In this document: positions 1-64,000 of the stretch, piece after piece
How positions within the stretch are numbered: the stretch's first letter is position 1
How the letters are laid out: every line of letters begins with the position of its first letter
Origin: Armatimonadota bacterium
GTDB lineage: Bacteria > Armatimonadota > SYMT01
Length of the DNA stretch: 64,000 bases
Assembly (NCBI GenBank): GCA_041690135.1
Contig: JAWLHY010000008.1
Location: forward strand, 160,001 to 224,000
Reading direction: 5' to 3'
Translations under genes and position numbers: made by a program
Notes under the pieces: generated by a model
The model's input: only the letters and a program-made list of their open reading frames with translations
What the model was told of the DNA's origin: nothing
The model's database searches: none

Positions 1-1382
1 GTTACGTAGTTGTAGGCGGAGCCGTCCGGGGCCATCTTGAGCACAAAGGCATCATCTCCGGCGTTGTACCCTTCATCGTAGGCCCCGACCGTAACGGGCA
101 AGTTGTTGGAGTTGGTGGCTCCGGAAACGTAGATGGAGCCGGTGCCGTCCAGGCCGATGCCTCTCCCTTCTTCGGAGGAAGTGCCGCCGAAGTAGGTGCT
201 GAAGTCCAGACTGTCGCCGGCAGGGGAAATTCGGGCCACAAAGGCATCGTAGAGGCCCAACCGGCCGACCTGGAGGGCATTGACGTTCGGAAAGTTGTCG
301 GACGAAGTGGACCCGGTGACATAAGCGCCGCCCGCGGTGTCCACCGCGATCGCTCGGCCGGCATCGAAGCCGCTACCACCGATGAAGGTGGAATAGAGGA
401 TGGCGGTTCCCGTGGGATTCAGCTTGGTCACGAAAACGTCGCCGAAGGTGGCAAGGGTGGTATCGTGCGCCCCTGGAGTCACCGGATAGTTGGCGCTTGC
501 CGACGTGCCGATGACGTATGCGTTCCGCGCACCATCCAGGGCGATGCCGAAGGCCTCGTCGCTGTCCCCGCCGCCCAGGTAGCTGGAATACTCCAGGATC
601 GGATCGATCACCAGGGTATGTTTGGGGTCGTAGGCGGCGACTTCGAAACCGACTTCCGTATCGCTCAGGCAGACGTAGCGACCGTCTACGCTGGCGCGAC
701 CTGCATCCAGGTCCTGGTAGATCACGGGCTTTTGCTGCCGGATCGATCCGAGAGCGGTATGGAGGATGAGATCACCGCCGGGTTCGACCTCGATCCGTTG
801 TGTACCTTCGAATTGGAGGCGAATTGGGCTGGGGTCCGCGCCCGGCGCCACGACGAAGTCGTACTCCAACTTCCCCTGGTTGCCGTAATAGGCGACGTCG
901 ATCCCCGGATAGACGCTGGGGAAGGCAACCCGCGAAAAGAGGGGGACATTCCGCCGCCATTTCGCGGGATCGTCTCCGAGCAAGTAGTTCACGCGCCCGG
1001 GCAGGGGCGTTTCACCTTGAGACGCGGCATCGGCATTCGCGCCGACCAGCTTCATGCGAACCACGGTGGAGGGAGGCGGCGTCTCTTTCGCTTCCGGCGC
1101 CGTACGCTGCACGCGGAGCACCGCTTCAGAAGGGGTGAGAAAGAGGCTGTAGCCCTGGCCCCGAGAAAGATAGCGGACCCGCGGGTCCGTCTGCCCGAGG
1201 TTGGCCTCAAAGGAGAGCGGAAGTTGACCGTAGGCGTTGCGGATGCGCTGCCCGTCGGCCTCCACGGAGGGCGCTTGGGGCGCTACTCGGCCGCTCCAGG
1301 CGGCGCACGCCAGGGTCGCAAGCAAGACCGTGCCGGTCCACTGCGGCCTGTGCTTGACCAATGACGATAAGAATCCGTTCAT
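1..1382 (-). CDS. Secreted SBBP (beta-propeller) repeat protein, 3' end runs off the window
   Basis: Not in the ORF track; translated by hand. ATG at 1382 with AGGAG RBS gives MNGFLSSLVKHRPQWTGTVLLATLACAAW...YGQLPLSFEANLGQTDPRVRYLSRGQGYSLFLT, and DAFVLKMAPDGS at the window edge is in the same frame. These are typical SBBP-protein motifs. Confidence 0.88.
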   Translation of the reverse strand, partial: MNGFLSSLVKHRPQWTGTVLLATLACAAWSGRVAPQAPSVEADGQRIRNAYGQLPLSFEANLGQTDPRVRYLSRGQGYSLFLTPSEAVLRVQRTAPEAKETPPPSTVVRMKLVGANADAASQGETPLPGRVNYLLGDDPAKWRRNVPLFSRVAFPSVYPGIDVAYYGNQGKLEYDFVVAPGADPSPIRLQFEGTQRIEVEPGGDLILHTALGSIRQQKPVIYQDLDAGRASVDGRYVCLSDTEVGFEVAAYDPKHTLVIDPILEYSSYLGGGDSDEAFGIALDGARNAYVIGTSASANYPVTPGAHDTTLATFGDVFVTKLNPTGTAILYSTFIGGSGFDAGRAIAVDTAGGAYVTGSTSSDNFPNVNALQVGRLGLYDAFVARISPAGDSLDFSTYFGGTSSEEGRGIGLDGTGSIYVSGATNSNNLPVTVGAYDEGYNAGDDAFVLKMAPDGSAYNYV

Positions 1383-1594
1383 GATGACTCCTGAACCGGA
1401 ACCCGTGCGGCGGCGGCGTCGGCAAGGCGAGGGGGAACGTCCGCATCCGGGAGATAGATAGAAGGCGGGAAAGGCGGCGGAACGCACGCCTGCAGGTGAA
1501 GCGGCTACCTGCCTGTAAGACGTTCGCCATAGGGTCGGCTGCCTCCTACCTTCCGGGGCAGACGGATTGAATCAAATGTTGCCGGGGTATCGCG

Positions 1595-1623
1595 TTGACG
1601 GGGTGCCGGACCCAACGTATACT
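1595..1623 (+). promoter_or_regulatory. Sigma70-type promoter for the 1689 gene
   Basis: TTGACG (1595-1600), 17 bp spacer, TATACT (1618-1623). Confidence 0.75.
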
Positions 1624-1688
1624 GCACGCGTCCGCCGGCTGCCGTAGCGCAGGCACCTGCCGCGGTCGCGCCACGATGTGCCGGGAGC

Positions 1689-2060
1689 ATGGTCGTCATG
1701 TCCGATCCGTTCAATATCCTCGGTCCCGAGTTCGAGATCCCGCCTTCCTTTGATGAGGCCGTCCGGGAACTGGTGAACCGTTTTCAGCAGGCCGCCGATC
1801 GCTTCCAGGAGTTGCTGAACCAATTGCCGCCGGAGAGATTCTCGGAGGAAGAGTGGCGGGTGATCGAGCGCTCCGCGGTAGATCTGGAAGAGAGCGTGGA
1901 GCGCGCGGAAGAAGGCTACGTGGCTGTCCAGTACGACAGCCACGCCTGGTACCGGATCATGGAGTCCCTCGAACGGGCCAGTCTCCGTCTCGAGTCCGCC
2001 ATCAGCCTGATGGAGCAGGTCGAAGCTCGGCCGGCGCCTCAGTCTTCGGAGGCAAAGTAG
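1689..2060 (+). CDS. Hypothetical acidic alpha-helical protein (start may be 1698)
   Basis: 123 aa ORF with GGGAG RBS and a strong upstream promoter; amphipathic helical composition; overlaps the ribF 3' end by 22 bp, convergently. Confidence 0.7.
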   Translation: MVVMSDPFNILGPEFEIPPSFDEAVRELVNRFQQAADRFQELLNQLPPERFSEEEWRVIERSAVDLEESVERAEEGYVAVQYDSHAWYRIMESLERASLRLESAISLMEQVEARPAPQSSEAK

Positions 2061-2971
2061 CTGCGGGCGGCTTCCACGTCGCGGGCAATCTGCGCGCGGA
2101 GGGTTTCGAGGTCCGGGAAACGCTCTTCTGGGCGCACTCGGTCGAGGAATTCGATCCGCACCGGCTGGTCGTAGAGGTCGCCGGTCCAGTCCAGCAGGTG
2201 TACTTCGAGGAGCCGGTTCATTCCGTCCCGCGTCGGTCTCACCCCCAGGTTCGCGACCCCGGGTAATAACTCGGCGCACCAACGTAACCGGGTGACGTAA
2301 ACTCCGTCGGCGGGGAGCAGTCGGTCGGGTGGCACCCGGACGTTTGCAGTGGGAAAGCCGAGCTGCCGTCCGACCTGATCGCCCCGATCTACCGTTCCCG
2401 GCAGTGGATACGGCCGGCCGAGCAGGCGCGCAGCGGCGGCCACCGCACCGATACGCACGCATTCCGCCACGCGGCTGCTGCTGATCCGCTCTCCGCCTTC
2501 GAGCACCGGCGTTACCGGTGTGGTGTGGTATCCGAGCTCGGCTCCGAGCCGCCGCAGGAGATCCAGGTCCCCGCGCGCGCCCCTACCGAAGCGGAAGTTT
2601 TCGCTGGCCAGGATCTCCACTACGCCCAACCGGCGCACCAGCACGTCGCGGATGAAGGTCTCCGGCTCTTGTCCCAGGAACTCCGGCGTGAGCCGGGCCA
2701 CCACCGTAACATCGATTCCCTGGGCTTCGATCAGGTCGAGCCGCTCGTCGAGCGAGGCCAACCGGGGGACCTCCGTGCCGGGCCGCAGGATCTCGATGGG
2801 ATGGCGGTCAAAGGTAAAGGCCACCGCCAATGCCTCCGCGCGGCGGGCGGCCGAGACGGTGGCTTGTAGGAGGGCCTGGTGCCCCCGGTGGACCGCAAAG
2901 AACTTCCCTATCGTTAGCGCCGAGCGGGGAAGGGGCTCAGCGAGGTTTTCAAGACCGATGACTCGACGCAT
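2039..2971 (-). CDS. ribF: Bifunctional riboflavin kinase/FAD synthetase
   Basis: HRGH, FRFG, ISSS, GRQLGFPTAN, GVY and LEVHLLD motifs; canonical position after truB. Confidence 0.96.
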   Translation of the reverse strand: MRRVIGLENLAEPLPRSALTIGKFFAVHRGHQALLQATVSAARRAEALAVAFTFDRHPIEILRPGTEVPRLASLDERLDLIEAQGIDVTVVARLTPEFLGQEPETFIRDVLVRRLGVVEILASENFRFGRGARGDLDLLRRLGAELGYHTTPVTPVLEGGERISSSRVAECVRIGAVAAAARLLGRPYPLPGTVDRGDQVGRQLGFPTANVRVPPDRLLPADGVYVTRLRWCAELLPGVANLGVRPTRDGMNRLLEVHLLDWTGDLYDQPVRIEFLDRVRPEERFPDLETLRAQIARDVEAARSYFASED

Positions 2972-3857
2972 CCGCGGTTACAAAGACCTTTTCCGGGGCC
3001 AGAAGTCGCGCCTCCCGGTGGCTACGCACCGTGGCTATCGCCAGGAGATCTCCCGCCGGATCCAGTACGCGGACGTGCCCGTCCGGAGTCGCCTCGGGAG
3101 CTGGAATGAATTGCCCTTGAGCCAGGCGCACTCCGTCCTCCATCTGCACCTGGAGAGCAGGAAGGTGGGCGAGAGCCTGGGATAGAGCAACGAGCGGAGA
3201 ATCAGCCTGGAGGTCGTCCAGTGGGACTGCGCCCGCGATGACAAAAGGGCCAACGGCCTCTCGGACTAGGGACCCCATGGCGCCGCCGACTTCCAGCCGG
3301 CGGCCGATATCGGAGCAGAGCGTCCGAATATAAGTGCCCGCGGAGCATTCGACCCGGATATCAGCCCTGGCGCGCGGACCGGGAGTGAAGCCGAGGAGTT
3401 CCAGGTGGTAGACGGTGATGGGGCGCGGCTCCCGCTCCACGATCTTCCCCTCCCGCGCCAACTCATAGAGCTTTCGACCCTTGACTTTGAGGGCGGATAC
3501 CATGGGCGGGACCTGCATCTGCGGGCCTCGAAAAGGGCCGAGCGCCTCCACGACCTGCTCCCGGGTGATAGTACCGGCATCCGTTTCGCCCAGCGTTACA
3601 CCGGTGGTATCCTCGGTATCGGTCTCGATACCGAGGACCAGAGTCGCCCGGTACACTTTCGGCAGTCCCTGCAGGTACTCCAGGATCCGGGTGCCGTTCC
3701 CGATGCCGACGACCAGGACGCCCGAGGCCATGGGGTCGAGCGTTCCGGCATGCCCGGCGCGACGGGTGCCCATCACGCGCCGGACGCGAGCGACGCAGTC
3801 ATGTGAGGTGGGTCCGGGGGGCTTGTGAAGGTTGAGGATACCGTGGCGGCCCGTCAT
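2949..3857 (-). CDS. truB: tRNA pseudouridine(55) synthase
   Basis: KPPGPTSHD, GHAGTLDPMASGVL, VPPMVSALK and CSAGTYIRTL motifs. Confidence 0.97.
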   Translation of the reverse strand: MTGRHGILNLHKPPGPTSHDCVARVRRVMGTRRAGHAGTLDPMASGVLVVGIGNGTRILEYLQGLPKVYRATLVLGIETDTEDTTGVTLGETDAGTITREQVVEALGPFRGPQMQVPPMVSALKVKGRKLYELAREGKIVEREPRPITVYHLELLGFTPGPRARADIRVECSAGTYIRTLCSDIGRRLEVGGAMGSLVREAVGPFVIAGAVPLDDLQADSPLVALSQALAHLPALQVQMEDGVRLAQGQFIPAPEATPDGHVRVLDPAGDLLAIATVRSHREARLLAPEKVFVTADASSHRS

Positions 3858-3881
3858 TCCAATAACTCTGCCGTCTCTATT

Positions 3882-4862
3882 TCAGCCCAGTGACGAGAGG
3901 TGGTTTACGACCGAACCGATGACCCTGTCGACCGCGGCGGGCAGGGGGCCGGGCAGGGTACATCCGGCGGCCGGCACGTGCCCGCCGCCGCCGAACTCAT
4001 CCGCAACCTGCGCGACGTTCGCCCGCCCGCGGGATCGCAGGCTCACACGGATATCCCCGTTGGTTTCTTCACGTAAGAAGACCGCGACCTCGCTTCCGGC
4101 GACCATCCGGATCTGGTCGACAAACCCTTCGGTGGCGTCGGAATTCAGCCCAAGATCGGCGAAATCCTGGCGCGACAATGCCGCCCACACCACCCGCCCA
4201 TCTTCCGTGCGTCGCAGATTACCGAGTAACCGGCCGAGAAGTACACTCGCCTCGTAGGGTCGGGAGCCGTACACCGCCTCATAAATGGGGGTGGGGTGGG
4301 CACCCAGGCGCACCAGCGCGGCGGCAATCTCGAAGGATCGCGGAGTTACGTTGGAATACCGAAAGGACCCGGTGTCCGTAACGATCGCCGCCATCAGACA
4401 TTGCGCCATCCCCGCGGTCCAATCTACCCCCAGTTCCTCCAGCAGTTCAAAGACCAGCTCACCCGTGGCGGCGGCGGTGCGGTCCACCAACTGCACGTGC
4501 CCGAAGGGGTCGGGGCCCGTGTGGTGGTCGATGTCGATAACCTCGGGGGCGCTAAGCACGGTGGGCTCCGCCGGTCCCAGCCGATCGGACCCGTCCGCGT
4601 CCAGCCCAATCGCCAGGTCCCAGTTCCCCGCGGCGTGCGTCCTTACGCCCTCCCAACCGGGAAGGAAACGATAGAGCTCGGGCACGCCGTCGGCGCTGAC
4701 GGCCGTAACCGACTTCCCCAGGCTTTCGAGGCCGGCCGCCAGACCAAGGAGCGAGCCGAGAGCATCGGCATCGGGTCGCACGTGGCACGCGAGCAGGATC
4801 TTATTCGCTTTCCGGATCGACTCCGCCGCTGCCCTCACCAGGCTCGACCGCCTGTTCATCAT
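3882..4862 (-). CDS. nrnA: DHH/DHHA1 phosphoesterase (NrnA-like oligoribonuclease/pAp phosphatase)
   Basis: HVRPDADALGS, IDHH, DTGSF and GGGH motifs; start set at MMNRRS (4862); sits between rbfA and truB. Confidence 0.9.
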   Translation of the reverse strand: MMNRRSSLVRAAAESIRKANKILLACHVRPDADALGSLLGLAAGLESLGKSVTAVSADGVPELYRFLPGWEGVRTHAAGNWDLAIGLDADGSDRLGPAEPTVLSAPEVIDIDHHTGPDPFGHVQLVDRTAAATGELVFELLEELGVDWTAGMAQCLMAAIVTDTGSFRYSNVTPRSFEIAAALVRLGAHPTPIYEAVYGSRPYEASVLLGRLLGNLRRTEDGRVVWAALSRQDFADLGLNSDATEGFVDQIRMVAGSEVAVFLREETNGDIRVSLRSRGRANVAQVADEFGGGGHVPAAGCTLPGPLPAAVDRVIGSVVNHLSSLG

Positions 4863-5202
4863 CCTTCCGCACCTGTTCCAGTAACTGACTGATCCGCGCG
4901 CCCCGTTCGGCGGAAGGATCGAAAACGAACCGAATCTCCGGCACGTAGCGCATCTGCGCGCGCCGCGCGAACTCGCTGCGGACGAACCCGGCAGCTCGAC
5001 CGAGGGCTTGCGCGGTGTTCTCTCGCTGCTCCGCGTCTCCCAGGACACTGTAGAACACCCGGGCATGACGAAGGTCCGGCGTGACCTCCGCATCCGTGAT
5101 CGTCACAAACCCGATCCGGGGGTCCTTTATCTCGCGGCGGAGGATCTCACTGACCTCATGGACCAGTAGCTCCTGCACCTTTCGCTGTCGTGTAGATGGC
5201 AT
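4801..5202 (-). CDS. rbfA: Ribosome-binding factor A
   Basis: IKDPRIGFVTITDAEVTPDLRHARVF and MRYVPEIRFVFD; operon context. Confidence 0.96.
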   Translation of the reverse strand: MPSTRQRKVQELLVHEVSEILRREIKDPRIGFVTITDAEVTPDLRHARVFYSVLGDAEQRENTAQALGRAAGFVRSEFARRAQMRYVPEIRFVFDPSAERGARISQLLEQVRKDDEQAVEPGEGSGGVDPESE

Positions 5203-5490
5203 TTAGACAAACTCGATTTCCACGTTCGTCACTTCGACGCGCGGATTGCTTTCGACCCAGTCGACCGCTTTATTGAGTACCTGGTCAGCGAACTGCTGGC
5301 TACCGCTCACGATGGCGATGGCCACGGTGGCCTTCCGCCAGATATCCTGGTTTTCTACCTCGGAGGCGGAGACGTTGAACTTGTGGCGCATCCCCTCCAG
5401 CATGCTCTTGACCACGGAGCGCTTGTCCTTCAGGGAGTTGGCTTCCGCGATGTACAGGTCAAGGGTACAGAGTCCGACAACGATCGCCAT
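5203..5490 (-). CDS. ylxP: DUF503 family protein
   Basis: SLKDKRSVVKS...KFNVSASEV..QDIW signature; lies between infB and rbfA. Confidence 0.92.
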   Translation of the reverse strand: MAIVVGLCTLDLYIAEANSLKDKRSVVKSMLEGMRHKFNVSASEVENQDIWRKATVAIAIVSGSQQFADQVLNKAVDWVESNPRVEVTNVEIEFV

Positions 5491-5504
5491 AGTAGTATTT
5501 AATT

Positions 5505-5537
5505 ACCCGGTGGGGATACGGTTTATCCCCACCGGGT
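5505..5537. repeat. 14-bp perfect inverted repeat between infB and DUF503
   Basis: ACCCGGTGGGGATA-cggtt-TATCCCCACCGGGT. Confidence 0.8.
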
Positions 5538-5583
5538 TGGAGGCACCCCCACTCGGGAGCGTGCCACGGGGCGAACCGGGAGC

Positions 5584-7455
5584 TTAAAGCTCCCGGGCCA
5601 CCTGCTGAATCTCGAAACACTCGAGGATGTCGCCTTCCTTCACGTCGTTGAAGCCGTCGATGATGATACCGCACTCGTACCCCGCGGCCATCTCTCGCAC
5701 GTTCTCCCGCACGTGACGAAGGCTGCCGATCTCCCCTTCGTGGATCATCTGCCGGTTGCGCACGACACGGATCTCGGCGTTTCGCCGGACCAGGCCTTCC
5801 AGCACGTAGCAGCCCGCCACGACATTGTTGTTAGGCAGCTTGAAGATCTGCCGGACTTCGGCGCGTCCCAGCTTGTTCTCCTGGTAGACGGGAGCGAGCA
5901 TCCCCGTCATCGCGGCCGTAACGGCGTCGATGAGCTCGTAGATGATCCGGAAGGTTCGGACCTCCACCCCTTCGTCCTGAGCGGAGCGACGGGCAGCCGG
6001 GTCGATCTTGGTATTGAAGCCGAACACCAGCGCATTCGACGCAGAAGCCAGCAGGATGTCGTTCTCCCCAATCGGACCGACGGCCGCGCGGAGGATCCGT
6101 ACCCGGACTTCGGAGGTGCTCAACCGGTTCAGCGCGTCGCGCGCCGCTTCGACGGAGCCCTGCACGTCGGCCTTGAGGATGACGTTGCATTCTTTGACGT
6201 CGCCCTGTTGGATCTGCTGGAACAGGTTCTCCAGGCTCAGCCGGCCGGCGTGAGCACCGAACTTCTCCTCGCGCTCCGCGGCCTCCCGTTCCTGCGCGAT
6301 CTGGCGCGCTTCCTTGTCGGACTCGGCCGATTCCAGCCGGGTGCCGGACATCGGCACAGCGGAAAGCCCCAGGATTTCGACAGGCATGCCGGGGCCCGCG
6401 CGGTTGACCCGCTGCCCGCGGTCGTCGGTCATCGCCTTGATCTTGCCGTAAATGCTTCCGACCACCACGCTATCGCCGGGGAAAAGCGAGCCGCTTTCTA
6501 CCAGCACCGTGGCGACAGGGCCTTTGCCCGGATCGAGACGAGCCTCGATAATGACGCCTTCCGCCGGGCCGTTGGGATCGGCCGTCAACTCCAGTACTTC
6601 CGATTCGAGCTGGAGGCGGTCCAGGAGATCGTCGACTCCCAGGCCTTCCTTGGCGGAGAGCTGAACGGTGCCGACTTCCCCGCCGTAGTCTTCCGGAACC
6701 AGCCCGTGTTGGGTCAGTTCGCCCAGGACCCGGTTGGGGTCCGCGTCCGGCAGGTCGATTTTGTTGATCGCCACTACCATCGGCAGGTTCGCCGCCTTGG
6801 CATGGTCGATCGCTTCCAGGGTTTGCGGCATTACGCCGTCGTTGGCGGCGACCACCAGAACGGCGATGTCGGCAATGCTGGAGCCGCGGGCGCGCATGGC
6901 GGTGAAGGCCTCGTGACCGGGGGTATCCAGGAAGGTGAGCCGCTTCATAACCTTGCGGCCTTCTCGCTCCTCACCCGTTTCCACGGAGGTCTGGAAGGCC
7001 CCAATGTGCTGGGTGATGCCGCCGAACTCGTGGTCGGCCACGTCCGTGCGCCGGATGGTGTCGAGCAGGGTGGTCTTGCCGTGGTCGACATGGCCCATCA
7101 CCACGATGACCGGGGGCCGCGGCACGGGTCCGGAGGGGCGTCCCTTTTTGGAGGACTTGGGGGCGGCTTTCGGAGCGGGAGCCCCGCCGTCGGCACGGGC
7201 AGCGGCTTTGGGGGCCGGAGCCGAAGAGACGACAAGGAAACCTTTCCGCTCGGCGACCTTGGTGGCGTTCTCCAGCGTTACCTGGGCGTTCAGGTTGGCG
7301 AGAATCCCCAGGTTGAGGAGCTCGCGCTGTACGTCGGCAGGAGAAACCCCGAGCTTGCCGGCCAGGTCGGTCACGGTTAACGGGCCGCCCAGCTCGATGA
7401 GCCGGTCTTCTCCGGTGTTGGACGTTTCGTTGGGGTTGGGGGTTTTCAGACTCAC
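5584..7455 (-). CDS. infB: Translation initiation factor IF-2 (short N-terminus)
   Basis: [40 protein letters not shown] and ECGI motifs; GTG start with GGAG RBS. Confidence 0.98.
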
Positions 7456-7707
7456 AGTACTCCGATCTTTCTTCCGAATTCCTCTCGAACGAATCGCTGT
7501 TAAAGGGAACGGGCCGAGCCCTTTGCGAAAGGCTCAAGCCTATGCTCGAAACTGCTCCAGCAGCAGTTGCCGCCGAAACCTGGATGAGAGCTAACGAGCG
7601 TCGCTCTCACCGGACAGGGGCTGAGAGGGGAAGAAAGTGGGACCGCCGGAGCGGACCGATTTAGAGTACCATCTTCAGCCTCCCAGGCCCTGGGACCGGA
7701 TTGCGGG

Positions 7708-7747
7708 GATGAACGGGCGGACGGCAGTCCGCGCTCGCCCGTTCATC
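7708..7747. repeat. Strong hairpin downstream of ylxR (possible terminator or processing site)
   Basis: GATGAACGGGCG (7708-7719) pairs with CGCCCGTTCATC (7736-7747); no clear U-tract. Confidence 0.6.
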
Positions 7748-7776
7748 GCTGTGAACATCCCGTCATTTCCTGACCC

Positions 7777-8064
7777 TCATTCCTGTCCCGTACTACAACC
7801 TGTTAAATAATCCCGCAGGCTAGCCGCGATTGCGGCTGCCGCCTCTTTCGGTACCGATTGCCGGAAAGCGCGGTCGAACGCCTTCCGCTTGATCGCTGTC
7901 TCCAGACATCCTTCCGAGGGACAGAGGTAGGCTCCGCGCCCCGGCACTTTGCCGTAGGGATCCAGCACAAACCGATCGTCGGGCGTGTGCACCAGCCGAA
8001 CCAGCTCCTGCTTATCGCGTACCGTTCGGCACGCAATACAACTGCGCTGTGGCTTTCGACGCAC
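7777..8064 (-). CDS. ylxR: YlxR/DUF448 RNA-binding protein
   Basis: PQRSCIACR...GRGAYLCPSEGC...RAF; follows nusA. Confidence 0.93.
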   Translation of the reverse strand: MRRKPQRSCIACRTVRDKQELVRLVHTPDDRFVLDPYGKVPGRGAYLCPSEGCLETAIKRKAFDRAFRQSVPKEAAAAIAASLRDYLTGCSTGQE

Positions 8065-8125
8065 CTGAGCCCTCGTCCTTTTCGACTTCCACTTCCGGGA
8101 GGCCTGCCGCCCCTACCCTGGCGGA

Positions 8126-9268
8126 TTACTCCTCGACGTCCGCTCCGGTCTCCCGACCAGCGGGAGTGGGCACCGTTTCTTCGCCACCCGCAAGTCGGGC
8201 GCCCTCACGGATCGCCAGCTCCTGAAGCCGCCGATCTCGATCCTGGCTTTCACTACGGATATCGATCCGCCAACCGGTCAGCCGAGCGGCGAGGCGCACG
8301 TTCTGCCCTTCCTTCCCGATCGCCAGCGAAAGCTGGGAGTCCGGCACCACCACGTAGGCGCTCTTGGCCTCGTCGTTGATCGTGACGGAAACAGGCTTGG
8401 CCGGGCTGAGGGCCTCGCGGATGAAATCGCCCACGTTATCGTGCCAGCGGATGATGTCGATCTTTTCGCCGTACAGCTCGTTGACCACTGCTTGTACCCG
8501 GCTTCCCCGATGGCCTACACACGCGCCAACCGGATCCACCTTTTCGTCGGTGGTCGCCACCGCGATCTTCGACCGGGCGCCGGCCTCGCGGGCCACGCTC
8601 TTGATCAGCACGGTGCCGTCTTCGATCTCCGGCACTTCCAACTCGAAGAGCCTCCGGATCAGCGACGGGTGCGAGCGGGACACGATCACCTGCGGGCCTT
8701 TGGTGGTTTTCTTGACTTCGAGCAGGTAGACCTTGAGGCGGTCGTTGAAGCGGTACTGCTCGCCATGTACCTGCTCGCTCGCGGGGAGGAGAGCCTCGAC
8801 CTTGCCAAGCAGCACGAAGCAGTTGCGCTGCTCGCGGCGCTGCACGACGCCGGTCACCACCTCACCCACGCGGTGGGCGAACTCGTCGTAAACCTTCTCA
8901 CGTTCGGCTTCACGGATGCGCTGCACCACCACCTGCTTGGCCGTCTGCGCTGCAATCCGTCCGAAGCCGTCGGCGGGGAGCTCCACGTCGATCGTGTCGC
9001 CGAGACGCACGGCGGGGTTGCGACGCTGCGCATCCGCCAGCCGGATCTCGCGATGGGGGTTCTCCACATCCTCAACGACGATCTTCTGGAGGACCGGCTT
9101 CAAGCCGCGACCGCGGGCATCCATCCGCAGCTTGACCTCGGCGCCGTCCGCGAAGGCGCGCCGGTAGGCGGAAGCGAGCGCCGACTCGATGGTTTCCACG
9201 AGTTGGTCGAACGGAATATCCTTCTCTCTCTCGATTTGCTTGAGTGCGTCGATAAAGTCGCCGTTCAT
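8126..9268 (-). CDS. nusA: Transcription termination/antitermination factor NusA
   Basis: [31 protein letters not shown] and [25 protein letters not shown]. Confidence 0.98.
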
Positions 9269-9410
9269 CTCGCTCCAGTCCTCTATTACGTTGGTCTATT
9301 TGCCCGTTACCGGGTTATGCTGCCGACCGCCCGGGTCCTGCATCCTTTCGCGGATTGAGGTACGATTCTCACAGCAAAAGGGCTGCCGACCCTTTCGGCG
9401 CCAGAAGTGC

Positions 9411-9436
9411 GAAAGAGTGGGTTTTCACCCACTCTC
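9411..9436 (-). ncRNA. rimP-leader-like terminator hairpin in the nusA 5' leader
   Basis: Minus strand reads AGAGUGGGU-GAAA-ACCCACUCU-UUC, matching the GAGUGGG...CCCACUCUUU hairpin known upstream of rimP-nusA-infB operons. Confidence 0.75.
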
Positions 9437-9487
9437 AGGAAAAGCGCCGAAGTAGGGAAAGGCCCTATCAGGGGCCAAACCGCAGGA

Positions 9488-9516
9488 AGTATAGCATCTT
9501 TCCAACACCCGCGCAA
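9488..9516 (-). promoter_or_regulatory. Sigma70 promoter of the nusA-infB operon
   Basis: Minus strand TTGCGC (9516-9511), 17 bp spacer, TATACT (9493-9488) with extended TG. Confidence 0.8.
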
Positions 9517-9588
9517 GAGCAGCCCGCCCCCTCAAGTGAGGGCTGCGGCACGTTCTTCGATGGGTAGCCGGATAGGCAGGAGGTCGAA

Positions 9589-10173
9589 TTGAACGAGGAA
9601 GAAGTGCAGGAATCGATGGACGAACCGGGTGCCGCCGGATCGGCAGATGCCGGGCCACAAGATTCCGAGCCACAAGACGCCGGGCCGCAGGGCGAAGCGA
9701 GCACCGGGAGCGCGCTGTTCGAAGAGATCCAGCAGCCGCCCTGGCCGGCAATGGCCCTGGGGCTGGGTGGCACGGCTACCGGGGCGATTGCCGCCGCGCG
9801 CGCGCTGAGCATGTTCGCGCGTTTCGGCGTGGCGGCCCTGGCGGTCGGCGGTCTCGGGGTAGTCTTGACGGAATTCATGTTTCCCATGCGCACCACGCTC
9901 CTGCCGGAGGAGTTGCAGGTCCGTTTCGGCCGGCGTACCCGTTTCCGGATCCCCCTCAAGAACGTGGTTCGTGCTTACGCTCGCACTTACCAGCCGCTGG
10001 CGGAGTACGGAGGGTGGGGCATCCGCGGGGTGGGAGGGAATCGCGCCTTCAACATGCGCGGCAACGAAGGCGTGCAACTGGAGTTGCGTAGTGGGCAAAA
10101 GGTCCTGATCGGCTCCGAGAAACCCGAGGAACTCGTCAGGGCCATCCGCAAGGCCACAGGCTGTTCTTCCTGA
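9589..10173 (+). CDS. Hypothetical membrane protein (2 TM plus a soluble domain with an EYGGWGIR motif; DUF6141/bPH-like)
   Basis: TTG start with AGGAGG RBS; two hydrophobic segments; C-terminal YGGWGIR...GNEGVQLEL..G.KVLIGS..PEEL pattern. Confidence 0.8.
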   Translation: MNEEEVQESMDEPGAAGSADAGPQDSEPQDAGPQGEASTGSALFEEIQQPPWPAMALGLGGTATGAIAAARALSMFARFGVAALAVGGLGVVLTEFMFPMRTTLLPEELQVRFGRRTRFRIPLKNVVRAYARTYQPLAEYGGWGIRGVGGNRAFNMRGNEGVQLELRSGQKVLIGSEKPEELVRAIRKATGCSS

Positions 10174-10177
10174 TGGG

Positions 10178-11092
10178 TCACTTGCCACCTGGGGTGGGGT
10201 CGAGGTGGTTCTCCCGGAGGAACCGGACGAACGTCTCGCTCGCGACCGAGAGATAACCGTGCGCTCGCCAGACGAGGTAGAACTCCCGGGTCACGTCCAG
10301 GCCTTCCACGGGAAGCACCCGGAGGAGGCCGAGACGTTCCTCATCCTTTACCGCCCACTCGCTAAGCACGGCGAGGCTGTCCGTCTGGCGGACGGCCATC
10401 TTCACCGCTTCGGTGCTGCCGAGCTCCAGAAACACCTGGAGCTCGTCGGCCGGAATACCTGCCTGCGAGAGGGATTGTTCCAGCGTGGACCGGGTGCCGG
10501 ACCCGTGCTCCCGCATCACGATCGGCTGCTGGAGGAGATCCTCGCCGGTGAGCGTGGATTGCGCGGCTAGTGGATGCCCCGGTCGGACCACCGCCACCAG
10601 GCGTTCCTGCAGGATCGGTTCGAACTTCAACCGCTCGTCCCGGACCTTCTCCCCAACCATTCCCAGCTCGAACCGCCCTTCCCGAAGCCCCGCGCGCACC
10701 TCCTGGCTATTGGAGACCGCGAGGTGGATATCCACACCGGGGCGCTCCTGCTTGAACCGGGCCAGGGCCGCCGGGAGGATGTAATGCCCGGGCACGGTGC
10801 TTGCTCCAACTTCCAGGGATCCCACGGCCAGTCCCTGGAGGTGGTCCATGGCCTGCTCGGCCCGCTCGCTGACCTCCAGGATTTGCAGCGCGTAAGGGTG
10901 GAAAACTCTTCCCGCCTGCGTGAGCGAGATGCCCTGTGCCGAGCGCTCGAACAACCGGGTGCGGAGCGTCTTCTCTAGCGCCTGGATCTGGGCACTGATC
11001 GTGGGCTGGGTCAGGTGGAGACGCTCGGCCGCGCGTGAAAAGCTTCCTTCCGAAACGATGGTACAGAACGACTTGACGTGTTGGAAGTTCAT
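10178..11092 (-). CDS. LysR-family regulator, CysL/YeiE-like (resembles the selenium-metabolism-associated subgroup)
   Basis: SFSRAAERLHLTQPTISAQIQALE HTH; GASTVPGHYILP, REHGSGTR and ELGSTEAVK are typical of CysL-like LTTRs. Confidence 0.92.
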   Translation of the reverse strand: MNFQHVKSFCTIVSEGSFSRAAERLHLTQPTISAQIQALEKTLRTRLFERSAQGISLTQAGRVFHPYALQILEVSERAEQAMDHLQGLAVGSLEVGASTVPGHYILPAALARFKQERPGVDIHLAVSNSQEVRAGLREGRFELGMVGEKVRDERLKFEPILQERLVAVVRPGHPLAAQSTLTGEDLLQQPIVMREHGSGTRSTLEQSLSQAGIPADELQVFLELGSTEAVKMAVRQTDSLAVLSEWAVKDEERLGLLRVLPVEGLDVTREFYLVWRAHGYLSVASETFVRFLRENHLDPTPGGK

Positions 11093-11099
11093 GCCAGAT

Positions 11100-11747
11100 T
11101 CAGGCCCGGATCAGGTGGATCCAGTCGGTGAACAGGAACCAGAGCCGGCCGATGAAGAGGGACATGCGCGCCATCACGGTCGAGCCGAACATGGCCCCGA
11201 ACGCGATCATCATGAGCCACCGGCCGAGCGAGGCGGCGCGGGCGACGGGTCGGGCGCGGTGCTCGAAGGAGAAGAAGAAATACAGGAAGACGCACAGCAG
11301 CGTCACCATGAAGATGAGGTTGTCGAACTGGATGAACGGCGGCGCGAACCCGGCCGTGAAGATCGGCCGGAAGGAATCCGCGATCTGCCGCATGTAGGTT
11401 CCGGCCCAAGTGCGGAAGATCAGCCCCGCTTCGAAGCCCATCATTGTCATCATCACCACGCGGCTCATCCAGTTCAGGCGCCGGCTGTAGATGGTGTAAT
11501 ACATCAGCCCCGGCACCAGCGCCATGGCCCACGGCCATTGGCCCGCGTCGCGCATGGGTTGGTACCACTTGGGGAACAGGATCTGCGCCCAGATGGCATA
11601 GAGACCATAACCAGTGGCCAGTCCAAGGAACGCGTGCTCGGCGACCCGGTAGATCGGGTTTTCGCGGTAAAGAATGGAGTAGAGCGCCAGAGTGGCCAGG
11701 GCGCCCATCCAGATCATGATCCCCTGAGGCGAAGTAAGCGCTTCCAT
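11100..11747 (-). CDS. Conserved hypothetical integral membrane protein (about 6 TM), DUF6754-cluster subunit
   Basis: YSILYRENPIYRVAEHAFLG...YFFFS...GRWLMMIAFGAMFGSTVMARMS; start overlaps the upstream stop (TGATG). Confidence 0.85.
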   Translation of the reverse strand: MEALTSPQGIMIWMGALATLALYSILYRENPIYRVAEHAFLGLATGYGLYAIWAQILFPKWYQPMRDAGQWPWAMALVPGLMYYTIYSRRLNWMSRVVMMTMMGFEAGLIFRTWAGTYMRQIADSFRPIFTAGFAPPFIQFDNLIFMVTLLCVFLYFFFSFEHRARPVARAASLGRWLMMIAFGAMFGSTVMARMSLFIGRLWFLFTDWIHLIRA

Positions 11748-12640
11748 CAGGCAGTCCTCCGGCGAGCGAACCAGCCGCGGATGATCGCCAGGTTTCCGAA
11801 GATGATGAGTACGAACAGGTAGAGGTGCGCGAACGACTGACCGGCCATCATCCGCGAGGCGCGGCCCCGGAAATCCAGAAGGTCCTCATATTCCGCGGCG
11901 CCCCGCATTCCGGTAAGCATCCCCGTTAGCTGCCGGGTGGCCAGGTAGGGATACTGCTCGGGTGCCATCACGGCGGTGCAGGCCAGGCTGATATCCACTC
12001 TCTCGGAACCGATCAGCGCGATCCACGCCGGAGTGGTGGCGGAAGCGGTTATGTCGATCAGCATGCTAAAAGACCTGGGCAGGGTGGTCACTCCGGCGAA
12101 CAGGGGGTACTGTCGGAGTTGCCGGCCCTTCCAGTCCGCCTGCAGAGCGGCGATCGGGTCCCGCACCAGCGATCGGATCCAGGGAGTGTTCCGCACCTTG
12201 TAACCGGTGTTGACGTAATCGCGCCCGTAGATCGGGTAAGCGTCGGCCGGCCGTTCCGGACCGAACTCCTGCAGAATCGCCACTTCCAGCGCGTTCTGAG
12301 TCAACTGGGGAGCGTTCGGGGACCCGACGGACATCACCACGAACTTCAGGCGTCGCCGCATCAGGTGCCGGAAGATGGCAATCGTCTGGGGCTCATTCTC
12401 CGCGTACGTGCCCGCATCCCAGTTGGAGGACACCAGCACCAGTTGATCCTGGGGTAGTGCTTCGATCGAGCGGTGGAAGTTGATGACCGGCGGTGTGGCG
12501 TAAATCGGCAGCCCAAGGCCGGCGACCAGCGGCAAAATCGTGAAGACGAGTAGCCCCAGGTAGATGTAGCGGCGGTCAATCCGGGAGATGAACTGCTCCC
12601 AGTTCTGCATCATTCCGGGGCGGGAGTTGGTGAGCGCCAT
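11747..12640 (-). CDS. Conserved hypothetical membrane protein (TM, alpha/beta domain, TM), DUF6754-cluster subunit
   Basis: IDRRYIY then TM; YGRDYVNTGY, TAVMAPEQYPY and GMRGAAEYE; GQS then C-terminal TM; GGAGG RBS. Confidence 0.85.
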   Translation of the reverse strand: MALTNSRPGMMQNWEQFISRIDRRYIYLGLLVFTILPLVAGLGLPIYATPPVINFHRSIEALPQDQLVLVSSNWDAGTYAENEPQTIAIFRHLMRRRLKFVVMSVGSPNAPQLTQNALEVAILQEFGPERPADAYPIYGRDYVNTGYKVRNTPWIRSLVRDPIAALQADWKGRQLRQYPLFAGVTTLPRSFSMLIDITASATTPAWIALIGSERVDISLACTAVMAPEQYPYLATRQLTGMLTGMRGAAEYEDLLDFRGRASRMMAGQSFAHLYLFVLIIFGNLAIIRGWFARRRTA

Positions 12641-12644
12641 TTCG

Positions 12645-13592
12645 CTAGACCTCCTGCCCGAAGTAAGTGCCGCGCTCCAGGCTCAGCCAGATGCGCAGGG
12701 ACATGGCGAGCGCCCCCAGCCCCAGCCCGAAATCGATGGCGCGCTGCACAGAACCGTTGATGACGTTGAGCACCCAGTAGCTGAAGTTCTCGATCCGCAA
12801 CCCGCTGACGACCCCCTCCTGTGGGATCCAGTTGGTCAGGGCCATCCCGAGGGGCACCTGTCCGGCCATCAGAATAATGGCGGTGATCATCATCAGGGCC
12901 GCTTCGGCGTTCCGGATACGGAAGGCACGGTAAGCGGCGGAAACGATGTAGAAGGCGAGGATAGAGAACATCGTCGCTTCCAGGTTCACGTAGAGGCCGC
13001 GGAACAGGAAGGTGTAGAGGTCGCTCGCATAGAGCGGGTTGAACGTGTCCGGAATCGGCGGAAGGCCCAACTGTGCCCGGAGTGAGGGGTCGTCGATCGT
13101 GTTGCGATCCAGGATGAATGGTGGCGGTAGGTTGGCCAGGGTCAACGCGCCCGGTTCGGGGCCGAACCACTGGTACCAGTCGCGCCAGAAGGCGGCCACC
13201 GCCATCCCAATAAACGCGGCGAAGAAAACGACGCTGTACCCCCAGTTCGCCCGCGTGCGGCGGATGTTGTTGAAGTGGATGTGGACGAGGTTATAGATCC
13301 CCAACAGAAAGGTAAAGGCCGCCACGATCTGCAACACGTTCCCGATAATGTCGGTCCCCGTGGTGATGGGGTTGGGCTCACCTGCGGGAGTCTCCGGCCA
13401 AAAGTACTCCAGAGCGTACACCGCGCCGGCGATGAACGTGAGGGCGACGATCATCCAGCGTTTGCCCTGGCGTGGCACGAAATGGATGACCGCCAGCACC
13501 GCGAGGCAGGCGAGGATGGAGAGCACGGCTGCCGTCCACATCGCGCCGTCGTTCCGGGCAAACCAGTCGAAATTGAAGAGAGATCGAGGCAT
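12645..13592 (-). CDS. Conserved hypothetical polytopic membrane protein, DUF6754-cluster subunit
   Basis: About 7-8 hydrophobic segments; LEATMFSILAFYIVSAAYRAFRIR...GQVPLG...QRAIDFG...SLRIWLSLER. Confidence 0.85.
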   Translation of the reverse strand: MPRSLFNFDWFARNDGAMWTAAVLSILACLAVLAVIHFVPRQGKRWMIVALTFIAGAVYALEYFWPETPAGEPNPITTGTDIIGNVLQIVAAFTFLLGIYNLVHIHFNNIRRTRANWGYSVVFFAAFIGMAVAAFWRDWYQWFGPEPGALTLANLPPPFILDRNTIDDPSLRAQLGLPPIPDTFNPLYASDLYTFLFRGLYVNLEATMFSILAFYIVSAAYRAFRIRNAEAALMMITAIILMAGQVPLGMALTNWIPQEGVVSGLRIENFSYWVLNVINGSVQRAIDFGLGLGALAMSLRIWLSLERGTYFGQEV

Positions 13593-13601
13593 CGCTTGTC
13601 T

Positions 13602-14474
13602 CTAGCTGCTTCCCTGCTGAATCCACTGTTCGAGCTGCTGCGGCAAGGAGAGCTGACCGGCAGGCAATTTGTTGGGGGAGACCTGGATGTGCTGGTCGTC
13701 GTTGATGACCGGCTGCCCCGTCACGCCGTGCCACACGGAGAAGAAGAGCGCCATGGCGACGATGATGCCGACGAGGATCATCTTACAGTAGTCCTGGCCC
13801 ACCAAGCTCCCAAGGAGCACCGGCTCACGGGTGAGATAAGCCGTGCCCGCGTAATACTCGTCGCCGATAATCGTGTAGTCGCAAGCCGCGATAAAGAACG
13901 GAATCTGCGTGATGCTGGGCGTCCCGGCCACCTGAATGGCCCCCACCTGGTTTCCGGTCTCCGCCAGGATCAGGGCTTCGGCGGCGAACACTCCGAACAT
14001 GAAGTTCGAGGCTGCCCGCTCTCGGGTGATTACCCCCACCATCGCCGAGGCGTAGGCGAACTGCCGATCGGAGAGGAACCGCACATCGTCCACCTGGTAG
14101 CTCTCCGGACGCCCCTCCACGGTGTAGGCCTCGCGGACCGCTTCATCCGTCACCGCGTAGAGGGTCGGGTCGGCCATCGTGATGATCACGCGGTTGCCGA
14201 ACCGGATCGCCATGCGGGTGACATGGATCGCAATGGCCAGCGCTTGCAGTGTGACGATATCCAGAGCCCCCAGCCCGAGAGAGAACGTAATGGGACGGCC
14301 CATTTCCGTGGCGCGGCCTACCGCTTCATCCACGGCGGTAAGGCCGGGAATGCGGCGGATGAAGAGTTGCCGGCGCCGCGCGACCAGAATGCGCGACAGG
14401 ATGATCGCCGAAAAGACAATCAGCAGCACGCGCGGCAGCAACACCGGGATCCAGTAATCCAGGGCTTCTTTCAT
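13602..14474 (-). CDS. DUF6754-like membrane protein
   Basis: IRRIPGLTAVDEAVGRATEMGRP, FLSDRQFAYA, AEALILAETG, QIPFFIAACDYTIIGDEYYA..AYL.REP..LGSLVGQD. Confidence 0.85.
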   Translation of the reverse strand: MKEALDYWIPVLLPRVLLIVFSAIILSRILVARRRQLFIRRIPGLTAVDEAVGRATEMGRPITFSLGLGALDIVTLQALAIAIHVTRMAIRFGNRVIITMADPTLYAVTDEAVREAYTVEGRPESYQVDDVRFLSDRQFAYASAMVGVITRERAASNFMFGVFAAEALILAETGNQVGAIQVAGTPSITQIPFFIAACDYTIIGDEYYAGTAYLTREPVLLGSLVGQDYCKMILVGIIVAMALFFSVWHGVTGQPVINDDQHIQVSPNKLPAGQLSLPQQLEQWIQQGSS

Positions 14475-14483
14475 GCTCTTTAC

Positions 14484-14915
14484 TTACCCGCTTTCCGGGT
14501 GGGTCTCGTCTCGTCTTCCTGGTTGTTGTTCCGGAAGTGGAGCGGTCCCTTCTTCGTCGGGGGTTGGGAGGCTTTCCATTCCTGCTGCAGGCTCCGCGGA
14601 ATCGCTATGCTCCGGGTCCTCAAGTGACTGCGCCTGCGATTCGGCGGCCAACTCCTCGATGCGGTTCACCAGGCGCTCGACGTTGCGCGAATCCTCGAGT
14701 AACTTCGAGAGCTTCAGCACGTTGTCCGTCCCCGCGAGCGCCCCGAGGAATGGGGTCGCCACAATCAGCGCCTGGCTCCCCAGAAAAGATAGGGGGCGGT
14801 GCATCTCCAGCATAAAGACGGCGGGCACCTCCATGCGCCGGCGCACCACCTCATGAGCCGCCCGCTCGATCCACGCGTCGCGCTCTTCGTCAGTCAGCGT
14901 TACTTCGAACGGCAT
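14484..14915 (-). CDS. Conserved hypothetical protein
   Basis: VVRRRMEVPAVFMLEMHRPLSFLGSQALIVATPFL...LLEDSRNVERLVNRIEEL; ends 9 bp before the DUF6754-like gene. Confidence 0.8.
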   Translation of the reverse strand: MPFEVTLTDEERDAWIERAAHEVVRRRMEVPAVFMLEMHRPLSFLGSQALIVATPFLGALAGTDNVLKLSKLLEDSRNVERLVNRIEELAAESQAQSLEDPEHSDSAEPAAGMESLPTPDEEGTAPLPEQQPGRRDETHPESG

Positions 14916-15366
14916 CCCGAAACCTGCGCACGGCGCTCAGGACTTCCTCCTGCGAGCCGTGCCCTTCACCAAAACGGAGAAACACGCCACGGAACGGTTC
15001 CAGGCGGGTGCGCACGCCCAGCGGCGAAAGCTTGACCCCGTCTTCCAGGAGATAGGCTTTCTTCACCTCGGACCAAGCAATCCTGCGCCAGTTGTGCAGG
15101 TTGCGCATTTCCGCGCCTTCCTCGTCCAACCGATACCGGATGGGAAGCAAGAACTCGCTGGTAGCGCCCAGCAGCGCCAGCACGCAGAATCCCGCATAGA
15201 GCCAGTTGCGAAACAGGAAAAAGCAGAGACCGGCGGAAAGGAGCGCGGCTCCCACTACCACCGCGGCACGCGCGGGCTGGGTGCGTGCCAGGTGGACCTG
15301 CCATTCCAGCGCATCGATCCCTTCGCTGGAGTTGCCATCGACGGATGTGAGGGTGTCGGAGACCAT
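14890..15366 (-). CDS. Conserved hypothetical membrane protein (2 TM plus beta-rich domain); start uncertain (15366, 15381 or 15450)
   Basis: LEWQVHLAR..P, two TMs, EFLLPIRYRLDEEG...W.EVKK...GVKLSPL...RLEPFRGVFLRF; overlaps the next gene. Confidence 0.75.
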   Translation of the reverse strand: MVSDTLTSVDGNSSEGIDALEWQVHLARTQPARAAVVVGAALLSAGLCFFLFRNWLYAGFCVLALLGATSEFLLPIRYRLDEEGAEMRNLHNWRRIAWSEVKKAYLLEDGVKLSPLGVRTRLEPFRGVFLRFGEGHGSQEEVLSAVRRFRDAVRSNAD

Positions 15367-15469
15367 GGAGAGGAGCAGCATTTCCACGGGCGGGAGACGG
15401 GTGGGGCGACGTTCCCCGCAGGTCGACGCCGGTGGGTAGAGGCCCTTCAAGTCCGCGGGACCGTCGTCA

Positions 15470-15509
15470 CTATAGAAACCTTCTATAGGCTCCGGTTGCG
15501 CAGATTATA
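15470..15509 (-). promoter_or_regulatory. -10 box (TATAAT) and LysR-type palindromic operator of the DUF6754 operon
   Basis: Minus-strand TATAAT at 15509-15504; perfect inverted repeat CTATAGAA-acc-TTCTATAG at 15470-15488 (ATA-N9-TAT, T-N11-A). Confidence 0.7.
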
Positions 15510-15605
15510 CCGTAGGCGCGGGGATACAGTCCGTCCGGTGATACGATAATCCGTTCACCGCCGGGCACCCGGCTTGTTTTCGTTGTTCAGGAAGGGAGCC
15601 TCCCG

Positions 15606-16973
15606 ATGGCACTGTCCGCCGTTTCCGCCGTTGACGGCCGCTACGAATCCCAGACGCAAGAACTGGCGCGCTTCTATTCGGAGAGCGCGTTGATCCGCTA
15701 TCGCGTGAAGGTGGAGATCGAGTGGCTGATCCTGATGGCCGAACGGAGCGAGTTTCCCGAAGTCCGGTCATTCACCGCGGACGAGGTCGCCTTCCTGCGG
15801 GGCATGGTGGACGGTTTCTCCGCCGCCGACGCGGAGCGGGTCAAGGAGATCGAGCGGACCACCAACCACGATGTCAAAGCCGTGGAGTACTTCCTGAAGG
15901 AACGCCTGGCGGGAACCGAACTGGCGGAGGTGAGCGAGTTCCTCCACTTCGCCTGTACGTCCGAGGACATCAATAATCTCTCCTACGGCCAGATGCTGCG
16001 GGATGGAATCCAGGAAGTCTGGCGTCCGCTCGCGGTGAAGCTGGTCGACAGTGTCGCTGCTTTGGCCGAATCCACTCGTGACCTGGCGATGCTCTCTCGG
16101 ACGCACGGCCAGCCCGCTACCCCATCGACGCTCGGCAAAGAGTTGGCGGTTTTCGTCTATCGCTGGCGCCGCCAGCTGGCTCAGGTGGACCGGGTGGAGT
16201 ACTTGGGCAAGTTCAGCGGGGCCGTAGCCACCTTCGGCGCACACTCCGCCGCCTATCCGGACGCCCCCTGGGAAGAGATTTCGCGCACCCTGGTGGAGCG
16301 CCTGGGCCTCACCTGGAACCCGCTCACCACGCAGATCGAGTCGCACGACTACATGGCGGAGCTGTTCCACGCGCTGATCCGGTTCAACAACATCACGTTG
16401 GACTTCGACCGGGACGTCTGGACATATATCTCCCAGGGATACTTCAAGCAGAAGCTGGTGAAGGGGGAGGTGGGCTCATCCGTGATGCCCCATAAGGTGA
16501 ACCCGATCAACTTCGAGAACTCGGAAGCGAACACCGGGGTAAGCAATGCCCTCCTCCAGCACCTGGCGAACACGCTGCCGATCTCCCGCCTCCAGCGCGA
16601 CCTCACGGACTCTTCCGCACAGCGCACCATCGGCACCGCCCTGGGCCACGCCGTCATTTCACTCTCCTCGGCGGTCCGCGGCCTCCAGCGCCTGGCGGTC
16701 GACGAGCGCGCTCTCGCCGCCGATCTGGAGGAGAACTGGGCGGTTCTCGCCGAGCCGATCCAGACGGTGATGCGCAAGGCCGGGATCCCAAACCCCTACG
16801 AGGCGCTCAAGGAGCTCACCCGCGGCCAGGAGATCGACCGCGACCAGATCCAAGCCTTTGTCAGTGGCCTCGACCTCCCCGAAGCGGACCGCGAGCGGCT
16901 TCTGGCCCTCACCCCCGCCACCTACACCGGCCTGGCCTCTGTCCTCGTCCGGCACATGTCCGATCCGTCCTGA
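15606..16973 (+). CDS. purB: Adenylosuccinate lyase
   Basis: DGRY, TTNHDVKAVEYF, HFACTSEDINN, SRTHGQPA and GSSVMPHKVNPINFEN. Confidence 0.98.
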   Translation: MALSAVSAVDGRYESQTQELARFYSESALIRYRVKVEIEWLILMAERSEFPEVRSFTADEVAFLRGMVDGFSAADAERVKEIERTTNHDVKAVEYFLKERLAGTELAEVSEFLHFACTSEDINNLSYGQMLRDGIQEVWRPLAVKLVDSVAALAESTRDLAMLSRTHGQPATPSTLGKELAVFVYRWRRQLAQVDRVEYLGKFSGAVATFGAHSAAYPDAPWEEISRTLVERLGLTWNPLTTQIESHDYMAELFHALIRFNNITLDFDRDVWTYISQGYFKQKLVKGEVGSSVMPHKVNPINFENSEANTGVSNALLQHLANTLPISRLQRDLTDSSAQRTIGTALGHAVISLSSAVRGLQRLAVDERALAADLEENWAVLAEPIQTVMRKAGIPNPYEALKELTRGQEIDRDQIQAFVSGLDLPEADRERLLALTPATYTGLASVLVRHMSDPS

Positions 16974-17024
16974 TCCGTTCCGGATCGTGATCGGTGCCCT
17001 GGCGGATGGGCCGTCCGCGCACCA

Positions 17025-17897
17025 TTAGAGGGGTCGCTGTTCCCACGGCATGGGAATGGTGGGTCCCTGGGTGTGGCGGTCGCCGCGGGGGTCGAGTGAG
17101 CGATCGCGGAAGTAGTCCACGAAGGCGACGAGTTGCTTCACCGCCTCCTGGTAGGCTTCCCGGCCTTTCTCCACGCTCGCCTTCTCCGCATCGCCAATCA
17201 CGCCCGTTTCAGAGTAGCTGCTGGTCCACGAGATGAGCTGCGTGGCGCTTTTGCCGAACAGGTCATTCCAGATGAACGGGTTCGGCTCGCGGTTGTAGCT
17301 GGCGAACTCCGTCCGGATCAGGTCCTCCCGCACATTTGCATGGTCCAGATACAGGTAGAGGGAGGTCTCCAACTCGCAGGCATGGGAGCATCCGCCCGGG
17401 AACGCGCTCTCCCGCCACCGCGGCATGAAGCTCTTATCCACCGTAAGCAGGCTCCACCAGGCCGCCAACACACATTCGCCATCCGTTTCCAGGTTGGTCC
17501 GGCGGGCGACCAGATCCAGGTTCGGCATGTTGGAGCCGTGGCCGTTGAGCAACAAGATCTTCTTGAACCCGTGGTAGGCCAGCGACTTCGTGATGTCCAG
17601 CACGCTGCGGATGAACGTCTCCCAGTCCTGATTCAGCGTGCCCGGAAAGTCCATCACATGCCCCACGTAGCCGTAGTGGACGGTCGGCAGCACCAGAATT
17701 CGGTCCGGCGCCACCATTCCGGCCCCGCGCGCGATCTCCGTCGGGCAAACGATATCGACGTCGAGCGGCAAATGGGGGCCGTGCTGTTCGACCGACCCCA
17801 CCGGGAGGATGCAGACCTTCCGCATCTCTACTGCGTCGTTGATCTCAGGCCAGGTCAGCTTTTCGTAGCGGTACTCAGTGGCGGCACGGCTGGACAT
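17025..17897 (-). CDS. Creatininase family amidohydrolase
   Basis: PVGSVEQHGPHLPLDVD, FPGT, NGHGSN and HACELETS; ATG at 17897 with GAGGAG RBS. Confidence 0.92.
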   Translation of the reverse strand: MSSRAATEYRYEKLTWPEINDAVEMRKVCILPVGSVEQHGPHLPLDVDIVCPTEIARGAGMVAPDRILVLPTVHYGYVGHVMDFPGTLNQDWETFIRSVLDITKSLAYHGFKKILLLNGHGSNMPNLDLVARRTNLETDGECVLAAWWSLLTVDKSFMPRWRESAFPGGCSHACELETSLYLYLDHANVREDLIRTEFASYNREPNPFIWNDLFGKSATQLISWTSSYSETGVIGDAEKASVEKGREAYQEAVKQLVAFVDYFRDRSLDPRGDRHTQGPTIPMPWEQRPL

Positions 17898-17963
17898 GGG
17901 GTTGGCTCCTCGTAGCTGGTCGTGGACGTGGGATGGGCGTTCAAGCGGCGCTCGTGCAAGACA

Positions 17964-17991
17964 GCGTAATGCGTAATCCGTAATGCGTAAG
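17964..17991. repeat. Heptamer tandem repeat (GCGTAAT-like) x4
   Basis: GCGTAAT GCGTAAT CCGTAAT GCGTAAG. Confidence 0.85.
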
Positions 17992-18090
17992 GAACGTGTC
18001 AGAGTGGGTGCTTGGAATTGGCAGGTGCCTCGGACCAAGTTCCGGTATGCCCACCCGTTCGTTCGAAACGGGTGCTCTTCCTGTCTGGAG

Positions 18091-18492
18091 TTAGAGGGCC
18101 CGGCCCACCACGACTCCCAGCCACACTGCCACGAGCCCGGCGGCAAGGCTTCCGAATGCATTGGCCAGCGCCCGGGGCCATGCGCCCAGCATCAACAGCT
18201 GCAGATTGTCGTATTCGAAGGTGGAAAACGTGGTGTAAGCGCCTAGGAAGCCCACGGCCAGCAACAGGCGTAGGGTGGGCCCGGCATTCAGTTCTCCGCG
18301 CTCCGCCAGGAACTCCAGCAGCACCCCCAGCAGGAATGACCCCGTGACGTTAATAGCGAATGTCGCCCACGGGAACTGTGCCCCCCACCGGCCGGTAATC
18401 CACAGCCCCAGCCAGTAGCGCGCATTCGCTCCCAGAAATCCGCCCAGGCCCACGAGGCACGTTTTGGCTATCCATTCCCACTTCGGATCCAA
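18091..18492 (-). CDS. crcB: Fluoride channel CrcB/Fluc
   Basis: GGFLGANARY, FPWATFAINVTGSFLLG and GFLGAYTTFSTF. Confidence 0.95.
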   Translation of the reverse strand: MDPKWEWIAKTCLVGLGGFLGANARYWLGLWITGRWGAQFPWATFAINVTGSFLLGVLLEFLAERGELNAGPTLRLLLAVGFLGAYTTFSTFEYDNLQLLMLGAWPRALANAFGSLAAGLVAVWLGVVVGRAL

Positions 18493-18548
18493 TGGTTCTC
18501 TCTCCAGGGTTGATGCCTCGGCCCTACACCCGCCCCCTTCTTGTTCTT

Positions 18549-18586
18549 CTCCGTGTCCAACTCCGTGTCTCTGTGTCTCAGTGGTG
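18549..18586. repeat. Degenerate octamer repeat element (CTCCGTGT-type)
   Basis: CTCCGTGT-ccaa-CTCCGTGT CTCTGTGT CTCAGTGGTG between the mutS-like gene and crcB. Confidence 0.6.
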
Positions 18587-18597
18587 AGAGATCCGGG

Positions 18598-20463
18598 TCA
18601 GACCTCCAGCCCGATCGACCGCATCAACTCCAGGGCATTGCTCTTCTGGACTACGCCGGGGCGCAGGCGGTAGTCGAAGCGCATTTCCCCATCCTCCAGG
18701 TGGTCTTCCAGGTGGACGTTGACGGCGCGCAGGTCCGGCTCCTCCGCAATGCGGGCCAGCGCCAGGTCGTGCGTGGTCACCAGCCCCACGGCCCCGCGAG
18801 CCAATAGTGCCCGGATCACCGCCTCCGCGCCGATCCGGCGGTCATGGGAGTTGGTGCCGTGGAGGATCTCGTCCAGGAGGAAGAGGGCGGGGAAGGAGGT
18901 GGGCAGTGGGCAGTGGGCAGCCGGCGGTGGGCAGTCTGTGTTGGGCACCGGCTGCTCTGCTGGGTATGATCCGGCAAGGTCGACGATCTGGCGGAGGCGC
19001 TTGATTTCGGCGTAGAAGCGGGAGGTGCCTTCCTGTAGGGAGTCCATGGTGCGGAGCGAGGCACCGATGCTGAGGGGAGAGAGTTGCAGGCGCTGCGCTC
19101 GCACCGGCGCACCCGCGAGGCCGAGCACTGCATTGACGCCGACCGTGCGCATCAGCGTGCTTTTCCCCGACATGTTCGAGCCGCTCACCAGCAGCAGGCG
19201 CAGGTCCGGCCCCAGGCGGAGGCTGTTTCGGACCATCTGGTCCGCCGGAAGCAGCGGATGGCCCAGATCCTCCGCGTCGAACACGCAGCCCGAGTCCAGC
19301 ACTTCGGGGAAGGGATCGGCCGGGTGTTCGTAGGCATAGCCCGACAGCGCGACCAATGCCTCCAGTTCTCCGATTCCGGATAGCCACCGCTCCAGCAGGG
19401 GGCCGTTCTCCGCGCGCCACTGCTCGATGCGCAGGGAGAACTGGAGCGACCAGAGGAGAATGAAGGCCAGTAGTGCGAAGACACCATTCCGCTGGGAGTG
19501 CAGCAACGCGACCAGCCGCTCCAGCCGGGCCAACCTTGCGGAGGGGGGCTCGCCGTTTGTCTCCAACCCCGCCCGGAACTCCCGCAGGGAGGGCGCATGG
19601 AACTCCTCCCTTTCCAGTCGTTCCAGCAGGCGAGCCAGCACGGCGAGATCGCGCGCCGGGCGGTCCACAGAGCGAACGACCGCTCCCACCCTTTGGCTGT
19701 AGGGCCAGAGGAAGAGCTGCTCCAGCACGATCATTCCGAGGAGGGGTAGCGGTCCGTACCCTGCGGCCCACAGCCCCGCGGCGCCGACGGTTAACAGTGC
19801 CAGCACGCCTCCCACGATCGGTGCGCTGCGGGAGACCAGCGTAACCGGCGCCTTGCCCCAGGCGATCAGCGCCTCCACGTTCACCCCACTGCGGACTTCC
19901 TCCCCCAGTCGAGCTAGGTCCTCACGAAGGTTGAGGCGGGGTCGCAGGTCGTCCACCGCATCCTGCCGGCCGCGCACCTCCCCGGCGGGCGCGGCCTGGA
20001 GCAGCCACCGGGCCAGGGTCTCCTCTCCGGTGCGGGTTTGGGCCGTGCAGAGGAGTTGGAACAGGGAACCCTTCCCGAAAAGGTCCAGGTCGTCCGCATA
20101 CGGGTGTGCGGGATTCCGGTACTCCTCACCCGTTACGCCCATCCCAGCCCAGCGCTCCTCCAGACGGGCCAGCCCGTGCTCGTAGAACCGCACCGCGCGG
20201 CGGACGTCCTCCAATTGCACCGAAACCCGGTCGTGGATGACTACCAGCGTAGCAAAGGCGAAGACCGGTATGAGCAGCGACAGGGGATGCAGCCCGCGCC
20301 CGAGGACCAGAAGCAGCATCCCGGCGCCGATCAGCGCCACGAACAAGCGGAGATTCGAGATGGACCGGTCCCGCCGCTCGAGGTCGGCCGCCACGGCGGT
20401 CCGCTCCGCAAGGCGGCGGGTGTATTCGGTATGGGGGTCGGTAGGGGAGATGGGTGCAGTCAC
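18598..20463 (-). CDS. Membrane-anchored MutS-related ATPase (MutS domain V, no mismatch-binding domain)
   Basis: N-terminal TMs; HPYADDLDLFGKGSLFQ; GSNMSGKST (Walker A); SRFYAE; LLDEILHGTNS; TTHDL. Confidence 0.92.
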   Translation of the reverse strand: MTAPISPTDPHTEYTRRLAERTAVAADLERRDRSISNLRLFVALIGAGMLLLVLGRGLHPLSLLIPVFAFATLVVIHDRVSVQLEDVRRAVRFYEHGLARLEERWAGMGVTGEEYRNPAHPYADDLDLFGKGSLFQLLCTAQTRTGEETLARWLLQAAPAGEVRGRQDAVDDLRPRLNLREDLARLGEEVRSGVNVEALIAWGKAPVTLVSRSAPIVGGVLALLTVGAAGLWAAGYGPLPLLGMIVLEQLFLWPYSQRVGAVVRSVDRPARDLAVLARLLERLEREEFHAPSLREFRAGLETNGEPPSARLARLERLVALLHSQRNGVFALLAFILLWSLQFSLRIEQWRAENGPLLERWLSGIGELEALVALSGYAYEHPADPFPEVLDSGCVFDAEDLGHPLLPADQMVRNSLRLGPDLRLLLVSGSNMSGKSTLMRTVGVNAVLGLAGAPVRAQRLQLSPLSIGASLRTMDSLQEGTSRFYAEIKRLRQIVDLAGSYPAEQPVPNTDCPPPAAHCPLPTSFPALFLLDEILHGTNSHDRRIGAEAVIRALLARGAVGLVTTHDLALARIAEEPDLRAVNVHLEDHLEDGEMRFDYRLRPGVVQKSNALELMRSIGLEV

Positions 20464-20514
20464 GGTTTACCGAGTTCACCCACCATCCAAGCAATCCCTA
20501 CATCAGGGGAGTGG

Positions 20515-21273
20515 TCAGAGTTGCTCCGGGTCAAGACCCAACTCCGCAAGCCGCGCCGCGAGCCGTTCTGCGCGCGCTCGTTCTTGCTCCGCCCGCGCTC
20601 GTTCTTGCTCCGCCCGCGCTCGTTCTTGCTCCGCCCGCGCTCGTTCTTGCTCCGCAAGTGCGCAAGCATGTTCCGCCCGATCTCGTTCTGAGTCGCGCTG
20701 GCGGGCCAGATCAACATAGGATGCAAACGGGAGACCATCGGGACCGGTAAGGTGCAGGTCGCCACCCGCCAGGGCGAAGCGTACTTTCAGGCGCGGGCTC
20801 ACCCAACCCTCCATATCGGAGATCGGGCGTAGCTCTCCCCCCTTTCGCTGCCAACCGAAGAGGGCGCCACCTTCGGGGTCGTAGAGGTAGTACTCTTCGA
20901 CACCATGCCGCTGATAGAACTTCCACTTGAGGAAGAGCTCTTCGACGGTGTTTCCAGGGGATTGCACCTCGAACACGACCTGCGGGGGAATTCCCCCTTC
21001 CCGGTGCTGGATATAGGATCCCCGGTATCCCTTCGGCCTTCCGAAGACGACCATGGCGTCGGGCGCGGCGCGGACCTTCGGGTTGCCCTGCACCGGGTAC
21101 CACAGCAGATCCCCCGCCACGAATACGTTCGGGTCGTCGCGGAACAGAGCGTCCAGCCCACCCTTGATCGTGGTGATCCACTCGAACTGCAGGGTATTGT
21201 CCGCGATCGGCTTTCCGTCACTTTCCGGATAGACGACATCCTCCCGCGGTGGGAGTGGGGTGATTGTGCTCAT
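20515..21273 (-). CDS. Uma2 family PD-(D/E)xK endonuclease with a coiled-coil repeat tail
   Basis: YPESDGKPIADNTLQF, GDLLWYP, APDAMVVFGRPKGYRGSY, VFEVQSPGN and GVEEYYLYDP. Confidence 0.92.
   Translation of the reverse strand: MSTITPLPPREDVVYPESDGKPIADNTLQFEWITTIKGGLDALFRDDPNVFVAGDLLWYPVQGNPKVRAAPDAMVVFGRPKGYRGSYIQHREGGIPPQVVFEVQSPGNTVEELFLKWKFYQRHGVEEYYLYDPEGGALFGWQRKGGELRPISDMEGWVSPRLKVRFALAGGDLHLTGPDGLPFASYVDLARQRDSERDRAEHACALAEQERARAEQERARAEQERARAEQERARAERLAARLAELGLDPEQL
20573..20655. repeat. 21-bp tandem repeat x4 encoding (AEQERAR)n
   Basis: CGCGCTCGTTCTTGCTCCGCC repeated; the last copy is 20 nt. Confidence 0.92.
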
Positions 21274-21460
21274 ACTGGCGCACCTGCTGCAGCTAGCGGT
21301 CGGGCTTCCACTGTACGACTTCCTCAATGGGCGAGACTCGCCAGATCATGATACCCGGACGTGAAGGAAGGCGGCAACCGCCGCCTGGAGGCCGTGTCCC
21401 ACAGAACTGATCCCCTGCACCGGACTGGAAAATTCTGATACCAGCGGCGACGCCGGGCGT

Positions 21461-21634
21461 AGCCCCCGTCCGAGGACCGGGAGCAGCATCCCGGCGCCGA
21501 TCAGCGCCACGACGAGGAGGAGGTTCGAGATGGACCGGTCGCGCCGCTCGAGGACGTCCGCCACGGCGGTCCGCTCCACCAGAAGACGGGGGGTATTCGG
21601 CATCGGGATCGGAAGGGGAAATGGGTGCCGTCAC
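21461..21634 (-). pseudogene. Frameshifted 5' fragment duplicating the start of the MutS-like gene
   Basis: 21461-21651 aligns to 20291-20480 (hand count: 26 mismatches and 1 indel over 190 nt). It reads MTAPISPSDP..., then after a +1 frameshift continues ERTAVADVLERRDRSISNL. Confidence 0.85.
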
Positions 21635-21798
21635 GGTTTACTGTGTTCACCCCTCGGCAACCCGATACCTACTGGAAGGTGAAGTGCAAAGAACCGGGGC
21701 AAGGCCTCCGTTTCCTCTCACAGTTGTGGATCGGTTCCCCTGCAACACGGCCGGTTCACCGGCGTCACATAAGGCAATGCGGGAGGGATGGACGGACC

Positions 21799-23211
21799 AT
21801 GCTGGAACTCCACAAGAGCCACGGGGGAGCCCACTGCGACCTCCTCTCGCGCCGGAAGGTGCTGGAGGTCGGCACCCTGGGCATCGTCGGCCTCTCCCTC
21901 TCCGGCCTCCTCCGCGCCGAAGCTGCCCCTGCATCTCCAGTTCCCAACCCCCGGTCCCTAACCCCGCGAGCACCGCGAGCCCAGAATTGCATCATACTCT
22001 TCCTGAACGGCGGTCCGAGCCACCTCGACATGTGGGACATGAAGCCGGACGCGCCGGCCGAAGTCCGGGGGGAGTTCACGGCGATCCCCACCGCGGTCGC
22101 GGGAATCCAGATGTCGGAGCACCTGCCCCGGTTGGCGAAACTGGCAGGGGACTACTCGCTGCTCCGGTCACTCCACCACCGGGTCAGCAACGCCCACGCC
22201 GCCGCGGTCTACACCACCCTCACGGGGGACGACCGTGGCGATGCCACGGTGGCCATCGGGTTCAATCAGAAGGACTTTCCCTCCATCGGTTCCGTGGTTA
22301 GCCGGGTCTATCCGCCGCGCCAGGCGATGGTGCCCTACGTCTCGCTGCCGTATCGCACGAAAGAGGGGGCGGGCGGCCCTCCGCAGCCGGGCTTCTACGG
22401 AGGATGGATGGGGCAGCAGTACGATCCGCTCTTCATCGAGAAGGACCCCAACGCCGCGGACTTCAGCCTGCCGGAGTTGACCCTCCCGCAGGGTTTCACC
22501 CCGCGCCGGGTGCAGGCGCGGAGGCGGATTCTGCAGTCGGTTAACCAGGAATTGGACTCGCTGGTCCGCGACGTCGGGTTTACCGCCCTCGATGCGTTCC
22601 AGCAACGCGCCCTTGAGTTGATCACGTCGGACCAGACCCGGCGCGCTTTCGACATCCATCAGGAGCCACAGAACATTCGGGAGAGCTATGGTCGCAACGT
22701 CTACGGCCAGAGCGTGCTGCTAGGCCGCCGCCTGATCGAAGCTGGCTGCCGTGTGGTGACCATATCCTGGGCGCCCGACGCGAACGCCACCTGGGATACC
22801 CACGGCAATAACTTCAAGAGCTTGAAGGGCACCCTGTTGCCGCAACTGGACGCCTGCCTGTCGTCACTTCTAGCGGATCTGAAGGACCGCGGCCTGCTGG
22901 AGGATACGCTCGTAGTGTGCATGGGCGAGTTCGGTCGTACGCCCAAAGTCAACGGCAATGCAGGGCGCGATCACTACCCCGGCTGTTACTCGCTCCTGTT
23001 GGCCGGGGGCGGCGTGCGGGGCGGCCGGGTGGTGGGCCAGTCCGACTCCCTCGGCGCCGAGCCCGCGGAAAACCCCCTCACCCCACAGGACGTGATCGCG
23101 ACCCTCTATCACCTGCTCGGGATCTCTCCGGAAACGCAGTTCCTCGATCCGCTGGACCGGCCGCTCCCCATATTGAATGGCCATGGGCGGTTCATTCACG
23201 AGTTGGTCTGA
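21799..23211 (+). CDS. DUF1501 family protein
   Basis: SRRKVL leader; FLNGGPSHLDMWDMKP, ESYG...GRRLIEAG, WDTH and GEFGRTPKVN..GRDH. Confidence 0.93.
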   Translation: MLELHKSHGGAHCDLLSRRKVLEVGTLGIVGLSLSGLLRAEAAPASPVPNPRSLTPRAPRAQNCIILFLNGGPSHLDMWDMKPDAPAEVRGEFTAIPTAVAGIQMSEHLPRLAKLAGDYSLLRSLHHRVSNAHAAAVYTTLTGDDRGDATVAIGFNQKDFPSIGSVVSRVYPPRQAMVPYVSLPYRTKEGAGGPPQPGFYGGWMGQQYDPLFIEKDPNAADFSLPELTLPQGFTPRRVQARRRILQSVNQELDSLVRDVGFTALDAFQQRALELITSDQTRRAFDIHQEPQNIRESYGRNVYGQSVLLGRRLIEAGCRVVTISWAPDANATWDTHGNNFKSLKGTLLPQLDACLSSLLADLKDRGLLEDTLVVCMGEFGRTPKVNGNAGRDHYPGCYSLLLAGGGVRGGRVVGQSDSLGAEPAENPLTPQDVIATLYHLLGISPETQFLDPLDRPLPILNGHGRFIHELV

Positions 23212-23273
23212 ACCCCGTTCGAAACTCGCCTCTAGCGGGTAGGACCAGTCGTAGCTTTCACGGAGGCGGGCCA

Positions 23274-23561
23274 ATGATCATTGTCGAGAAGTACTGCGAT
23301 ACCTGTGGGATGCAATTCGACTGGGCGGGAGTGACTCTGGGGGACCTGGTCTATTGTTGTGCGGGATGTGCCCGCGGCGGCCCCTGCATCTGCGGGGCCC
23401 CCAGCCAGACCGTGGTGGCCGGCGGTCCCACGGTCGTTTCCAGCGGCGGAACCACCGTGGTCACCCAGGGTGGCACCACCGTCGTGACCCGGGGTGGGGG
23501 AGTGGTCGGCGGACCCACGGCGGTAGTGCCGGGGAGCGACGATACGATCATCGTCGGATAA
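23274..23561 (+). CDS. Metallothionein-like Cys-rich protein with a GGTTVV-repeat tail
   Basis: GGAGG RBS; MIIVEKYCDTCGMQFDWAGVTLGDLVYCCAGCARGGPCICG; paralog at 39269. Confidence 0.8.
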   Translation: MIIVEKYCDTCGMQFDWAGVTLGDLVYCCAGCARGGPCICGAPSQTVVAGGPTVVSSGGTTVVTQGGTTVVTRGGGVVGGPTAVVPGSDDTIIVG

Positions 23562-23726
23562 CGGAAAGCCTCTCACAGGAGGTTGGCGCGCGCGAAGCGC
23601 CCGGCAAGCCGCTCAGCAGGGTGGAGCCGGGCGTTTGTGCGCCACTGATGAGCCGGTATCCCCGACGCGACCCGGAGTAGCGGCCGTCCGGCGTGACGGC
23701 CAGCCATTTCCTGGAGTTGTTGATAC

Positions 23727-24047
23727 TCAATCGCTGCTGCTGCTGTCCCCGCTATCGCTTATGCAATCACCCCCGCTGTCGTGGTGGTGATCATGGTGAT
23801 GATGGTCGTGTCCCGGATGCTCGCAATGGGAGCGGTGGTGGCGGGAGTCGTCGTCCGTGGTCGAATTGCTCCAGTAGGTGTTGTTTCGGTCCCAATCCGA
23901 GTCGCGCGAGCGATCCGGCCGGGGAGCGATTCGCGACCCACCCCCCACTCGGGAGCTTCGGCCTTTACTCCGCTTGCCGCCAGTCAGTAGTCGCTTCACG
24001 GCCCAGCCCGCGACAACCACGCCGACGATGATGTGGGCTGGCTCCAT
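23727..24047 (-). CDS. Small membrane-anchored protein with a His-rich, Asp/Ser-rich tail
   Basis: GAGGGG RBS; MEPAHIIVGVVVAGWAVK hydrophobic start; HHRSHCEHPGHDHHHHDHHHD. Confidence 0.65.
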   Translation of the reverse strand: MEPAHIIVGVVVAGWAVKRLLTGGKRSKGRSSRVGGGSRIAPRPDRSRDSDWDRNNTYWSNSTTDDDSRHHRSHCEHPGHDHHHHDHHHDSGGDCISDSGDSSSSD

Positions 24048-24171
24048 GAGAGGACCCCTCCAGAGTGCCCGGCCGTCCGCTGATAGCGACAAGCAGACAG
24101 GATCACTACCCTACTACCGGTATCCTTCCAGCAAACGACGTACAATCGAAGGAGAGATACCGGGAAAAGCG

Positions 24172-24738
24172 ATGCCCCTCGAACACCACGGTGCCGAAAC
24201 CGAAGCCGCCTCCGTTCGTCTGTCGCCGGACGAGCTCCAGGCGTTAATGAGCGACGCCATTCGCCGCCACGGTCAGGCCGAACGCGCGGCCGATCCGGTG
24301 GACCGCTCGCTCGCCACGCTGGATGACGCCTACGAAATCGCGCGCCAGCTCAACATCCCGGAAGAGCACGTTCGGGCCGCTGTGGCCGAACGGCAGAAAG
24401 GGAAGCTCCGCGAGCAAAAGCGTGAAGTGATCCGGCGCCGCCGGCAGAGGCACTTCTTCGCCACCCTCGGAATTGCCCTGATCGCCACCCTGGGATTGCT
24501 CATCGGCGGGATGCAGGTGAGCCTGGGCGGGTTAGCGGTGCTCCTCTGGGTCGCGGCTCTGATTCTGGGCTTCCAGGCGAAAGCCGCACGTATCGCGGAC
24601 GCCGATGCAGACCGAGTCGATCTTCCCCCGCAGCCGGGCACCTGCCGGGTCTGCGGCGCCGCCGCCTACAACGAGCGCGCCACCTTTTGCGACCAGCACC
24701 GCTACCGGGGACCCCGAAGCCCAGGGGTCGCTGCTTAG
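24172..24738 (+). CDS. Hypothetical 2-TM protein with a C-terminal CxxC...CxxH zinc finger
   Basis: TLDDAYEIARQLNIPEEHVRAA helical domain; two TMs; CRVCG...FCDQH. Confidence 0.7.
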   Translation: MPLEHHGAETEAASVRLSPDELQALMSDAIRRHGQAERAADPVDRSLATLDDAYEIARQLNIPEEHVRAAVAERQKGKLREQKREVIRRRRQRHFFATLGIALIATLGLLIGGMQVSLGGLAVLLWVAALILGFQAKAARIADADADRVDLPPQPGTCRVCGAAAYNERATFCDQHRYRGPRSPGVAA

Positions 24739-24845
24739 CAATGCGCAACTTTAGCTCGTGATAGCAGCCCGGGACTGTACTCCTTGCTGATGGGCGAGAA
24801 TGCGCCCACGCAGGTGGGCAGCGTGCGGTTCCCGAGCCCGGAGGT

Positions 24846-25760
24846 TCAGCTCCGGTCGCTTTCCTCCATGAGCGCCCGCGCCAGTGCCAGGGGCTCCTCG
24901 TTGCCGCTTTTTAGCACGAAAAGCGCGATGGCTACGGGATAGGCGGCCCACCACTCCGCGGCATGCTCCTCGAGCTGGGGCCACACTGGCCCACCCGCAC
25001 GCTCGTATTGCTCCAGCAACGCGCTGAAGACCGGCGCCTCTAAGATGAAGCTGCACATCGCAAAGTCAATCGCCGGGTCGGTGACGCGGCTCTCGGTCCA
25101 GTCGAGCAGCCCGCAAACTCGGTGGTCTGGTCCCACCAGGATATGACCCGGGTGGAGATCCCCGTGGATCAACGCCGGCTGCACCGGCCAATAGGTGCCG
25201 TCCGCCAGCCAGGTCTGCCACCGTCGCCATAGGGAAGGGGGAACCAGGAGCAGATCCCGCGTGCGGTCCATGTCGCGCGCGAGTTCCTCACGAACTTCTT
25301 CAATCTGCTGCACTCGCAGCCCTGCGGCGGTCGCGACTCCAAGAGGAATGCGGTGCAGCGCGGCCATGGCGTTCGCCAGCGAATCGATGAAGGGGTTGGG
25401 GGAGGGGGTGAGATCCGGAACCCACGCATATTGGACCGCTTCCGGGTCGAGCACCGCGGCTTGCTCCCCCTCGAGACGTGGGTACGCGATCAATTGTTCC
25501 GAATGCACTTGCCACTCCGGCACACCTACTGACAGCCGGGTGCGCACCAGGTTGAGGATTCGCCCCTCGACTTGAGCCGCCTCGACCACATCAGCCCGCC
25601 GGGGCGTGCGCACGATCCAGGCAACACCCGCTTCATCCACCGCGTGCAGGGCTCGGAAATCCATCCCGGACTCATCCAATCCCGCGGTCTCGCGGCGCAG
25701 ACGCAAGCCATGCCTGCGGGCCAGCTCCAGGAGTTCGTCGGTTGTATCCAGGCTCATCAT
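24846..25760 (-). CDS. Macrolide 2'-phosphotransferase-like protein (APH/Mph kinase family)
   Basis: ESGMDF, WIVRTPRRADV, LIAYP, WQTWLADGTYWP, IHGDLHPGHILV and LDWTE..DPAIDF. Confidence 0.85.
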   Translation of the reverse strand: MMSLDTTDELLELARRHGLRLRRETAGLDESGMDFRALHAVDEAGVAWIVRTPRRADVVEAAQVEGRILNLVRTRLSVGVPEWQVHSEQLIAYPRLEGEQAAVLDPEAVQYAWVPDLTPSPNPFIDSLANAMAALHRIPLGVATAAGLRVQQIEEVREELARDMDRTRDLLLVPPSLWRRWQTWLADGTYWPVQPALIHGDLHPGHILVGPDHRVCGLLDWTESRVTDPAIDFAMCSFILEAPVFSALLEQYERAGGPVWPQLEEHAAEWWAAYPVAIALFVLKSGNEEPLALARALMEESDRS

Positions 25761-25977
25761 CCTTCTCGCAGAGGGGTTGCCACTCTATACCGTTCACCAG
25801 GGCCTCAACGCTTATGACGAAATGCGCGCACCACTCTACAGCACCAGCCTGACCTCATTTTCCCGAAGGGAGACCCCATCCCGCCCCCCAACTGATCCAT
25901 GACTCCGCGTATCTGAATGCCAGCTCTTCCCACCCAAAGAGTAAACCCCTGCCGGCATGCCGAATACCTAACGCCCA

Positions 25978-27444
25978 ATGCCTGACGCCCGCATTTCTGA
26001 ATACCCCACGCCCACTTCGCTGGTCCGCTTCGGCCACTCCCGCGTCGAGATCTCCCCGCCCGTGGGGATCTATCACCGAATGTGGGGTGCGGCCCGGCAT
26101 GACCGCGCGACCGGCGTCCACCGCCCCCTGTGCGGAGATGTACTGGCGTTTGCGCCTCTCGAGACGGATCGGGCGGGCTCATTCGGGCTTCCGGTGCTCC
26201 GAGTCTGCGTCGATCTCGTGGGCCTGATGCGTCGGCAGTACGCGGAGCTGGTGACCACGCTAGCGACCGCCGCGAGCTTACCGGAGGAGAATGTCGTCGT
26301 CACCTTTTCTCACAGCCACTCCGCTGGATATTTCGTGCCCAACCGGATCCCGCTCCCCGGTGGAGAGTTGATCCCCGGCTACCTGGCGACGCTCCACGAA
26401 AAGCTGGCCAGCGCCGCGCAGGAAGCCGTTTCGCACCTTCAGGAAGCGGCAATCTCTTTCGCGTCCGGTCAGTGCGGGATGAACGCCCACCGGGACACGT
26501 GGGACCCTGAATACGGGGGCTACGTCTGCGGGTTCAACCCGGAAATACGAGGGGATGCTACCCTGATCGCCGCCCGGGTAACGGACCGATCAGGGTGCAC
26601 GCTCGCTTCTCTGGTGAATTACGGCTGTCACCCCACCACCCTGGCGTGGGAGAATACCCTGCTCAGTCCCGATTATCCCGGCGCGATGAGGGAGTTGGTC
26701 GAGCGGGAAACCGGCGCGCCGTGCATCTTCGCCCTGGGGGCATGTGGGGATCTCGGTCCCCGCCGTGGGTTCGTCGGTGACTCCGCGATAGCAGATCAGA
26801 ACGGTCGCGAGCTGGGGTATGCCGCGCTCGCGACTCTCACCGGTTTGGGCCCACCGGAAACGGACCTCACCTATACCGGTCCCGTGATCTCCGGGGCGAC
26901 CCTCGGCACGTGGGCGGACCGGCCCCTCTCACCGGAACGCCGGCGCGCCGCCCGCCAGTTCTTCCATGGAAGTTATCAGGTCGAGCTTCCCTTGAAGTCC
27001 CTGCCCACCCCAGAACAACTGCGGACAGAAGTCGCGCAGTGGGAGGCTCGCCGCCAGGAGGCCGAAGCCGCTGGAAATGCGGTCACCGCACGCGACTGCG
27101 GCGCCCGTGCGGAGCGAGCCCGCCGGTGGACCGGCCGCGTCGAGGAGCTGTCCGGCCATGACTCTTACCCGATGCCTTTCTCCATCTTGCGGATGGGAGA
27201 CGCCGCCTGGGTGACCTGTGCCGGCGAGCCATACAGCGCCCTCCAGGTGGAGTTGCGGAAGCGGTTTCCCGCAAAGGTGGTTCTGGTCTCCCCGCTGGCC
27301 GGCGCCATGGAGATCGCCTACATCCTGCCCCGCGAGAGGTACGGACTGGGCCTCTATCAGGAAGAGCCCTCCATCCTCGCCCCCGGCTGTCTGGAAACTC
27401 TCGCCGAAGCCATCACCGATCGTATCCAGGAGATGAATGATTGA
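25978..27444 (+). CDS. Neutral/alkaline ceramidase-like hypothetical hydrolase
   Basis: ISPPVG, SHSHSA, VNYGCHPT, SPDYPG, GACGDLGP and GEPY motifs. Confidence 0.75.
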   Translation: MPDARISEYPTPTSLVRFGHSRVEISPPVGIYHRMWGAARHDRATGVHRPLCGDVLAFAPLETDRAGSFGLPVLRVCVDLVGLMRRQYAELVTTLATAASLPEENVVVTFSHSHSAGYFVPNRIPLPGGELIPGYLATLHEKLASAAQEAVSHLQEAAISFASGQCGMNAHRDTWDPEYGGYVCGFNPEIRGDATLIAARVTDRSGCTLASLVNYGCHPTTLAWENTLLSPDYPGAMRELVERETGAPCIFALGACGDLGPRRGFVGDSAIADQNGRELGYAALATLTGLGPPETDLTYTGPVISGATLGTWADRPLSPERRRAARQFFHGSYQVELPLKSLPTPEQLRTEVAQWEARRQEAEAAGNAVTARDCGARAERARRWTGRVEELSGHDSYPMPFSILRMGDAAWVTCAGEPYSALQVELRKRFPAKVVLVSPLAGAMEIAYILPRERYGLGLYQEEPSILAPGCLETLAEAITDRIQEMND

Positions 27445-27764
27445 TCCCGGAACCTCTCCCTACCCCCTTTTCCGAAGAGTGGATCCGAAAGCTCGAGCTC
27501 GGCGAACGGGTTCTCGCCCCGGAAAGCGCAGAACGGAAAATGCGCGCGCACGCCGCGGAATCGACCCCCGAGCAGTTCGCCGCGTTGCACGGCCCGAACA
27601 CCCTTGTCTTTGGTTTTCCGCGCTATATCTTCCGTGATCCGGAGCTCGACGCCTGGGTCCAGGAAGTGGGTTCCATCCTCCGCGACCCGGACCGCCTGGA
27701 TTCCTGCATGCGCCGTCACTTGTCCGCCGAGGACTATGAGCGGGCGCGTAGCGACATGGAGTGA
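27441..27764 (+). CDS. Hypothetical protein
   Basis: 107 aa ORF overlapping the upstream stop by 4 bp; AGGAG upstream; protein-like composition. Confidence 0.55.
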   Translation: MIPEPLPTPFSEEWIRKLELGERVLAPESAERKMRAHAAESTPEQFAALHGPNTLVFGFPRYIFRDPELDAWVQEVGSILRDPDRLDSCMRRHLSAEDYERARSDME

Positions 27765-27859
27765 GACACGGGAGGACTCTGTCGTCTCATCCGCCAAACC
27801 TGACCCCGGAACTGCGAGCATACCCGGCGGTATTGCGACCCGGACACAGGAGATCCCTC

Positions 27860-29158
27860 GTGAAACGCTTCTTCCTTTCGATCACCCTCCTTGGCGGATT
27901 GATTCTCGGTCTTCACGGCGGCGCGGCGCGGGCCGACCTGGATGAGTACCTGAGCCGCAAGGAGCCGGCGTTCCGGTGGGAGAAGCGGGGAGAGGAAGCG
28001 GCCGAGGGGGTGAAGATCTACGATCTGCATCTGGTCTCGCAGGTCTGGCAGGGGATCACCTGGGAGCACCGGCTGCAAGTGTTCCAGCCGGAGAAGCTGG
28101 AGTATCCCGGCTTCTGCACGCTCTACAATACCGGCGGCAGCGGCAGCGCCTCCAACACCGCCATGGGGGTGCGCCTGGCGCGCGAGACCGGCGCTACCTA
28201 TGCCATCCTCTACAACATCCCGAAGCAGCCGCTCTTCGGAGGTAAGACCGAAGATGCTCTCGTCGTCCACACCTGGCTGAAGTACATGGAAACGGGCGAC
28301 GAATCGTGGCCCCTCCACTTTCCGATGGCCAAGGGCGTGCTGAAAGCCATGGATGTGGTCCAGGCCTTCAGCAAGGAAAGCGGCTGGAAGCCCGTGGACC
28401 GTTTCCTCGTGCACGGCGCCTCCAAGCGGGGCTGGACCACCTGGCTCGCCGGGGCCAGTAAAGACCCGCGGATCGTCGCCATCGCCCCGATGGTGATCGA
28501 CGTCCTGAACGTGGCGAAGCAGGCGAAGTACCAGCTCGAGAGCTACGGCAAGCCGAGCGAGCAGGTGGACGACTACACCAGCGCCGGTATTCTCCAGTTG
28601 CTCGAGACGCCGAAGGGGAAGAAGTTGCTCGAACTGGAAGACCCCTACAGCTACCGAGACCGCCTCACGCTGCCCAAGCTGATCATTCTGGGGACCAACG
28701 ACCGCTACTGGACGCAGGATGCCCTGAACCTGTACTGGGACGACCTGAAAGGACCGAAGTGGGTGCTCTACGCACCCAACAGCGGCCACGGCCTGGAAGA
28801 CCGGGAGCGCGTCTTTGCCACCCTGAGCGCCTTCGCCCGCACCGTAGCTGCTGGGAAGCCCTGGCCCCAGCCGAAGTGGAGCTTTGTAGAGAAGGACGGT
28901 CACGTCGAGCTCGCGTTAGAGAGCGACGTGGCGCCTCGGGAAGCCCGGCTCTTCTTTGTTCAGTCGAAAAACCGGGACTTCCGCGAATGCAAATGGACCT
29001 TCGAGCCCATGAACGGCAACGGCGGCAACAGCTTCACCGGCCGCCGTGCCCTCCCCGCCACCGGTCACGAAGCCGTTTTCGGCGAAGCCGTCTACGAAAT
29101 CGACGGCCGGAAGTTCACTCTCTCCACCCAGATCCGTATCACGGGCCTCGGGAAGTAG
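27860..29158 (+). CDS. PqaA family (PhoPQ-activated protein) secreted alpha/beta hydrolase-like protein
   Basis: GTG start with AGGAG RBS and signal peptide; SQVWQGITWEH, GASKRGWTTW, DPYSYRDRLTLPK and GTNDRYW. Confidence 0.9.
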   Translation: MKRFFLSITLLGGLILGLHGGAARADLDEYLSRKEPAFRWEKRGEEAAEGVKIYDLHLVSQVWQGITWEHRLQVFQPEKLEYPGFCTLYNTGGSGSASNTAMGVRLARETGATYAILYNIPKQPLFGGKTEDALVVHTWLKYMETGDESWPLHFPMAKGVLKAMDVVQAFSKESGWKPVDRFLVHGASKRGWTTWLAGASKDPRIVAIAPMVIDVLNVAKQAKYQLESYGKPSEQVDDYTSAGILQLLETPKGKKLLELEDPYSYRDRLTLPKLIILGTNDRYWTQDALNLYWDDLKGPKWVLYAPNSGHGLEDRERVFATLSAFARTVAAGKPWPQPKWSFVEKDGHVELALESDVAPREARLFFVQSKNRDFRECKWTFEPMNGNGGNSFTGRRALPATGHEAVFGEAVYEIDGRKFTLSTQIRITGLGK

Positions 29159-29381
29159 TGGGGTAGTGTGAGAGTAGGGATTTGGAAGTAAGCCTTGTTC
29201 TAGAGACTTCTGGCGAAGTAGCGTCGGTCATTCTTGAAAAGAGGGTACTCTTGGGCATACGAACGCATTCCCGAGATGCCCGAAGAGGATCCACGAAAGC
29301 CCTGGCGAGGAACCCGAGAAGGCCGCCGAAAGCCGAAACCAGTGGCCCGGGGATCGATTCTGCGGCTGGCCAGGAAGGATG

Positions 29382-30662
29382 TCACCAGATCCGCATAGAG
29401 GCACGGAACAGGTCCGCGAGCTGCTCTGGGCCGGCGGGGACGGGCGAGAGCTTGGTCACGCGGTGCTGCGGGAGGGTGCCCTCCACCAGCGCGGGGATAT
29501 CGGTCTCCGTATAGCCCACTGCCTCCAGGCCGTTCGGAACCCCCAGCGACTGCATGAATTCGATCACGCGCTGGGCGAGGAGCTCGCCGGCCTCCGCCGG
29601 GGAAACGCCTCGGGTGTCCGCTCCCAGGGCCGCGGCGGCCCGGAGGTGCCGTTCCGGGGAGACGGGGGCGGTGAACCGAACGACGGCGGGGGTGTGCAGG
29701 ATTACCGAGACCCCGTGCGGGATGAGCGGGTGATCGTCGGGATAGCCGGGGTGGCAGTAGTCGCGGACCATGCCGGCGACCGGGTATGACATGCCGTGCG
29801 GCAAGTGGACGCCCGCATTGCCGAAGCCAATGCCCGCCATGGCGGAAGCCAGCAGCATCTGCTCGCGCGCCTCGTCATCGGTCGGGTCGGTCACGGCCCG
29901 CAGGATGTAGGCGTTCACCAGCTCGAGCGCCCGCAGCGACCAGATGTCGCTGACCGGGTTAGAGCCCTGGTAGGCGGGGCGCTCCAGCGGGCGAGCCGGC
30001 CGGGGGCGGCCGGCATACGGGAGGGCGGTGTACGACTCCAGCGCATGACTCAACACGTCGAGCCCCGCGGAAGCGGCCACTGCCGGCGGCAGTGTCCGGG
30101 TGTTGTCCGAGTCCACAATGCCCAGGGTTGGCTTCAGATAGCGGTGGGCGATACCGGTCTTCGCGCCCTTCTCCACATAGTCGAAGATCGCCACGCCGGT
30201 CGTTTCGCTGCCGGTCCCGGCGGTGGTGGGGATGGCGATGAGCGGCTTCAGCAGTCCCGGCACGGGTAATCCGCGCCCGATGGGTGCATTGACGTAATCC
30301 AGGAAATCGGCCGGATAAGTAGAGTATAGATTTGCGGCCTTGGCCGTGTCGATGGTACTGCCGCCCCCCACCGCCACGAACGAGTCGAAGTCTCCCTCCG
30401 CGGCGGCGGAGATCGCCTCCGCGAAGCTGCGGTCCGTCGGCTCCACCGAAACCCGGTCGAATACCTCGAACCCGATTCCGGCCTCCCGCAGAGCAGCAAC
30501 GACGGTCTGCCCGGTCGGCAGGTCGCGCAGGACGGGATCGAGGACCAGGAGCGTGCGTCGCAGTCCCATGTCTCGCAGATCCATCCCCACCTCTCGGGTA
30601 ATCCCGCGGCCGAAGCGGACGTTCGCGGCGGAGATCTGGTATGCAGTGTCTTGAAGGGTCAT
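29382..30662 (-). CDS. Hydroxyacid-oxoacid transhydrogenase (iron-containing ADH family)
   Basis: VEPTDRSF, GGGSTIDTAKAANLY, YVNAPIGRG, PTTAGTGSE, RPAYQGSNP and GVHLPHGMSYP. Confidence 0.93.
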   Translation of the reverse strand: MTLQDTAYQISAANVRFGRGITREVGMDLRDMGLRRTLLVLDPVLRDLPTGQTVVAALREAGIGFEVFDRVSVEPTDRSFAEAISAAAEGDFDSFVAVGGGSTIDTAKAANLYSTYPADFLDYVNAPIGRGLPVPGLLKPLIAIPTTAGTGSETTGVAIFDYVEKGAKTGIAHRYLKPTLGIVDSDNTRTLPPAVAASAGLDVLSHALESYTALPYAGRPRPARPLERPAYQGSNPVSDIWSLRALELVNAYILRAVTDPTDDEAREQMLLASAMAGIGFGNAGVHLPHGMSYPVAGMVRDYCHPGYPDDHPLIPHGVSVILHTPAVVRFTAPVSPERHLRAAAALGADTRGVSPAEAGELLAQRVIEFMQSLGVPNGLEAVGYTETDIPALVEGTLPQHRVTKLSPVPAGPEQLADLFRASMRIW

Positions 30663-30858
30663 GGATGGCTTCTCCGGGAAGGATGAGCGGGAACGGTGCA
30701 GGCGTCCGGAACCCACTTCGCCATGGCTCCCGTGGAGCTCCTGCCCGACTTCTCCCTGGTCCCAAGCAGATGGGGAGCAGGCGCACCGGCCTTCCGCAGG
30801 GTGCGGAGTTTCCCGGCTCGCCCTTCAAGGCAATCCCTCGGATGATGGAAAGCGAGCG

Positions 30859-33800
30859 ATGAAAGTCCTGCACGGAGCGTGGCATCCGGGCCAGCGTACC
30901 TTCCAGATCTGGGCCGAAGACACGCCTCCGTCGCGGCGCGGCCGAGCGGCTTCCGGCACGGGGTTGCGCAAGCATCCCTTCGCCGTACAGGCAGATGCTT
31001 TGCGGGAGTGGACGGTCTCCGAAGAAACACCGGGCAGCCTCATCCTGCGGCTGCCCGCCATCGATGGCCGTCCGCTTCCCTCGCCGGAGCTGGTTCGCAC
31101 CCTGGGTCTCGCACCTGCCGAGGGGGAGCCGGTCCTGGCACCGTTCCAGGTGCCTGCACTTGGGCTGCCCCCGGCAGGCGCCCTGCGGTGGCTCGCCGAA
31201 CCGCCCGCGGGAGACCTCATGGCCGGCAGCGACTTGCGCTTCTGGCGGACCGCCGCCCGCTTTGCCCTGGGCCTCCTACGGCGCGAGCGGTGGCTGCCCG
31301 TGCTGGAAACGAGCGCCAGTGGGAAGGCCGCGGCCCGCTGGGTGCCCGCCCTCAACCAACCGGAAGACGCGGCCCGGTTCCGCGGCCTCTGCGAGGCGAT
31401 GCCGCCCGTTTGCCGTGCGCAGGCGTCGGAGGGGGAAGGCACCTATCCGGGTCGCCAGGCGCTCTTACGCAGTTTCCTGGCGGCGACGATGGACGCTGCC
31501 ATCCGGTCCTGGAGCGATGTGCGCCTGCCGGGGGACGCGGAAGCCGTGCAGGACTGCTGGGTGGCGGCGCTCTTGCGAGAAGCGCCCGAAGTCCGGGAAC
31601 GAGCGGAGAACCTGCGCCCGCTGGCGGCAGCCCTCCGTACCTGGCTGGAGCCGGTCCGGGGAATGGAAGCGGGCTTTCGTACCTGCTTTCGCCTCGATCC
31701 CCCTCCGCTCGAAGCAGCCGACGTGGAGCCGTGGATCCTCTCCTTCTGGCTGCAGGCGGTCGACGAGCCCAGTCTTCTCGTGCCCGCCGCGGAGGTGTGG
31801 GAGCGGGGGCGGGAGGGTCTGTCCGCGGCTGGACGCCGGTGGGAGGCTCCCCAGGAACGGATGTTGCCGGCCCTGGCGCGGGCCGGACGGCTTTTCCCGC
31901 CGATCGCCGTTGCCCTGAAACAACCCGCGCCCACGGGCTGCACCCTCACCACGTCGGAGGCCTACCAGTTCCTGCGCGAGGTGGCCCCCCTGCTGGAGGA
32001 GACGGGGAACGGCGTGCTCCTGCCGGACTGGTGGCGCAAACCGGCGGCCCGACTCGGCATCCGCGCGCGGCTTCGGTCGGCCTCCGGCTCCACCGCCGCG
32101 GGTTCTCGAAAACTGATGACGCAGGAACACCTGGTGCAGTTCGACTGGCAACTGGCGCTGGGTGACGAGCCCCTCTCACCGGAGGAGTTCGCCGAGCTCG
32201 CTTCTCTGAAGGAGCCGCTGGTGCGGATCCGCGGCCGGTGGTTGGAAATCCGTCCGGACGAGGTCGAGCGCGCCATCCGGGCGTGGGAGCGCCGCCGGAA
32301 TGCGGGCCCAGTCAGTCTGCTCGACGCACTTCACCTCCCCGAGGAAGAGGAAGGTCTGCCCGTTACCGGGGTGGAGTTCGAGGGAGAACTGGAGCATCTG
32401 TTCCGGCGACTCCAGGGCGAGGAACGCCTGGATCCCGTCCCCCTGCCGCCGGAGTTTCAAGGCCACCTCCGCCCCTATCAGCAGTACGGCCTGGAGTGGC
32501 TCACCTTTCTGCGGCATTGGGGCCTGGGTGCTTGCCTGGCGGACGACATGGGCCTGGGCAAGACGGTGCAGGTACTTGCCTACCTTCTACACCTAAGCCG
32601 GGAAGGGCGGGAGGGACCCGCCTTACTGATCTGTCCCACTTCGCTGGTCGAAAACTGGCGCCGTGAGGCCTCGCGCTTCGCCCCCACTCTCCGTGTTTAC
32701 ATCCACCACGGAGCGAACCGTGTGCGCGATGCAGAAGACGCTTCCGATGCCGGCGGTGATGTTCCCTCGGAAGGGAAAGAGGACCTGGCCGCCGATCCCG
32801 CCCAGGCGGGCGAAGGCGTGGCGGGCGAGCCCGGCTTGCGGCTCGCCGCAGCCGTGGCCGGGTACGACCTTGTCGTTACCACGTATCCGTTGGCGCTCCG
32901 GGACCAGGGGTCGCTCCGTACGGTGGCGTGGGGTACAGTGATCCTCGACGAGGCCCAGAACATCAAGAACCCCGCGGCCCGCCAGACTCGTGCGATCCGG
33001 TCGTTGTCTTCCGGTGCGCGGGTTGCCATGACCGGCACCCCCGTCGAGAACCGCCTGGGGGACCTCTGGTCACTGATGGAGTTCCTCAACCCGGGCATCC
33101 TCGGATCGGAGCGAAGCTTCCGGGGTCGCTACGCCATTCCGATCGAACGTCACCATGAACCGGAAGCGGCCGAAAAGCTGCGCCGCCTGACCGGTCCGTT
33201 CATCCTCCGCCGCGTGAAGACCGATCCGACCGTCATCCGGGATTTGCCCGAGAAGCAGGAGATGAAGGTCATCTGCACCCTCACCTCCGAGCAGGCGACT
33301 CTCTATGAAGCGGTGGTCCGGGAGATGCTGGAGGCGATCGAGGAATCGGAAGGGATCCAGCGCCGCGGGCTCGTGCTCTCCGTCCTTTCGCGGTTGAAGC
33401 AGATCTGCAACCATCCGGCACATTTTCTCCACGACGAGAGCGCCCTGGCGGGCCGCTCCGGCAAGCTGGAGCGCCTGGTAGAAATGCTGGAGGAGGTCCT
33501 TTCGGTGGGAGAGGCGGCTCTGGTGTTCACGCAGTTTGCCGAGATGGGAGAGTTGCTCCAACGGCATCTGCAGACCACGCTGGGGCGGGAAGCGCTCTTC
33601 CTGCATGGCGGCGTGCCGCGCCCCCGCCGGGACGGTATCGTGAACCGTTTCCAGGCAGAGGACGGGCCGCCGGTGATGGTCCTTTCTCTCAAGGCGGGAG
33701 GTGTCGGGCTAAATCTGACCCGGGCCAACCATGTCTTTCACTTCGACCGCTGGTGGAACCCCGCCGTGGAGAACCAGGCTACCGATCGGGCCTTCCGGAT

Positions 33801-33990
33801 CGGTCAGAAGCGCAATGTCCAGGTCCACAAGTTCCTCTGTGCCGGCACCCTGGAAGACCAGATCGACGCCATGATCGAACAGAAACAGGAACTGGCCCAG
33901 AGCATTGTCGGCACCGGCGAGAACTGGCTGACGGAGCTGAGCACTGTCCAACTCCGCGACCTCCTAACCCTCCGGAGGGCAGAAAGTTGA
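30859..33990 (+). CDS. Snf2-family helicase-like ATPase (YwqA-like, DUF3670-type N-terminus)
   Basis: LADDMGLGKT, DEAQNIKN, TGTPVENRL, LRRVK, SLKAGGVGLNLT and WWNPAVENQATDRAFRIGQ; start MKVLHGAW. Confidence 0.95.
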   Translation: MKVLHGAWHPGQRTFQIWAEDTPPSRRGRAASGTGLRKHPFAVQADALREWTVSEETPGSLILRLPAIDGRPLPSPELVRTLGLAPAEGEPVLAPFQVPALGLPPAGALRWLAEPPAGDLMAGSDLRFWRTAARFALGLLRRERWLPVLETSASGKAAARWVPALNQPEDAARFRGLCEAMPPVCRAQASEGEGTYPGRQALLRSFLAATMDAAIRSWSDVRLPGDAEAVQDCWVAALLREAPEVRERAENLRPLAAALRTWLEPVRGMEAGFRTCFRLDPPPLEAADVEPWILSFWLQAVDEPSLLVPAAEVWERGREGLSAAGRRWEAPQERMLPALARAGRLFPPIAVALKQPAPTGCTLTTSEAYQFLREVAPLLEETGNGVLLPDWWRKPAARLGIRARLRSASGSTAAGSRKLMTQEHLVQFDWQLALGDEPLSPEEFAELASLKEPLVRIRGRWLEIRPDEVERAIRAWERRRNAGPVSLLDALHLPEEEEGLPVTGVEFEGELEHLFRRLQGEERLDPVPLPPEFQGHLRPYQQYGLEWLTFLRHWGLGACLADDMGLGKTVQVLAYLLHLSREGREGPALLICPTSLVENWRREASRFAPTLRVYIHHGANRVRDAEDASDAGGDVPSEGKEDLAADPAQAGEGVAGEPGLRLAAAVAGYDLVVTTYPLALRDQGSLRTVAWGTVILDEAQNIKNPAARQTRAIRSLSSGARVAMTGTPVENRLGDLWSLMEFLNPGILGSERSFRGRYAIPIERHHEPEAAEKLRRLTGPFILRRVKTDPTVIRDLPEKQEMKVICTLTSEQATLYEAVVREMLEAIEESEGIQRRGLVLSVLSRLKQICNHPAHFLHDESALAGRSGKLERLVEMLEEVLSVGEAALVFTQFAEMGELLQRHLQTTLGREALFLHGGVPRPRRDGIVNRFQAEDGPPVMVLSLKAGGVGLNLTRANHVFHFDRWWNPAVENQATDRAFRIGQKRNVQVHKFLCAGTLEDQIDAMIEQKQELAQSIVGTGENWLTELSTVQLRDLLTLRRAES

Positions 33991-34013
33991 GTCTCCTGGC
34001 AGCACGAGAGCAG

Positions 34014-34053
34014 GGTTTGCAGGTTGGAAGGTTGGAAAGTTGGAAGGTTGGGG
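34014..34053. repeat. Octamer tandem repeat (GGTTGGAA-like) x5
   Basis: GGTTTGCA GGTTGGAA GGTTGGAA AGTTGGAA GGTTGGGG. Confidence 0.85.
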
Positions 34054-34222
34054 ACCCGGCTGGCCGTTGCGGGTGCGGTTTGGCGGCCCCATAGCCGAGT
34101 CGATCCGGCTTCTGCCACGGACCTCACGCATGACGCATTGCGGGTCACGCACCTGTTCGTAGCAGCAGTAACGTCCCCGCATTCGTCCCGGGTTCGTGCA
34201 ATACGCAACACGCAATACAACC

Positions 34223-35137
34223 ATGTGGCGCTACTACCGAGACTGGGAAACAACCGGGCCGCGGGCCGTGAAGGACGGCATCCGCGCGCAAAGCCGCGGC
34301 GGCAAGTTCGCTACTTCCTGGTGGGGGAAGCGCTGGCTGCAGGCGCTGGAAAGCTTCGGCTGGGATAACCGTCTCCAGCGCGGCCGCAGCTACGCGCGCC
34401 AGGGCCAAGTGGTGGACCTAGCCCTGGGGCCGCAGGGGGTGACCGCGGGGGTTCAGGGGAGCCGCCCCAGGCCGTATCGCGTCTCCATTCACCTGCGCCC
34501 GTTATCGCAGGCACAGTGGGAACAGGCTATTGCGGCGCTGGAGGACAGCCCGCTCTATGTCGGGCAACTGCTGGCCGGGGAGATGCCACAGGAGCTCGAG
34601 GGCGTCTTTGGAGCCGCGGGCGCCGTGTTGTTTCCGGAGATGCGCTCCGACCTGGAAATGTCCTGCTCCTGTCCGGATGCGGCGGTGCCCTGCAAACACC
34701 TGGCGGCGGTCTATTATCTTCTGGCGGAATGGCTCGACCGCGACCCCTTCATCCTCTTCGAGCTGCGGGGCAAGGACCGGGAAGCCCTGCTTGCGGACCT
34801 GCGCCAGAAGGGCGGCGAAGAGGTGGAAGCTCCTGCCGCGGAGCCGGAGGAGCCGCTGACGGTCGAGAACTTCTGGGGCAGCGAAGACTACGCCCTCGAT
34901 CCGGCGAGTGATGCCCCTCCCGCTCTCCCGCAGGCCGTTCTCCGCGCCCTCGGTGACCCGCCGGGATGGGATGGCCAGCCCCTGGCCTCCCGTTTGCGAC
35001 CGGTCTACACGCAGGTCAGCGCCCAGGCAGGCGCCCTCCTGGACGGCCCGCCCGAACTGCCCGATGAGGAGTTGAACCACGAAGATTTACGCCCCACAGG
35101 GGTGCACAAAGGACCCGAAGTCGGAAGGTCGGGGTGA
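34223..35137 (+). CDS. SWIM zinc finger protein (Snf2 partner, YwqB-like)
   Basis: WWGKRW, RLQRGRSYARQG, VQGSRPRPY, CSCPDAAVPCKH and DPFILFELRG. Confidence 0.93.
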   Translation: MWRYYRDWETTGPRAVKDGIRAQSRGGKFATSWWGKRWLQALESFGWDNRLQRGRSYARQGQVVDLALGPQGVTAGVQGSRPRPYRVSIHLRPLSQAQWEQAIAALEDSPLYVGQLLAGEMPQELEGVFGAAGAVLFPEMRSDLEMSCSCPDAAVPCKHLAAVYYLLAEWLDRDPFILFELRGKDREALLADLRQKGGEEVEAPAAEPEEPLTVENFWGSEDYALDPASDAPPALPQAVLRALGDPPGWDGQPLASRLRPVYTQVSAQAGALLDGPPELPDEELNHEDLRPTGVHKGPEVGRSG

Positions 35138-35483
35138 CCTGGGTTGAACTCATCCCCAAGTTCGGACTATGAGGACAGGTTGCAAAGGCGAGATGGAAGT
35201 CACTGAGCAGATCCGGAGGCACGGACGGAGGCGCCTCCCCGGTGACCGCCGCGGAATGGAATTCTCCAACACCCCCTTCGTGGGCACCTGATACGCGCGG
35301 CTATCCAAGCCCTACCATAACGCTTTCCGGGTGCGGAGCCGAGGTTGTGTGCAGGAGTCGCCGCCGTACTGCAGTCCGGGTACAGGCCCATGATCCTGGT
35401 CGGCGACAGCGGCCGACCCTACCGGTGTGCATTCCGAGTGCGTGGCTCTCACCAGGTGGCGGGCGAGACGCACGCCCCACGGT

Positions 35484-35511
35484 GCCCCACCGGAGTGTAC
35501 TCCGGTGGGGC
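35484..35511. repeat. Perfect hairpin next to a REP-like motif, downstream of the transglutaminase gene
   Basis: GCCCCACCGGAG-tgta-CTCCGGTGGGGC; adjacent GCGGGCGAGACGCACGC resembles a REP palindrome. Confidence 0.65.
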
Positions 35512-35526
35512 GTGGATCTTGGTGGT

Positions 35527-36132
35527 TTACTCCGACACCAAGATGCACGGCAAGTCCGCCAGCAGGGTGTCCATCCGTTGATGCAGGCGCAGGGCTTCGA
35601 CCACGCATGGGAGGGGTTGGGCGTAGATGCGGTTGTCGATGAACTCGAGCTCGGGATAGGCGAGAGCGTCTTCCGGAGGAGTGAACTGGACATTGAGGCT
35701 GGGAGTGTTCCCGCGTGGGTCCAGCCGTAGCCAGTGGTTCCGGCCCGGCAAGAGGACTCCTACCAGCCCGTGGAGGGTCCGATGGCCGGGAAGGGTGTGG
35801 GGTGGGTCTACGAACCCCTGGTAGCAAAAACCGGCTGGGAGACCCGCGGCCCGGAGCAGGGCGGCGAGCAGGTGCGCTTTGGCGTAGCAAAGTCCGGTGC
35901 CCAGCGCCAGCACCTCGCTCGCGGTGCAGGTCACTTCCTCTCTTCCCGCGTCCACCGAGTGGGAGATACGATCGCGCACCCATTCGAAGAGCAGACGGAT
36001 CCGCTCCAGGTCGCACTCTTCCGGTCGCACCAACTCTCGCGCCAATTTCCGGACGGAGTGATGATCCCAATCCACCACGTCACCGGCCGCCAGGTAGGCG
36101 CACACGTCGGGATCGGTTGCAGGCGTAGTCAT
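35527..36132 (-). CDS. Transglutaminase-like protein
   Basis: YLAAGDVVDW, FEWVRDRISHS, GLCYAKAHLLAALLRA, HGL and WLRLDPRGN. Confidence 0.9.
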   Translation of the reverse strand: MTTPATDPDVCAYLAAGDVVDWDHHSVRKLARELVRPEECDLERIRLLFEWVRDRISHSVDAGREEVTCTASEVLALGTGLCYAKAHLLAALLRAAGLPAGFCYQGFVDPPHTLPGHRTLHGLVGVLLPGRNHWLRLDPRGNTPSLNVQFTPPEDALAYPELEFIDNRIYAQPLPCVVEALRLHQRMDTLLADLPCILVSE

Positions 36133-36263
36133 CTCATTGGCTCCACGGGCGGCTACTGAAGCGTATCGTCCTGCAGCAAGCATCGCAGCATAGCGGCAGG
36201 AAACGCGCGTCGGAGTTGGGAACAAGGGGGCAGTTTTCACACGTCGTCCGCACGAGGGTTGCC

Positions 36264-37040
36264 ATGCTGCCGATTGCTGAACCAGGTCCACTTACGGACC
36301 GGGAGCGGTTCCTATTCGACGTTGCCGGGTTCCTGGTCATTCCGGACGCGCTAACAACCGCGGAAGTCGAAGCCTTGCTCCTGGCGGCGAAGCGGGCTCA
36401 CGCGCCGCATCCTCCGGACCAATGGCGGCAACTGGGCGCGGTTTACGAGTACGAGCCGGCGGTGGAGCCGTTGATCGATCACCCTTCCGTGTTCGCCAAG
36501 GTCCGCGCGTTGATGGGGGACTACTTCATCCTCCAGAGCAGTTGGTGCACGATGTCGCCTCCCGGTTTCCCGGGCGGCGGCTTCCACCAAGACGGCTCCG
36601 GCGTGTATGAGTTCCGGCGGCTGGCAATTCCCACCCCTCTGGTCCAATTGCGGATCGGGTTCTTTCTCACGGACCAGTCCGAGCCGGACATGGGGAACAT
36701 GGTGATGATCCCGGGCAGCCACAACGCCGCGGTCAGCCTGCCACGGGGTACGCTGCCGGAGGAAATCCCCATCGCCCAGGTGATCTGCGGCAAGCCGGGC
36801 ACCGCGTTAATGTTCCACCAGGGGGTGTGGCACTGCGGGACGAAGAACGAACGGGATTACCCCCGCTTCATCCAGCATATAGTCTACGCGCCCCCCTGGC
36901 TGGTGCCTTCCGACCGCCGGGGGAACGATCCCGCCTTCCTGGAGCGGACCACCCCCCTCCGCCGCGCCCTGTTGGGAGAGTGGCAGCGGCCCGAGGAACC
37001 ATTTGGGGTCGGCTACCCACGTCCTCCCTTTGACGATTGA
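36264..37040 (+). CDS. Phytanoyl-CoA dioxygenase family (2OG-Fe(II)) protein
   Basis: FDVAGFLVIPDAL, FHQD, MIPGSH and GTALMFHQGVWHCG..N...R. Confidence 0.88.
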   Translation: MLPIAEPGPLTDRERFLFDVAGFLVIPDALTTAEVEALLLAAKRAHAPHPPDQWRQLGAVYEYEPAVEPLIDHPSVFAKVRALMGDYFILQSSWCTMSPPGFPGGGFHQDGSGVYEFRRLAIPTPLVQLRIGFFLTDQSEPDMGNMVMIPGSHNAAVSLPRGTLPEEIPIAQVICGKPGTALMFHQGVWHCGTKNERDYPRFIQHIVYAPPWLVPSDRRGNDPAFLERTTPLRRALLGEWQRPEEPFGVGYPRPPFDD

Positions 37041-37144
37041 TCCTCACCCCCCGAAAGGCGCGACTCTGGCCATTAGCAACGAACGCCACTGGGCGGAATG
37101 GGACGGTCCGTACGTGGGTACCATCTCCGCAAGGAGTGACGATC

Positions 37145-37831
37145 ATGCAGAGAGGCCTATCGGAGCGGCCGGAGTTGGAACCGGACAGTGATCCCCGAGA
37201 GCTGGATGATCGGACGCAAGAGGAGCAGCGACCGGTGCAGGTGGCTCCGGAGGGAGTGGGACCCCTGTTGCAGCGCGATTATGTGCTGACGCTGGAAGGC
37301 AGTCCCTGCACGCCCGAGCAGGTCATCGAGCACATCCGCAGCGACTTCCCGCGTTTCTCTCCCGACGTTTTGTCGAAGTTCACCCGGACGGTGGGGGAGG
37401 GGCGGCCGCTGGAAGTCGGCGACACGCTGCACGTGCGGATCACGGGTGGTGGCCATGCCGGCGTTATCGTCAGCCACATGGATGCGCGGAGCCTGACCGT
37501 TCGCACTCAGGAAGGCCATATGGAGGCGGGGCGGAACACCTTCGGGGCTTACTACGACGCCCTGGGGCGGCTCGTGCTCCGCATCCGCAGCCGGTCTCGC
37601 ATCCGCGACCTGCCCCGTTCGGTCGGCTACTGGCTGTTCGGCAAGAACGCCCAGGCGGAGGTCTGGTGCACCTACCTGCGCCGCCTCGCGGAGACGTGCG
37701 GCGGCCATCCCGTGGGGGACGTGGCAGTCACCACCGTGGAGGTGGAAGACACCCCCGCGGATGAGGGCGCGCTGGAATTACCCACCTTCTGCCCGTGGCC
37801 CGCGTCCGGGGATCCCTCTGTGGCGGCCTGA
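37145..37831 (+). CDS. DUF1990-like protein
   Basis: AAGGAG RBS; GVGPLLQRDY, TQEGHMEAG and IRSRSR. Confidence 0.65.
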   Translation: MQRGLSERPELEPDSDPRELDDRTQEEQRPVQVAPEGVGPLLQRDYVLTLEGSPCTPEQVIEHIRSDFPRFSPDVLSKFTRTVGEGRPLEVGDTLHVRITGGGHAGVIVSHMDARSLTVRTQEGHMEAGRNTFGAYYDALGRLVLRIRSRSRIRDLPRSVGYWLFGKNAQAEVWCTYLRRLAETCGGHPVGDVAVTTVEVEDTPADEGALELPTFCPWPASGDPSVAA

Positions 37832-37899
37832 AAAATAGGTGCCCCTCGGGGGCGGCAGCGTTCGGACAGATCGCTAACTCGAAGGGCCACCCGCTAACG

Positions 37900-38259
37900 T
37901 CAGGTAACGGCGGGCCAGGCAAGCAGCCACAGAGCCAGGAAGAGCGCTTCCGCCAGGGCATCCAGCAGGTAAATCCGCGGTATTCTGCGCTGGGACACGA
38001 AGATCACGTCGATTATGCAAAAGCCCACCGCGGCGCCCACGGCCAGCAGGGCGATCTCCAGGTAAACGGCACCGCGGGTGCCGGCCAGCAGCAAGACGGC
38101 GCCGATGACGCCGGCCAGTACTCCGACGGTCTTCACCAGCCAGTGGTCGCGCTTGGGACCCGTAACCGCTTCGAAGGTCCGCATACTCACCAACGGCCAG
38201 ATGCCCGTAATCAGGTAGTAGGCACCTCCGACGATCAGCAGGTAGGTAGCCACGACCAA
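37900..38259 (-). CDS. Conserved hypothetical small membrane protein
   Basis: YYLITGIWPLVSMRTFEAVTGPKRDHWLVKTVG...RIYLLDA; 4 TMs. Confidence 0.75.
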   Translation of the reverse strand: MVVATYLLIVGGAYYLITGIWPLVSMRTFEAVTGPKRDHWLVKTVGVLAGVIGAVLLLAGTRGAVYLEIALLAVGAAVGFCIIDVIFVSQRRIPRIYLLDALAEALFLALWLLAWPAVT

Positions 38260-38304
38260 TGATGCCCTAACTTGCTGCCCTGGATATCCGCGCTCGACTG
38301 ATGA

Positions 38305-39021
38305 CTATTCACCCAGCATCCACTCTATGGCTTCCTGCGCAATATCGTGCGGTACGGTGTGCGGACCCTGGAATTCGTGGTAATGCACGTCGTATCCCGC
38401 TTCTTCCAGCCGCGGGACGAGACGACGACTGCAATGATCGATCGCCAGGACCCGGTCCGCCGTGCCATGGGAGATGTAGATGCGCGGAGCACCCTGCTGC
38501 CGCGACGGCGCCATGAAACCGGGTGAGAAGGCGATGACGTGCGTGAACAGGTCTCCGTTGGCAACGCCCAGGGAGAGCGCGTAAGAAGCGCCGTCCGAGA
38601 ATCCACCCACGGCGATCGTGTCGGGATCGATGTTGTAGTGCTCGAACACCTCGTCGAGTGCCGAGTCGATGAACTTGACGTCCGGCCCGTATCCGTCCAG
38701 GATCCTATCCCAGGTGCGGCCGCGGGAGTCGACGGCAAGAAGCAGCAGGTCCCACTGGTCCGCCAGGTTGCGCAACAGGTCGAGACCGTGGATTGCGTGA
38801 CCTCCCGCGCCATGGAGCAGGAGTGCCATCGGCACCGGACAATCGCCGCGATAGCCGGCAGGCACGTATACCAGCCCGTCTCGCTTCCCACCGAGCCCCA
38901 GTCTCTGCACGCCTCGGCGCATGTTAAGATCGGCTCTACGGCCGGTGCGATCCGGTCTTGTCTCCAGGAATCCCTGGGCCGCCGCCGAACCGCCGGTCGG
39001 GCGTGTTTTCAGGTCTTGCAT
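38305..39021 (-). CDS. Phospholipase/carboxylesterase (alpha/beta hydrolase)
   Basis: LHGAGG, GFSDGASYAL, AFSPGF, SHGTADRVL and EFQGPH. Confidence 0.9.
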   Translation of the reverse strand: MQDLKTRPTGGSAAAQGFLETRPDRTGRRADLNMRRGVQRLGLGGKRDGLVYVPAGYRGDCPVPMALLLHGAGGHAIHGLDLLRNLADQWDLLLLAVDSRGRTWDRILDGYGPDVKFIDSALDEVFEHYNIDPDTIAVGGFSDGASYALSLGVANGDLFTHVIAFSPGFMAPSRQQGAPRIYISHGTADRVLAIDHCSRRLVPRLEEAGYDVHYHEFQGPHTVPHDIAQEAIEWMLGE

Positions 39022-39268
39022 TCCCTTGTCCTCCCCTGGTCTGCGAGCCTCTTACCCGAAAGACGCGCCGTTTATCCCTGTCGCGTCCGCGCCTGGACCT
39101 TTCGGGTACCGAGATGGATTTCCGAGCGCTTTTCGCGGAACCTGTGCGGAAACATCCCGGCGGCATCCTGATGGGTTAGCCCAGTGCCGAATGGGGTAAG
39201 GGCAATACGACCGCGGCCCGCGGGCCCTAGTAGGACGACGGAAGGGCCAGAGAAGGGGAGGACAGGAA

Positions 39269-39484
39269 GTGCCGGATCAGAAGTATTGCGAAGCCTGCGA
39301 TGCGCCGTTCGACTGGAAAGGTCTGAACATCGGTGGGACCGACTACTGCTGCGCGGAGTGCGCCAGTAGCAAGCCATGCGGGTGCCCCCAGCACGACCAC
39401 GGCATTCCCGTACCGGACGCGGATGCTCCGGAGCTTGTCGGTCTTCGCCCGGATGACCTGGAACCGGCCGGCGGCCGGAGTTGA
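39269..39484 (+). CDS. Metallothionein-like Cys/His-rich small protein
   Basis: GTG start after GGAGGA; KYCEACDAPFDWKGLNIGGTDYCCAECASSKPCGCPQHDH; followed by a terminator-like hairpin. Confidence 0.8.
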   Translation: MPDQKYCEACDAPFDWKGLNIGGTDYCCAECASSKPCGCPQHDHGIPVPDADAPELVGLRPDDLEPAGGRS

Positions 39485-39488
39485 GGGG

Positions 39489-39529
39489 AAGCCCCGGCTA
39501 CCGGCAGAACTGCCGGTAGCCGGGGCTTT
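39489..39529. terminator. Probable bidirectional terminator between the convergent metallothionein-like gene and purM
   Basis: 19-bp perfect inverted repeat AAGCCCCGGCTACCGGCAG-aa-CTGCCGGTAGCCGGGGCTT. Confidence 0.75.
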
Positions 39530-39541
39530 GGGATGAGATCC

Positions 39542-40720
39542 TTACTTCGGTTGGAACTCGACCGTCTCACCCTGGGTTTCGACGATCAGTTCCTTCCGCC
39601 CTTCGAGAGGCTCCACGCGTCCCACCACCTGGGCCTCGATCCCGAACGAGCGGGTGATCTCGATAATTCCCTGGGTAGCGGAGGGCTCGCATGCAAACTC
39701 CATCCGGTGCCCCATGTTGAATACGCGCAGCATCTCACGGAGAGGGCTGCCGGTGGTCTGCCGGAGGAACCGGAACAGGGGTGGCGCGGGGAACAGGTTG
39801 TCCTTCACGTACCGGACGTTGGACCCAAAGTTGAGGCACTTGGTCTGCCCGCCGCCGGTATTATGGAAGATCGCCGAAATCGCGCCCCGGAAGTTCTGGA
39901 GCACCTGGGCGACCACGGGGGCATAGGTACGGGTCGGTGAGAGGCAGGCCTCACCCACGGTGAAAGATGTATCGGGCAGCGGGTCGTCAATATCGAACGC
40001 CCCGGTGTAAGCCATCTCGTAGATTTCCGGGGCAAAGCTCTCCGGATACTCGTCCCGGTAGCGCGGAGCGAGCAGTCCGTGGCGCAGCGCCGTGAACCCG
40101 TTCGTCCCGATCCCCGAGTTCGGCTTCGTCTCGTAGGTCGCCTGCCCGAACGACGCGAGCCCGACCAGGTGATGGCCCGCCTTTACCTGGCTGGTGTTGA
40201 TGAAGGCGGCGCGCTCCATCCGGGTGGCCACGCTGGAATCCACGATAATCGTCCGGACCAGGTCGCCCACGTCCGCGGTTTCCCCTCCGCACGCGGTAAT
40301 GTGGAACCCAAACGGTTCGAGGCTGCGGCTCACCGCTTCGTAGCCGGTAATCACGGCCTCCACTACCTCACCGGGGATGAGCTTCGCGTTGCGGCCGATG
40401 GTGTTCGACAACACGTAAGGCCCCAGAGCGCCCACGCACAGCATGTCGTCCAGATTCATCACCAGGGAGTCCTGGGCGATGCCCTGGAAGATCGCCGGGT
40501 CCCGGTGCCGCTGGTAGTGAAGGTACGCCAGCGACGACTTGGTGCCCGCCCCGTCCGCGTGCAGCAGGACACAGTGATCCGGCGACCCGGTGAAGACATC
40601 GGGCACCGCCTTACAGAAGGCGCCGGGAAAGACCCCCGGGTCCAGGTGGCTCACGGCCCGGACGACGTCTTCTTTGTGTGCGGATACCCCCCGCTGTTCA
40701 TAGGAGATGCTGCTCGACAT
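39542..40720 (-). CDS. purM: Phosphoribosylformylglycinamidine cyclo-ligase (AIR synthase, Bacteroidota-like variant)
   Basis: YEQRGVSAHKEDV, FPGAFCK, HADGAGTKSSLAY, GGETADVGDLVRT, SPTRTYAP and FNMGHRME. Confidence 0.9.
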   Translation of the reverse strand: MSSSISYEQRGVSAHKEDVVRAVSHLDPGVFPGAFCKAVPDVFTGSPDHCVLLHADGAGTKSSLAYLHYQRHRDPAIFQGIAQDSLVMNLDDMLCVGALGPYVLSNTIGRNAKLIPGEVVEAVITGYEAVSRSLEPFGFHITACGGETADVGDLVRTIIVDSSVATRMERAAFINTSQVKAGHHLVGLASFGQATYETKPNSGIGTNGFTALRHGLLAPRYRDEYPESFAPEIYEMAYTGAFDIDDPLPDTSFTVGEACLSPTRTYAPVVAQVLQNFRGAISAIFHNTGGGQTKCLNFGSNVRYVKDNLFPAPPLFRFLRQTTGSPLREMLRVFNMGHRMEFACEPSATQGIIEITRSFGIEAQVVGRVEPLEGRKELIVETQGETVEFQPK

Positions 40721-40949
40721 AGTTCACCCTGAAAGCCACCGAATGGCACGACCCACGGCCCCGTACGGGCCACATAGAGCCTATCCCAAACGTGGGTCTT
40801 TGGTCGAGGATCGATCCTTGGCAAATCTGTCTCGGCCCTGGTGGCCGGGTCCGATCAGCCCGCGGGGTGCGTGCATGTGGCATAACTTGTTGGGGATTAC
40901 ACCGGACTCCCTCTGAATTGCCGGATCACCCTGGTTGCCTTGCCTGCGA

Positions 40950-41429
40950 ATGACTCCCGCTATCACCGCCGCCCGACGCGCAAAGATCGACTTCACCGTT
41001 CATGAGTACCCGCACGACCCGGCTTCATCCTCGTTCGGAATGGAAGCGGCGGAGAAGTTGGGCGTTGAACCCCTCCGAATCTTCAAGACACTGGTTGTTG
41101 CCCTGGATAATGGCCAACTGGTGGTGGCGGCCCTACCGGTGGTGCATAGCCTGGACTTGAAAGCACTGGCGACCCACCTGCAATCCAAACGAGCGATCCT
41201 GGCGGATCCGGCGGAAGCGGAGCGCGCAACCGGGTACGTGGTCGGGGGAATCAGCCCGCTGGGCCAGAAGAAACGCCTCCCCATGGTGCTTGACCAGAGT
41301 GCCCTGGAGTGGGAACAGATTTACGTGAGTGCCGGCCGCCGCGGCCTGGAAATCTCGCTGATGCCGGAGGATCTGATCCGCCTTTGCGCCGCCACGGTGG
41401 CACCGATCTCCCGTCACTCCGGCACGTGA
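40950..41429 (+). CDS. ybaK: Cys-tRNA(Pro) deacylase
   Basis: MTPAI, IFKTLVV, TGYVVGGISPLGQKK and VSAGRRGLEI. Confidence 0.93.
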   Translation: MTPAITAARRAKIDFTVHEYPHDPASSSFGMEAAEKLGVEPLRIFKTLVVALDNGQLVVAALPVVHSLDLKALATHLQSKRAILADPAEAERATGYVVGGISPLGQKKRLPMVLDQSALEWEQIYVSAGRRGLEISLMPEDLIRLCAATVAPISRHSGT

Positions 41430-41466
41430 ACTGCAGAGAGACTCGTGATCCGAGCGTGACGCTTCT

Positions 41467-42615
41467 TTACGCGAGCGCCTGCTCCAGATCGGCGAGTAAG
41501 TCCGTGATGGACTCCAACCCCACGTGGAGCCGGATGCCCCAACGCGGCGGCTCTCCACTGCGGATATTGAGATCCACCGGAATCGCCAGGCTCTCGAAGC
41601 CGCCCCAGCTCACGCCGATCCCGAAATACTGGAGTTGATTAACGACGCGGTAGACTGCTTCCCGGTCGGGTTCCAGCAGTTCGAAGCTGAACAGCCCGCT
41701 GTACCCCCGCATCTGGCGCTTTCCCAGCTCCCACTGCGGATGGGAAGGGAGACCGGGATGATGGACCCGCGCGACTCGGGGGTGGGCTTCCAGGAACTGC
41801 GCTGCCTTCAGCCCGGTTTCCTGGTGTCGCTCCATGCGCAGCGGGAGTGTGCGCACCCCCCGGATGAGCAGCCACGCAGCGAACGGGTCCAGAATGCCGC
41901 CCAGGAGCTGCCCTTCCCACTCGCCAAGGGACCGCATGCGCTCGCGACTTCCGAGCACCACTCCGGCCACCAGGTCGCTGTGCCCGCCCAGGTACTTGGT
42001 GGCGGAATGCAGCACCAGGTCGATGCCAAGGGAGAGCGGGTTCTGGAAGTAGGGGGAAGCCCAGGAATTGTCGACCACCGTGGTGATTTGGCGCGCCTGC
42101 GCCAGTGCGGCGATTGCCGCCAGGTCCTGGAGCTGGAAGGTCAGGCTGGAAGGGCTTTCCAGGTAGAAGAGACGAGTTTCCGGACGCGCCGCCGCGGCGA
42201 ACTGGTCGGGATCGGTGCCCGGCACGTAGGAGACGGAGATCCCGAACCGGGGGAGGTACTCGCTCAACAGCTTGCGCGTGGGACCGTAGGCGGTCTCCAC
42301 CGCCACGATGTGGTCCCCGGAGCGCACGGCGTGAAGCACGGCCGCTGATACGGCCGCCATGCCGGAGGCGAAACAACGCGCGCCCTCCGCCCCTTCCAGC
42401 GCCGCCAGCTTCGCCTCCAGCACGTCGGTAGTGGGATTGGCGACTCGGGTATAGTCGTACGTCTCCGGCTGGCGTCCTTGCCGCTCTGCGAACGCCTCCG
42501 CATCGGGGAGGGTGAACAGTGAGTTCTGGAAGAGGGGAGGGGTCGGCGCGCCCAGAAAACGGGCCGGATCGTCTCCCGCATGCGCACACAGGGTCTCGAA
42601 TCCTGGATCCTTCAC
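41467..42615 (-). CDS. PLP-dependent trans-sulfuration enzyme (cystathionine gamma-synthase/beta-lyase family)
   Basis: YTRVANPT, FASGMAAV, LESPSS, VDNSWASP, HSATKYLGGHSD and SWGGFESL. Confidence 0.92.
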   Translation of the reverse strand: MKDPGFETLCAHAGDDPARFLGAPTPPLFQNSLFTLPDAEAFAERQGRQPETYDYTRVANPTTDVLEAKLAALEGAEGARCFASGMAAVSAAVLHAVRSGDHIVAVETAYGPTRKLLSEYLPRFGISVSYVPGTDPDQFAAAARPETRLFYLESPSSLTFQLQDLAAIAALAQARQITTVVDNSWASPYFQNPLSLGIDLVLHSATKYLGGHSDLVAGVVLGSRERMRSLGEWEGQLLGGILDPFAAWLLIRGVRTLPLRMERHQETGLKAAQFLEAHPRVARVHHPGLPSHPQWELGKRQMRGYSGLFSFELLEPDREAVYRVVNQLQYFGIGVSWGGFESLAIPVDLNIRSGEPPRWGIRLHVGLESITDLLADLEQALA

Positions 42616-42623
42616 GGATTCTC

Positions 42624-44015
42624 CTAAACGGATGCGCCGGTAAAGAGGGGTTGGATCAACTCACCGTCGTTCAAGCGCAGTGGACGGTTCTCTCGATCCA
42701 TGAACTCGGCTCCAGGATCGATACCCAGAAGCTGGTAGACGGTCGCCCCCAGATCGTCTGGTGAGTACCCGTGTGTGGTCGGGAACCCGCCCTGCGCGTC
42801 CGAGGCACCGATTACCTGACCACCTCGCACTCCCGCGCCGGAGAAAACGGCGGAGAAGACCTGCGCCCAGTGGTCACGACCTGGGGAGGTGGAACCCGGG
42901 AGGGTGGAAATGCGCGGGGTCCGGCCGAACTCTCCCACGACTACCACCAGTGTCTCATCGGCGAGGCCACGCTCCTTCAAATCATCCAGCAGCGCGCCCA
43001 CTCCCCGGTCCAGCGGTGGGAGCAGGGCATCTTTCAGGCGACTCCAGTTGTCGCCGTGCGTGTCCCAGGTCTGGACAATCCCCATGTTGGCCTGCACGAT
43101 TGGAACGCCCGCTTCGACGAGGCGCCGGGCGAGCAGTAGGGATTGGCCGAACATATGCCGGCCATACCGGTCGCGGGTCTCGTCCGTTTCCTTATCAATG
43201 CGGAAAGCGTCCGCGAAGCCGCCCGAGGTCAACAGGGTGAAGGCGGTTTTCTGCTGCTCGGAGAGGTTCTCCGTTTCGGCAAGGCGCCCAAGGCGGTCCT
43301 GATGCCGGTTCACCCGTTCCAACAACGACCGTCGAGCCTGAAGGCGTTCCACGGCGAACCCGTTCGGGAGCGACAGGTTCTCAACCCGGAACTCCTTCTT
43401 GTTCGGATCGTCGGTGATCTGCCAGGGGTCGTACTTCGGGCCGAGGCACCCCGCGTACTGTCCCGGCCAGAGGAGCGCGCCCTCCTGGAGATAGGTCGGC
43501 AGATGGACTCCCGACGGAATTCCCGCACCACTGGGCCGGAAGTAGTTCAGGGCGGAGGCGTACGAAGGCCAATCGCCGCGGCTCCGAATCTTGTCTACGC
43601 CCAGGTCGCGCGGAATTCCGGGAATGGGGTGCCCCGTGAGCATCCAGTGCGTGGCCGGGAGGTGGCCGTTGTTCGCATGGGTCATCGAACGCACGATAGC
43701 CAGACGGTCCATCCGGCGGGCGAAGCCGGGGAGGTGCTCGCAAATCTGGATTCCCGGAACGGCAGTGGGGATCGGTTTGAACTCCCCGCGAATTTCAGCG
43801 GGCGCGTCGGGTTTGGGATCGAAGGTATCGAGATGGCTGGGACCGCCGGTGAGAAACACCAGGATCATGGCGCGAGCCCGCGGGGGTTTTGCTGGGGCCG
43901 CCGCTTGCGACATGGAGGCGACGCCCAGCCCCAGAAGGCCCGAATACCCCACTTGCAGCAACTCTCTGCGAGTGATGCCAACGGTGTGTCGATGCTGTCG
44001 CGGCGTTGTGTTCAT
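42624..44015 (-). CDS. DUF1501 family protein
   Basis: TRRELL leader; GGPSHLDTFDPKP, LARRLVEAGV, WDTH and GEFGRTP...GRDHW. Confidence 0.93.
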   Translation of the reverse strand: MNTTPRQHRHTVGITRRELLQVGYSGLLGLGVASMSQAAAPAKPPRARAMILVFLTGGPSHLDTFDPKPDAPAEIRGEFKPIPTAVPGIQICEHLPGFARRMDRLAIVRSMTHANNGHLPATHWMLTGHPIPGIPRDLGVDKIRSRGDWPSYASALNYFRPSGAGIPSGVHLPTYLQEGALLWPGQYAGCLGPKYDPWQITDDPNKKEFRVENLSLPNGFAVERLQARRSLLERVNRHQDRLGRLAETENLSEQQKTAFTLLTSGGFADAFRIDKETDETRDRYGRHMFGQSLLLARRLVEAGVPIVQANMGIVQTWDTHGDNWSRLKDALLPPLDRGVGALLDDLKERGLADETLVVVVGEFGRTPRISTLPGSTSPGRDHWAQVFSAVFSGAGVRGGQVIGASDAQGGFPTTHGYSPDDLGATVYQLLGIDPGAEFMDRENRPLRLNDGELIQPLFTGASV

Positions 44016-44273
44016 GCCCGGGGTTTCTCAAGTGCTTTCGGCCTGCGACGCGCTTCCCCAACTGCGGGGAGTTCCGTGACCGGTCACCGGAGAAGTGCGA
44101 CCCCAGGGGGAACCCGGAGTTACAGTGGCTTGCTCGAGTGCCTTATTGGAGATCCGTTGCGAGCCTGGTTTTCCCGTCCGAACACAATCGCGTAGGGTGG
44201 CTCCGGGAGTGGCGAATGGCCAAGTCAGAGCCGGGAGGGTGCCCTCCGGCGGTCCCAACAATACTTGGTCCAG

Positions 44274-44624
44274 TTACGCGGCCTTGCGGGATCGATCCTC
44301 ACTGCCTTCGCCCAGCCCCGTAGTGTGACCGGTCGTCCCACCCGTCCGGCCACCGTCGCTGGTCCCTTCCGTGGTCTCCTTGGCGGTGGTACCCGTGCCG
44401 GTAAGTGCCTGGTCGGAGGGGCGGTCGCGCTTCGCCTGCTCCTGCTGAATCCCTTCTTCACGCCCACCTTCGGGCGATGCCTCCGCGCTTCCCCCAGCTA
44501 CGCCCACGCCTCCGGTACCGCCAGGAACGGCGCTCATGCTGGTTGTGATTCCGACCGAGTTCCGGGCATCCCGTTGGTCTTGCTTGCCCTGTTCGTGGTC
44601 CTGTTCGCGGTTACGGTCCGCCAT
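44274..44624 (-). CDS. Hypothetical hydrophilic low-complexity (Gly/Thr/Glu) protein
   Basis: ATG preceded by AGGAAAGGA; fills an intergenic gap; a hairpin follows. Confidence 0.55.
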   Translation of the reverse strand: MADRNREQDHEQGKQDQRDARNSVGITTSMSAVPGGTGGVGVAGGSAEASPEGGREEGIQQEQAKRDRPSDQALTGTGTTAKETTEGTSDGGRTGGTTGHTTGLGEGSEDRSRKAA

Positions 44625-44843
44625 GGTGCTTCATCCTTTCCTTCGCCTCGGACATGGGGAGGTATTACCGACCCCAGGGTCCCCATCATTCCCTCTTCCC
44701 CATGCATGGCGTGGCGGGAAACAGTTGGGATCGCTGCGTTTCCGGGGGTGTGCCCGGAAAGGAGCGAAGGACGGCGACCGGCGCACGGAGTGTCGTTCGG
44801 GAATAGGCCGACGCTCGCTTCTATTCGCACCAGAAACAGAAGC

Positions 44844-44881
44844 GGGCGGAAGCAACCATGCGCTCACGGTTGCTTCCGCCC
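44844..44881 (-). terminator. Intrinsic terminator after the pentapeptide-repeat gene
   Basis: 14-bp stem GGGCGGAAGCAACC/GGTTGCTTCCGCCC followed on the minus strand by U-rich GCUUCUGUUUCU. Confidence 0.7.
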
Positions 44882-44908
44882 TGAATGCGTTGAATGTTCC
44901 TGTCCGCT

Positions 44909-45490
44909 TTACGCCTGCCGCTGCGCGCCACCTTGCCGTGGGTCGTAGCCGGACGGCCAGAGCGTCTGACTGTCGTAGATCGCGTGGTTCAAATCCGCGC
45001 GGTTTAAGCGTGCTTCGCGGAGGTCGGCACCCCGCAGATCGGCGCCCCGAAGGTTGACTCCTCTAAGATCGGCCCCCCGGAGATCGGCGCCAGTAAGGTC
45101 GGCCAACCGCAAATCTGCCTGCTGGAGATCCGCGCCCCGCATGGCGGCATAGGGGAGGTCCGCACCCGACAGCGCCGCGCCGGTGAGAGAGGCTCCAGCC
45201 AGCGTTGCGCTTTCCACCACATGCAGCAGGGCGCCGGTTCGGCGGTGGGCGATCTGGACGCGCGGCCCCGTGGGCTCCTCGGTGGTTTCCGGAGCGGCGG
45301 TCTCCGCGGCAACCGCCGCTTTGGTCTTGCGGGCAGTCGTCTTCGGCTTAGACCAGGTCTTGAACCGGCGCGAGGCCTGACACTCTTCACAGACATCCAC
45401 CCAGTTATGGAAGCCATTCCAGGTGGCGGGTGTCACCTGGCAAAGGGTGGCCCCTTCCTTCTCCTCGCCACACATCGCGCACGTCTTCAC
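44909..45490 (-). CDS. Pentapeptide-repeat protein with an N-terminal CxxC...CxxC zinc finger
   Basis: GTG start with GAAGGAG RBS; CAMCG...CEEC; (ADLRG)n; YDSQTLWPSGYDP cap. Confidence 0.85.
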   Translation of the reverse strand: MKTCAMCGEEKEGATLCQVTPATWNGFHNWVDVCEECQASRRFKTWSKPKTTARKTKAAVAAETAAPETTEEPTGPRVQIAHRRTGALLHVVESATLAGASLTGAALSGADLPYAAMRGADLQQADLRLADLTGADLRGADLRGVNLRGADLRGADLREARLNRADLNHAIYDSQTLWPSGYDPRQGGAQRQA

Positions 45491-45750
45491 CGGATCTCTC
45501 CTTCCCACTGTCGATGAGAGCGCAGCCGGCACTCCCCGACCGCGTTCTGGCCCACGTCCTCGCCTGGCCTCGCTTCCAACCCTACTAAGACGCATCGCCC
45601 CAGTAAGGCCTGTAAGGCACTACCGGGGCGAGCAAAGCTTTGCCGATATCTCGAATGCGTTACGAGGCGCAGATCTAGGATTAGCCTAATAAGTCTATCG
45701 ATTTTCCCGCGCGCTGGCACACCGGCATCGCTGAATCCGGAGTGGATGGA

Positions 45751-46743
45751 CTAAAGACGCAGAGTCGCCAGGTAGACGCTCGTCTTTCCCTCGTGCGACG
45801 AGTAGTAACTGACCCAGAGACGCCCTTCGTGCCACACGAGGCCCGGATAGCTGGTGTCTCCGCCACTGGGCAAGGTGAGTGCCGGTTCCAGCCCGTCCGG
45901 GCTCATCCGGGCCACCATCATTTGCGCGCTCTTGCCGTACTTTCGCGTCCCCGCCCAGAGGGTGCCGTTCGGGAGCTCGATGAAGTTGGGACCGCCGAGG
46001 CGATGGTCGGTCTCGTGCCATGTCCACCGGGTGAACGGCGGTTTGGAGACCCCGATCCAGCCGCGCGTGCTCCCGCTTTCGCGCCGCACCAGGGCCACGA
46101 GCTCACCGTTCTTCAAGAACCGCAGTGTCGTCTCGTTGGGCCGGCCGGAGACTTCCATAGGGGAAACGAGATCCCATTTGAGCCCGTCGTCCGACCGGTA
46201 GAGCTTGAGTGACCACTCCGGAGCGCCATTGCCGGGAGCCCCGATATTGTAGGCGGCGCCGTAGGCCTTTCCCTGGTACCAGGTTACGCGCCAGAGCCAA
46301 TCGTGTTCGCCAAGCACCTTTTGCGGCGCGGTCCACTCCCGGCCGTCGGCGGAGAACATCACACGCGGCTGCCGGCCTTTGAGCTGCTTCGTCCCCAGGT
46401 AGACGGATCCACCGGCGACGATCATCAGCCGGTTGTCCGGGGTGACGGAGAACTTGGGGTCGCGGAGGTCGATATCCTTCTCGGCAATCAGCGCCGCCGA
46501 TTCCCAGGACTTTCCATCGGTGGAAGTCAGGACCCGGATTTTACCATCACCACCGACATGGTCGTCGGCTTCCCGGAAGGTGCACCACCAGCGGTCCCGG
46601 AAGCGGATCAGATCGGTGAAAGCATTGTGGGCGCCCGCATCCCAGACCTTGCGGACTTCCAGGACTTGCGGGCGGGGGCTCTCCGCCGCGGGGAGGGCCG
46701 CGGCGGCAAACAGCAGGAGGCTCGAGATCAACAGGGGCTTCAT
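45751..46743 (-). CDS. Secreted sialidase-like/BNR-repeat beta-propeller protein
   Basis: Signal peptide; HNAFTDLIRF, STDGKSW, DLRDPK, SADGREW, SDDGLKW and GDTSYPG. Confidence 0.85.
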   Translation of the reverse strand: MKPLLISSLLLFAAAALPAAESPRPQVLEVRKVWDAGAHNAFTDLIRFRDRWWCTFREADDHVGGDGKIRVLTSTDGKSWESAALIAEKDIDLRDPKFSVTPDNRLMIVAGGSVYLGTKQLKGRQPRVMFSADGREWTAPQKVLGEHDWLWRVTWYQGKAYGAAYNIGAPGNGAPEWSLKLYRSDDGLKWDLVSPMEVSGRPNETTLRFLKNGELVALVRRESGSTRGWIGVSKPPFTRWTWHETDHRLGGPNFIELPNGTLWAGTRKYGKSAQMMVARMSPDGLEPALTLPSGGDTSYPGLVWHEGRLWVSYYSSHEGKTSVYLATLRL

Positions 46744-46795
46744 ATCCCGGATATTCCGCACGCCTCTGTCCCACGCCTCCATGTCTTGACGACGG

Positions 46796-48178
46796 TCAGG
46801 AGATCAGGCCGCGAACCGGCGTCCCCTCCACCACCGGCAAGGGGCGATCCTCCAGGTCGTGGACCTCTGCCTGATGATTCACCCCGAGTTGATGATAGAG
46901 AGTGGCCAGCATATCTTCCGGCGAAATCGGGTTCTCGGTGACCTCGGAAGCAGTCGCGTCGGACGCCCCGTAGACCTGCCCGCGCGGGAAACCGCCGCCG
47001 GCCAGGACCAGGCTGTAACACTGGGCCCAGTGGTCGCGACCGCCCAGCTTGTTGAACTTGGGAGTGCGCCCGAACTCGCCCATCATGACCACGATGGTAT
47101 CGTCCAGCATTCCACGGTCGTGGAGGTCCTGAACGAGGGCGGCAAATGCCGCATCGGTGGGAGGGAGGAGCTCATCTTTCAACCATGGCAGGTGCTGGGG
47201 ATAACCTGGAGCCGCATGGGAATCGTACCCCTGGCCCCCCTTGCCGGTGTCGTGCCGGATGAAATTGACCTGTACCACGCGCGTGCCGGCTTCGACCAGG
47301 CGACGCGCCACGAGCGCGGACTGCCCGAAATGGTGTCGCCCGTACCAGTCGCGAACTTTCGCCGGCTCCTTCGAGAGATCGAACGCACTCTGCGCTCCCG
47401 CCGAACTCACCAGGTCGAGCGCTTTTTCCCGGAAACTACGATATTCCTGAACGCTCGGCAGGTCGCCCGGAAGAGCCCCGTGTTTCTCGGCGGCTTCCAG
47501 CAGGGCGCGCAACCGGGTCGCACGGGTGATCCGGCTACCTTCCGCTACTCCGACCGGTCCGGGATCATAGCCCGGCTCGTTCGGATCGCTATCGATCAGG
47601 TACGGATCGTGAGCGGCGCCGAGGAAGCCGGCGTGTTGACCGGGGCGCGGCGGACCCACCGGCGCAATCCATTCCGGAATCGTGACGAAGGCCGGGACCT
47701 GGTTACTGCCCAGGAAGTGGGAAACGACGCCGCCCATGTGGGGCCGGTCCGTCCGCCGCATTTCCGATTGGCGCACGTTCCGCGGCATTTGAAACCCGGT
47801 CATCACGTAATGGCAGCCCCGGAGGTGATCGTTCTCCTCGTGGCTCATGGAGCGCACGATGGTGCAGTGTTGCATCACCCGAGCCATGCGTGGCATATGC
47901 TCGCACACCTCGATGCCCGGCACGGTGGTCTTGATCGGGCGGAAGGTGCCGCGGATATCCTCGTTGGCCTCAGGCTTCATGTCCCACATGTCGAGCTGGG
48001 ATGGGCCTCCACTAAGGAAGAGGATGATCACCGACTTGGCGCGCGCGCGGCGAGGACTGCCGGCACGTTCCGCCGCCGCGGCAGCCTCGGCATGCAGCAA
48101 CTTCGGCAGGGACAGGCCAAAGGCGGCCGCTCCTACCTGCAGCAACTGACGACGATTGGGTCCGGGACAATTCTTCAT
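46796..48178 (-). CDS. DUF1501 family protein
   Basis: NRRQLL leader; GGPSQLDMWDMKP, ARRLVEAG and GEFGRTPKFN..GRDHW. Confidence 0.93.
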   Translation of the reverse strand: MKNCPGPNRRQLLQVGAAAFGLSLPKLLHAEAAAAAERAGSPRRARAKSVIILFLSGGPSQLDMWDMKPEANEDIRGTFRPIKTTVPGIEVCEHMPRMARVMQHCTIVRSMSHEENDHLRGCHYVMTGFQMPRNVRQSEMRRTDRPHMGGVVSHFLGSNQVPAFVTIPEWIAPVGPPRPGQHAGFLGAAHDPYLIDSDPNEPGYDPGPVGVAEGSRITRATRLRALLEAAEKHGALPGDLPSVQEYRSFREKALDLVSSAGAQSAFDLSKEPAKVRDWYGRHHFGQSALVARRLVEAGTRVVQVNFIRHDTGKGGQGYDSHAAPGYPQHLPWLKDELLPPTDAAFAALVQDLHDRGMLDDTIVVMMGEFGRTPKFNKLGGRDHWAQCYSLVLAGGGFPRGQVYGASDATASEVTENPISPEDMLATLYHQLGVNHQAEVHDLEDRPLPVVEGTPVRGLIS

Positions 48179-48319
48179 GGCAGCACCGATCTCCGGGCCA
48201 AACCTACCCTCTGCGTGCGACACCGAATTCGGACGCAAGTTTCAGGTTCCAAGCGCGCTGGATCACTCAGCTCTAACTATCGTAGGTAACGGCTCTCGAC
48301 AAAAGGAGATTTCGCAGGG

Positions 48320-48348
48320 TTTACGATTAGAGTGCTAACCGTTAGAAT
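48320..48348 (+). promoter_or_regulatory. marR promoter with overlapping palindromic operators
   Basis: TTTACG, 17 bp spacer, TAGAAT; palindromes TTAG-N4-CTAA (48327-48338) and CTAAC-c-GTTAG (48335-48345). Confidence 0.65.
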
Positions 48349-48358
48349 ACGAATCGAT

Positions 48359-48829
48359 ATGGACAAACACCTGATCCCCTCGATGATCTGCACGGCGATG
48401 ATGCGGGTCGGCACCCGGATGGCGACAATGTTCGACCAGCACTTTGCGGAACTCGGAATAACCCAGGCACAGTTTCGAACCCTGCTCGCCGTTGCGGAGG
48501 CCGGAAATGACGGCATTGCGCCCTCCGCGTTGGCGGATCAACTGCTGTTGGAGCGCGCGACCGTTACGGTTCTGACTTCGCGCCTGGTGGACCGGGCCTT
48601 CCTCCAGCGCCTGCCGGGTGACAATCGCCGTACCTTTCGATTGGCACTCACCGAGGCCGGCCGGGAGCAGCTTGAACAGGTCATTCCGCGCGCCGTGCAA
48701 CTGGCGGACGCTACCCTCGCCGAGCACACGGACGATCAACTCGCAACCATCTGGAACAGTCTCCAGGCCATCGAGGCACGTGTCCGGGCCTACTCGGAGC
48801 GGACCCCTGACACGACTCGAAGTAAGTGA
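48359..48829 (+). CDS. MarR family transcriptional regulator
   Basis: GITQAQFRTL, PSALADQLLLERATVT..RLVDRAFLQR and NRRTFRLALTEAG. Confidence 0.92.
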   Translation: MDKHLIPSMICTAMMRVGTRMATMFDQHFAELGITQAQFRTLLAVAEAGNDGIAPSALADQLLLERATVTVLTSRLVDRAFLQRLPGDNRRTFRLALTEAGREQLEQVIPRAVQLADATLAEHTDDQLATIWNSLQAIEARVRAYSERTPDTTRSK

Positions 48830-48877
48830 CGACCGGAATCTGGCGACCCGTGTGCAGGGGTCGCTGGGAGAATCCCA

Positions 48878-50260
48878 ATGAACCCCGTTTTTGAAATCAG
48901 CAACTGGTTGGTGGTGCCGTTCTGGCTCTTGATGATCTTCGCACCCCGCTGTACGGTGACCCATAGGCTGATGACAACCGGTATCCCGGTGCTGCTGCCC
49001 GCTATCCTCTATGCGGTCCTGGTCGTACCACGCATCCCCGGTCTCTGGGGGGAACTGTTCAACCCGGCTCTGCCCAACATCGCGACGCTGCTGGGCACCC
49101 CGGAAGGCGCTGCCATCGCCTGGGCACACTTCCTGGCGTTTGACCTCTTTGTCGGGCGCTGGATCTACCAGGACAGCCGCCTGAGGGACTTTTCGCCGTG
49201 GATAATGGGTCCCGTCCTTCTGCTGACGCTGATGTTCGGCCCGCTGGGCTATCTCGTCTATATGGCAATGGTCCGATGGGCGTCCTGGTTCCGAAACTCC
49301 GACCCGGCGCAAGGGAATCCTTCGGGTGCAATTGACGCCCGGCCGCACAACGCGCTGTGGTCGGCAGTGCAACTGCTGCGGAAAGGAACCCCAGCGCTCT
49401 TCTGGGTGGGAGTGGGTGGCCTGATACTGCTGGCCCCGGCAGTTCTGGGAATGTTGCTTGATACCCGGATGGTCACCGGTGCGCCGGTGTGGCTGAAACC
49501 GGCCAAGTTCCTTGCCTCCAGTTCCATCTATGCACTGACCCTCGCGTGGTTGCTCACCTTTGTGGAAGGGAGAGTGCGCCTGGTACGATGGGTGGGAAAC
49601 GGCACGGCAGTGGCACTCGCCGTGGAACTGGTGATCATCCTCGTACAGGCCGGTCGGGGCACCACGAGCCACTTCAACACCACAACCGCGCTGGATGCGG
49701 TTCTGTGGTCGGTGATGGGAGCCTTCATCCTCACCCTCTGGCTGCTTGGATTCGCTGCCGCCATCGGATTGAGCCGGCAGCCTTCGACCGACCCGGTCTT
49801 CGCGACATCGCTGCGGCTGGGGATGGCGGTGACGCTCCTGGGAATGGGAGAGGGAATGCTGATGGCGGTACCCGGCGCCCACAGTGTGGGGATTGCGGAC
49901 GGTGGCCCCGGTTTACCAATCGTGAACTGGAGCACCGTGGGTGGAGACCTCCGCGTGCCGCACTTCGTTGGGCTGCACGCGCTCCAGGTGCTCCCCGCCG
50001 TCGGTTTCTTGCTGTCCAGTCGCCGGCAAAAGCTGTTTGCCCGCGAGCAGTGCCTCGCTCTGGTGCGAATCGCTGCGGGGAGCTACACGGCTCTCTTACT
50101 GTTGCTGACGTGGCAGGCGCTGAGAGGTCAGTCGGTGATCCATCCCGATCTTTTGACGGTAACCGCTTTCGGTTGCCTGGTTCTGGCCACCAGCTTGTTC
50201 GTCTGGATGGTGGTGCATGCGGCAAAGAGGCCAGTTGGCCTTCAGCGCCTCTCCCCGTAG
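48878..50260 (+). CDS. ABA4-like (DUF4281) domain fused to a second polytopic membrane domain
   Basis: N-terminal VVPFWLLMIFAP...AWAHFLAFDLFVGRWIYQD...LTLMFGPLG; C-terminal WLKPAKF, QAGRGTTSHFN, WSTVGGDLRVPHFVGLHALQ and QALRGQ. Confidence 0.88.
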   Translation: MNPVFEISNWLVVPFWLLMIFAPRCTVTHRLMTTGIPVLLPAILYAVLVVPRIPGLWGELFNPALPNIATLLGTPEGAAIAWAHFLAFDLFVGRWIYQDSRLRDFSPWIMGPVLLLTLMFGPLGYLVYMAMVRWASWFRNSDPAQGNPSGAIDARPHNALWSAVQLLRKGTPALFWVGVGGLILLAPAVLGMLLDTRMVTGAPVWLKPAKFLASSSIYALTLAWLLTFVEGRVRLVRWVGNGTAVALAVELVIILVQAGRGTTSHFNTTTALDAVLWSVMGAFILTLWLLGFAAAIGLSRQPSTDPVFATSLRLGMAVTLLGMGEGMLMAVPGAHSVGIADGGPGLPIVNWSTVGGDLRVPHFVGLHALQVLPAVGFLLSSRRQKLFAREQCLALVRIAAGSYTALLLLLTWQALRGQSVIHPDLLTVTAFGCLVLATSLFVWMVVHAAKRPVGLQRLSP

Positions 50261-50272
50261 CCGATCTTTTGG

Positions 50273-51370
50273 TCAAACATGGGCGTGCGCGGCGATTTCC
50301 TGGATCGCCGCCGCGGCCACCTGGGCACCGTCAAGTGGGGGAGGGTTTACCGCCCCCCGGCCCGCCAGTGCACGATCGACGGCCTCCCTCCATTCGCCGT
50401 TCCGGAAGGCGGTCATTTCGATACGCTGGGAGGAGAGCTTCCCCGGCATGTCTCGCTCGAGGATCTCATACTCTGGGAAGCCAAAGCGTGGGGGGTAGAC
50501 CAGTGCCGTCCCGGCGGCGATACAGTCCGATACGATGCCGTACCCCAGTTTGGCAATCATCACATCGCAAAGACTGAGCAACTCCAGGAAACGCGCGCCC
50601 CACTCCGGTCCCAGTACGCGGGCTTGGAGTCCCAGTTCTCCTCCGGGGTTGCCCAAGACGAGGATCATGAAGGCGCCGGAGGCGAGGAGGTCGCTCTTCC
50701 GCAGGGCCTCGAAGTCGAACATCCTGCCGCCCACCAGGACGACGGGCCGGCCGTTCTCCTGGTCGAGTCCCAATTCCTGGCGGACCCGGCTTCCTTCGTG
50801 CGGGGCACGCACCAGGAGGGGGATGTCCCGCTTCCTGGGGAACGCCGGCATCTCCTCATGGAAGGGCAGCCGTAAGAGGAGCGTGGTCTGCTGGTAGTCG
50901 TCTTGGAGGGAATTCAGCACCCAGCGGTACTCCGGGTGTTCTTCCACGAAGGGGGTGTAGATGAAGTCCCAGCCGAAGTTGCTCACCGCGACCACCGGCA
51001 CCCCACAGCGCCGCCCGGTCTCCGCGGCCGGAGCGGGAATATCACAGACGATGACGTCGATCCCGTGCGCGCGGACGTAGGCTGCCTCTTCCTCCAGGAT
51101 GCTTGTGCGGTTCTCGTGCAGTCGTGCGTACTGCTGCAGCGTGATCAGCGGTTCCTGGTGGAACAGATCGCGTTCCACCACGCCGGTGTCAATCTGCGCG
51201 CGCCCGTAGACGAGCTCCCCCGAAACGTCCTGCGCGAGTACGCCATGCGGCACGCAGGTACGCACGTGCAGCCGCAAGCCCGGAACGCCGGCTCGGAGTT
51301 CCTGCATCAACGCTATCTGGCGGGTTGCGTGGCCCAATCCATGTCCCGAGATGTAGAAAAGGAGATCCAT
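50273..51370 (-). CDS. GT-B glycosyltransferase-like protein (similar to the L-arabinokinase N-terminal domain)
   Basis: FYISGHGLGHATR, DTGVV, SNFGWDFIY, KLGYGIVSDC and R.GFPE. Confidence 0.85.
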   Translation of the reverse strand: MDLLFYISGHGLGHATRQIALMQELRAGVPGLRLHVRTCVPHGVLAQDVSGELVYGRAQIDTGVVERDLFHQEPLITLQQYARLHENRTSILEEEAAYVRAHGIDVIVCDIPAPAAETGRRCGVPVVAVSNFGWDFIYTPFVEEHPEYRWVLNSLQDDYQQTTLLLRLPFHEEMPAFPRKRDIPLLVRAPHEGSRVRQELGLDQENGRPVVLVGGRMFDFEALRKSDLLASGAFMILVLGNPGGELGLQARVLGPEWGARFLELLSLCDVMIAKLGYGIVSDCIAAGTALVYPPRFGFPEYEILERDMPGKLSSQRIEMTAFRNGEWREAVDRALAGRGAVNPPPLDGAQVAAAAIQEIAAHAHV

Positions 51371-51386
51371 TTCCAATGAGTATTCA

Positions 51387-51686
51387 TTAGGGCGAAGTGT
51401 AATTGTGCACTTCCACCGCCCAGTCTTCTGCCCACCGCATCAGCAGGTGACGCAGTTTCTTACCCGTCCAGCGGATCACCCATCCCGGAATGGCAATGAC
51501 GGAGGCAACGGCGATGGAGACGATGAGCCCCAAACCGGCCGCCTCGAATGGGCGCGTGTCGTGCCAAAGGTGGTACGCGGCACTTGCTACCCACAGTGAG
51601 GGAAGAAGCCATCGAAGCAGTGGCTCGGTAAGAAAGTAGCCGGACCATTCCACCAGGAACAGCGCATAGGCCGCCTTTTGTGCCAT
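51387..51686 (-). CDS. Possible small membrane protein (start uncertain)
   Basis: Hydrophobic C-terminal half of the 51387..51896 ORF; ends 16 bp before the glycosyltransferase ATG. Confidence 0.4.
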   Translation of the reverse strand: MAQKAAYALFLVEWSGYFLTEPLLRWLLPSLWVASAAYHLWHDTRPFEAAGLGLIVSIAVASVIAIPGWVIRWTGKKLRHLLMRWAEDWAVEVHNYTSP

Positions 51687-51956
51687 CCGGCTACGGCGAG
51701 CCCGCCAAACCTTATCGCGATACCGGGCACGCTCCAGAATGCTCGCCTTCCCGCTCGGAGACGCGGTGGTGCATTGCGCTTCCTCTGCAGTTTGCGGCTT
51801 GTGTTGGAGAGGCGAATTACCCACGAGAGTTTCTCCGAACTGACTTTTTTGGTGCCACGCTAACGCTTGACGCGGGCATCTTGTATTCTGAGTCAACGGT
51901 CACGATCTCGTCCGCGGTACTCGCAGGCAGTATGCGGTCCGTCCAGGAGGGTTCGA

Positions 51957-52757
51957 ATGAAACGATGGCATCTCCAGGTGGGGTTTGGCCTGGCTATGAT
52001 CGGATCGACCGTCGCGGTTGCGGCTCACGCCAGCCCTGATCCGCAGCCTCGCATCCTATCCCTTCCCTGGTTGATTATCGACCGGAACAGTGGCCGGGAT
52101 GCAGAAGCGCTGCGCAAGGAACAGCCGGACGCCGCGGCCGAGGCCGGAAGGCTTTCCATCAGCGCGCAGGCTGCCCTGGATGCGGTGATGGATCGGCATA
52201 AGCGCAGCCGGATGGTTCCTCGCGGCGAATGGGAGCCGCTCTGGACAAAGATGGGTTCCGAGAAAGTCGTGCGCAGCCGACCGGCGTGTACCGCCTGCGG
52301 AAGCGCGGAAGAGTTGGTCGCTTACGAGAGTGAGGCTCTCAAGCGCATGGCTACCTCCGTGCAGGCCGATTACGTGCTGCTGGGGGTTGCCATCGTGCCA
52401 CTCGTGTTCGAGACTCCGGCGAAGGGGGCGGAACATAAATGTCCGTCATCCACGTCGGCGACTCGCGAGCCCTACGTCATTCGCGGCCTGCTGCGGATGG
52501 TGCGAGTTGAGGACGGCAAGACCATGTGGCAAGGTGAAACCCGGTGGCCGCACTCCCGGCGCTCACCGCACAGCACCGCCATCAAGGTTGGTCCGCGTTT
52601 TGGAGGGGGTCTGGGCAGGCGACCGAAAGCTCCCGCGGTGCCTCCGGCGGCCTTCGAGGCTCGTGAGAAGATGGTGGATGCCGCTGTCCACGCGCTTGGT
52701 CATGCACTGCGTAAGGAATTCCCGGGGATGGCTACGGAACGGACGGAAGCAGAGTAG
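51957..52757 (+). CDS. Hypothetical secreted protein
   Basis: AGGAGG RBS; signal peptide MKRWHLQVGFGLAMIGSTVAVAAHA; ADYVLLG...LRMVRVEDGKTMWQG suggests a CsgG/TolB-N-like fold. Confidence 0.7.
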   Translation: MKRWHLQVGFGLAMIGSTVAVAAHASPDPQPRILSLPWLIIDRNSGRDAEALRKEQPDAAAEAGRLSISAQAALDAVMDRHKRSRMVPRGEWEPLWTKMGSEKVVRSRPACTACGSAEELVAYESEALKRMATSVQADYVLLGVAIVPLVFETPAKGAEHKCPSSTSATREPYVIRGLLRMVRVEDGKTMWQGETRWPHSRRSPHSTAIKVGPRFGGGLGRRPKAPAVPPAAFEAREKMVDAAVHALGHALRKEFPGMATERTEAE

Positions 52758-52940
52758 GAGAAGACGCGCACGCCTGCTTTGTCCCAGGGGATCCCCGTGC
52801 GAGTGAGAGCAACGGGGCGCAACACTCCGGATACCTGGGCCGGGACGATATCCGACTGCGACATCCTGGCCTCTCTGGTGTCTCACTCGCTAACCAGATT
52901 TTAGGGCGCGACCCTCGAAGGCGGCGAAAGGATCCGGAGC

Positions 52941-55394
52941 GTGGTGAATAGAGGCGTGCAGAGACGGTTGAGTAGAACGGTGGTTCCCCTGGTAGGCCTG
53001 ATCTTCACGGGAGGGCTGCTTCAAACCGCCACCGCCACCACATCCGTCAAAGCCGGCGCGGAAGCCGTTCCCGAGAGCCGCCTTTCCGAAGAGGATCGGA
53101 CCTTTTTTGAGTCCCGGGTCCGGCCACTGCTGGCAAAACACTGCTACGCCTGCCACTCCGGCAAGACCAAGATTCTCCAGGGAGGCCTGCGCCTCGACAG
53201 CCGCGCCGCCCTGTTGAAGGGGGGCGATACAGGTCCCGCCATAGTGCCGGGGGAGCCGGATAAAAGCCCCCTCATCGAGGCTGTCCGCTTCACACGGCCG
53301 GGGTTCCAGATGCCGCCGGCGGGAAAGATGCGGGAGGCGGAGATCGCCACGCTCGTGGAATGGGTGCGGCGGGGTGCTCCCTGGCCCGGAGATCCGGCCG
53401 AGACGAAAGGGACCGCGCCGCGCCCCAGCGGCATGACCCTGGAAAAGGGAAAGCAGTTCTGGTCGCTGCGGCCCCTGCGGAAGAGTGAAACGCCCCCCGT
53501 CAAACTGAAGGGCTGGGGTTCGCGACGGATCGACACCTATCTGCTCGCGCGCCTGGAGAAGGACGGGCTCCGACCCTCACCCCCCGCCGATCGCCGCACG
53601 CTGATCCGCCGCGCGTCTTTCGACCTGACTGGCCTGCCCCCGACCCCTGAAGAGGTGGAGGCGTTCGTCGCCGACCGCCGGCCCGATGCCTACGCCGCCC
53701 TCGTCGATCGGCTGCTGGCGAGCCCCCATTACGGGGAGCGCTGGGGCCGCCACTGGCTCGACCTGGTGCGGTACTGCGACGTACCGGAGTCCTGGGCGCA
53801 GACCGAAGCCCAGCCCTGGCTCTACCGGGATTGGGTGGTGGACGCCCTGAACCAGGATCTCCCCTACGACCAATTCGTGAAGCGCCAGTTCGCGGCGGAC
53901 CTGATGCGGGGAACCACTCCGAAGGATATCGCGGCACTGGGTTACCTCGGTTTGAGCCCTTCCTACTGGAAAGAGCTCAAACTGGCGCCTGATGTCATCA
54001 AGACGGTCGTGGCGGAGGAGTGGGAAGAGCGAGTCCACACGATCACCGGTTCCCTGCTGGGCCTCACCGTCGCTTGCGCCCGGTGTCACGACCACAAGTT
54101 TGACCCGGTCTCGCAGAAGGACTATTACGGGCTGGCGGGAGTGCTTGCCAACACCCGGCTGGTATCGCGACCGCTGCTGCCGCCCGACCAGGCGGAAGCC
54201 GTGATGAAGTCGCGAAAGGAAGTCGCCGCTCTTGAGGCCCAGGCCAAGCAACTCCAGCAGATGGCGGGCAAAGAAAAGTCTAAAGCCACGGAGCTGAAAG
54301 CGAAGGCCGCCACGCTCCAGGAACGTGTGGCGGAAATCAAGCGCACCACACCGGGTTTTGACGCACCCACGGCCTATGCAGTCGATGACGCAGCCTTGCA
54401 GGTGCTTCCGGACGGCCCCGACCGCACGAAACTGGTCTATCAGGAAGGCTCTGCCTGGGATGTACCGCTTCAGTTGCGGGGAGACCCGGCCAAAGCGGGG
54501 GCCGTCGTTCCCCGGCAGTTTCTGGCCGTCCTCTCTCCCGGAGTGCCGCCGCGGTTCACCCAGGGGAGCGGCCGACTGGATTTTGCCGAAGCTGTATTTC
54601 GAGAAGGGGCACCGCTTGCCGCACGGGTGATGGTCAACCGCGTCTGGCGCCACCACTTCGGGAAAGGGCTGGTGGAAACGCCCAGTAATTTCGGAGTGCA
54701 GGGCGATCGACCGTCCCACCCCGAACTGCTGGACGACCTCGCCGCGCGTTTCATCCGGGCCGGCTGGTCTCTCAAGTGGCTCCACCGCGAGATCCTGCTC
54801 TCGTCCGCGTACCGGCAGGTGTCAGCCCCGCCGCTCGACGCGCGCGTCACCCGGGCACAATCCCTCGACCCCGAGAACCGGCTGCTCTGGCGGATGAACC
54901 GCCTGCGCCTGGAAGTGGAAGCGTGGCGCGATGGCATTCTTCGTGCGTCGGGCAATCTGGATCTGAAGCTGGGCGGCGCCCCACAGGAGCTGAGCGCTCC
55001 GCAGAACGTGCGGCGGACGCTCTATGGCGTGGTCAAGCGGCGGGAGTTGGATGACCTGCTGCGACTGTATGACTTTCCGGACCCTACCACGCACAGCCCG
55101 GCGCGGTTCCCGACGACCACGCCGCTCCAACAGCTCTACGTGTTGAACGGCGCCTTTATCGGGAGACAGGCAGAGGCGCTTCTGGCGCGGCTGCGGAAAG
55201 AGGTGCCGGAAGATCGCGATGGGCAGGTCCGGCGTGCACATCATTTGCTTTACGGCCGCCCACCCAGCGAGGTCGAGCTAAAGGCCGCGCGGAACTTCCT
55301 GGCTGGCGATGCGGTGACCCCGCCCAATGACGAGACCTGGCGGCAGTATCTGGAAGTGCTGTTGGCCCGGAATGAGATGATGTTCCTGAACTAA
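52941..55394 (+). CDS. Planctomycete cytochrome c plus DUF1549/DUF1553 (PSCyt1-PSCyt2-PSD1) protein
   Basis: FFESRVRPLL..CYACH, LIRRASFDLTGLPP, YGERWGRHWLD, CARCHDHKFDP, ARVMVNRVW and PSHPELLD. Confidence 0.94.
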   Translation: MVNRGVQRRLSRTVVPLVGLIFTGGLLQTATATTSVKAGAEAVPESRLSEEDRTFFESRVRPLLAKHCYACHSGKTKILQGGLRLDSRAALLKGGDTGPAIVPGEPDKSPLIEAVRFTRPGFQMPPAGKMREAEIATLVEWVRRGAPWPGDPAETKGTAPRPSGMTLEKGKQFWSLRPLRKSETPPVKLKGWGSRRIDTYLLARLEKDGLRPSPPADRRTLIRRASFDLTGLPPTPEEVEAFVADRRPDAYAALVDRLLASPHYGERWGRHWLDLVRYCDVPESWAQTEAQPWLYRDWVVDALNQDLPYDQFVKRQFAADLMRGTTPKDIAALGYLGLSPSYWKELKLAPDVIKTVVAEEWEERVHTITGSLLGLTVACARCHDHKFDPVSQKDYYGLAGVLANTRLVSRPLLPPDQAEAVMKSRKEVAALEAQAKQLQQMAGKEKSKATELKAKAATLQERVAEIKRTTPGFDAPTAYAVDDAALQVLPDGPDRTKLVYQEGSAWDVPLQLRGDPAKAGAVVPRQFLAVLSPGVPPRFTQGSGRLDFAEAVFREGAPLAARVMVNRVWRHHFGKGLVETPSNFGVQGDRPSHPELLDDLAARFIRAGWSLKWLHREILLSSAYRQVSAPPLDARVTRAQSLDPENRLLWRMNRLRLEVEAWRDGILRASGNLDLKLGGAPQELSAPQNVRRTLYGVVKRRELDDLLRLYDFPDPTTHSPARFPTTTPLQQLYVLNGAFIGRQAEALLARLRKEVPEDRDGQVRRAHHLLYGRPPSEVELKAARNFLAGDAVTPPNDETWRQYLEVLLARNEMMFLN

Positions 55395-55405
55395 CCGACT
55401 CTGGA

Positions 55406-56029
55406 TCAGGCCAACTCTTCTCGCGGAACTTGTCGGCGCAGCGGCTTTTCGGGGAGGTCGATTTCCCGGTAGACAGCGGGTAGATCCAGGGTGCAGGAAA
55501 TCGAAGAAAGGGCGAGACTGCCCTCCGGATCCATGCACCGGGTATAGGTCCACTCGGTGTCGCCTTCCTGGCGGGTGAAGCGTTCGATGCACTTCTGGTG
55601 GGAACTCACGAGAACGTACTCGCGGAGTGATGAGATCAGGGAATAGTGGGCGAATTTATCCCCACGGTCGTAGGCCTCCGTGCTCTCGGAGAGCACTTCG
55701 ATGATCACGATCGGGTTGAGGAGATTCTGGCGGGACTGTGGATCATACCGGGCCGGGCCGCAAACAATCGAAATGTCGGGGTAAGTACGCAAACCGGTGG
55801 CTTCGATCAACACCCGTTGATCGCTGTTGTAGGGTCGGCACGGACGTTCGCGAAGCTGGATGTACAGCTCGCAAAGGGCGTTGACCGCGATCAGACTGTG
55901 CTCCGGCGTGCCGACAGCCATACCGTATACCGTGCCGTTGAAGTACTCGCTTTTCGAGGGCGCAGTTGCTTCGCGCGCGAGGTACTCCTCGACGGGGATA
56001 TAGGGTTGGGCTTCCAGGCACATGGTCAT
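55406..56029 (-). CDS. Uma2 family endonuclease
   Basis: EYFNGTVYGMA, YPDISIVC, IEVLSESTEAYDRGDKF and SLREYVLVS. Confidence 0.92.
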   Translation of the reverse strand: MTMCLEAQPYIPVEEYLAREATAPSKSEYFNGTVYGMAVGTPEHSLIAVNALCELYIQLRERPCRPYNSDQRVLIEATGLRTYPDISIVCGPARYDPQSRQNLLNPIVIIEVLSESTEAYDRGDKFAHYSLISSLREYVLVSSHQKCIERFTRQEGDTEWTYTRCMDPEGSLALSSISCTLDLPAVYREIDLPEKPLRRQVPREELA

Positions 56030-56102
56030 ATTCCGGGCGGTCGGCTAACGTAAGGTTAAATGGGTTTCCTCGGGAAGTCCACCGGAAGGGGAGGGTTGAG
56101 GC

Positions 56103-57557
56103 GTGAAGGATAGGGATGCCGAAAAATTGGCGGAAACGTGCGGGCCGAGAGCGATTGGCACCCGTCGCGAGTTGCTGCGCACGCTCGGTGGCGGCCTCGG
56201 GAGCGTGGGTCTCGCCACCGTCCTGGGCGGCCGGGAGAGCTTAGCCGCACCCTCCACTCTCCGCTCCTCACCCTCCACCCCCCAGGCTTCCCGCTCCACC
56301 CGGAAGCCCCACGCATTGCCCCGGGTGAAGCGCATCATCCACCTTTTCATGAACGGCGGGCCGTTCCAGGGCGACTTCTTCGATCCTAAGCCCGCGATCA
56401 ACAAGTACGCGGGACAGCGCCCGGCGGAGGTCCAACTCCGCACGGAAAATGCGACCGGCGGCCTGATGCCGGTGCCCTTCGGCTATCAGCCCCACGGCAA
56501 GAGTGGCCTGGAGATCAGCGATCTGCTGCCGCGGTTCGCCGAGTTCGCGGACGACATCTGCGTCCTGCGAGGCTGCTATACGGACAATCCCAACCACGGG
56601 CCCGCGTTGTTTATGATGAACAACGGGAGCATCACGCCCACCCGGCCCAGCATGGGTTCCTGGATGCTCTACGGCCTGGGCACGGAGAACCAGAACCTTC
56701 CGGGCTATGTAGTGCTCTGCCCAGGTCGCCCCGTGCGCTTCTCGGAGCTCTGGACGAACTCCTTCCTGCCGGGGGAATTCCAGGGAACGTACATCAACCA
56801 CTCCAACCTGAGCCCGCAGCAGATGATCCCGTTCCTGCGCCACCGTAGCCGGAGTCCGGAAGCACAGAAGCGCCAGTTGGAGCTGCTGCGTCAACTGGAG
56901 CAGGAGCACGCGGAAAGCGTGGGAAGAGATGCCGCCCTGGAAGCGCGGGTCAAGGCGATGGAGACGGCGTTCCGCATGCAGTTCGCCGCGACCGACGCCT
57001 TCGATCTCTCGCGGGAGCCCCAAGCGATCCGGGAGGAGTACGGGACCACCCATTTCTCTAATGGCTGCCTGATCGCGCGGCGGCTCGCGGAACGCGGGGT
57101 GAGACTGGTGCAGGTCTACTACGGGAATGGCCAGCCCTGGGACACGCACTCGAACCACGACGCGCAGACCCGCAAGCTGGCGCAGGACATCGATCGCCCC
57201 ATGGCGGCGCTGCTCCGCGACCTGAAGCGCCGGGGCCTACTTGAAGACACGCTCGTAATCTGGGGAGGAGAGTTTGGCCGCACTCCCACCACGGAAGGCG
57301 GCAACGGCCGCGACCACAACCATTACGGATTCAACATGTGGTTGGCCGGTGGCGGAGTACGCGGCGGCTTCGCCCACGGTGCTACGGACGACTTTGGTTT
57401 CCGGGCCGTCCAGGGGCGCGTGCACATCCACGACCTGCACGCTACCGTCTTGCACATGCTCGGCCTGGATCACGAACGGCTGACGTATCGCTACGCCGGA
57501 CGGGACTTCCGCCTTACCGACGTGGAAGGGCACGTGGTGAAGGAGATCCTGGCGTAA
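56103..57557 (+). CDS. DUF1501 family protein (DUF1553 partner subtype)
   Basis: TRRELL leader; HLFMNGGP, RPSMGSWMLYGLGTEN, ARRLAERGVR, WGGEFGRTP and RDFRLTDV. Confidence 0.93.
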   Translation: MKDRDAEKLAETCGPRAIGTRRELLRTLGGGLGSVGLATVLGGRESLAAPSTLRSSPSTPQASRSTRKPHALPRVKRIIHLFMNGGPFQGDFFDPKPAINKYAGQRPAEVQLRTENATGGLMPVPFGYQPHGKSGLEISDLLPRFAEFADDICVLRGCYTDNPNHGPALFMMNNGSITPTRPSMGSWMLYGLGTENQNLPGYVVLCPGRPVRFSELWTNSFLPGEFQGTYINHSNLSPQQMIPFLRHRSRSPEAQKRQLELLRQLEQEHAESVGRDAALEARVKAMETAFRMQFAATDAFDLSREPQAIREEYGTTHFSNGCLIARRLAERGVRLVQVYYGNGQPWDTHSNHDAQTRKLAQDIDRPMAALLRDLKRRGLLEDTLVIWGGEFGRTPTTEGGNGRDHNHYGFNMWLAGGGVRGGFAHGATDDFGFRAVQGRVHIHDLHATVLHMLGLDHERLTYRYAGRDFRLTDVEGHVVKEILA

Positions 57558-57560
57558 CGC

Positions 57561-58424
57561 CTACCGGAAGCCACCACCGCCCTGCCGGTCGTAACCGAGG
57601 CGCTCCATCAACGGACCCGCCAGCGCGTCGATGGCCCGCTTATCTTCATCGCTCAACCGGGCGATGCTCTTGGCGTTGAGGTTCTGGAGACCCGTGGTGC
57701 TGCCGTCGATGCTGTGCGCACTCACCTCGCCGAAAAGTTTCCGGTCGAACGGCTGGGCGAGGTTGAGAAACTTCTCCATCCGCGTCAGCGTGCCTTCCGG
57801 CTCGCCCGTCAATTCCTCGTAGGTGAAGAAGAAGGACTGGTCGAGCTTCTCCAGGTCGGTCAGCAGGATCTCCATGCAGGTCGCCCAATGACGGGCCGCG
57901 GTTTCAATGTCGCAGTCCATGCGGCGCCGGATTCCCTCGCAGGTGGCGTAAGGATGCCGTACGATGGAGACGAACTTCGCCGGGCGGAAATAGCGCTGCA
58001 GCCAGCGAGAGCGGATGGTGTTCGGTGGGCTCTTTTCCAGAAGATAACCGGAACGCCGGGGGTAGTGCCGCGCCCAGTCGAACTTGGCGCGGTCCGCGGG
58101 CCAGACGTCGTCTTCCTCGGTCCAGCGGAATACATCGAGCTGCAGGCTCCAGAGGCGGACGGCGTCGATCCGGAACGGACACGGCAGGCCTTTGGTCAGG
58201 TGGTGCCCTTCTTTAGGCAGTCCGCGGATCTCCGGATGCTCTTGAAGGAGGTTGCTGAGGAGGGTGGTGCCGGAGTTGTTGGGTCCCAGGATGAACAGCC
58301 ACCCATATTTTGGATCCACTCCCAGCCGCCGGTCGAGCCAGGCGCTGCGGCCGCCATTCACCATACCCGTCGCCGTCCAGCAAAGACGGTCCACGGGGCG
58401 AAGCTTGCTGATATTGATGCCCAT
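57561..58424 (-). CDS. Sulfotransferase family protein
   Basis: FILGPNNSGTTLL (5'-PSB loop), LEKSP, IVRHP and TYEEL. Confidence 0.88.
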   Translation of the reverse strand: MGINISKLRPVDRLCWTATGMVNGGRSAWLDRRLGVDPKYGWLFILGPNNSGTTLLSNLLQEHPEIRGLPKEGHHLTKGLPCPFRIDAVRLWSLQLDVFRWTEEDDVWPADRAKFDWARHYPRRSGYLLEKSPPNTIRSRWLQRYFRPAKFVSIVRHPYATCEGIRRRMDCDIETAARHWATCMEILLTDLEKLDQSFFFTYEELTGEPEGTLTRMEKFLNLAQPFDRKLFGEVSAHSIDGSTTGLQNLNAKSIARLSDEDKRAIDALAGPLMERLGYDRQGGGGFR

Positions 58425-58601
58425 AGCTGCCCGGTGTACCGGCCGAGCCCCCAAACAGCGGAAGCAAGCGGCCATTAGAAGTCCCAATCGGGCAAGTATA
58501 CTGCGGTCGCCACATCGGCGTAAAGAAGGAGCGCCGACTACCGCCTGTTGAAGCATTCCGTGTATCCGGTCCGATGAGCGCGCCGCACGAAAGGAACCAC
58601 C

Positions 58602-59807
58602 ATGTCCGAACGATTTGAGAACGAAGCTAATTCAACTCGGACTTCTCGCCGCACGCTGCTGCAAGCCGGCGGCGGAGCCCTGGCGGCTGCCGGCGCCGGT
58701 TTGCTATCTTCCCCAAGCCCGGCGACCGCTCAAGCCGCGGCGGAACTTCAGGAAGAGTGGCGCAACCGCCGAACCGGAATGGCCTATCGCCGGCTGGGCC
58801 GCACGGGGATGATGATCTCCGAGGTGGTGTGTGGCGGCGATCCCATCGCCAGCGACAACTACCGCCACATCGAGATCGCGTTCGAGATGGGCCTCAACTA
58901 TCTCGACATGGCGCCGCAGTACGGCCAAGGTGATTGCGAGCGGGCCTATGGAAAGTTGCTGTCGACCACTTCGGTCAAGCGCGACCAGGTGTTCCTTACC
59001 ACCAAGGCCAGCGGTTTCACCCAGTTCCGAGAGCGGATGTACCAGGACATTTTCAAGGGTCTCCCCGGCGAGAAACAGTCCGCCATCCTCAAGCGCGCGG
59101 AGGAGATGCGCCACGAGCGCGCCGTTGAGAAGCCCGGTTACTACCTCACCTACTTCCCGAACCAGCAGAAGCAGTTCGACCCCGCGTACGTCCGGGTGTC
59201 GATGATGCAGGACTATGCGCACAAGGTGGAGGGAAGCCCAGAGTTGCGGAAGTACATCACGGAGTCGCTGGAAGGCAGCTTGAAGCGGGTGGGGACCGAC
59301 CACTTCGACCTGCTGATGTGCCCGCACGGCGCGAATACCCCGGAAGAGCTGCAGTGCGCCGAGATCATCGAGACGTTCCGCCGGCTGAAACAGCAGGGGA
59401 AGGTCCGCTTCCTTGGGGTGACGGCCCACAACGATCCCGCCGGGATCCTCCGCACGGCCGCCGACCTGGGACATTATGACGCCGTGATGATGGCGTATAA
59501 CGTCATCAACGGCGGTTACGTGGAGGACGCCATCCGGCACGCGCACAGCCGGGGCGTGGGGGTGATCGCGATGAAGGCGGCGCACGCCGTGGCCACGCAT
59601 CACAAGGCGCTCCAGCCGGTTCCCTCCTGGAGGATCGAGAAGATCCACCGGATCATCCCTGGAGAGATGAAAGCGCCCGTGAAGGCGTACCTCTGGGCAC
59701 TCCAGAACCCGCACATCTCCGCCGTGATTTCCAACCTGTGGGACGAGAGTTACATCCGCGAGAACCTGGCCATCGCAGGCAAGAAGGTTGAGCTCCAGCA
59801 CGCCTGA
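58602..59807 (+). CDS. Tat-exported aldo/keto reductase
   Basis: SRRTLL Tat motif; YRRLGRTG, GLNYLDMAPQYG, SLKRVGTD, GKVRFLG and GVIAMK. Confidence 0.9.
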   Translation: MSERFENEANSTRTSRRTLLQAGGGALAAAGAGLLSSPSPATAQAAAELQEEWRNRRTGMAYRRLGRTGMMISEVVCGGDPIASDNYRHIEIAFEMGLNYLDMAPQYGQGDCERAYGKLLSTTSVKRDQVFLTTKASGFTQFRERMYQDIFKGLPGEKQSAILKRAEEMRHERAVEKPGYYLTYFPNQQKQFDPAYVRVSMMQDYAHKVEGSPELRKYITESLEGSLKRVGTDHFDLLMCPHGANTPEELQCAEIIETFRRLKQQGKVRFLGVTAHNDPAGILRTAADLGHYDAVMMAYNVINGGYVEDAIRHAHSRGVGVIAMKAAHAVATHHKALQPVPSWRIEKIHRIIPGEMKAPVKAYLWALQNPHISAVISNLWDESYIRENLAIAGKKVELQHA

Positions 59808-59814
59808 TCCCGCA

Positions 59815-61197
59815 TTAGAGGACACCAATGGCGTGCAGGAAGACGGCGGTCACCCCCAGAGGGACCAGATAACGGAGGAGCTGTACCCAACCCCAGTAGA
59901 GGCGCGCGAACCGGGTGCCCGCCTTGAAGCCCTGTTCGCGCGCCTCGCCGCCGACCCGCCAGGCCACGAACAAGGCGATTCCCAGGCCGCCCAGGGGAAG
60001 CAGCCAGTTACTGGCCAGGTAGTCGAAGAAATCGAACCAGTTCTTCCCCTGGCCCTCCCCAAACAACGCCGCGGTCAGCCCGGCGAACCGCTCCCCGAAC
60101 AGTTCCGTCCCGCCGCTGAGTGCCGCTGGTATACCCATCAGGAAGATCGCCACGCCGCACGTTACGGAGGCCCGGGTCCGGTGCCAGCCGCGCTGGTCGA
60201 TCAGGTAACTCACCGCCACCTCCAGCAAGGAGATGGCGCTGGTCAGTGCGGCAAAGGTCAGAAGAGAGAAGAAGATAAAGGACCACAGCATACCTCCCGG
60301 CATGCGTGAGAAGGCGATGGGCAGGCTCACAAAGACCAGCCCCGGCCCGGCCGAGGGTTCCATGCCGTAGGTGAAGAGGATAGGAAAGAACACCAGGCAC
60401 GCCATCAGCGCCACCAGGGTATCGATGAGACCAATGGTGAGGGATGTGGAAACCAGGTCGTCGTTCCGCCGGAGGTAGCTCCCGTAGGTGATCATCGCCC
60501 CCAAGCCCAGACTCAGGGAGAAGAACGCGTGCCCCAGCGCTTCCAGAACGGCGGCGGCATCGAGATCCGCCGCGTGTGGGCCAAAGACGAACGCCACGGC
60601 CTGCCCGAACCCACGCCCGGTGGCCGCCCGGACCAGGAGGGCGACCATCATCAGGAGCAGCAGCGGCATCAGGATCCGCGCCCACCGCTCCACCCCTTGC
60701 TGCACCCCGCCAATCACGATGGCGATAGTTAGCCCCATGAACACGGCGTGCCAGAACAGGGAAAGGCCGGCATTTCCATAGACGCGGTCGAACAGGCTCG
60801 TGATTTCCGGCGCTGTCTGTCCCGCGAAGCCTACGGAAAGGGAAAGCCACGCGTAGTGCATCGCCCAGCCCGCCACCACGCTGTAGTAAGAGAGCACGAC
60901 GAACGCGGCGATGACCCCCAGCCAACCGACCACCACCCACGGACTACCCGGACGGGCCAGCGCCTGGAAGGCGCCGACGGGTGAGCGCTGTGCCGTGCGG
61001 CCAATGAAGATCTCGGCCATCATGATCGGCAGTCCGACGACCGCGATACACAGCAGATAGATCAATACGAACCACCCGCCGCCGTTTTCGCCCGTGATAT
61101 AGGGGAATTTCCAAATGTTGCCAAGACCGACCGCCGAGCCGGCCGCCGCGAGGATGAAACCGAGGTTGCTTCTCCAGTGAACTCGTTGCTGCTCCAT
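59815..61197 (-). CDS. Sodium-dependent transporter (NSS/SNF family)
   Basis: GFILAAAGSAVGLGNIWKFPY..GENGGG, AFFSLSLG, ITYGSY, GPGLVF and AALTSAISLLE. Confidence 0.95.
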   Translation of the reverse strand: MEQQRVHWRSNLGFILAAAGSAVGLGNIWKFPYITGENGGGWFVLIYLLCIAVVGLPIMMAEIFIGRTAQRSPVGAFQALARPGSPWVVVGWLGVIAAFVVLSYYSVVAGWAMHYAWLSLSVGFAGQTAPEITSLFDRVYGNAGLSLFWHAVFMGLTIAIVIGGVQQGVERWARILMPLLLLMMVALLVRAATGRGFGQAVAFVFGPHAADLDAAAVLEALGHAFFSLSLGLGAMITYGSYLRRNDDLVSTSLTIGLIDTLVALMACLVFFPILFTYGMEPSAGPGLVFVSLPIAFSRMPGGMLWSFIFFSLLTFAALTSAISLLEVAVSYLIDQRGWHRTRASVTCGVAIFLMGIPAALSGGTELFGERFAGLTAALFGEGQGKNWFDFFDYLASNWLLPLGGLGIALFVAWRVGGEAREQGFKAGTRFARLYWGWVQLLRYLVPLGVTAVFLHAIGVL

Positions 61198-61353
61198 ATG
61201 GGCACTATACCCAGCCTGATCGGATCGCTTGGAGGTTGACATGGTCCGTGGCTGGGGAGGTACCGGGCGGAGGGAGAAATGGAACGACAACGCCCGGCAA
61301 TACGCGGCCACGATTGGGAAACTTCCCCGAACCGGCACCGGCTGCTGTTCAAG

Positions 61354-61533
61354 ATGTTTGCCACGATCCTGGGCAGCCTGTTCTACGCGGCCCTGGTATT
61401 TCTGGCCATGGCGGCGGTTCCGCCCGGGTGGACCACTTTCACCGGCGTGGCCGCGTACGTGCTCTACCTGGCGATCCTGGGAGTGCTCCTCTGGGACGAG
61501 ATCCGCCGGAGACGCAGCCGTCGCCGTACCTGA
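61354..61533 (+). CDS. Possible small 2-TM membrane protein
   Basis: Two clean hydrophobic helices followed by an Arg-rich tail (WDEIRRRRSRRRT). Confidence 0.5.
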   Translation: MFATILGSLFYAALVFLAMAAVPPGWTTFTGVAAYVLYLAILGVLLWDEIRRRRSRRRT

Positions 61534-61640
61534 ACGGCCATCGCGGCGACCTACGGCGCGGTTGATAGGGTGGGGTAGGGGTGCGATGAAAGAGGGGGAG
61601 AAGAAGCCGCCGTTCTGTAACTGGCGGCAAGCACCAGGGC

Positions 61641-62207
61641 TTATGGATCCTGGCTCATTTGCTCAAGGCGGCTTACAATTCCCTCTCGCCGCTGGTGGTA
61701 GACGGCTTCCGCCTTCCGGAAGGCGGAAGCGCTGGAGATGCTCGAAGCCCCGCCCGTGGCAAATATCACCGCCAGAGTGAGAAACAGAAGCACGAAAGCA
61801 CCCGCGATCAGGAGCAGAACGGTCGGGGCACCATACTGTTTTGCCACTACCAGCCCGACGATTCCGATCAGTGCGACGCTTCCCGACATGGCGGCGCCCC
61901 CCACGCCCGCGCAGCCTGAAATGGCTGTCTCCGCTCCGGTACCGGGGTTGCCGCCATACTTCTCACGCTCGATGAGCCACTCCCGGTCCAGGCGTTCCAG
62001 CTCGTTCTGCAGACGAAGCAACTCTAAATTACCCGCCATGACCCTCGTGTGGCTGCTAATTTGCTCGAGCACTTCCGTATACACGGCATTCCCCGTGTGG
62101 ACCACCTTGAGGCGGCTGCCGCAGTGACCGCAGGTGAGGAAGCTCATTCCCGTGGGAACGTCGAGGGGAGCGCCGCAATGGCCGCAGGTGAGGGCCCGGA
62201 TGTTCAT
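61641..62207 (-). CDS. Zinc-ribbon membrane protein
   Basis: LTCGHCGAPL...TCGHCGS; LQNELERLDREW coiled coil; two C-terminal TMs. Confidence 0.8.
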   Translation of the reverse strand: MNIRALTCGHCGAPLDVPTGMSFLTCGHCGSRLKVVHTGNAVYTEVLEQISSHTRVMAGNLELLRLQNELERLDREWLIEREKYGGNPGTGAETAISGCAGVGGAAMSGSVALIGIVGLVVAKQYGAPTVLLLIAGAFVLLFLTLAVIFATGGASSISSASAFRKAEAVYHQRREGIVSRLEQMSQDP

Positions 62208-62423
62208 GGTCTGGCTGTTAGCGCTAACTGCGATCTCGGACTGTTAGAAGAGCCGAGTAGCGTTTGCCCCTACTCGTTTAACGCCCCGGATTGCCAGCCG
62301 GTTGCGTGTGGAGTTACTGAACGGGAAGTTTCGAAGCACGTAACCGGCGCGTTTGACATCCGTTTCTTCCTTTGGCTGCGGGCGCGGCCATGCCGACGAA
62401 GGTTTTTGAGGGATGCGGCGACC

Positions 62424-63731
62424 ATGCGCAAAGAGAGAGTGCTAACCGCGGCCGCGACGCTCATGGTCGTGGGTCTCCTCGGGTTGGGGTCCGCGATGTG
62501 GGCGTTCGCGGAGCCGCCCTGGCAGCGGTTCCAGGATGGATCGCAGGCACGCCTGGAGGGAATCACCATCGGCAAAGCTCACGCCGTGGTGCCCGGACCC
62601 AACTGGCGGAAGGAAGTTTGCAGATTGTTTCCAACAGTACCGGCAGTCCGGCCGCGTTGGACACCCACCGTCATCAACACCCCAGCGGACACCACCCTTT
62701 TCTGGGTGCTGCGCCAGAACCAGCCGGGCGGGCCGCACCGTGAAGAGCGAGTGACGGTGGCCGACGAGCATGGTTGTGAATCGCAGGCCGTTTCGCAGAG
62801 CCTGGAGACTGCGCCGGAACCGTTCTCTTCAGGTCGGGTGCTGTGTGCCTACGAAGCGCGAGCCTTTCCACGCCGCGGGGATCGGCTGTTCTTGCGGTTC
62901 TACGAGCGCAGTGGGGGTGGGCCCTGGGAGAAGACCGGCCAGTTGGCCGCGGGAAACCCGAACCCGGGTCGCTACCCTGCCTGGACGCCTCATCCCCTCC
63001 CACAGGAGCGTGAGAGCGAAGGGACCTCGTTTACACTCACCCGGTTGATCACCGACGTCAAACCGGGTCGAACCCTGCAGGCCGCCAGCGAGGGAGAAGA
63101 GGCGTTTACCCTGGCGCGCTTTCGGATCACCCGGAATGGGAGGGTTCAGCGCCACTGGCAGCCCGTTCGCGTGCGAGTAAGCGATGCGGCCGGCAACGAT
63201 TGGCAATGCTTCTGCTACGACCCGGACCCCGTGGGCGACGAGCAAGAGATTCTGCTGGGAGAACAGTTGTGGTCGGATGAAAGCGCGTGGAAGCTGAAGG
63301 TCGAGTTCCAACGGTCCAGTGCCTTTTTGCCGGAAGAAATGTGGACGGTCCGCAACGTTCCGGTGCCCGCCGGACCCCACCGGAACACGTTTCCGGGTGA
63401 AAGCACGGTTCGCTTCCAGCGGCGAATCGAGCTCCGGAGGGTAGCAGGCGCCTACGCGAACGACCCGCAAGACTACACCGGCTTGGGGTTCCCGGAACCC
63501 AGCGTGCATGTACGCATGGCCGGGACCGGCGAAGGAGTGCGAGTCCTCCTTTGGAAAGTCCGGGAGCAATGCGGAAGTTTGTTGAAGGTCGGCCGCACCT
63601 ACGCCGACAACCAGGGGCGCTTCTCCTGGGCTGTGCCGGATGCCCGGCCCGGAAGCCGGGTGAACCTGACCTTCGCCATCCAGAAGACCCGCAGCGTGGA
63701 GTACCTGGCTGCGCCAGAATGGCTGCACTGA
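62424..63731 (+). CDS. Hypothetical exported or membrane-anchored protein
   Basis: N-terminal hydrophobic signal MRKERVLTAAATLMVVGLLGLG; long beta-rich ORF. Confidence 0.7.
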   Translation: MRKERVLTAAATLMVVGLLGLGSAMWAFAEPPWQRFQDGSQARLEGITIGKAHAVVPGPNWRKEVCRLFPTVPAVRPRWTPTVINTPADTTLFWVLRQNQPGGPHREERVTVADEHGCESQAVSQSLETAPEPFSSGRVLCAYEARAFPRRGDRLFLRFYERSGGGPWEKTGQLAAGNPNPGRYPAWTPHPLPQERESEGTSFTLTRLITDVKPGRTLQAASEGEEAFTLARFRITRNGRVQRHWQPVRVRVSDAAGNDWQCFCYDPDPVGDEQEILLGEQLWSDESAWKLKVEFQRSSAFLPEEMWTVRNVPVPAGPHRNTFPGESTVRFQRRIELRRVAGAYANDPQDYTGLGFPEPSVHVRMAGTGEGVRVLLWKVREQCGSLLKVGRTYADNQGRFSWAVPDARPGSRVNLTFAIQKTRSVEYLAAPEWLH

Positions 63732-63734
63732 TGG

Positions 63735-64000
63735 TCAACCGGCGGAGTAGGCGGCTTCCACACGGTCCATCCAGCGCTGAACCTGGAGGGCGTCCTGGTA
63801 GGTAGCGCCGACCGGCACCGGTTCCAGCCCGCGGACGACCCGGCAGAAGCAGCGCAACTCGGAGGCCATCATGCCGGTGGGGCCGCTCGGGTCGGCGCGG
63901 ATCTCCAGGGCCATGGGCCAGAGGGCCCTTTCGTCCCATACTTCGATGGGACGCGGGTTCATCCGCATCCGGGCCGCCCAGCCGTCCCCGAACAACTCGA
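63735..64000 (-). CDS. C-terminal part of a probable Gfo/Idh/MocA oxidoreductase (5' end outside the window)
   Basis: ELRCFCRVVRG..PVPVGATYQDALQVQRWMDRVE resembles Gfo/Idh/MocA C-termini. Confidence 0.55.
   Translation of the reverse strand, partial: ELFGDGWAARMRMNPRPIEVWDERALWPMALEIRADPSGPTGMMASELRCFCRVVRGLEPVPVGATYQDALQVQRWMDRVEAAYSAG

Follow-up and report, generated by a model that had tools for sequence, protein, structure and literature searches.

Six co-oriented genes (g1–g6) in the window, i.e. the whole 64,000-nucleotide stretch of Armatimonadota DNA that was analysed, may encode the membrane part of a conserved, eight-protein, ATP-driven and modular translocator, which would probably function in uptake and to which a LysR-type regulator (g7) would have been recruited in this order only. 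This reading is favoured here, albeit tentatively. The conserved unit consists of six genes at this locus and two elsewhere in the genome, not of seven genes. None of the eight proteins was found to have an assigned function or a solved relative, and DUF6754 is the only curated family found for the four-gene core (subunits A, B, A' and C), g1, and g2. No paper on DUF6754 (PF20539) was found in full-text searches. The system occurs throughout the phylum Armatimonadota and is also present in several other poorly studied phyla; if it represents a new transporter superfamily, its absence from model organisms may explain why it has escaped notice.

Gene content and synteny of the cluster

The seven co-oriented genes described in an earlier note on this DNA were all found as minus-strand ORFs at the following coordinates, the only difference being the choice of the g1 start. 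The gaps of 9 bp or less, or overlaps, that the note had described were also found: g1 and g2 overlap by 26 nt and g5 and g6 by 1 nt, and the distances g2–g3, g3–g4, g4–g5, and g6–g7 are 9, 9, 4, and 7 nt, respectively.

g1, 14890..15450, minus strand: TM hairpin and, after it, a cytoplasmic PH-like domain; candidate starts at 15450, 15381, and 15366
g2, 14484..14915, minus strand: small protein with a hydrophobic hairpin and an acidic tail
g3 (subunit A, DUF6754 protein), 13602..14474, minus strand: TM, cytoplasmic Rossmann-like domain, TM
g4 (subunit B), 12645..13592, minus strand: polytopic membrane protein with the motif AAYRAFRxR
g5 (subunit A'), 11747..12640, minus strand: TM, extracytoplasmic Rossmann-like domain, TM
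g6 (subunit C), 11100..11747, minus strand: polytopic membrane protein with the motifs YRENPxYR..EH and FGAxFGxTVMAR
g7 (LysR-type regulator), 10178..11092, minus strand: lineage-specific addition at the 3' end of the operon
TATAAT -10-like hexamer, 15504..15509, minus strand: upstream of g1, in the divergent intergenic region common to the g1 operon and purB
Perfect 8+8 inverted repeat, 15470..15488, minus strand: T-N11-A core; candidate LysR operator or 5'-UTR hairpin

The longest ORF of g1 (14890–15450) has a TTG start. Since 19 orthologues show conservation only from approximately residue 48 onwards, the ATG codons at 15366 (that chosen in the earlier note) and 15381 are equally possible starts. 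According to the hydropathy analysis, g1 contains a TM hairpin and g2 a single hydrophobic hairpin, g3 and g5 each have a TM segment at both ends, and g4 and g6 are polytopic. Residues 65–83 of g3 were also flagged by the hydropathy scan; the structure model places them in the soluble domain as a strand and a helix.

The genes g1–g6 are genuine, as orthologues of all six occur in the same order in many genomes. Of the 87 loci in which at least 2.7 kb of sequence follows g3, 84 keep the order g3-g4-g5-g6, which bears out the claim that the four-gene core recurs as a unit; of the 90 loci whose upstream sequence is 1 kb or longer, 61 keep the order g1-g2-g3. The core was found in Armatimonadota, Poribacteria, Cloacimonadota, Planctomycetota, and other phyla. 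In three loci (L025, L041, and L043), g3 is present without g4–g6 following; in one of the four genomes checked that contain loci of this kind, g6 was not found at any other position either.

Among the core proteins, g3 matched nearly the whole of the Pfam model DUF6754 (PF20539; E = 9.9e-87; 290.7 bits against a cut-off of 27; model positions 15–245 of 257), a functionless catalogue entry that covers one of the eight proteins. No match above the Pfam or NCBIfam threshold was obtained for g1, g2, g4, g5, or g6. Weak matches to bPH_6 were seen for g1 (E = 0.087; 13.3 bits, below the 22-bit threshold) and for 7 of its 19 orthologues (all sub-threshold; best E = 0.00099), and the hydrophobic hairpin of g2 contains the conserved sequence P-A-x-L-F-L-E-x-H-K-P-L. 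In g4, whose best Pfam match was sub-threshold (E = 0.0012), the lineage of the window has an outward loop insertion of ~66 aa, and in locus L019, this loop of the orthologue contains a PD40 beta-propeller. A search of 1.84 billion representatives assigned 2,897 clusters to the g6 family at E ≤ 1e-3. Inserts of the beta-propeller or CBM-like type occur in long relatives of g6; PQQ_2/BamB-like propellers were found in 4 of 10 long homologues of C, CBM-like inserts in L017 and P0009, and an Fn3 domain on A in relatives. The predicted structures of g3 and g5 had pLDDT values of 79 and 93.3, respectively (pTM of 0.89 for g5). Judging from its charge distribution, the Rossmann-like domain of g5 would lie outside.

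Fold searches with A and A' returned generic Rossmann-like matches only (best Z of 8.4 and 8.8, respectively, tied with unrelated families). Neither the family searches nor these fold searches revealed a match to a characterised transporter or enzyme, which the earlier note had named as a finding that would count against a new system, and none of the PADLOC anti-phage defence families was matched by the eight proteins at E ≤ 0.01. It is conceivable that the cluster encodes a membrane-bound enzyme or sensor complex, in which the DUF6754 domain is a catalytic or ligand-sensing site and nothing is translocated. The 31 residues that are invariant in 22 g3 sequences include a consecutive Cys-Asp-Tyr (C198, D199, and Y200), A contains many invariant acidic residues and glutamines, and the folds that it matches best are nucleotide-binding Rossmann domains of the HUP/USP-like and SDR-like types, though these matches are generic. 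However, no recognisable catalytic motif or family was found, no typical signalling output domain was found with Pfam, and four membrane subunits with ~15 TM helices in total, plus an outward domain, exceed the needs of a membrane anchor; this interpretation is considered improbable.

Co-occurrence with a GlmL-like ATPase and p372

The cluster had been interpreted in the earlier note as a multi-subunit, ATP-independent transporter or channel. The absence of Walker A, heme, and Fe-S motifs that it had described was confirmed, with no Walker A, CxxCH, or CxxC motif in any of the seven proteins; Walker A was likewise absent from all nine proteins screened, and there was no ABC_tran match in the operon. 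The term 'ATP-independent' is nevertheless unsupported, because a GlmL/MutL-family ATPase of the actin fold (ASKHA; ~600 aa) and a partner protein of 372 aa (p372) are physically linked to the cluster in other loci and co-occur with it genome by genome.

In nine other loci, the genes for the GlmL-like ATPase and p372 either lie within the cluster or adjoin it, and all eight genes are contiguous in L024, L029, L031, L107, and L108. In L092 and L111, the gene order is g2, GlmL-like gene, p372, and two modules. In the genome of the window, the two genes are adjacent to each other on another contig (G000:C10), and the set of eight proteins is complete, with g1–g6 in the window. Among 41 Armatimonadota genomes, DUF6754, the MutL family, and p372 were found in 35, 36, and 34, respectively, and the same five genomes lack all three. 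The presence of the ATPase and its partner follows that of the core in 40 of these 41 genomes and in all five genomes of other phyla; the exception (G009) contains the ATPase and p372, with no DUF6754 found. The GlmL-like gene was present in all five core-bearing genomes of other phyla and above the cut-off in none of 14 control genomes.

The two small membrane proteins follow either component. They accompany the module in Armatimonadota, where g2 adjoins g3, and are encoded directly upstream of a module-unlinked GlmL-like gene in three of the five genomes of other phyla, e.g. as a g1-g2 pair in L127. The g2 gene lies immediately upstream of the GlmL-like gene in L092, L107, L111, L126, L127, and L129.

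The ATPase matched PF13941 (GlmL/MutL) from end to end, with E values of 2.6e-128 in the genome of the window and ~1e-126 in L092 and L024. GlmL/MutL is the accessory protein of the coenzyme-B12-dependent glutamate mutase and, within the ASKHA fold, belongs to the hydantoinase/oxoprolinase branch. The two phosphate-binding motifs have been retained and are invariant among 13 GlmL-like proteins with 57–63% identity, as would be expected of a competent ATPase. Unlike GlmL, however, the ATPase is ~140 residues longer, is paired with p372 and membrane proteins with no mutase gene found in the linked loci, and falls far under the equivalog cut-offs for GlmL (NF040745; 222.7 and 241 bits for the L092 and L024 orthologues, respectively, against 475) and the NCBIfam ornithine Or-4 equivalog (215.7–227.2 bits against 600).

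The second partner, p372, shares 47–55% identity across phyla. Its N-terminal barrel-sandwich hybrid domain showed weak, sub-threshold matches to RnfC_N in 10 of 10 family members and to NQRA_N in 4 of 10 (best E = 2.8e-05; 20.4 bits for RnfC_N against a cut-off of 25.6 in the case of the protein from the genome of the window). The system might therefore be regarded as an RNF/NQR-like ion-translocating converter, with an RnfC/NqrA-like p372 placed on the membrane subunits and ATP hydrolysis replacing redox chemistry. Its layout loosely parallels that of NqrA–F, which consists of a peripheral protein, a TM-anchored cytoplasmic domain, a TM-anchored outward domain, and polytopic subunits. The barrel-sandwich fold is, however, widespread, and in contrast to RNF and Na+-NQR, the system has no flavin motifs and no Fe-S or heme motifs (CxxC, CxxCH, and CxxCxxC occur in no protein) and its membrane subunits are unrelated, with no Pfam match to Rnf/Nqr membrane subunits among g1–g6. 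In addition, duplicated, diverging modules and ligand-binding inserts would be unexpected for an ion pump. This reading is considered highly improbable.

Proposed modular machine

On the basis of the gene content, synteny, co-occurrence, and fold class described above, we infer the physical assembly, ATP coupling, transport and its direction, and regulation of the system as follows. The four-gene module (A, B, A', and C) would work with a common set comprising g1, g2, the GlmL-like ATPase, and p372 with its RnfC_N-like barrel. The ATPase–p372 pair would be held at the membrane by g1 and g2, the highly conserved cytoplasmic domain of A would take up the ATP-driven movement, and B and C would form the membrane path. 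The substrate would be met outside by A' together with the loops of B and C that face outward; Fn3, beta-propeller, or CBM-like domains are found in these parts in relatives. The most likely task of such a machine would be to use ATP to move a substrate through the cytoplasmic membrane, probably for uptake, and a single energiser may serve one or several modules. Duplicated modules next to a single energiser set are found in L092, L095, L105, and L111. Between paralogous modules of one genome, the identities are 56–67% for A, 49–58% for B, 41–49% for A', and 39–58% for C, making A the most conserved subunit.

As an analogy of working principle only, ECF-type and ABC importers likewise combine a common energiser set with one or several diverging membrane modules, the coupling subunit being the most conserved and the outward-facing parts the least. 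Unlike these importers, the system contains no ABC ATPase, Walker A motif, EcfT, or S-component family, and its energiser has the actin fold. It is possible, if rather doubtful, that the system represents a new type of primary-active membrane machine, whose interchangeable four-protein translocation modules are driven by a GlmL-like ATPase of the actin fold instead of a P-loop ATPase. No ASKHA-driven transporter is known, and the proposed mechanism is therefore without precedent; the lack of similarity between any subunit and a known transporter, channel, or pump also speaks against the favoured reading. If the system is indeed an ATP-driven translocator, it would embody a new energy-coupling principle for membrane transport. 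As for clues to the substrate, neither a riboswitch (in 37 loci and the window) nor a conserved flanking metabolic gene was found.

Another explanation is that the system is an envelope or biogenesis machine, in which a lipid, a protein, or a polymer of the cell surface is exported, inserted, assembled, or turned over by means of the actin-fold ATPase, and the Fn3, propeller, and CBM-like domains on the outside hold this macromolecular client. Known actin-fold proteins at the membrane, e.g. FtsA, MreB, and PilM, work within assembly machines and do not serve solute transport, and macromolecules are the typical ligands of Fn3, PD40, BamB-like, and CBM-like domains. The near-housekeeping conservation of the ATPase and p372 across phyla and the single copy in most Armatimonadota genomes also agree with this explanation. 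On the other hand, cell-wall, lipid, and secretion genes are not consistently found nearby, and duplicated, diversifying modules fit better with substrate specialisation. Such a machine, which would represent an unrecognised step in the cell biology of these phyla, is considered unlikely, though by no means negligible.

LysR regulator and promoter region

The g7 product contains HTH_1 (PF00126; E = 1.1e-22) and LysR_substrate (PF03466; E = 2.1e-52) domains, and its full length matched NCBIfam NF040786 (selenium metabolism-associated LysR) with 285.4 bits, above the cut-off of 250; it is the sole match above the cut-off among six in the genome. The earlier note had treated this regulator as the system's own. 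The LysR gene follows g6 only in the order to which the window belongs, where it adjoins the operon in five of eight genomes (G000, G001, G003, G005, and G007). In one set of 20 Armatimonadota loci, it is attached only in L012 and L013, and in L032, the closest relative with a name, a search of the 1.77 kb that follow g6 revealed no LysR gene. The regulator is a local, lineage-specific addition that was recruited to the operon in this order only.

The suggestion of a sulfur or selenium signal drew on the name of the regulator family alone, a name that is presumably based on genomic association with selenium-metabolism genes. The genome of the window does contain selD with an in-frame TGA, and a related LysR gene lies beside selD in G036. 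Nevertheless, g7 is not next to selenium genes: it adjoins g6 at the end of the DUF6754 operon, whereas selD is on another contig (C1), and the operon does not co-vary with selD, the two being discordant in 11 of 41 genomes (eight with DUF6754 and no selD, and three with selD and no DUF6754). A self-contained, ATP-independent transporter or channel that consists of seven genes, is regulated by a LysR of its own, and has an amino acid or an oxyanion of sulfur or selenium as its substrate would be compatible with the tight packing of the genes, the absence of nucleotide motifs, the NF040786 match, and the presence of selD. Given the linked and co-occurring ATPase and partner, the attachment of the LysR gene within one order, and the discordance with selD, it is regarded as highly improbable. 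The LysR gene joined to the operon and the unique promoter dyad are a practical handle offered by the window, as the effector of the regulator could indicate the condition or substrate that the machine serves.

The dyad is the inverted repeat CTATAGAA-GGT-TTCTATAG at 15470..15488, whose T-N11-A core is located just downstream of the -10 box. The regulator probably acts at this candidate operator. The exact copy is the only one in the 9.1-Mb genome, and one site with two mismatches is present on contig C7. Of the other upstream regions examined, only that of L012, a member of the same family, contains a similar dyad (ATAG-N7-CTAT), at the same place after the -10 box. No full promoter was called at g1 by the consensus scan because the -35 element is poor; at the matching place, L012 has TTGACG-N18-TATACT. 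An LTTR activator site would not usually lie downstream of the -10 box, as this dyad does.

Gene content and surroundings of the operon

The ORF listing contains all seven minus-strand genes of the operon described in the earlier note (g1 to g7), at the coordinates given there. The first two genes overlap by 26 nt, g2 to g5 follow one another at distances of 9, 9, and 4 nt, g5 and g6 overlap by 1 nt, and g7 begins 7 nt after g6. Three starts are possible for g1 (15450, 15381, or 15366), since conservation sets in only near residue 48. According to hydropathy analysis, g1 forms a transmembrane (TM) hairpin and g2 a single hydrophobic hairpin, g3 and g5 each contain two terminal TM segments, and g4 and g6 are polytopic. 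The g3 protein was assigned to DUF6754 (PF20539, E 9.9e-87), and g7 is a full-length LysR family regulator scoring over the NF040786 cut-off. None of the products of g1, g2, g4, g5, and g6 matched a Pfam or NCBIfam model over threshold, and a motif scan of the operon proteins found no Walker A, CxxCH, or CxxC motif. The operon resides on contig C8 of a 9.1-Mb genome, shows nothing unusual in base composition across its region, and is flanked by housekeeping genes, as follows:

Farther upstream: a creatininase-family gene and crcB
Upstream of the operon: purB, divergent
Downstream of the operon: nusA and ylxR

An additional ORF (9589-10173, plus strand) is convergent with the LysR gene; by eye, its product has a hydrophobic segment and is PH-like towards the C terminus. 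Its likeness to g1 is faint (28% over 64 aa, E 0.015), and no counterpart was found among the other fetched loci.

A conserved four-gene module and a linked GlmL-like ATPase

DUF6754 was present in 35 of 41 Armatimonadota genomes and in none of 14 control genomes. Among 20 loci fetched and compared using tblastn and blastp, the order g3-g4-g5-g6 was kept in 19 and g2 was likewise found in 19; LysR genes were found only in L012 and L013. A scan of a genome collection yielded at least 580 loci with DUF6754 relatives, 80 of which were kept, including members from Poribacteria, Cloacimonadota, WOR-3, Edwardsbacteria, Eisenbacteria, and Planctomycetota. All 100 loci, which include duplicates (at least four contigs were apparently fetched by both tools), were scanned with HMMs made from the Armatimonadota orthologues. 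The recurrence of a four-gene core, which the earlier note had described, was borne out: g3-g4-g5-g6 occur in order in 84 of the 87 loci whose sequence extends 2.7 kb or more past g3, the exceptions being L025, L041, and L043. Upstream sequence of 1 kb or more is available for 90 loci; among these, 61 contain g1-g2-g3 in order, two more contain these genes in an order scrambled by over-long ORF calls, and seven contain only g2-g3. The remaining 20 comprise L021 (Armatimonadota) and 19 collection-scan loci, mostly with other-phylum or unclassified titles. In genomes with a split locus, a g6 homologue was found elsewhere in three of the four checked.

Clustering of all flanking ORFs revealed two extra families shared by nine loci that belong to several phyla; beyond the resulting eight genes, no flanking gene was conserved across lineages. 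The first family is a MutL/GlmL-family protein of approximately 600 aa (PF13941, E about 1e-126), an actin-fold (ASKHA) ATPase that scores far under the NCBIfam GlmL and Or-4 equivalog cut-offs. Thirteen of these GlmL-like proteins share 57-63% identity, with 186 of 594 positions invariant, including both phosphate-binding motifs. The second, its partner p372 (approximately 375 aa), was assigned to no family and is 47-55% identical across phyla. Its N-terminal domain gave weak matches to RnfC_N in all 10 members, and in the ESM Atlas it retrieved only its own clusters, none of which is named.

The eight genes are contiguous in five loci (L024, L029, L031, L107, and L108), and L092 and L111 have the order g2, GlmL-like gene, p372, and then two tandem modules. 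In the genome containing the window, the GlmL-like gene and p372 are adjacent on contig C10. Across the 41 Armatimonadota genomes, the MutL family was found in 36 and p372 in 34; DUF6754, the MutL family, and p372 are all absent from G010, G012, G016, G025, and G038, and there was no p372 match in G002 (80% complete) and G004 (90% complete). In other phyla, all five core-bearing genomes contain the GlmL-like gene, which in three of them is directly preceded by g2 or g1-g2. Because g1 and g2 accompany the module in the window and the ATPase elsewhere, the two halves are tied together. The evidence shows a machine consisting of a shared set (g1, g2, the ATPase, and p372) and one or more modules of four subunits, A (g3), B (g4), A' (g5), and C (g6). 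An ATP-independent oxyanion transporter, as had been proposed from the operon by itself, is unlikely, since the GlmL-like ATPase and p372 are linked to the core and co-occur with it.

G009 (2.1 Mb, 93% complete) has the GlmL-like gene and p372 adjacent to each other on contig C24 but yielded no DUF6754 match; its module may lie in a part of the genome missing from the assembly, or the pair may occur independently of a module. Creatininase-family genes (PF02633) number four in the window's genome. Two (17025-18161 of the window, minus strand, and 12775-13809 of the C10 locus L114, minus strand) share 75% DNA identity over 866 bp, and each precedes one half of the system by approximately 1.5 kb: the first is upstream of g1 (with purB between) and the second upstream of the GlmL-like gene. 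There is no wider duplication around this pair, the adjacency was not found in the order's seven other genomes, and a creatininase homologue (30% identical) is near g1 in L059 only. The C10 paralogue is separated from the GlmL-like gene by an ORF that is ankyrin-repeat-like by eye (L114 11612-12427, plus strand).

Architecture and proposed function of the module

The g3 protein is the most conserved subunit: identities to the window's proteins are 40-66% for g3, 28-58% for g4, 23-52% for g5, and 32-64% for g6. Between paralogous modules within one genome, the values are 56-67% for A, 49-58% for B, 41-49% for A', and 39-58% for C. The g6 family comprises 2,897 clusters at E<=1e-3, and the ESM Atlas contained no usable named match to it. 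In the structural model of g3 (pLDDT 79), an alpha/beta domain is placed between two TM helices, and the model of g5 (pLDDT 93.3) has the same plan; judging from the charge distribution, the g3 domain is probably inside the cell and that of g5 outside. Fold searches with both returned only generic Rossmann-like matches. For g3, VIA-align placed LarE first (Z 8.4, 121 aligned at rmsd 3.2), level with phosphoglycerate kinase and SDR rows and followed by USP rows at Z 7.5-7.8; for g5, it placed SIRT1 first (Z 8.8, 148 aligned at rmsd 3.7), level with RecJ/DHH and SDR rows and followed by RCK rows from Z 8.0 down. With Foldseek, neither protein had a match at E<=0.001, and no significant solved relative was found by sequence for the g3, g4, g5, g6, and p372 profiles or the GlmL-like protein. 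Comparison by hhalign did not demonstrate shared ancestry of g3 with g5 (probability 6%, E 0.0063, over 68 columns that fall in topologically equivalent elements) or of g4 with g6 (probability 0.4%). In complex prediction, the score of g4, g5, and g6 with g3 as partner was non-specific, a control with g5 replaced scoring nearly as high.

Binding domains accumulate on the outward parts of the module. Among 10 long variants surveyed, an Fn3 domain was found on g3 of L021, a PD40 propeller within the g4 loop of L019, and a CBM-like insert in g6 of L017, and four g3 proteins have large N-terminal extensions assigned to no family. A survey of 10 long g6 homologues revealed PQQ_2/BamB-like propellers in four, a CBM-like insert in one, and nothing in five. 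Substrate translocation, probably uptake, is favoured because the modules are duplicated and diverging and carry such outward binding domains; the main rival is a role in the envelope or its biogenesis. Under translocation, ATP hydrolysis by the actin-fold protein would be relayed by A's conserved cytoplasmic domain to B and C, which together would make up the path, with the substrate being met by A' and the outward loops.

No riboswitch or other RNA was found upstream of any module when 37 loci and the entire window were searched against Rfam at gathering thresholds. Apart from a 6S RNA and two tRNAs, the search matched only a borderline CRISPR repeat, a lone direct-repeat match (35.9 bits against a threshold of 35) at 2064-2087 of L012, approximately 5 kb upstream of the operon in this genome of the same family. 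PADLOC gave no match for the system proteins. Besides the DUF entry, the generic PF13941, and LysR, there is no curated family, solved structure, or PADLOC model matching the system. Literature searches for DUF6754, PF20539, PF13941, and GlmL with ASKHA, covering the articles themselves, found no paper.

The LysR regulator, its candidate operator, and selenium

The g7 protein is the sole over-cut-off NF040786 match in its genome, and over-cut-off orthologues are confined to the window's order. There, a LysR gene directly follows g6 in five of eight genomes (G000, the window's own, and G001, G003, G005, and G007; that of G001 scores 249.3 bits, slightly below the cut-off). In L032, no LysR gene was detected within 1.77 kb past g6. 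The earlier description of the system as having its own LysR regulator does not hold generally, since the regulator is attached to the operon only in this order. Two elements precede g1:

15504-15509: TATAAT, upstream of g1
15470-15488: perfect dyad CTATAGAA-GGT-TTCTATAG with a T-N11-A core, 15 nt past TATAAT

L012 has a promoter and dyad similar to these, and no likeness was seen in the order's five remaining upstream regions (one of which is cut by a contig end) or in six further relatives. Because such a dyad was seen only in the window's genome and L012, regulation by LysR at the candidate operator 15470-15488 is reasonable but weakly supported. There is no second exact copy of the dyad in the genome. 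A site with two mismatches on contig C7, after a transporter-like gene (BCCT-type by eye) and before a pirin-like ORF, was taken as a chance occurrence.

A link of the core to selenium, one of the signals suggested by the type of regulator, was rejected, DUF6754 and selD being discordant in 11 of the 41 genomes. NF040786-type LysR genes usually occur beside selD. Such a gene (238.7 bits) is divergent beside selD in G036 (C287, 25634-27648), in contrast to its position in the window. The selD gene of the window's genome (C1, 1150877-1151803; locus L117) contains one in-frame TGA, as in most of the Armatimonadota relatives searched, which suggests that SelD contains selenocysteine and that the phylum uses selenium.
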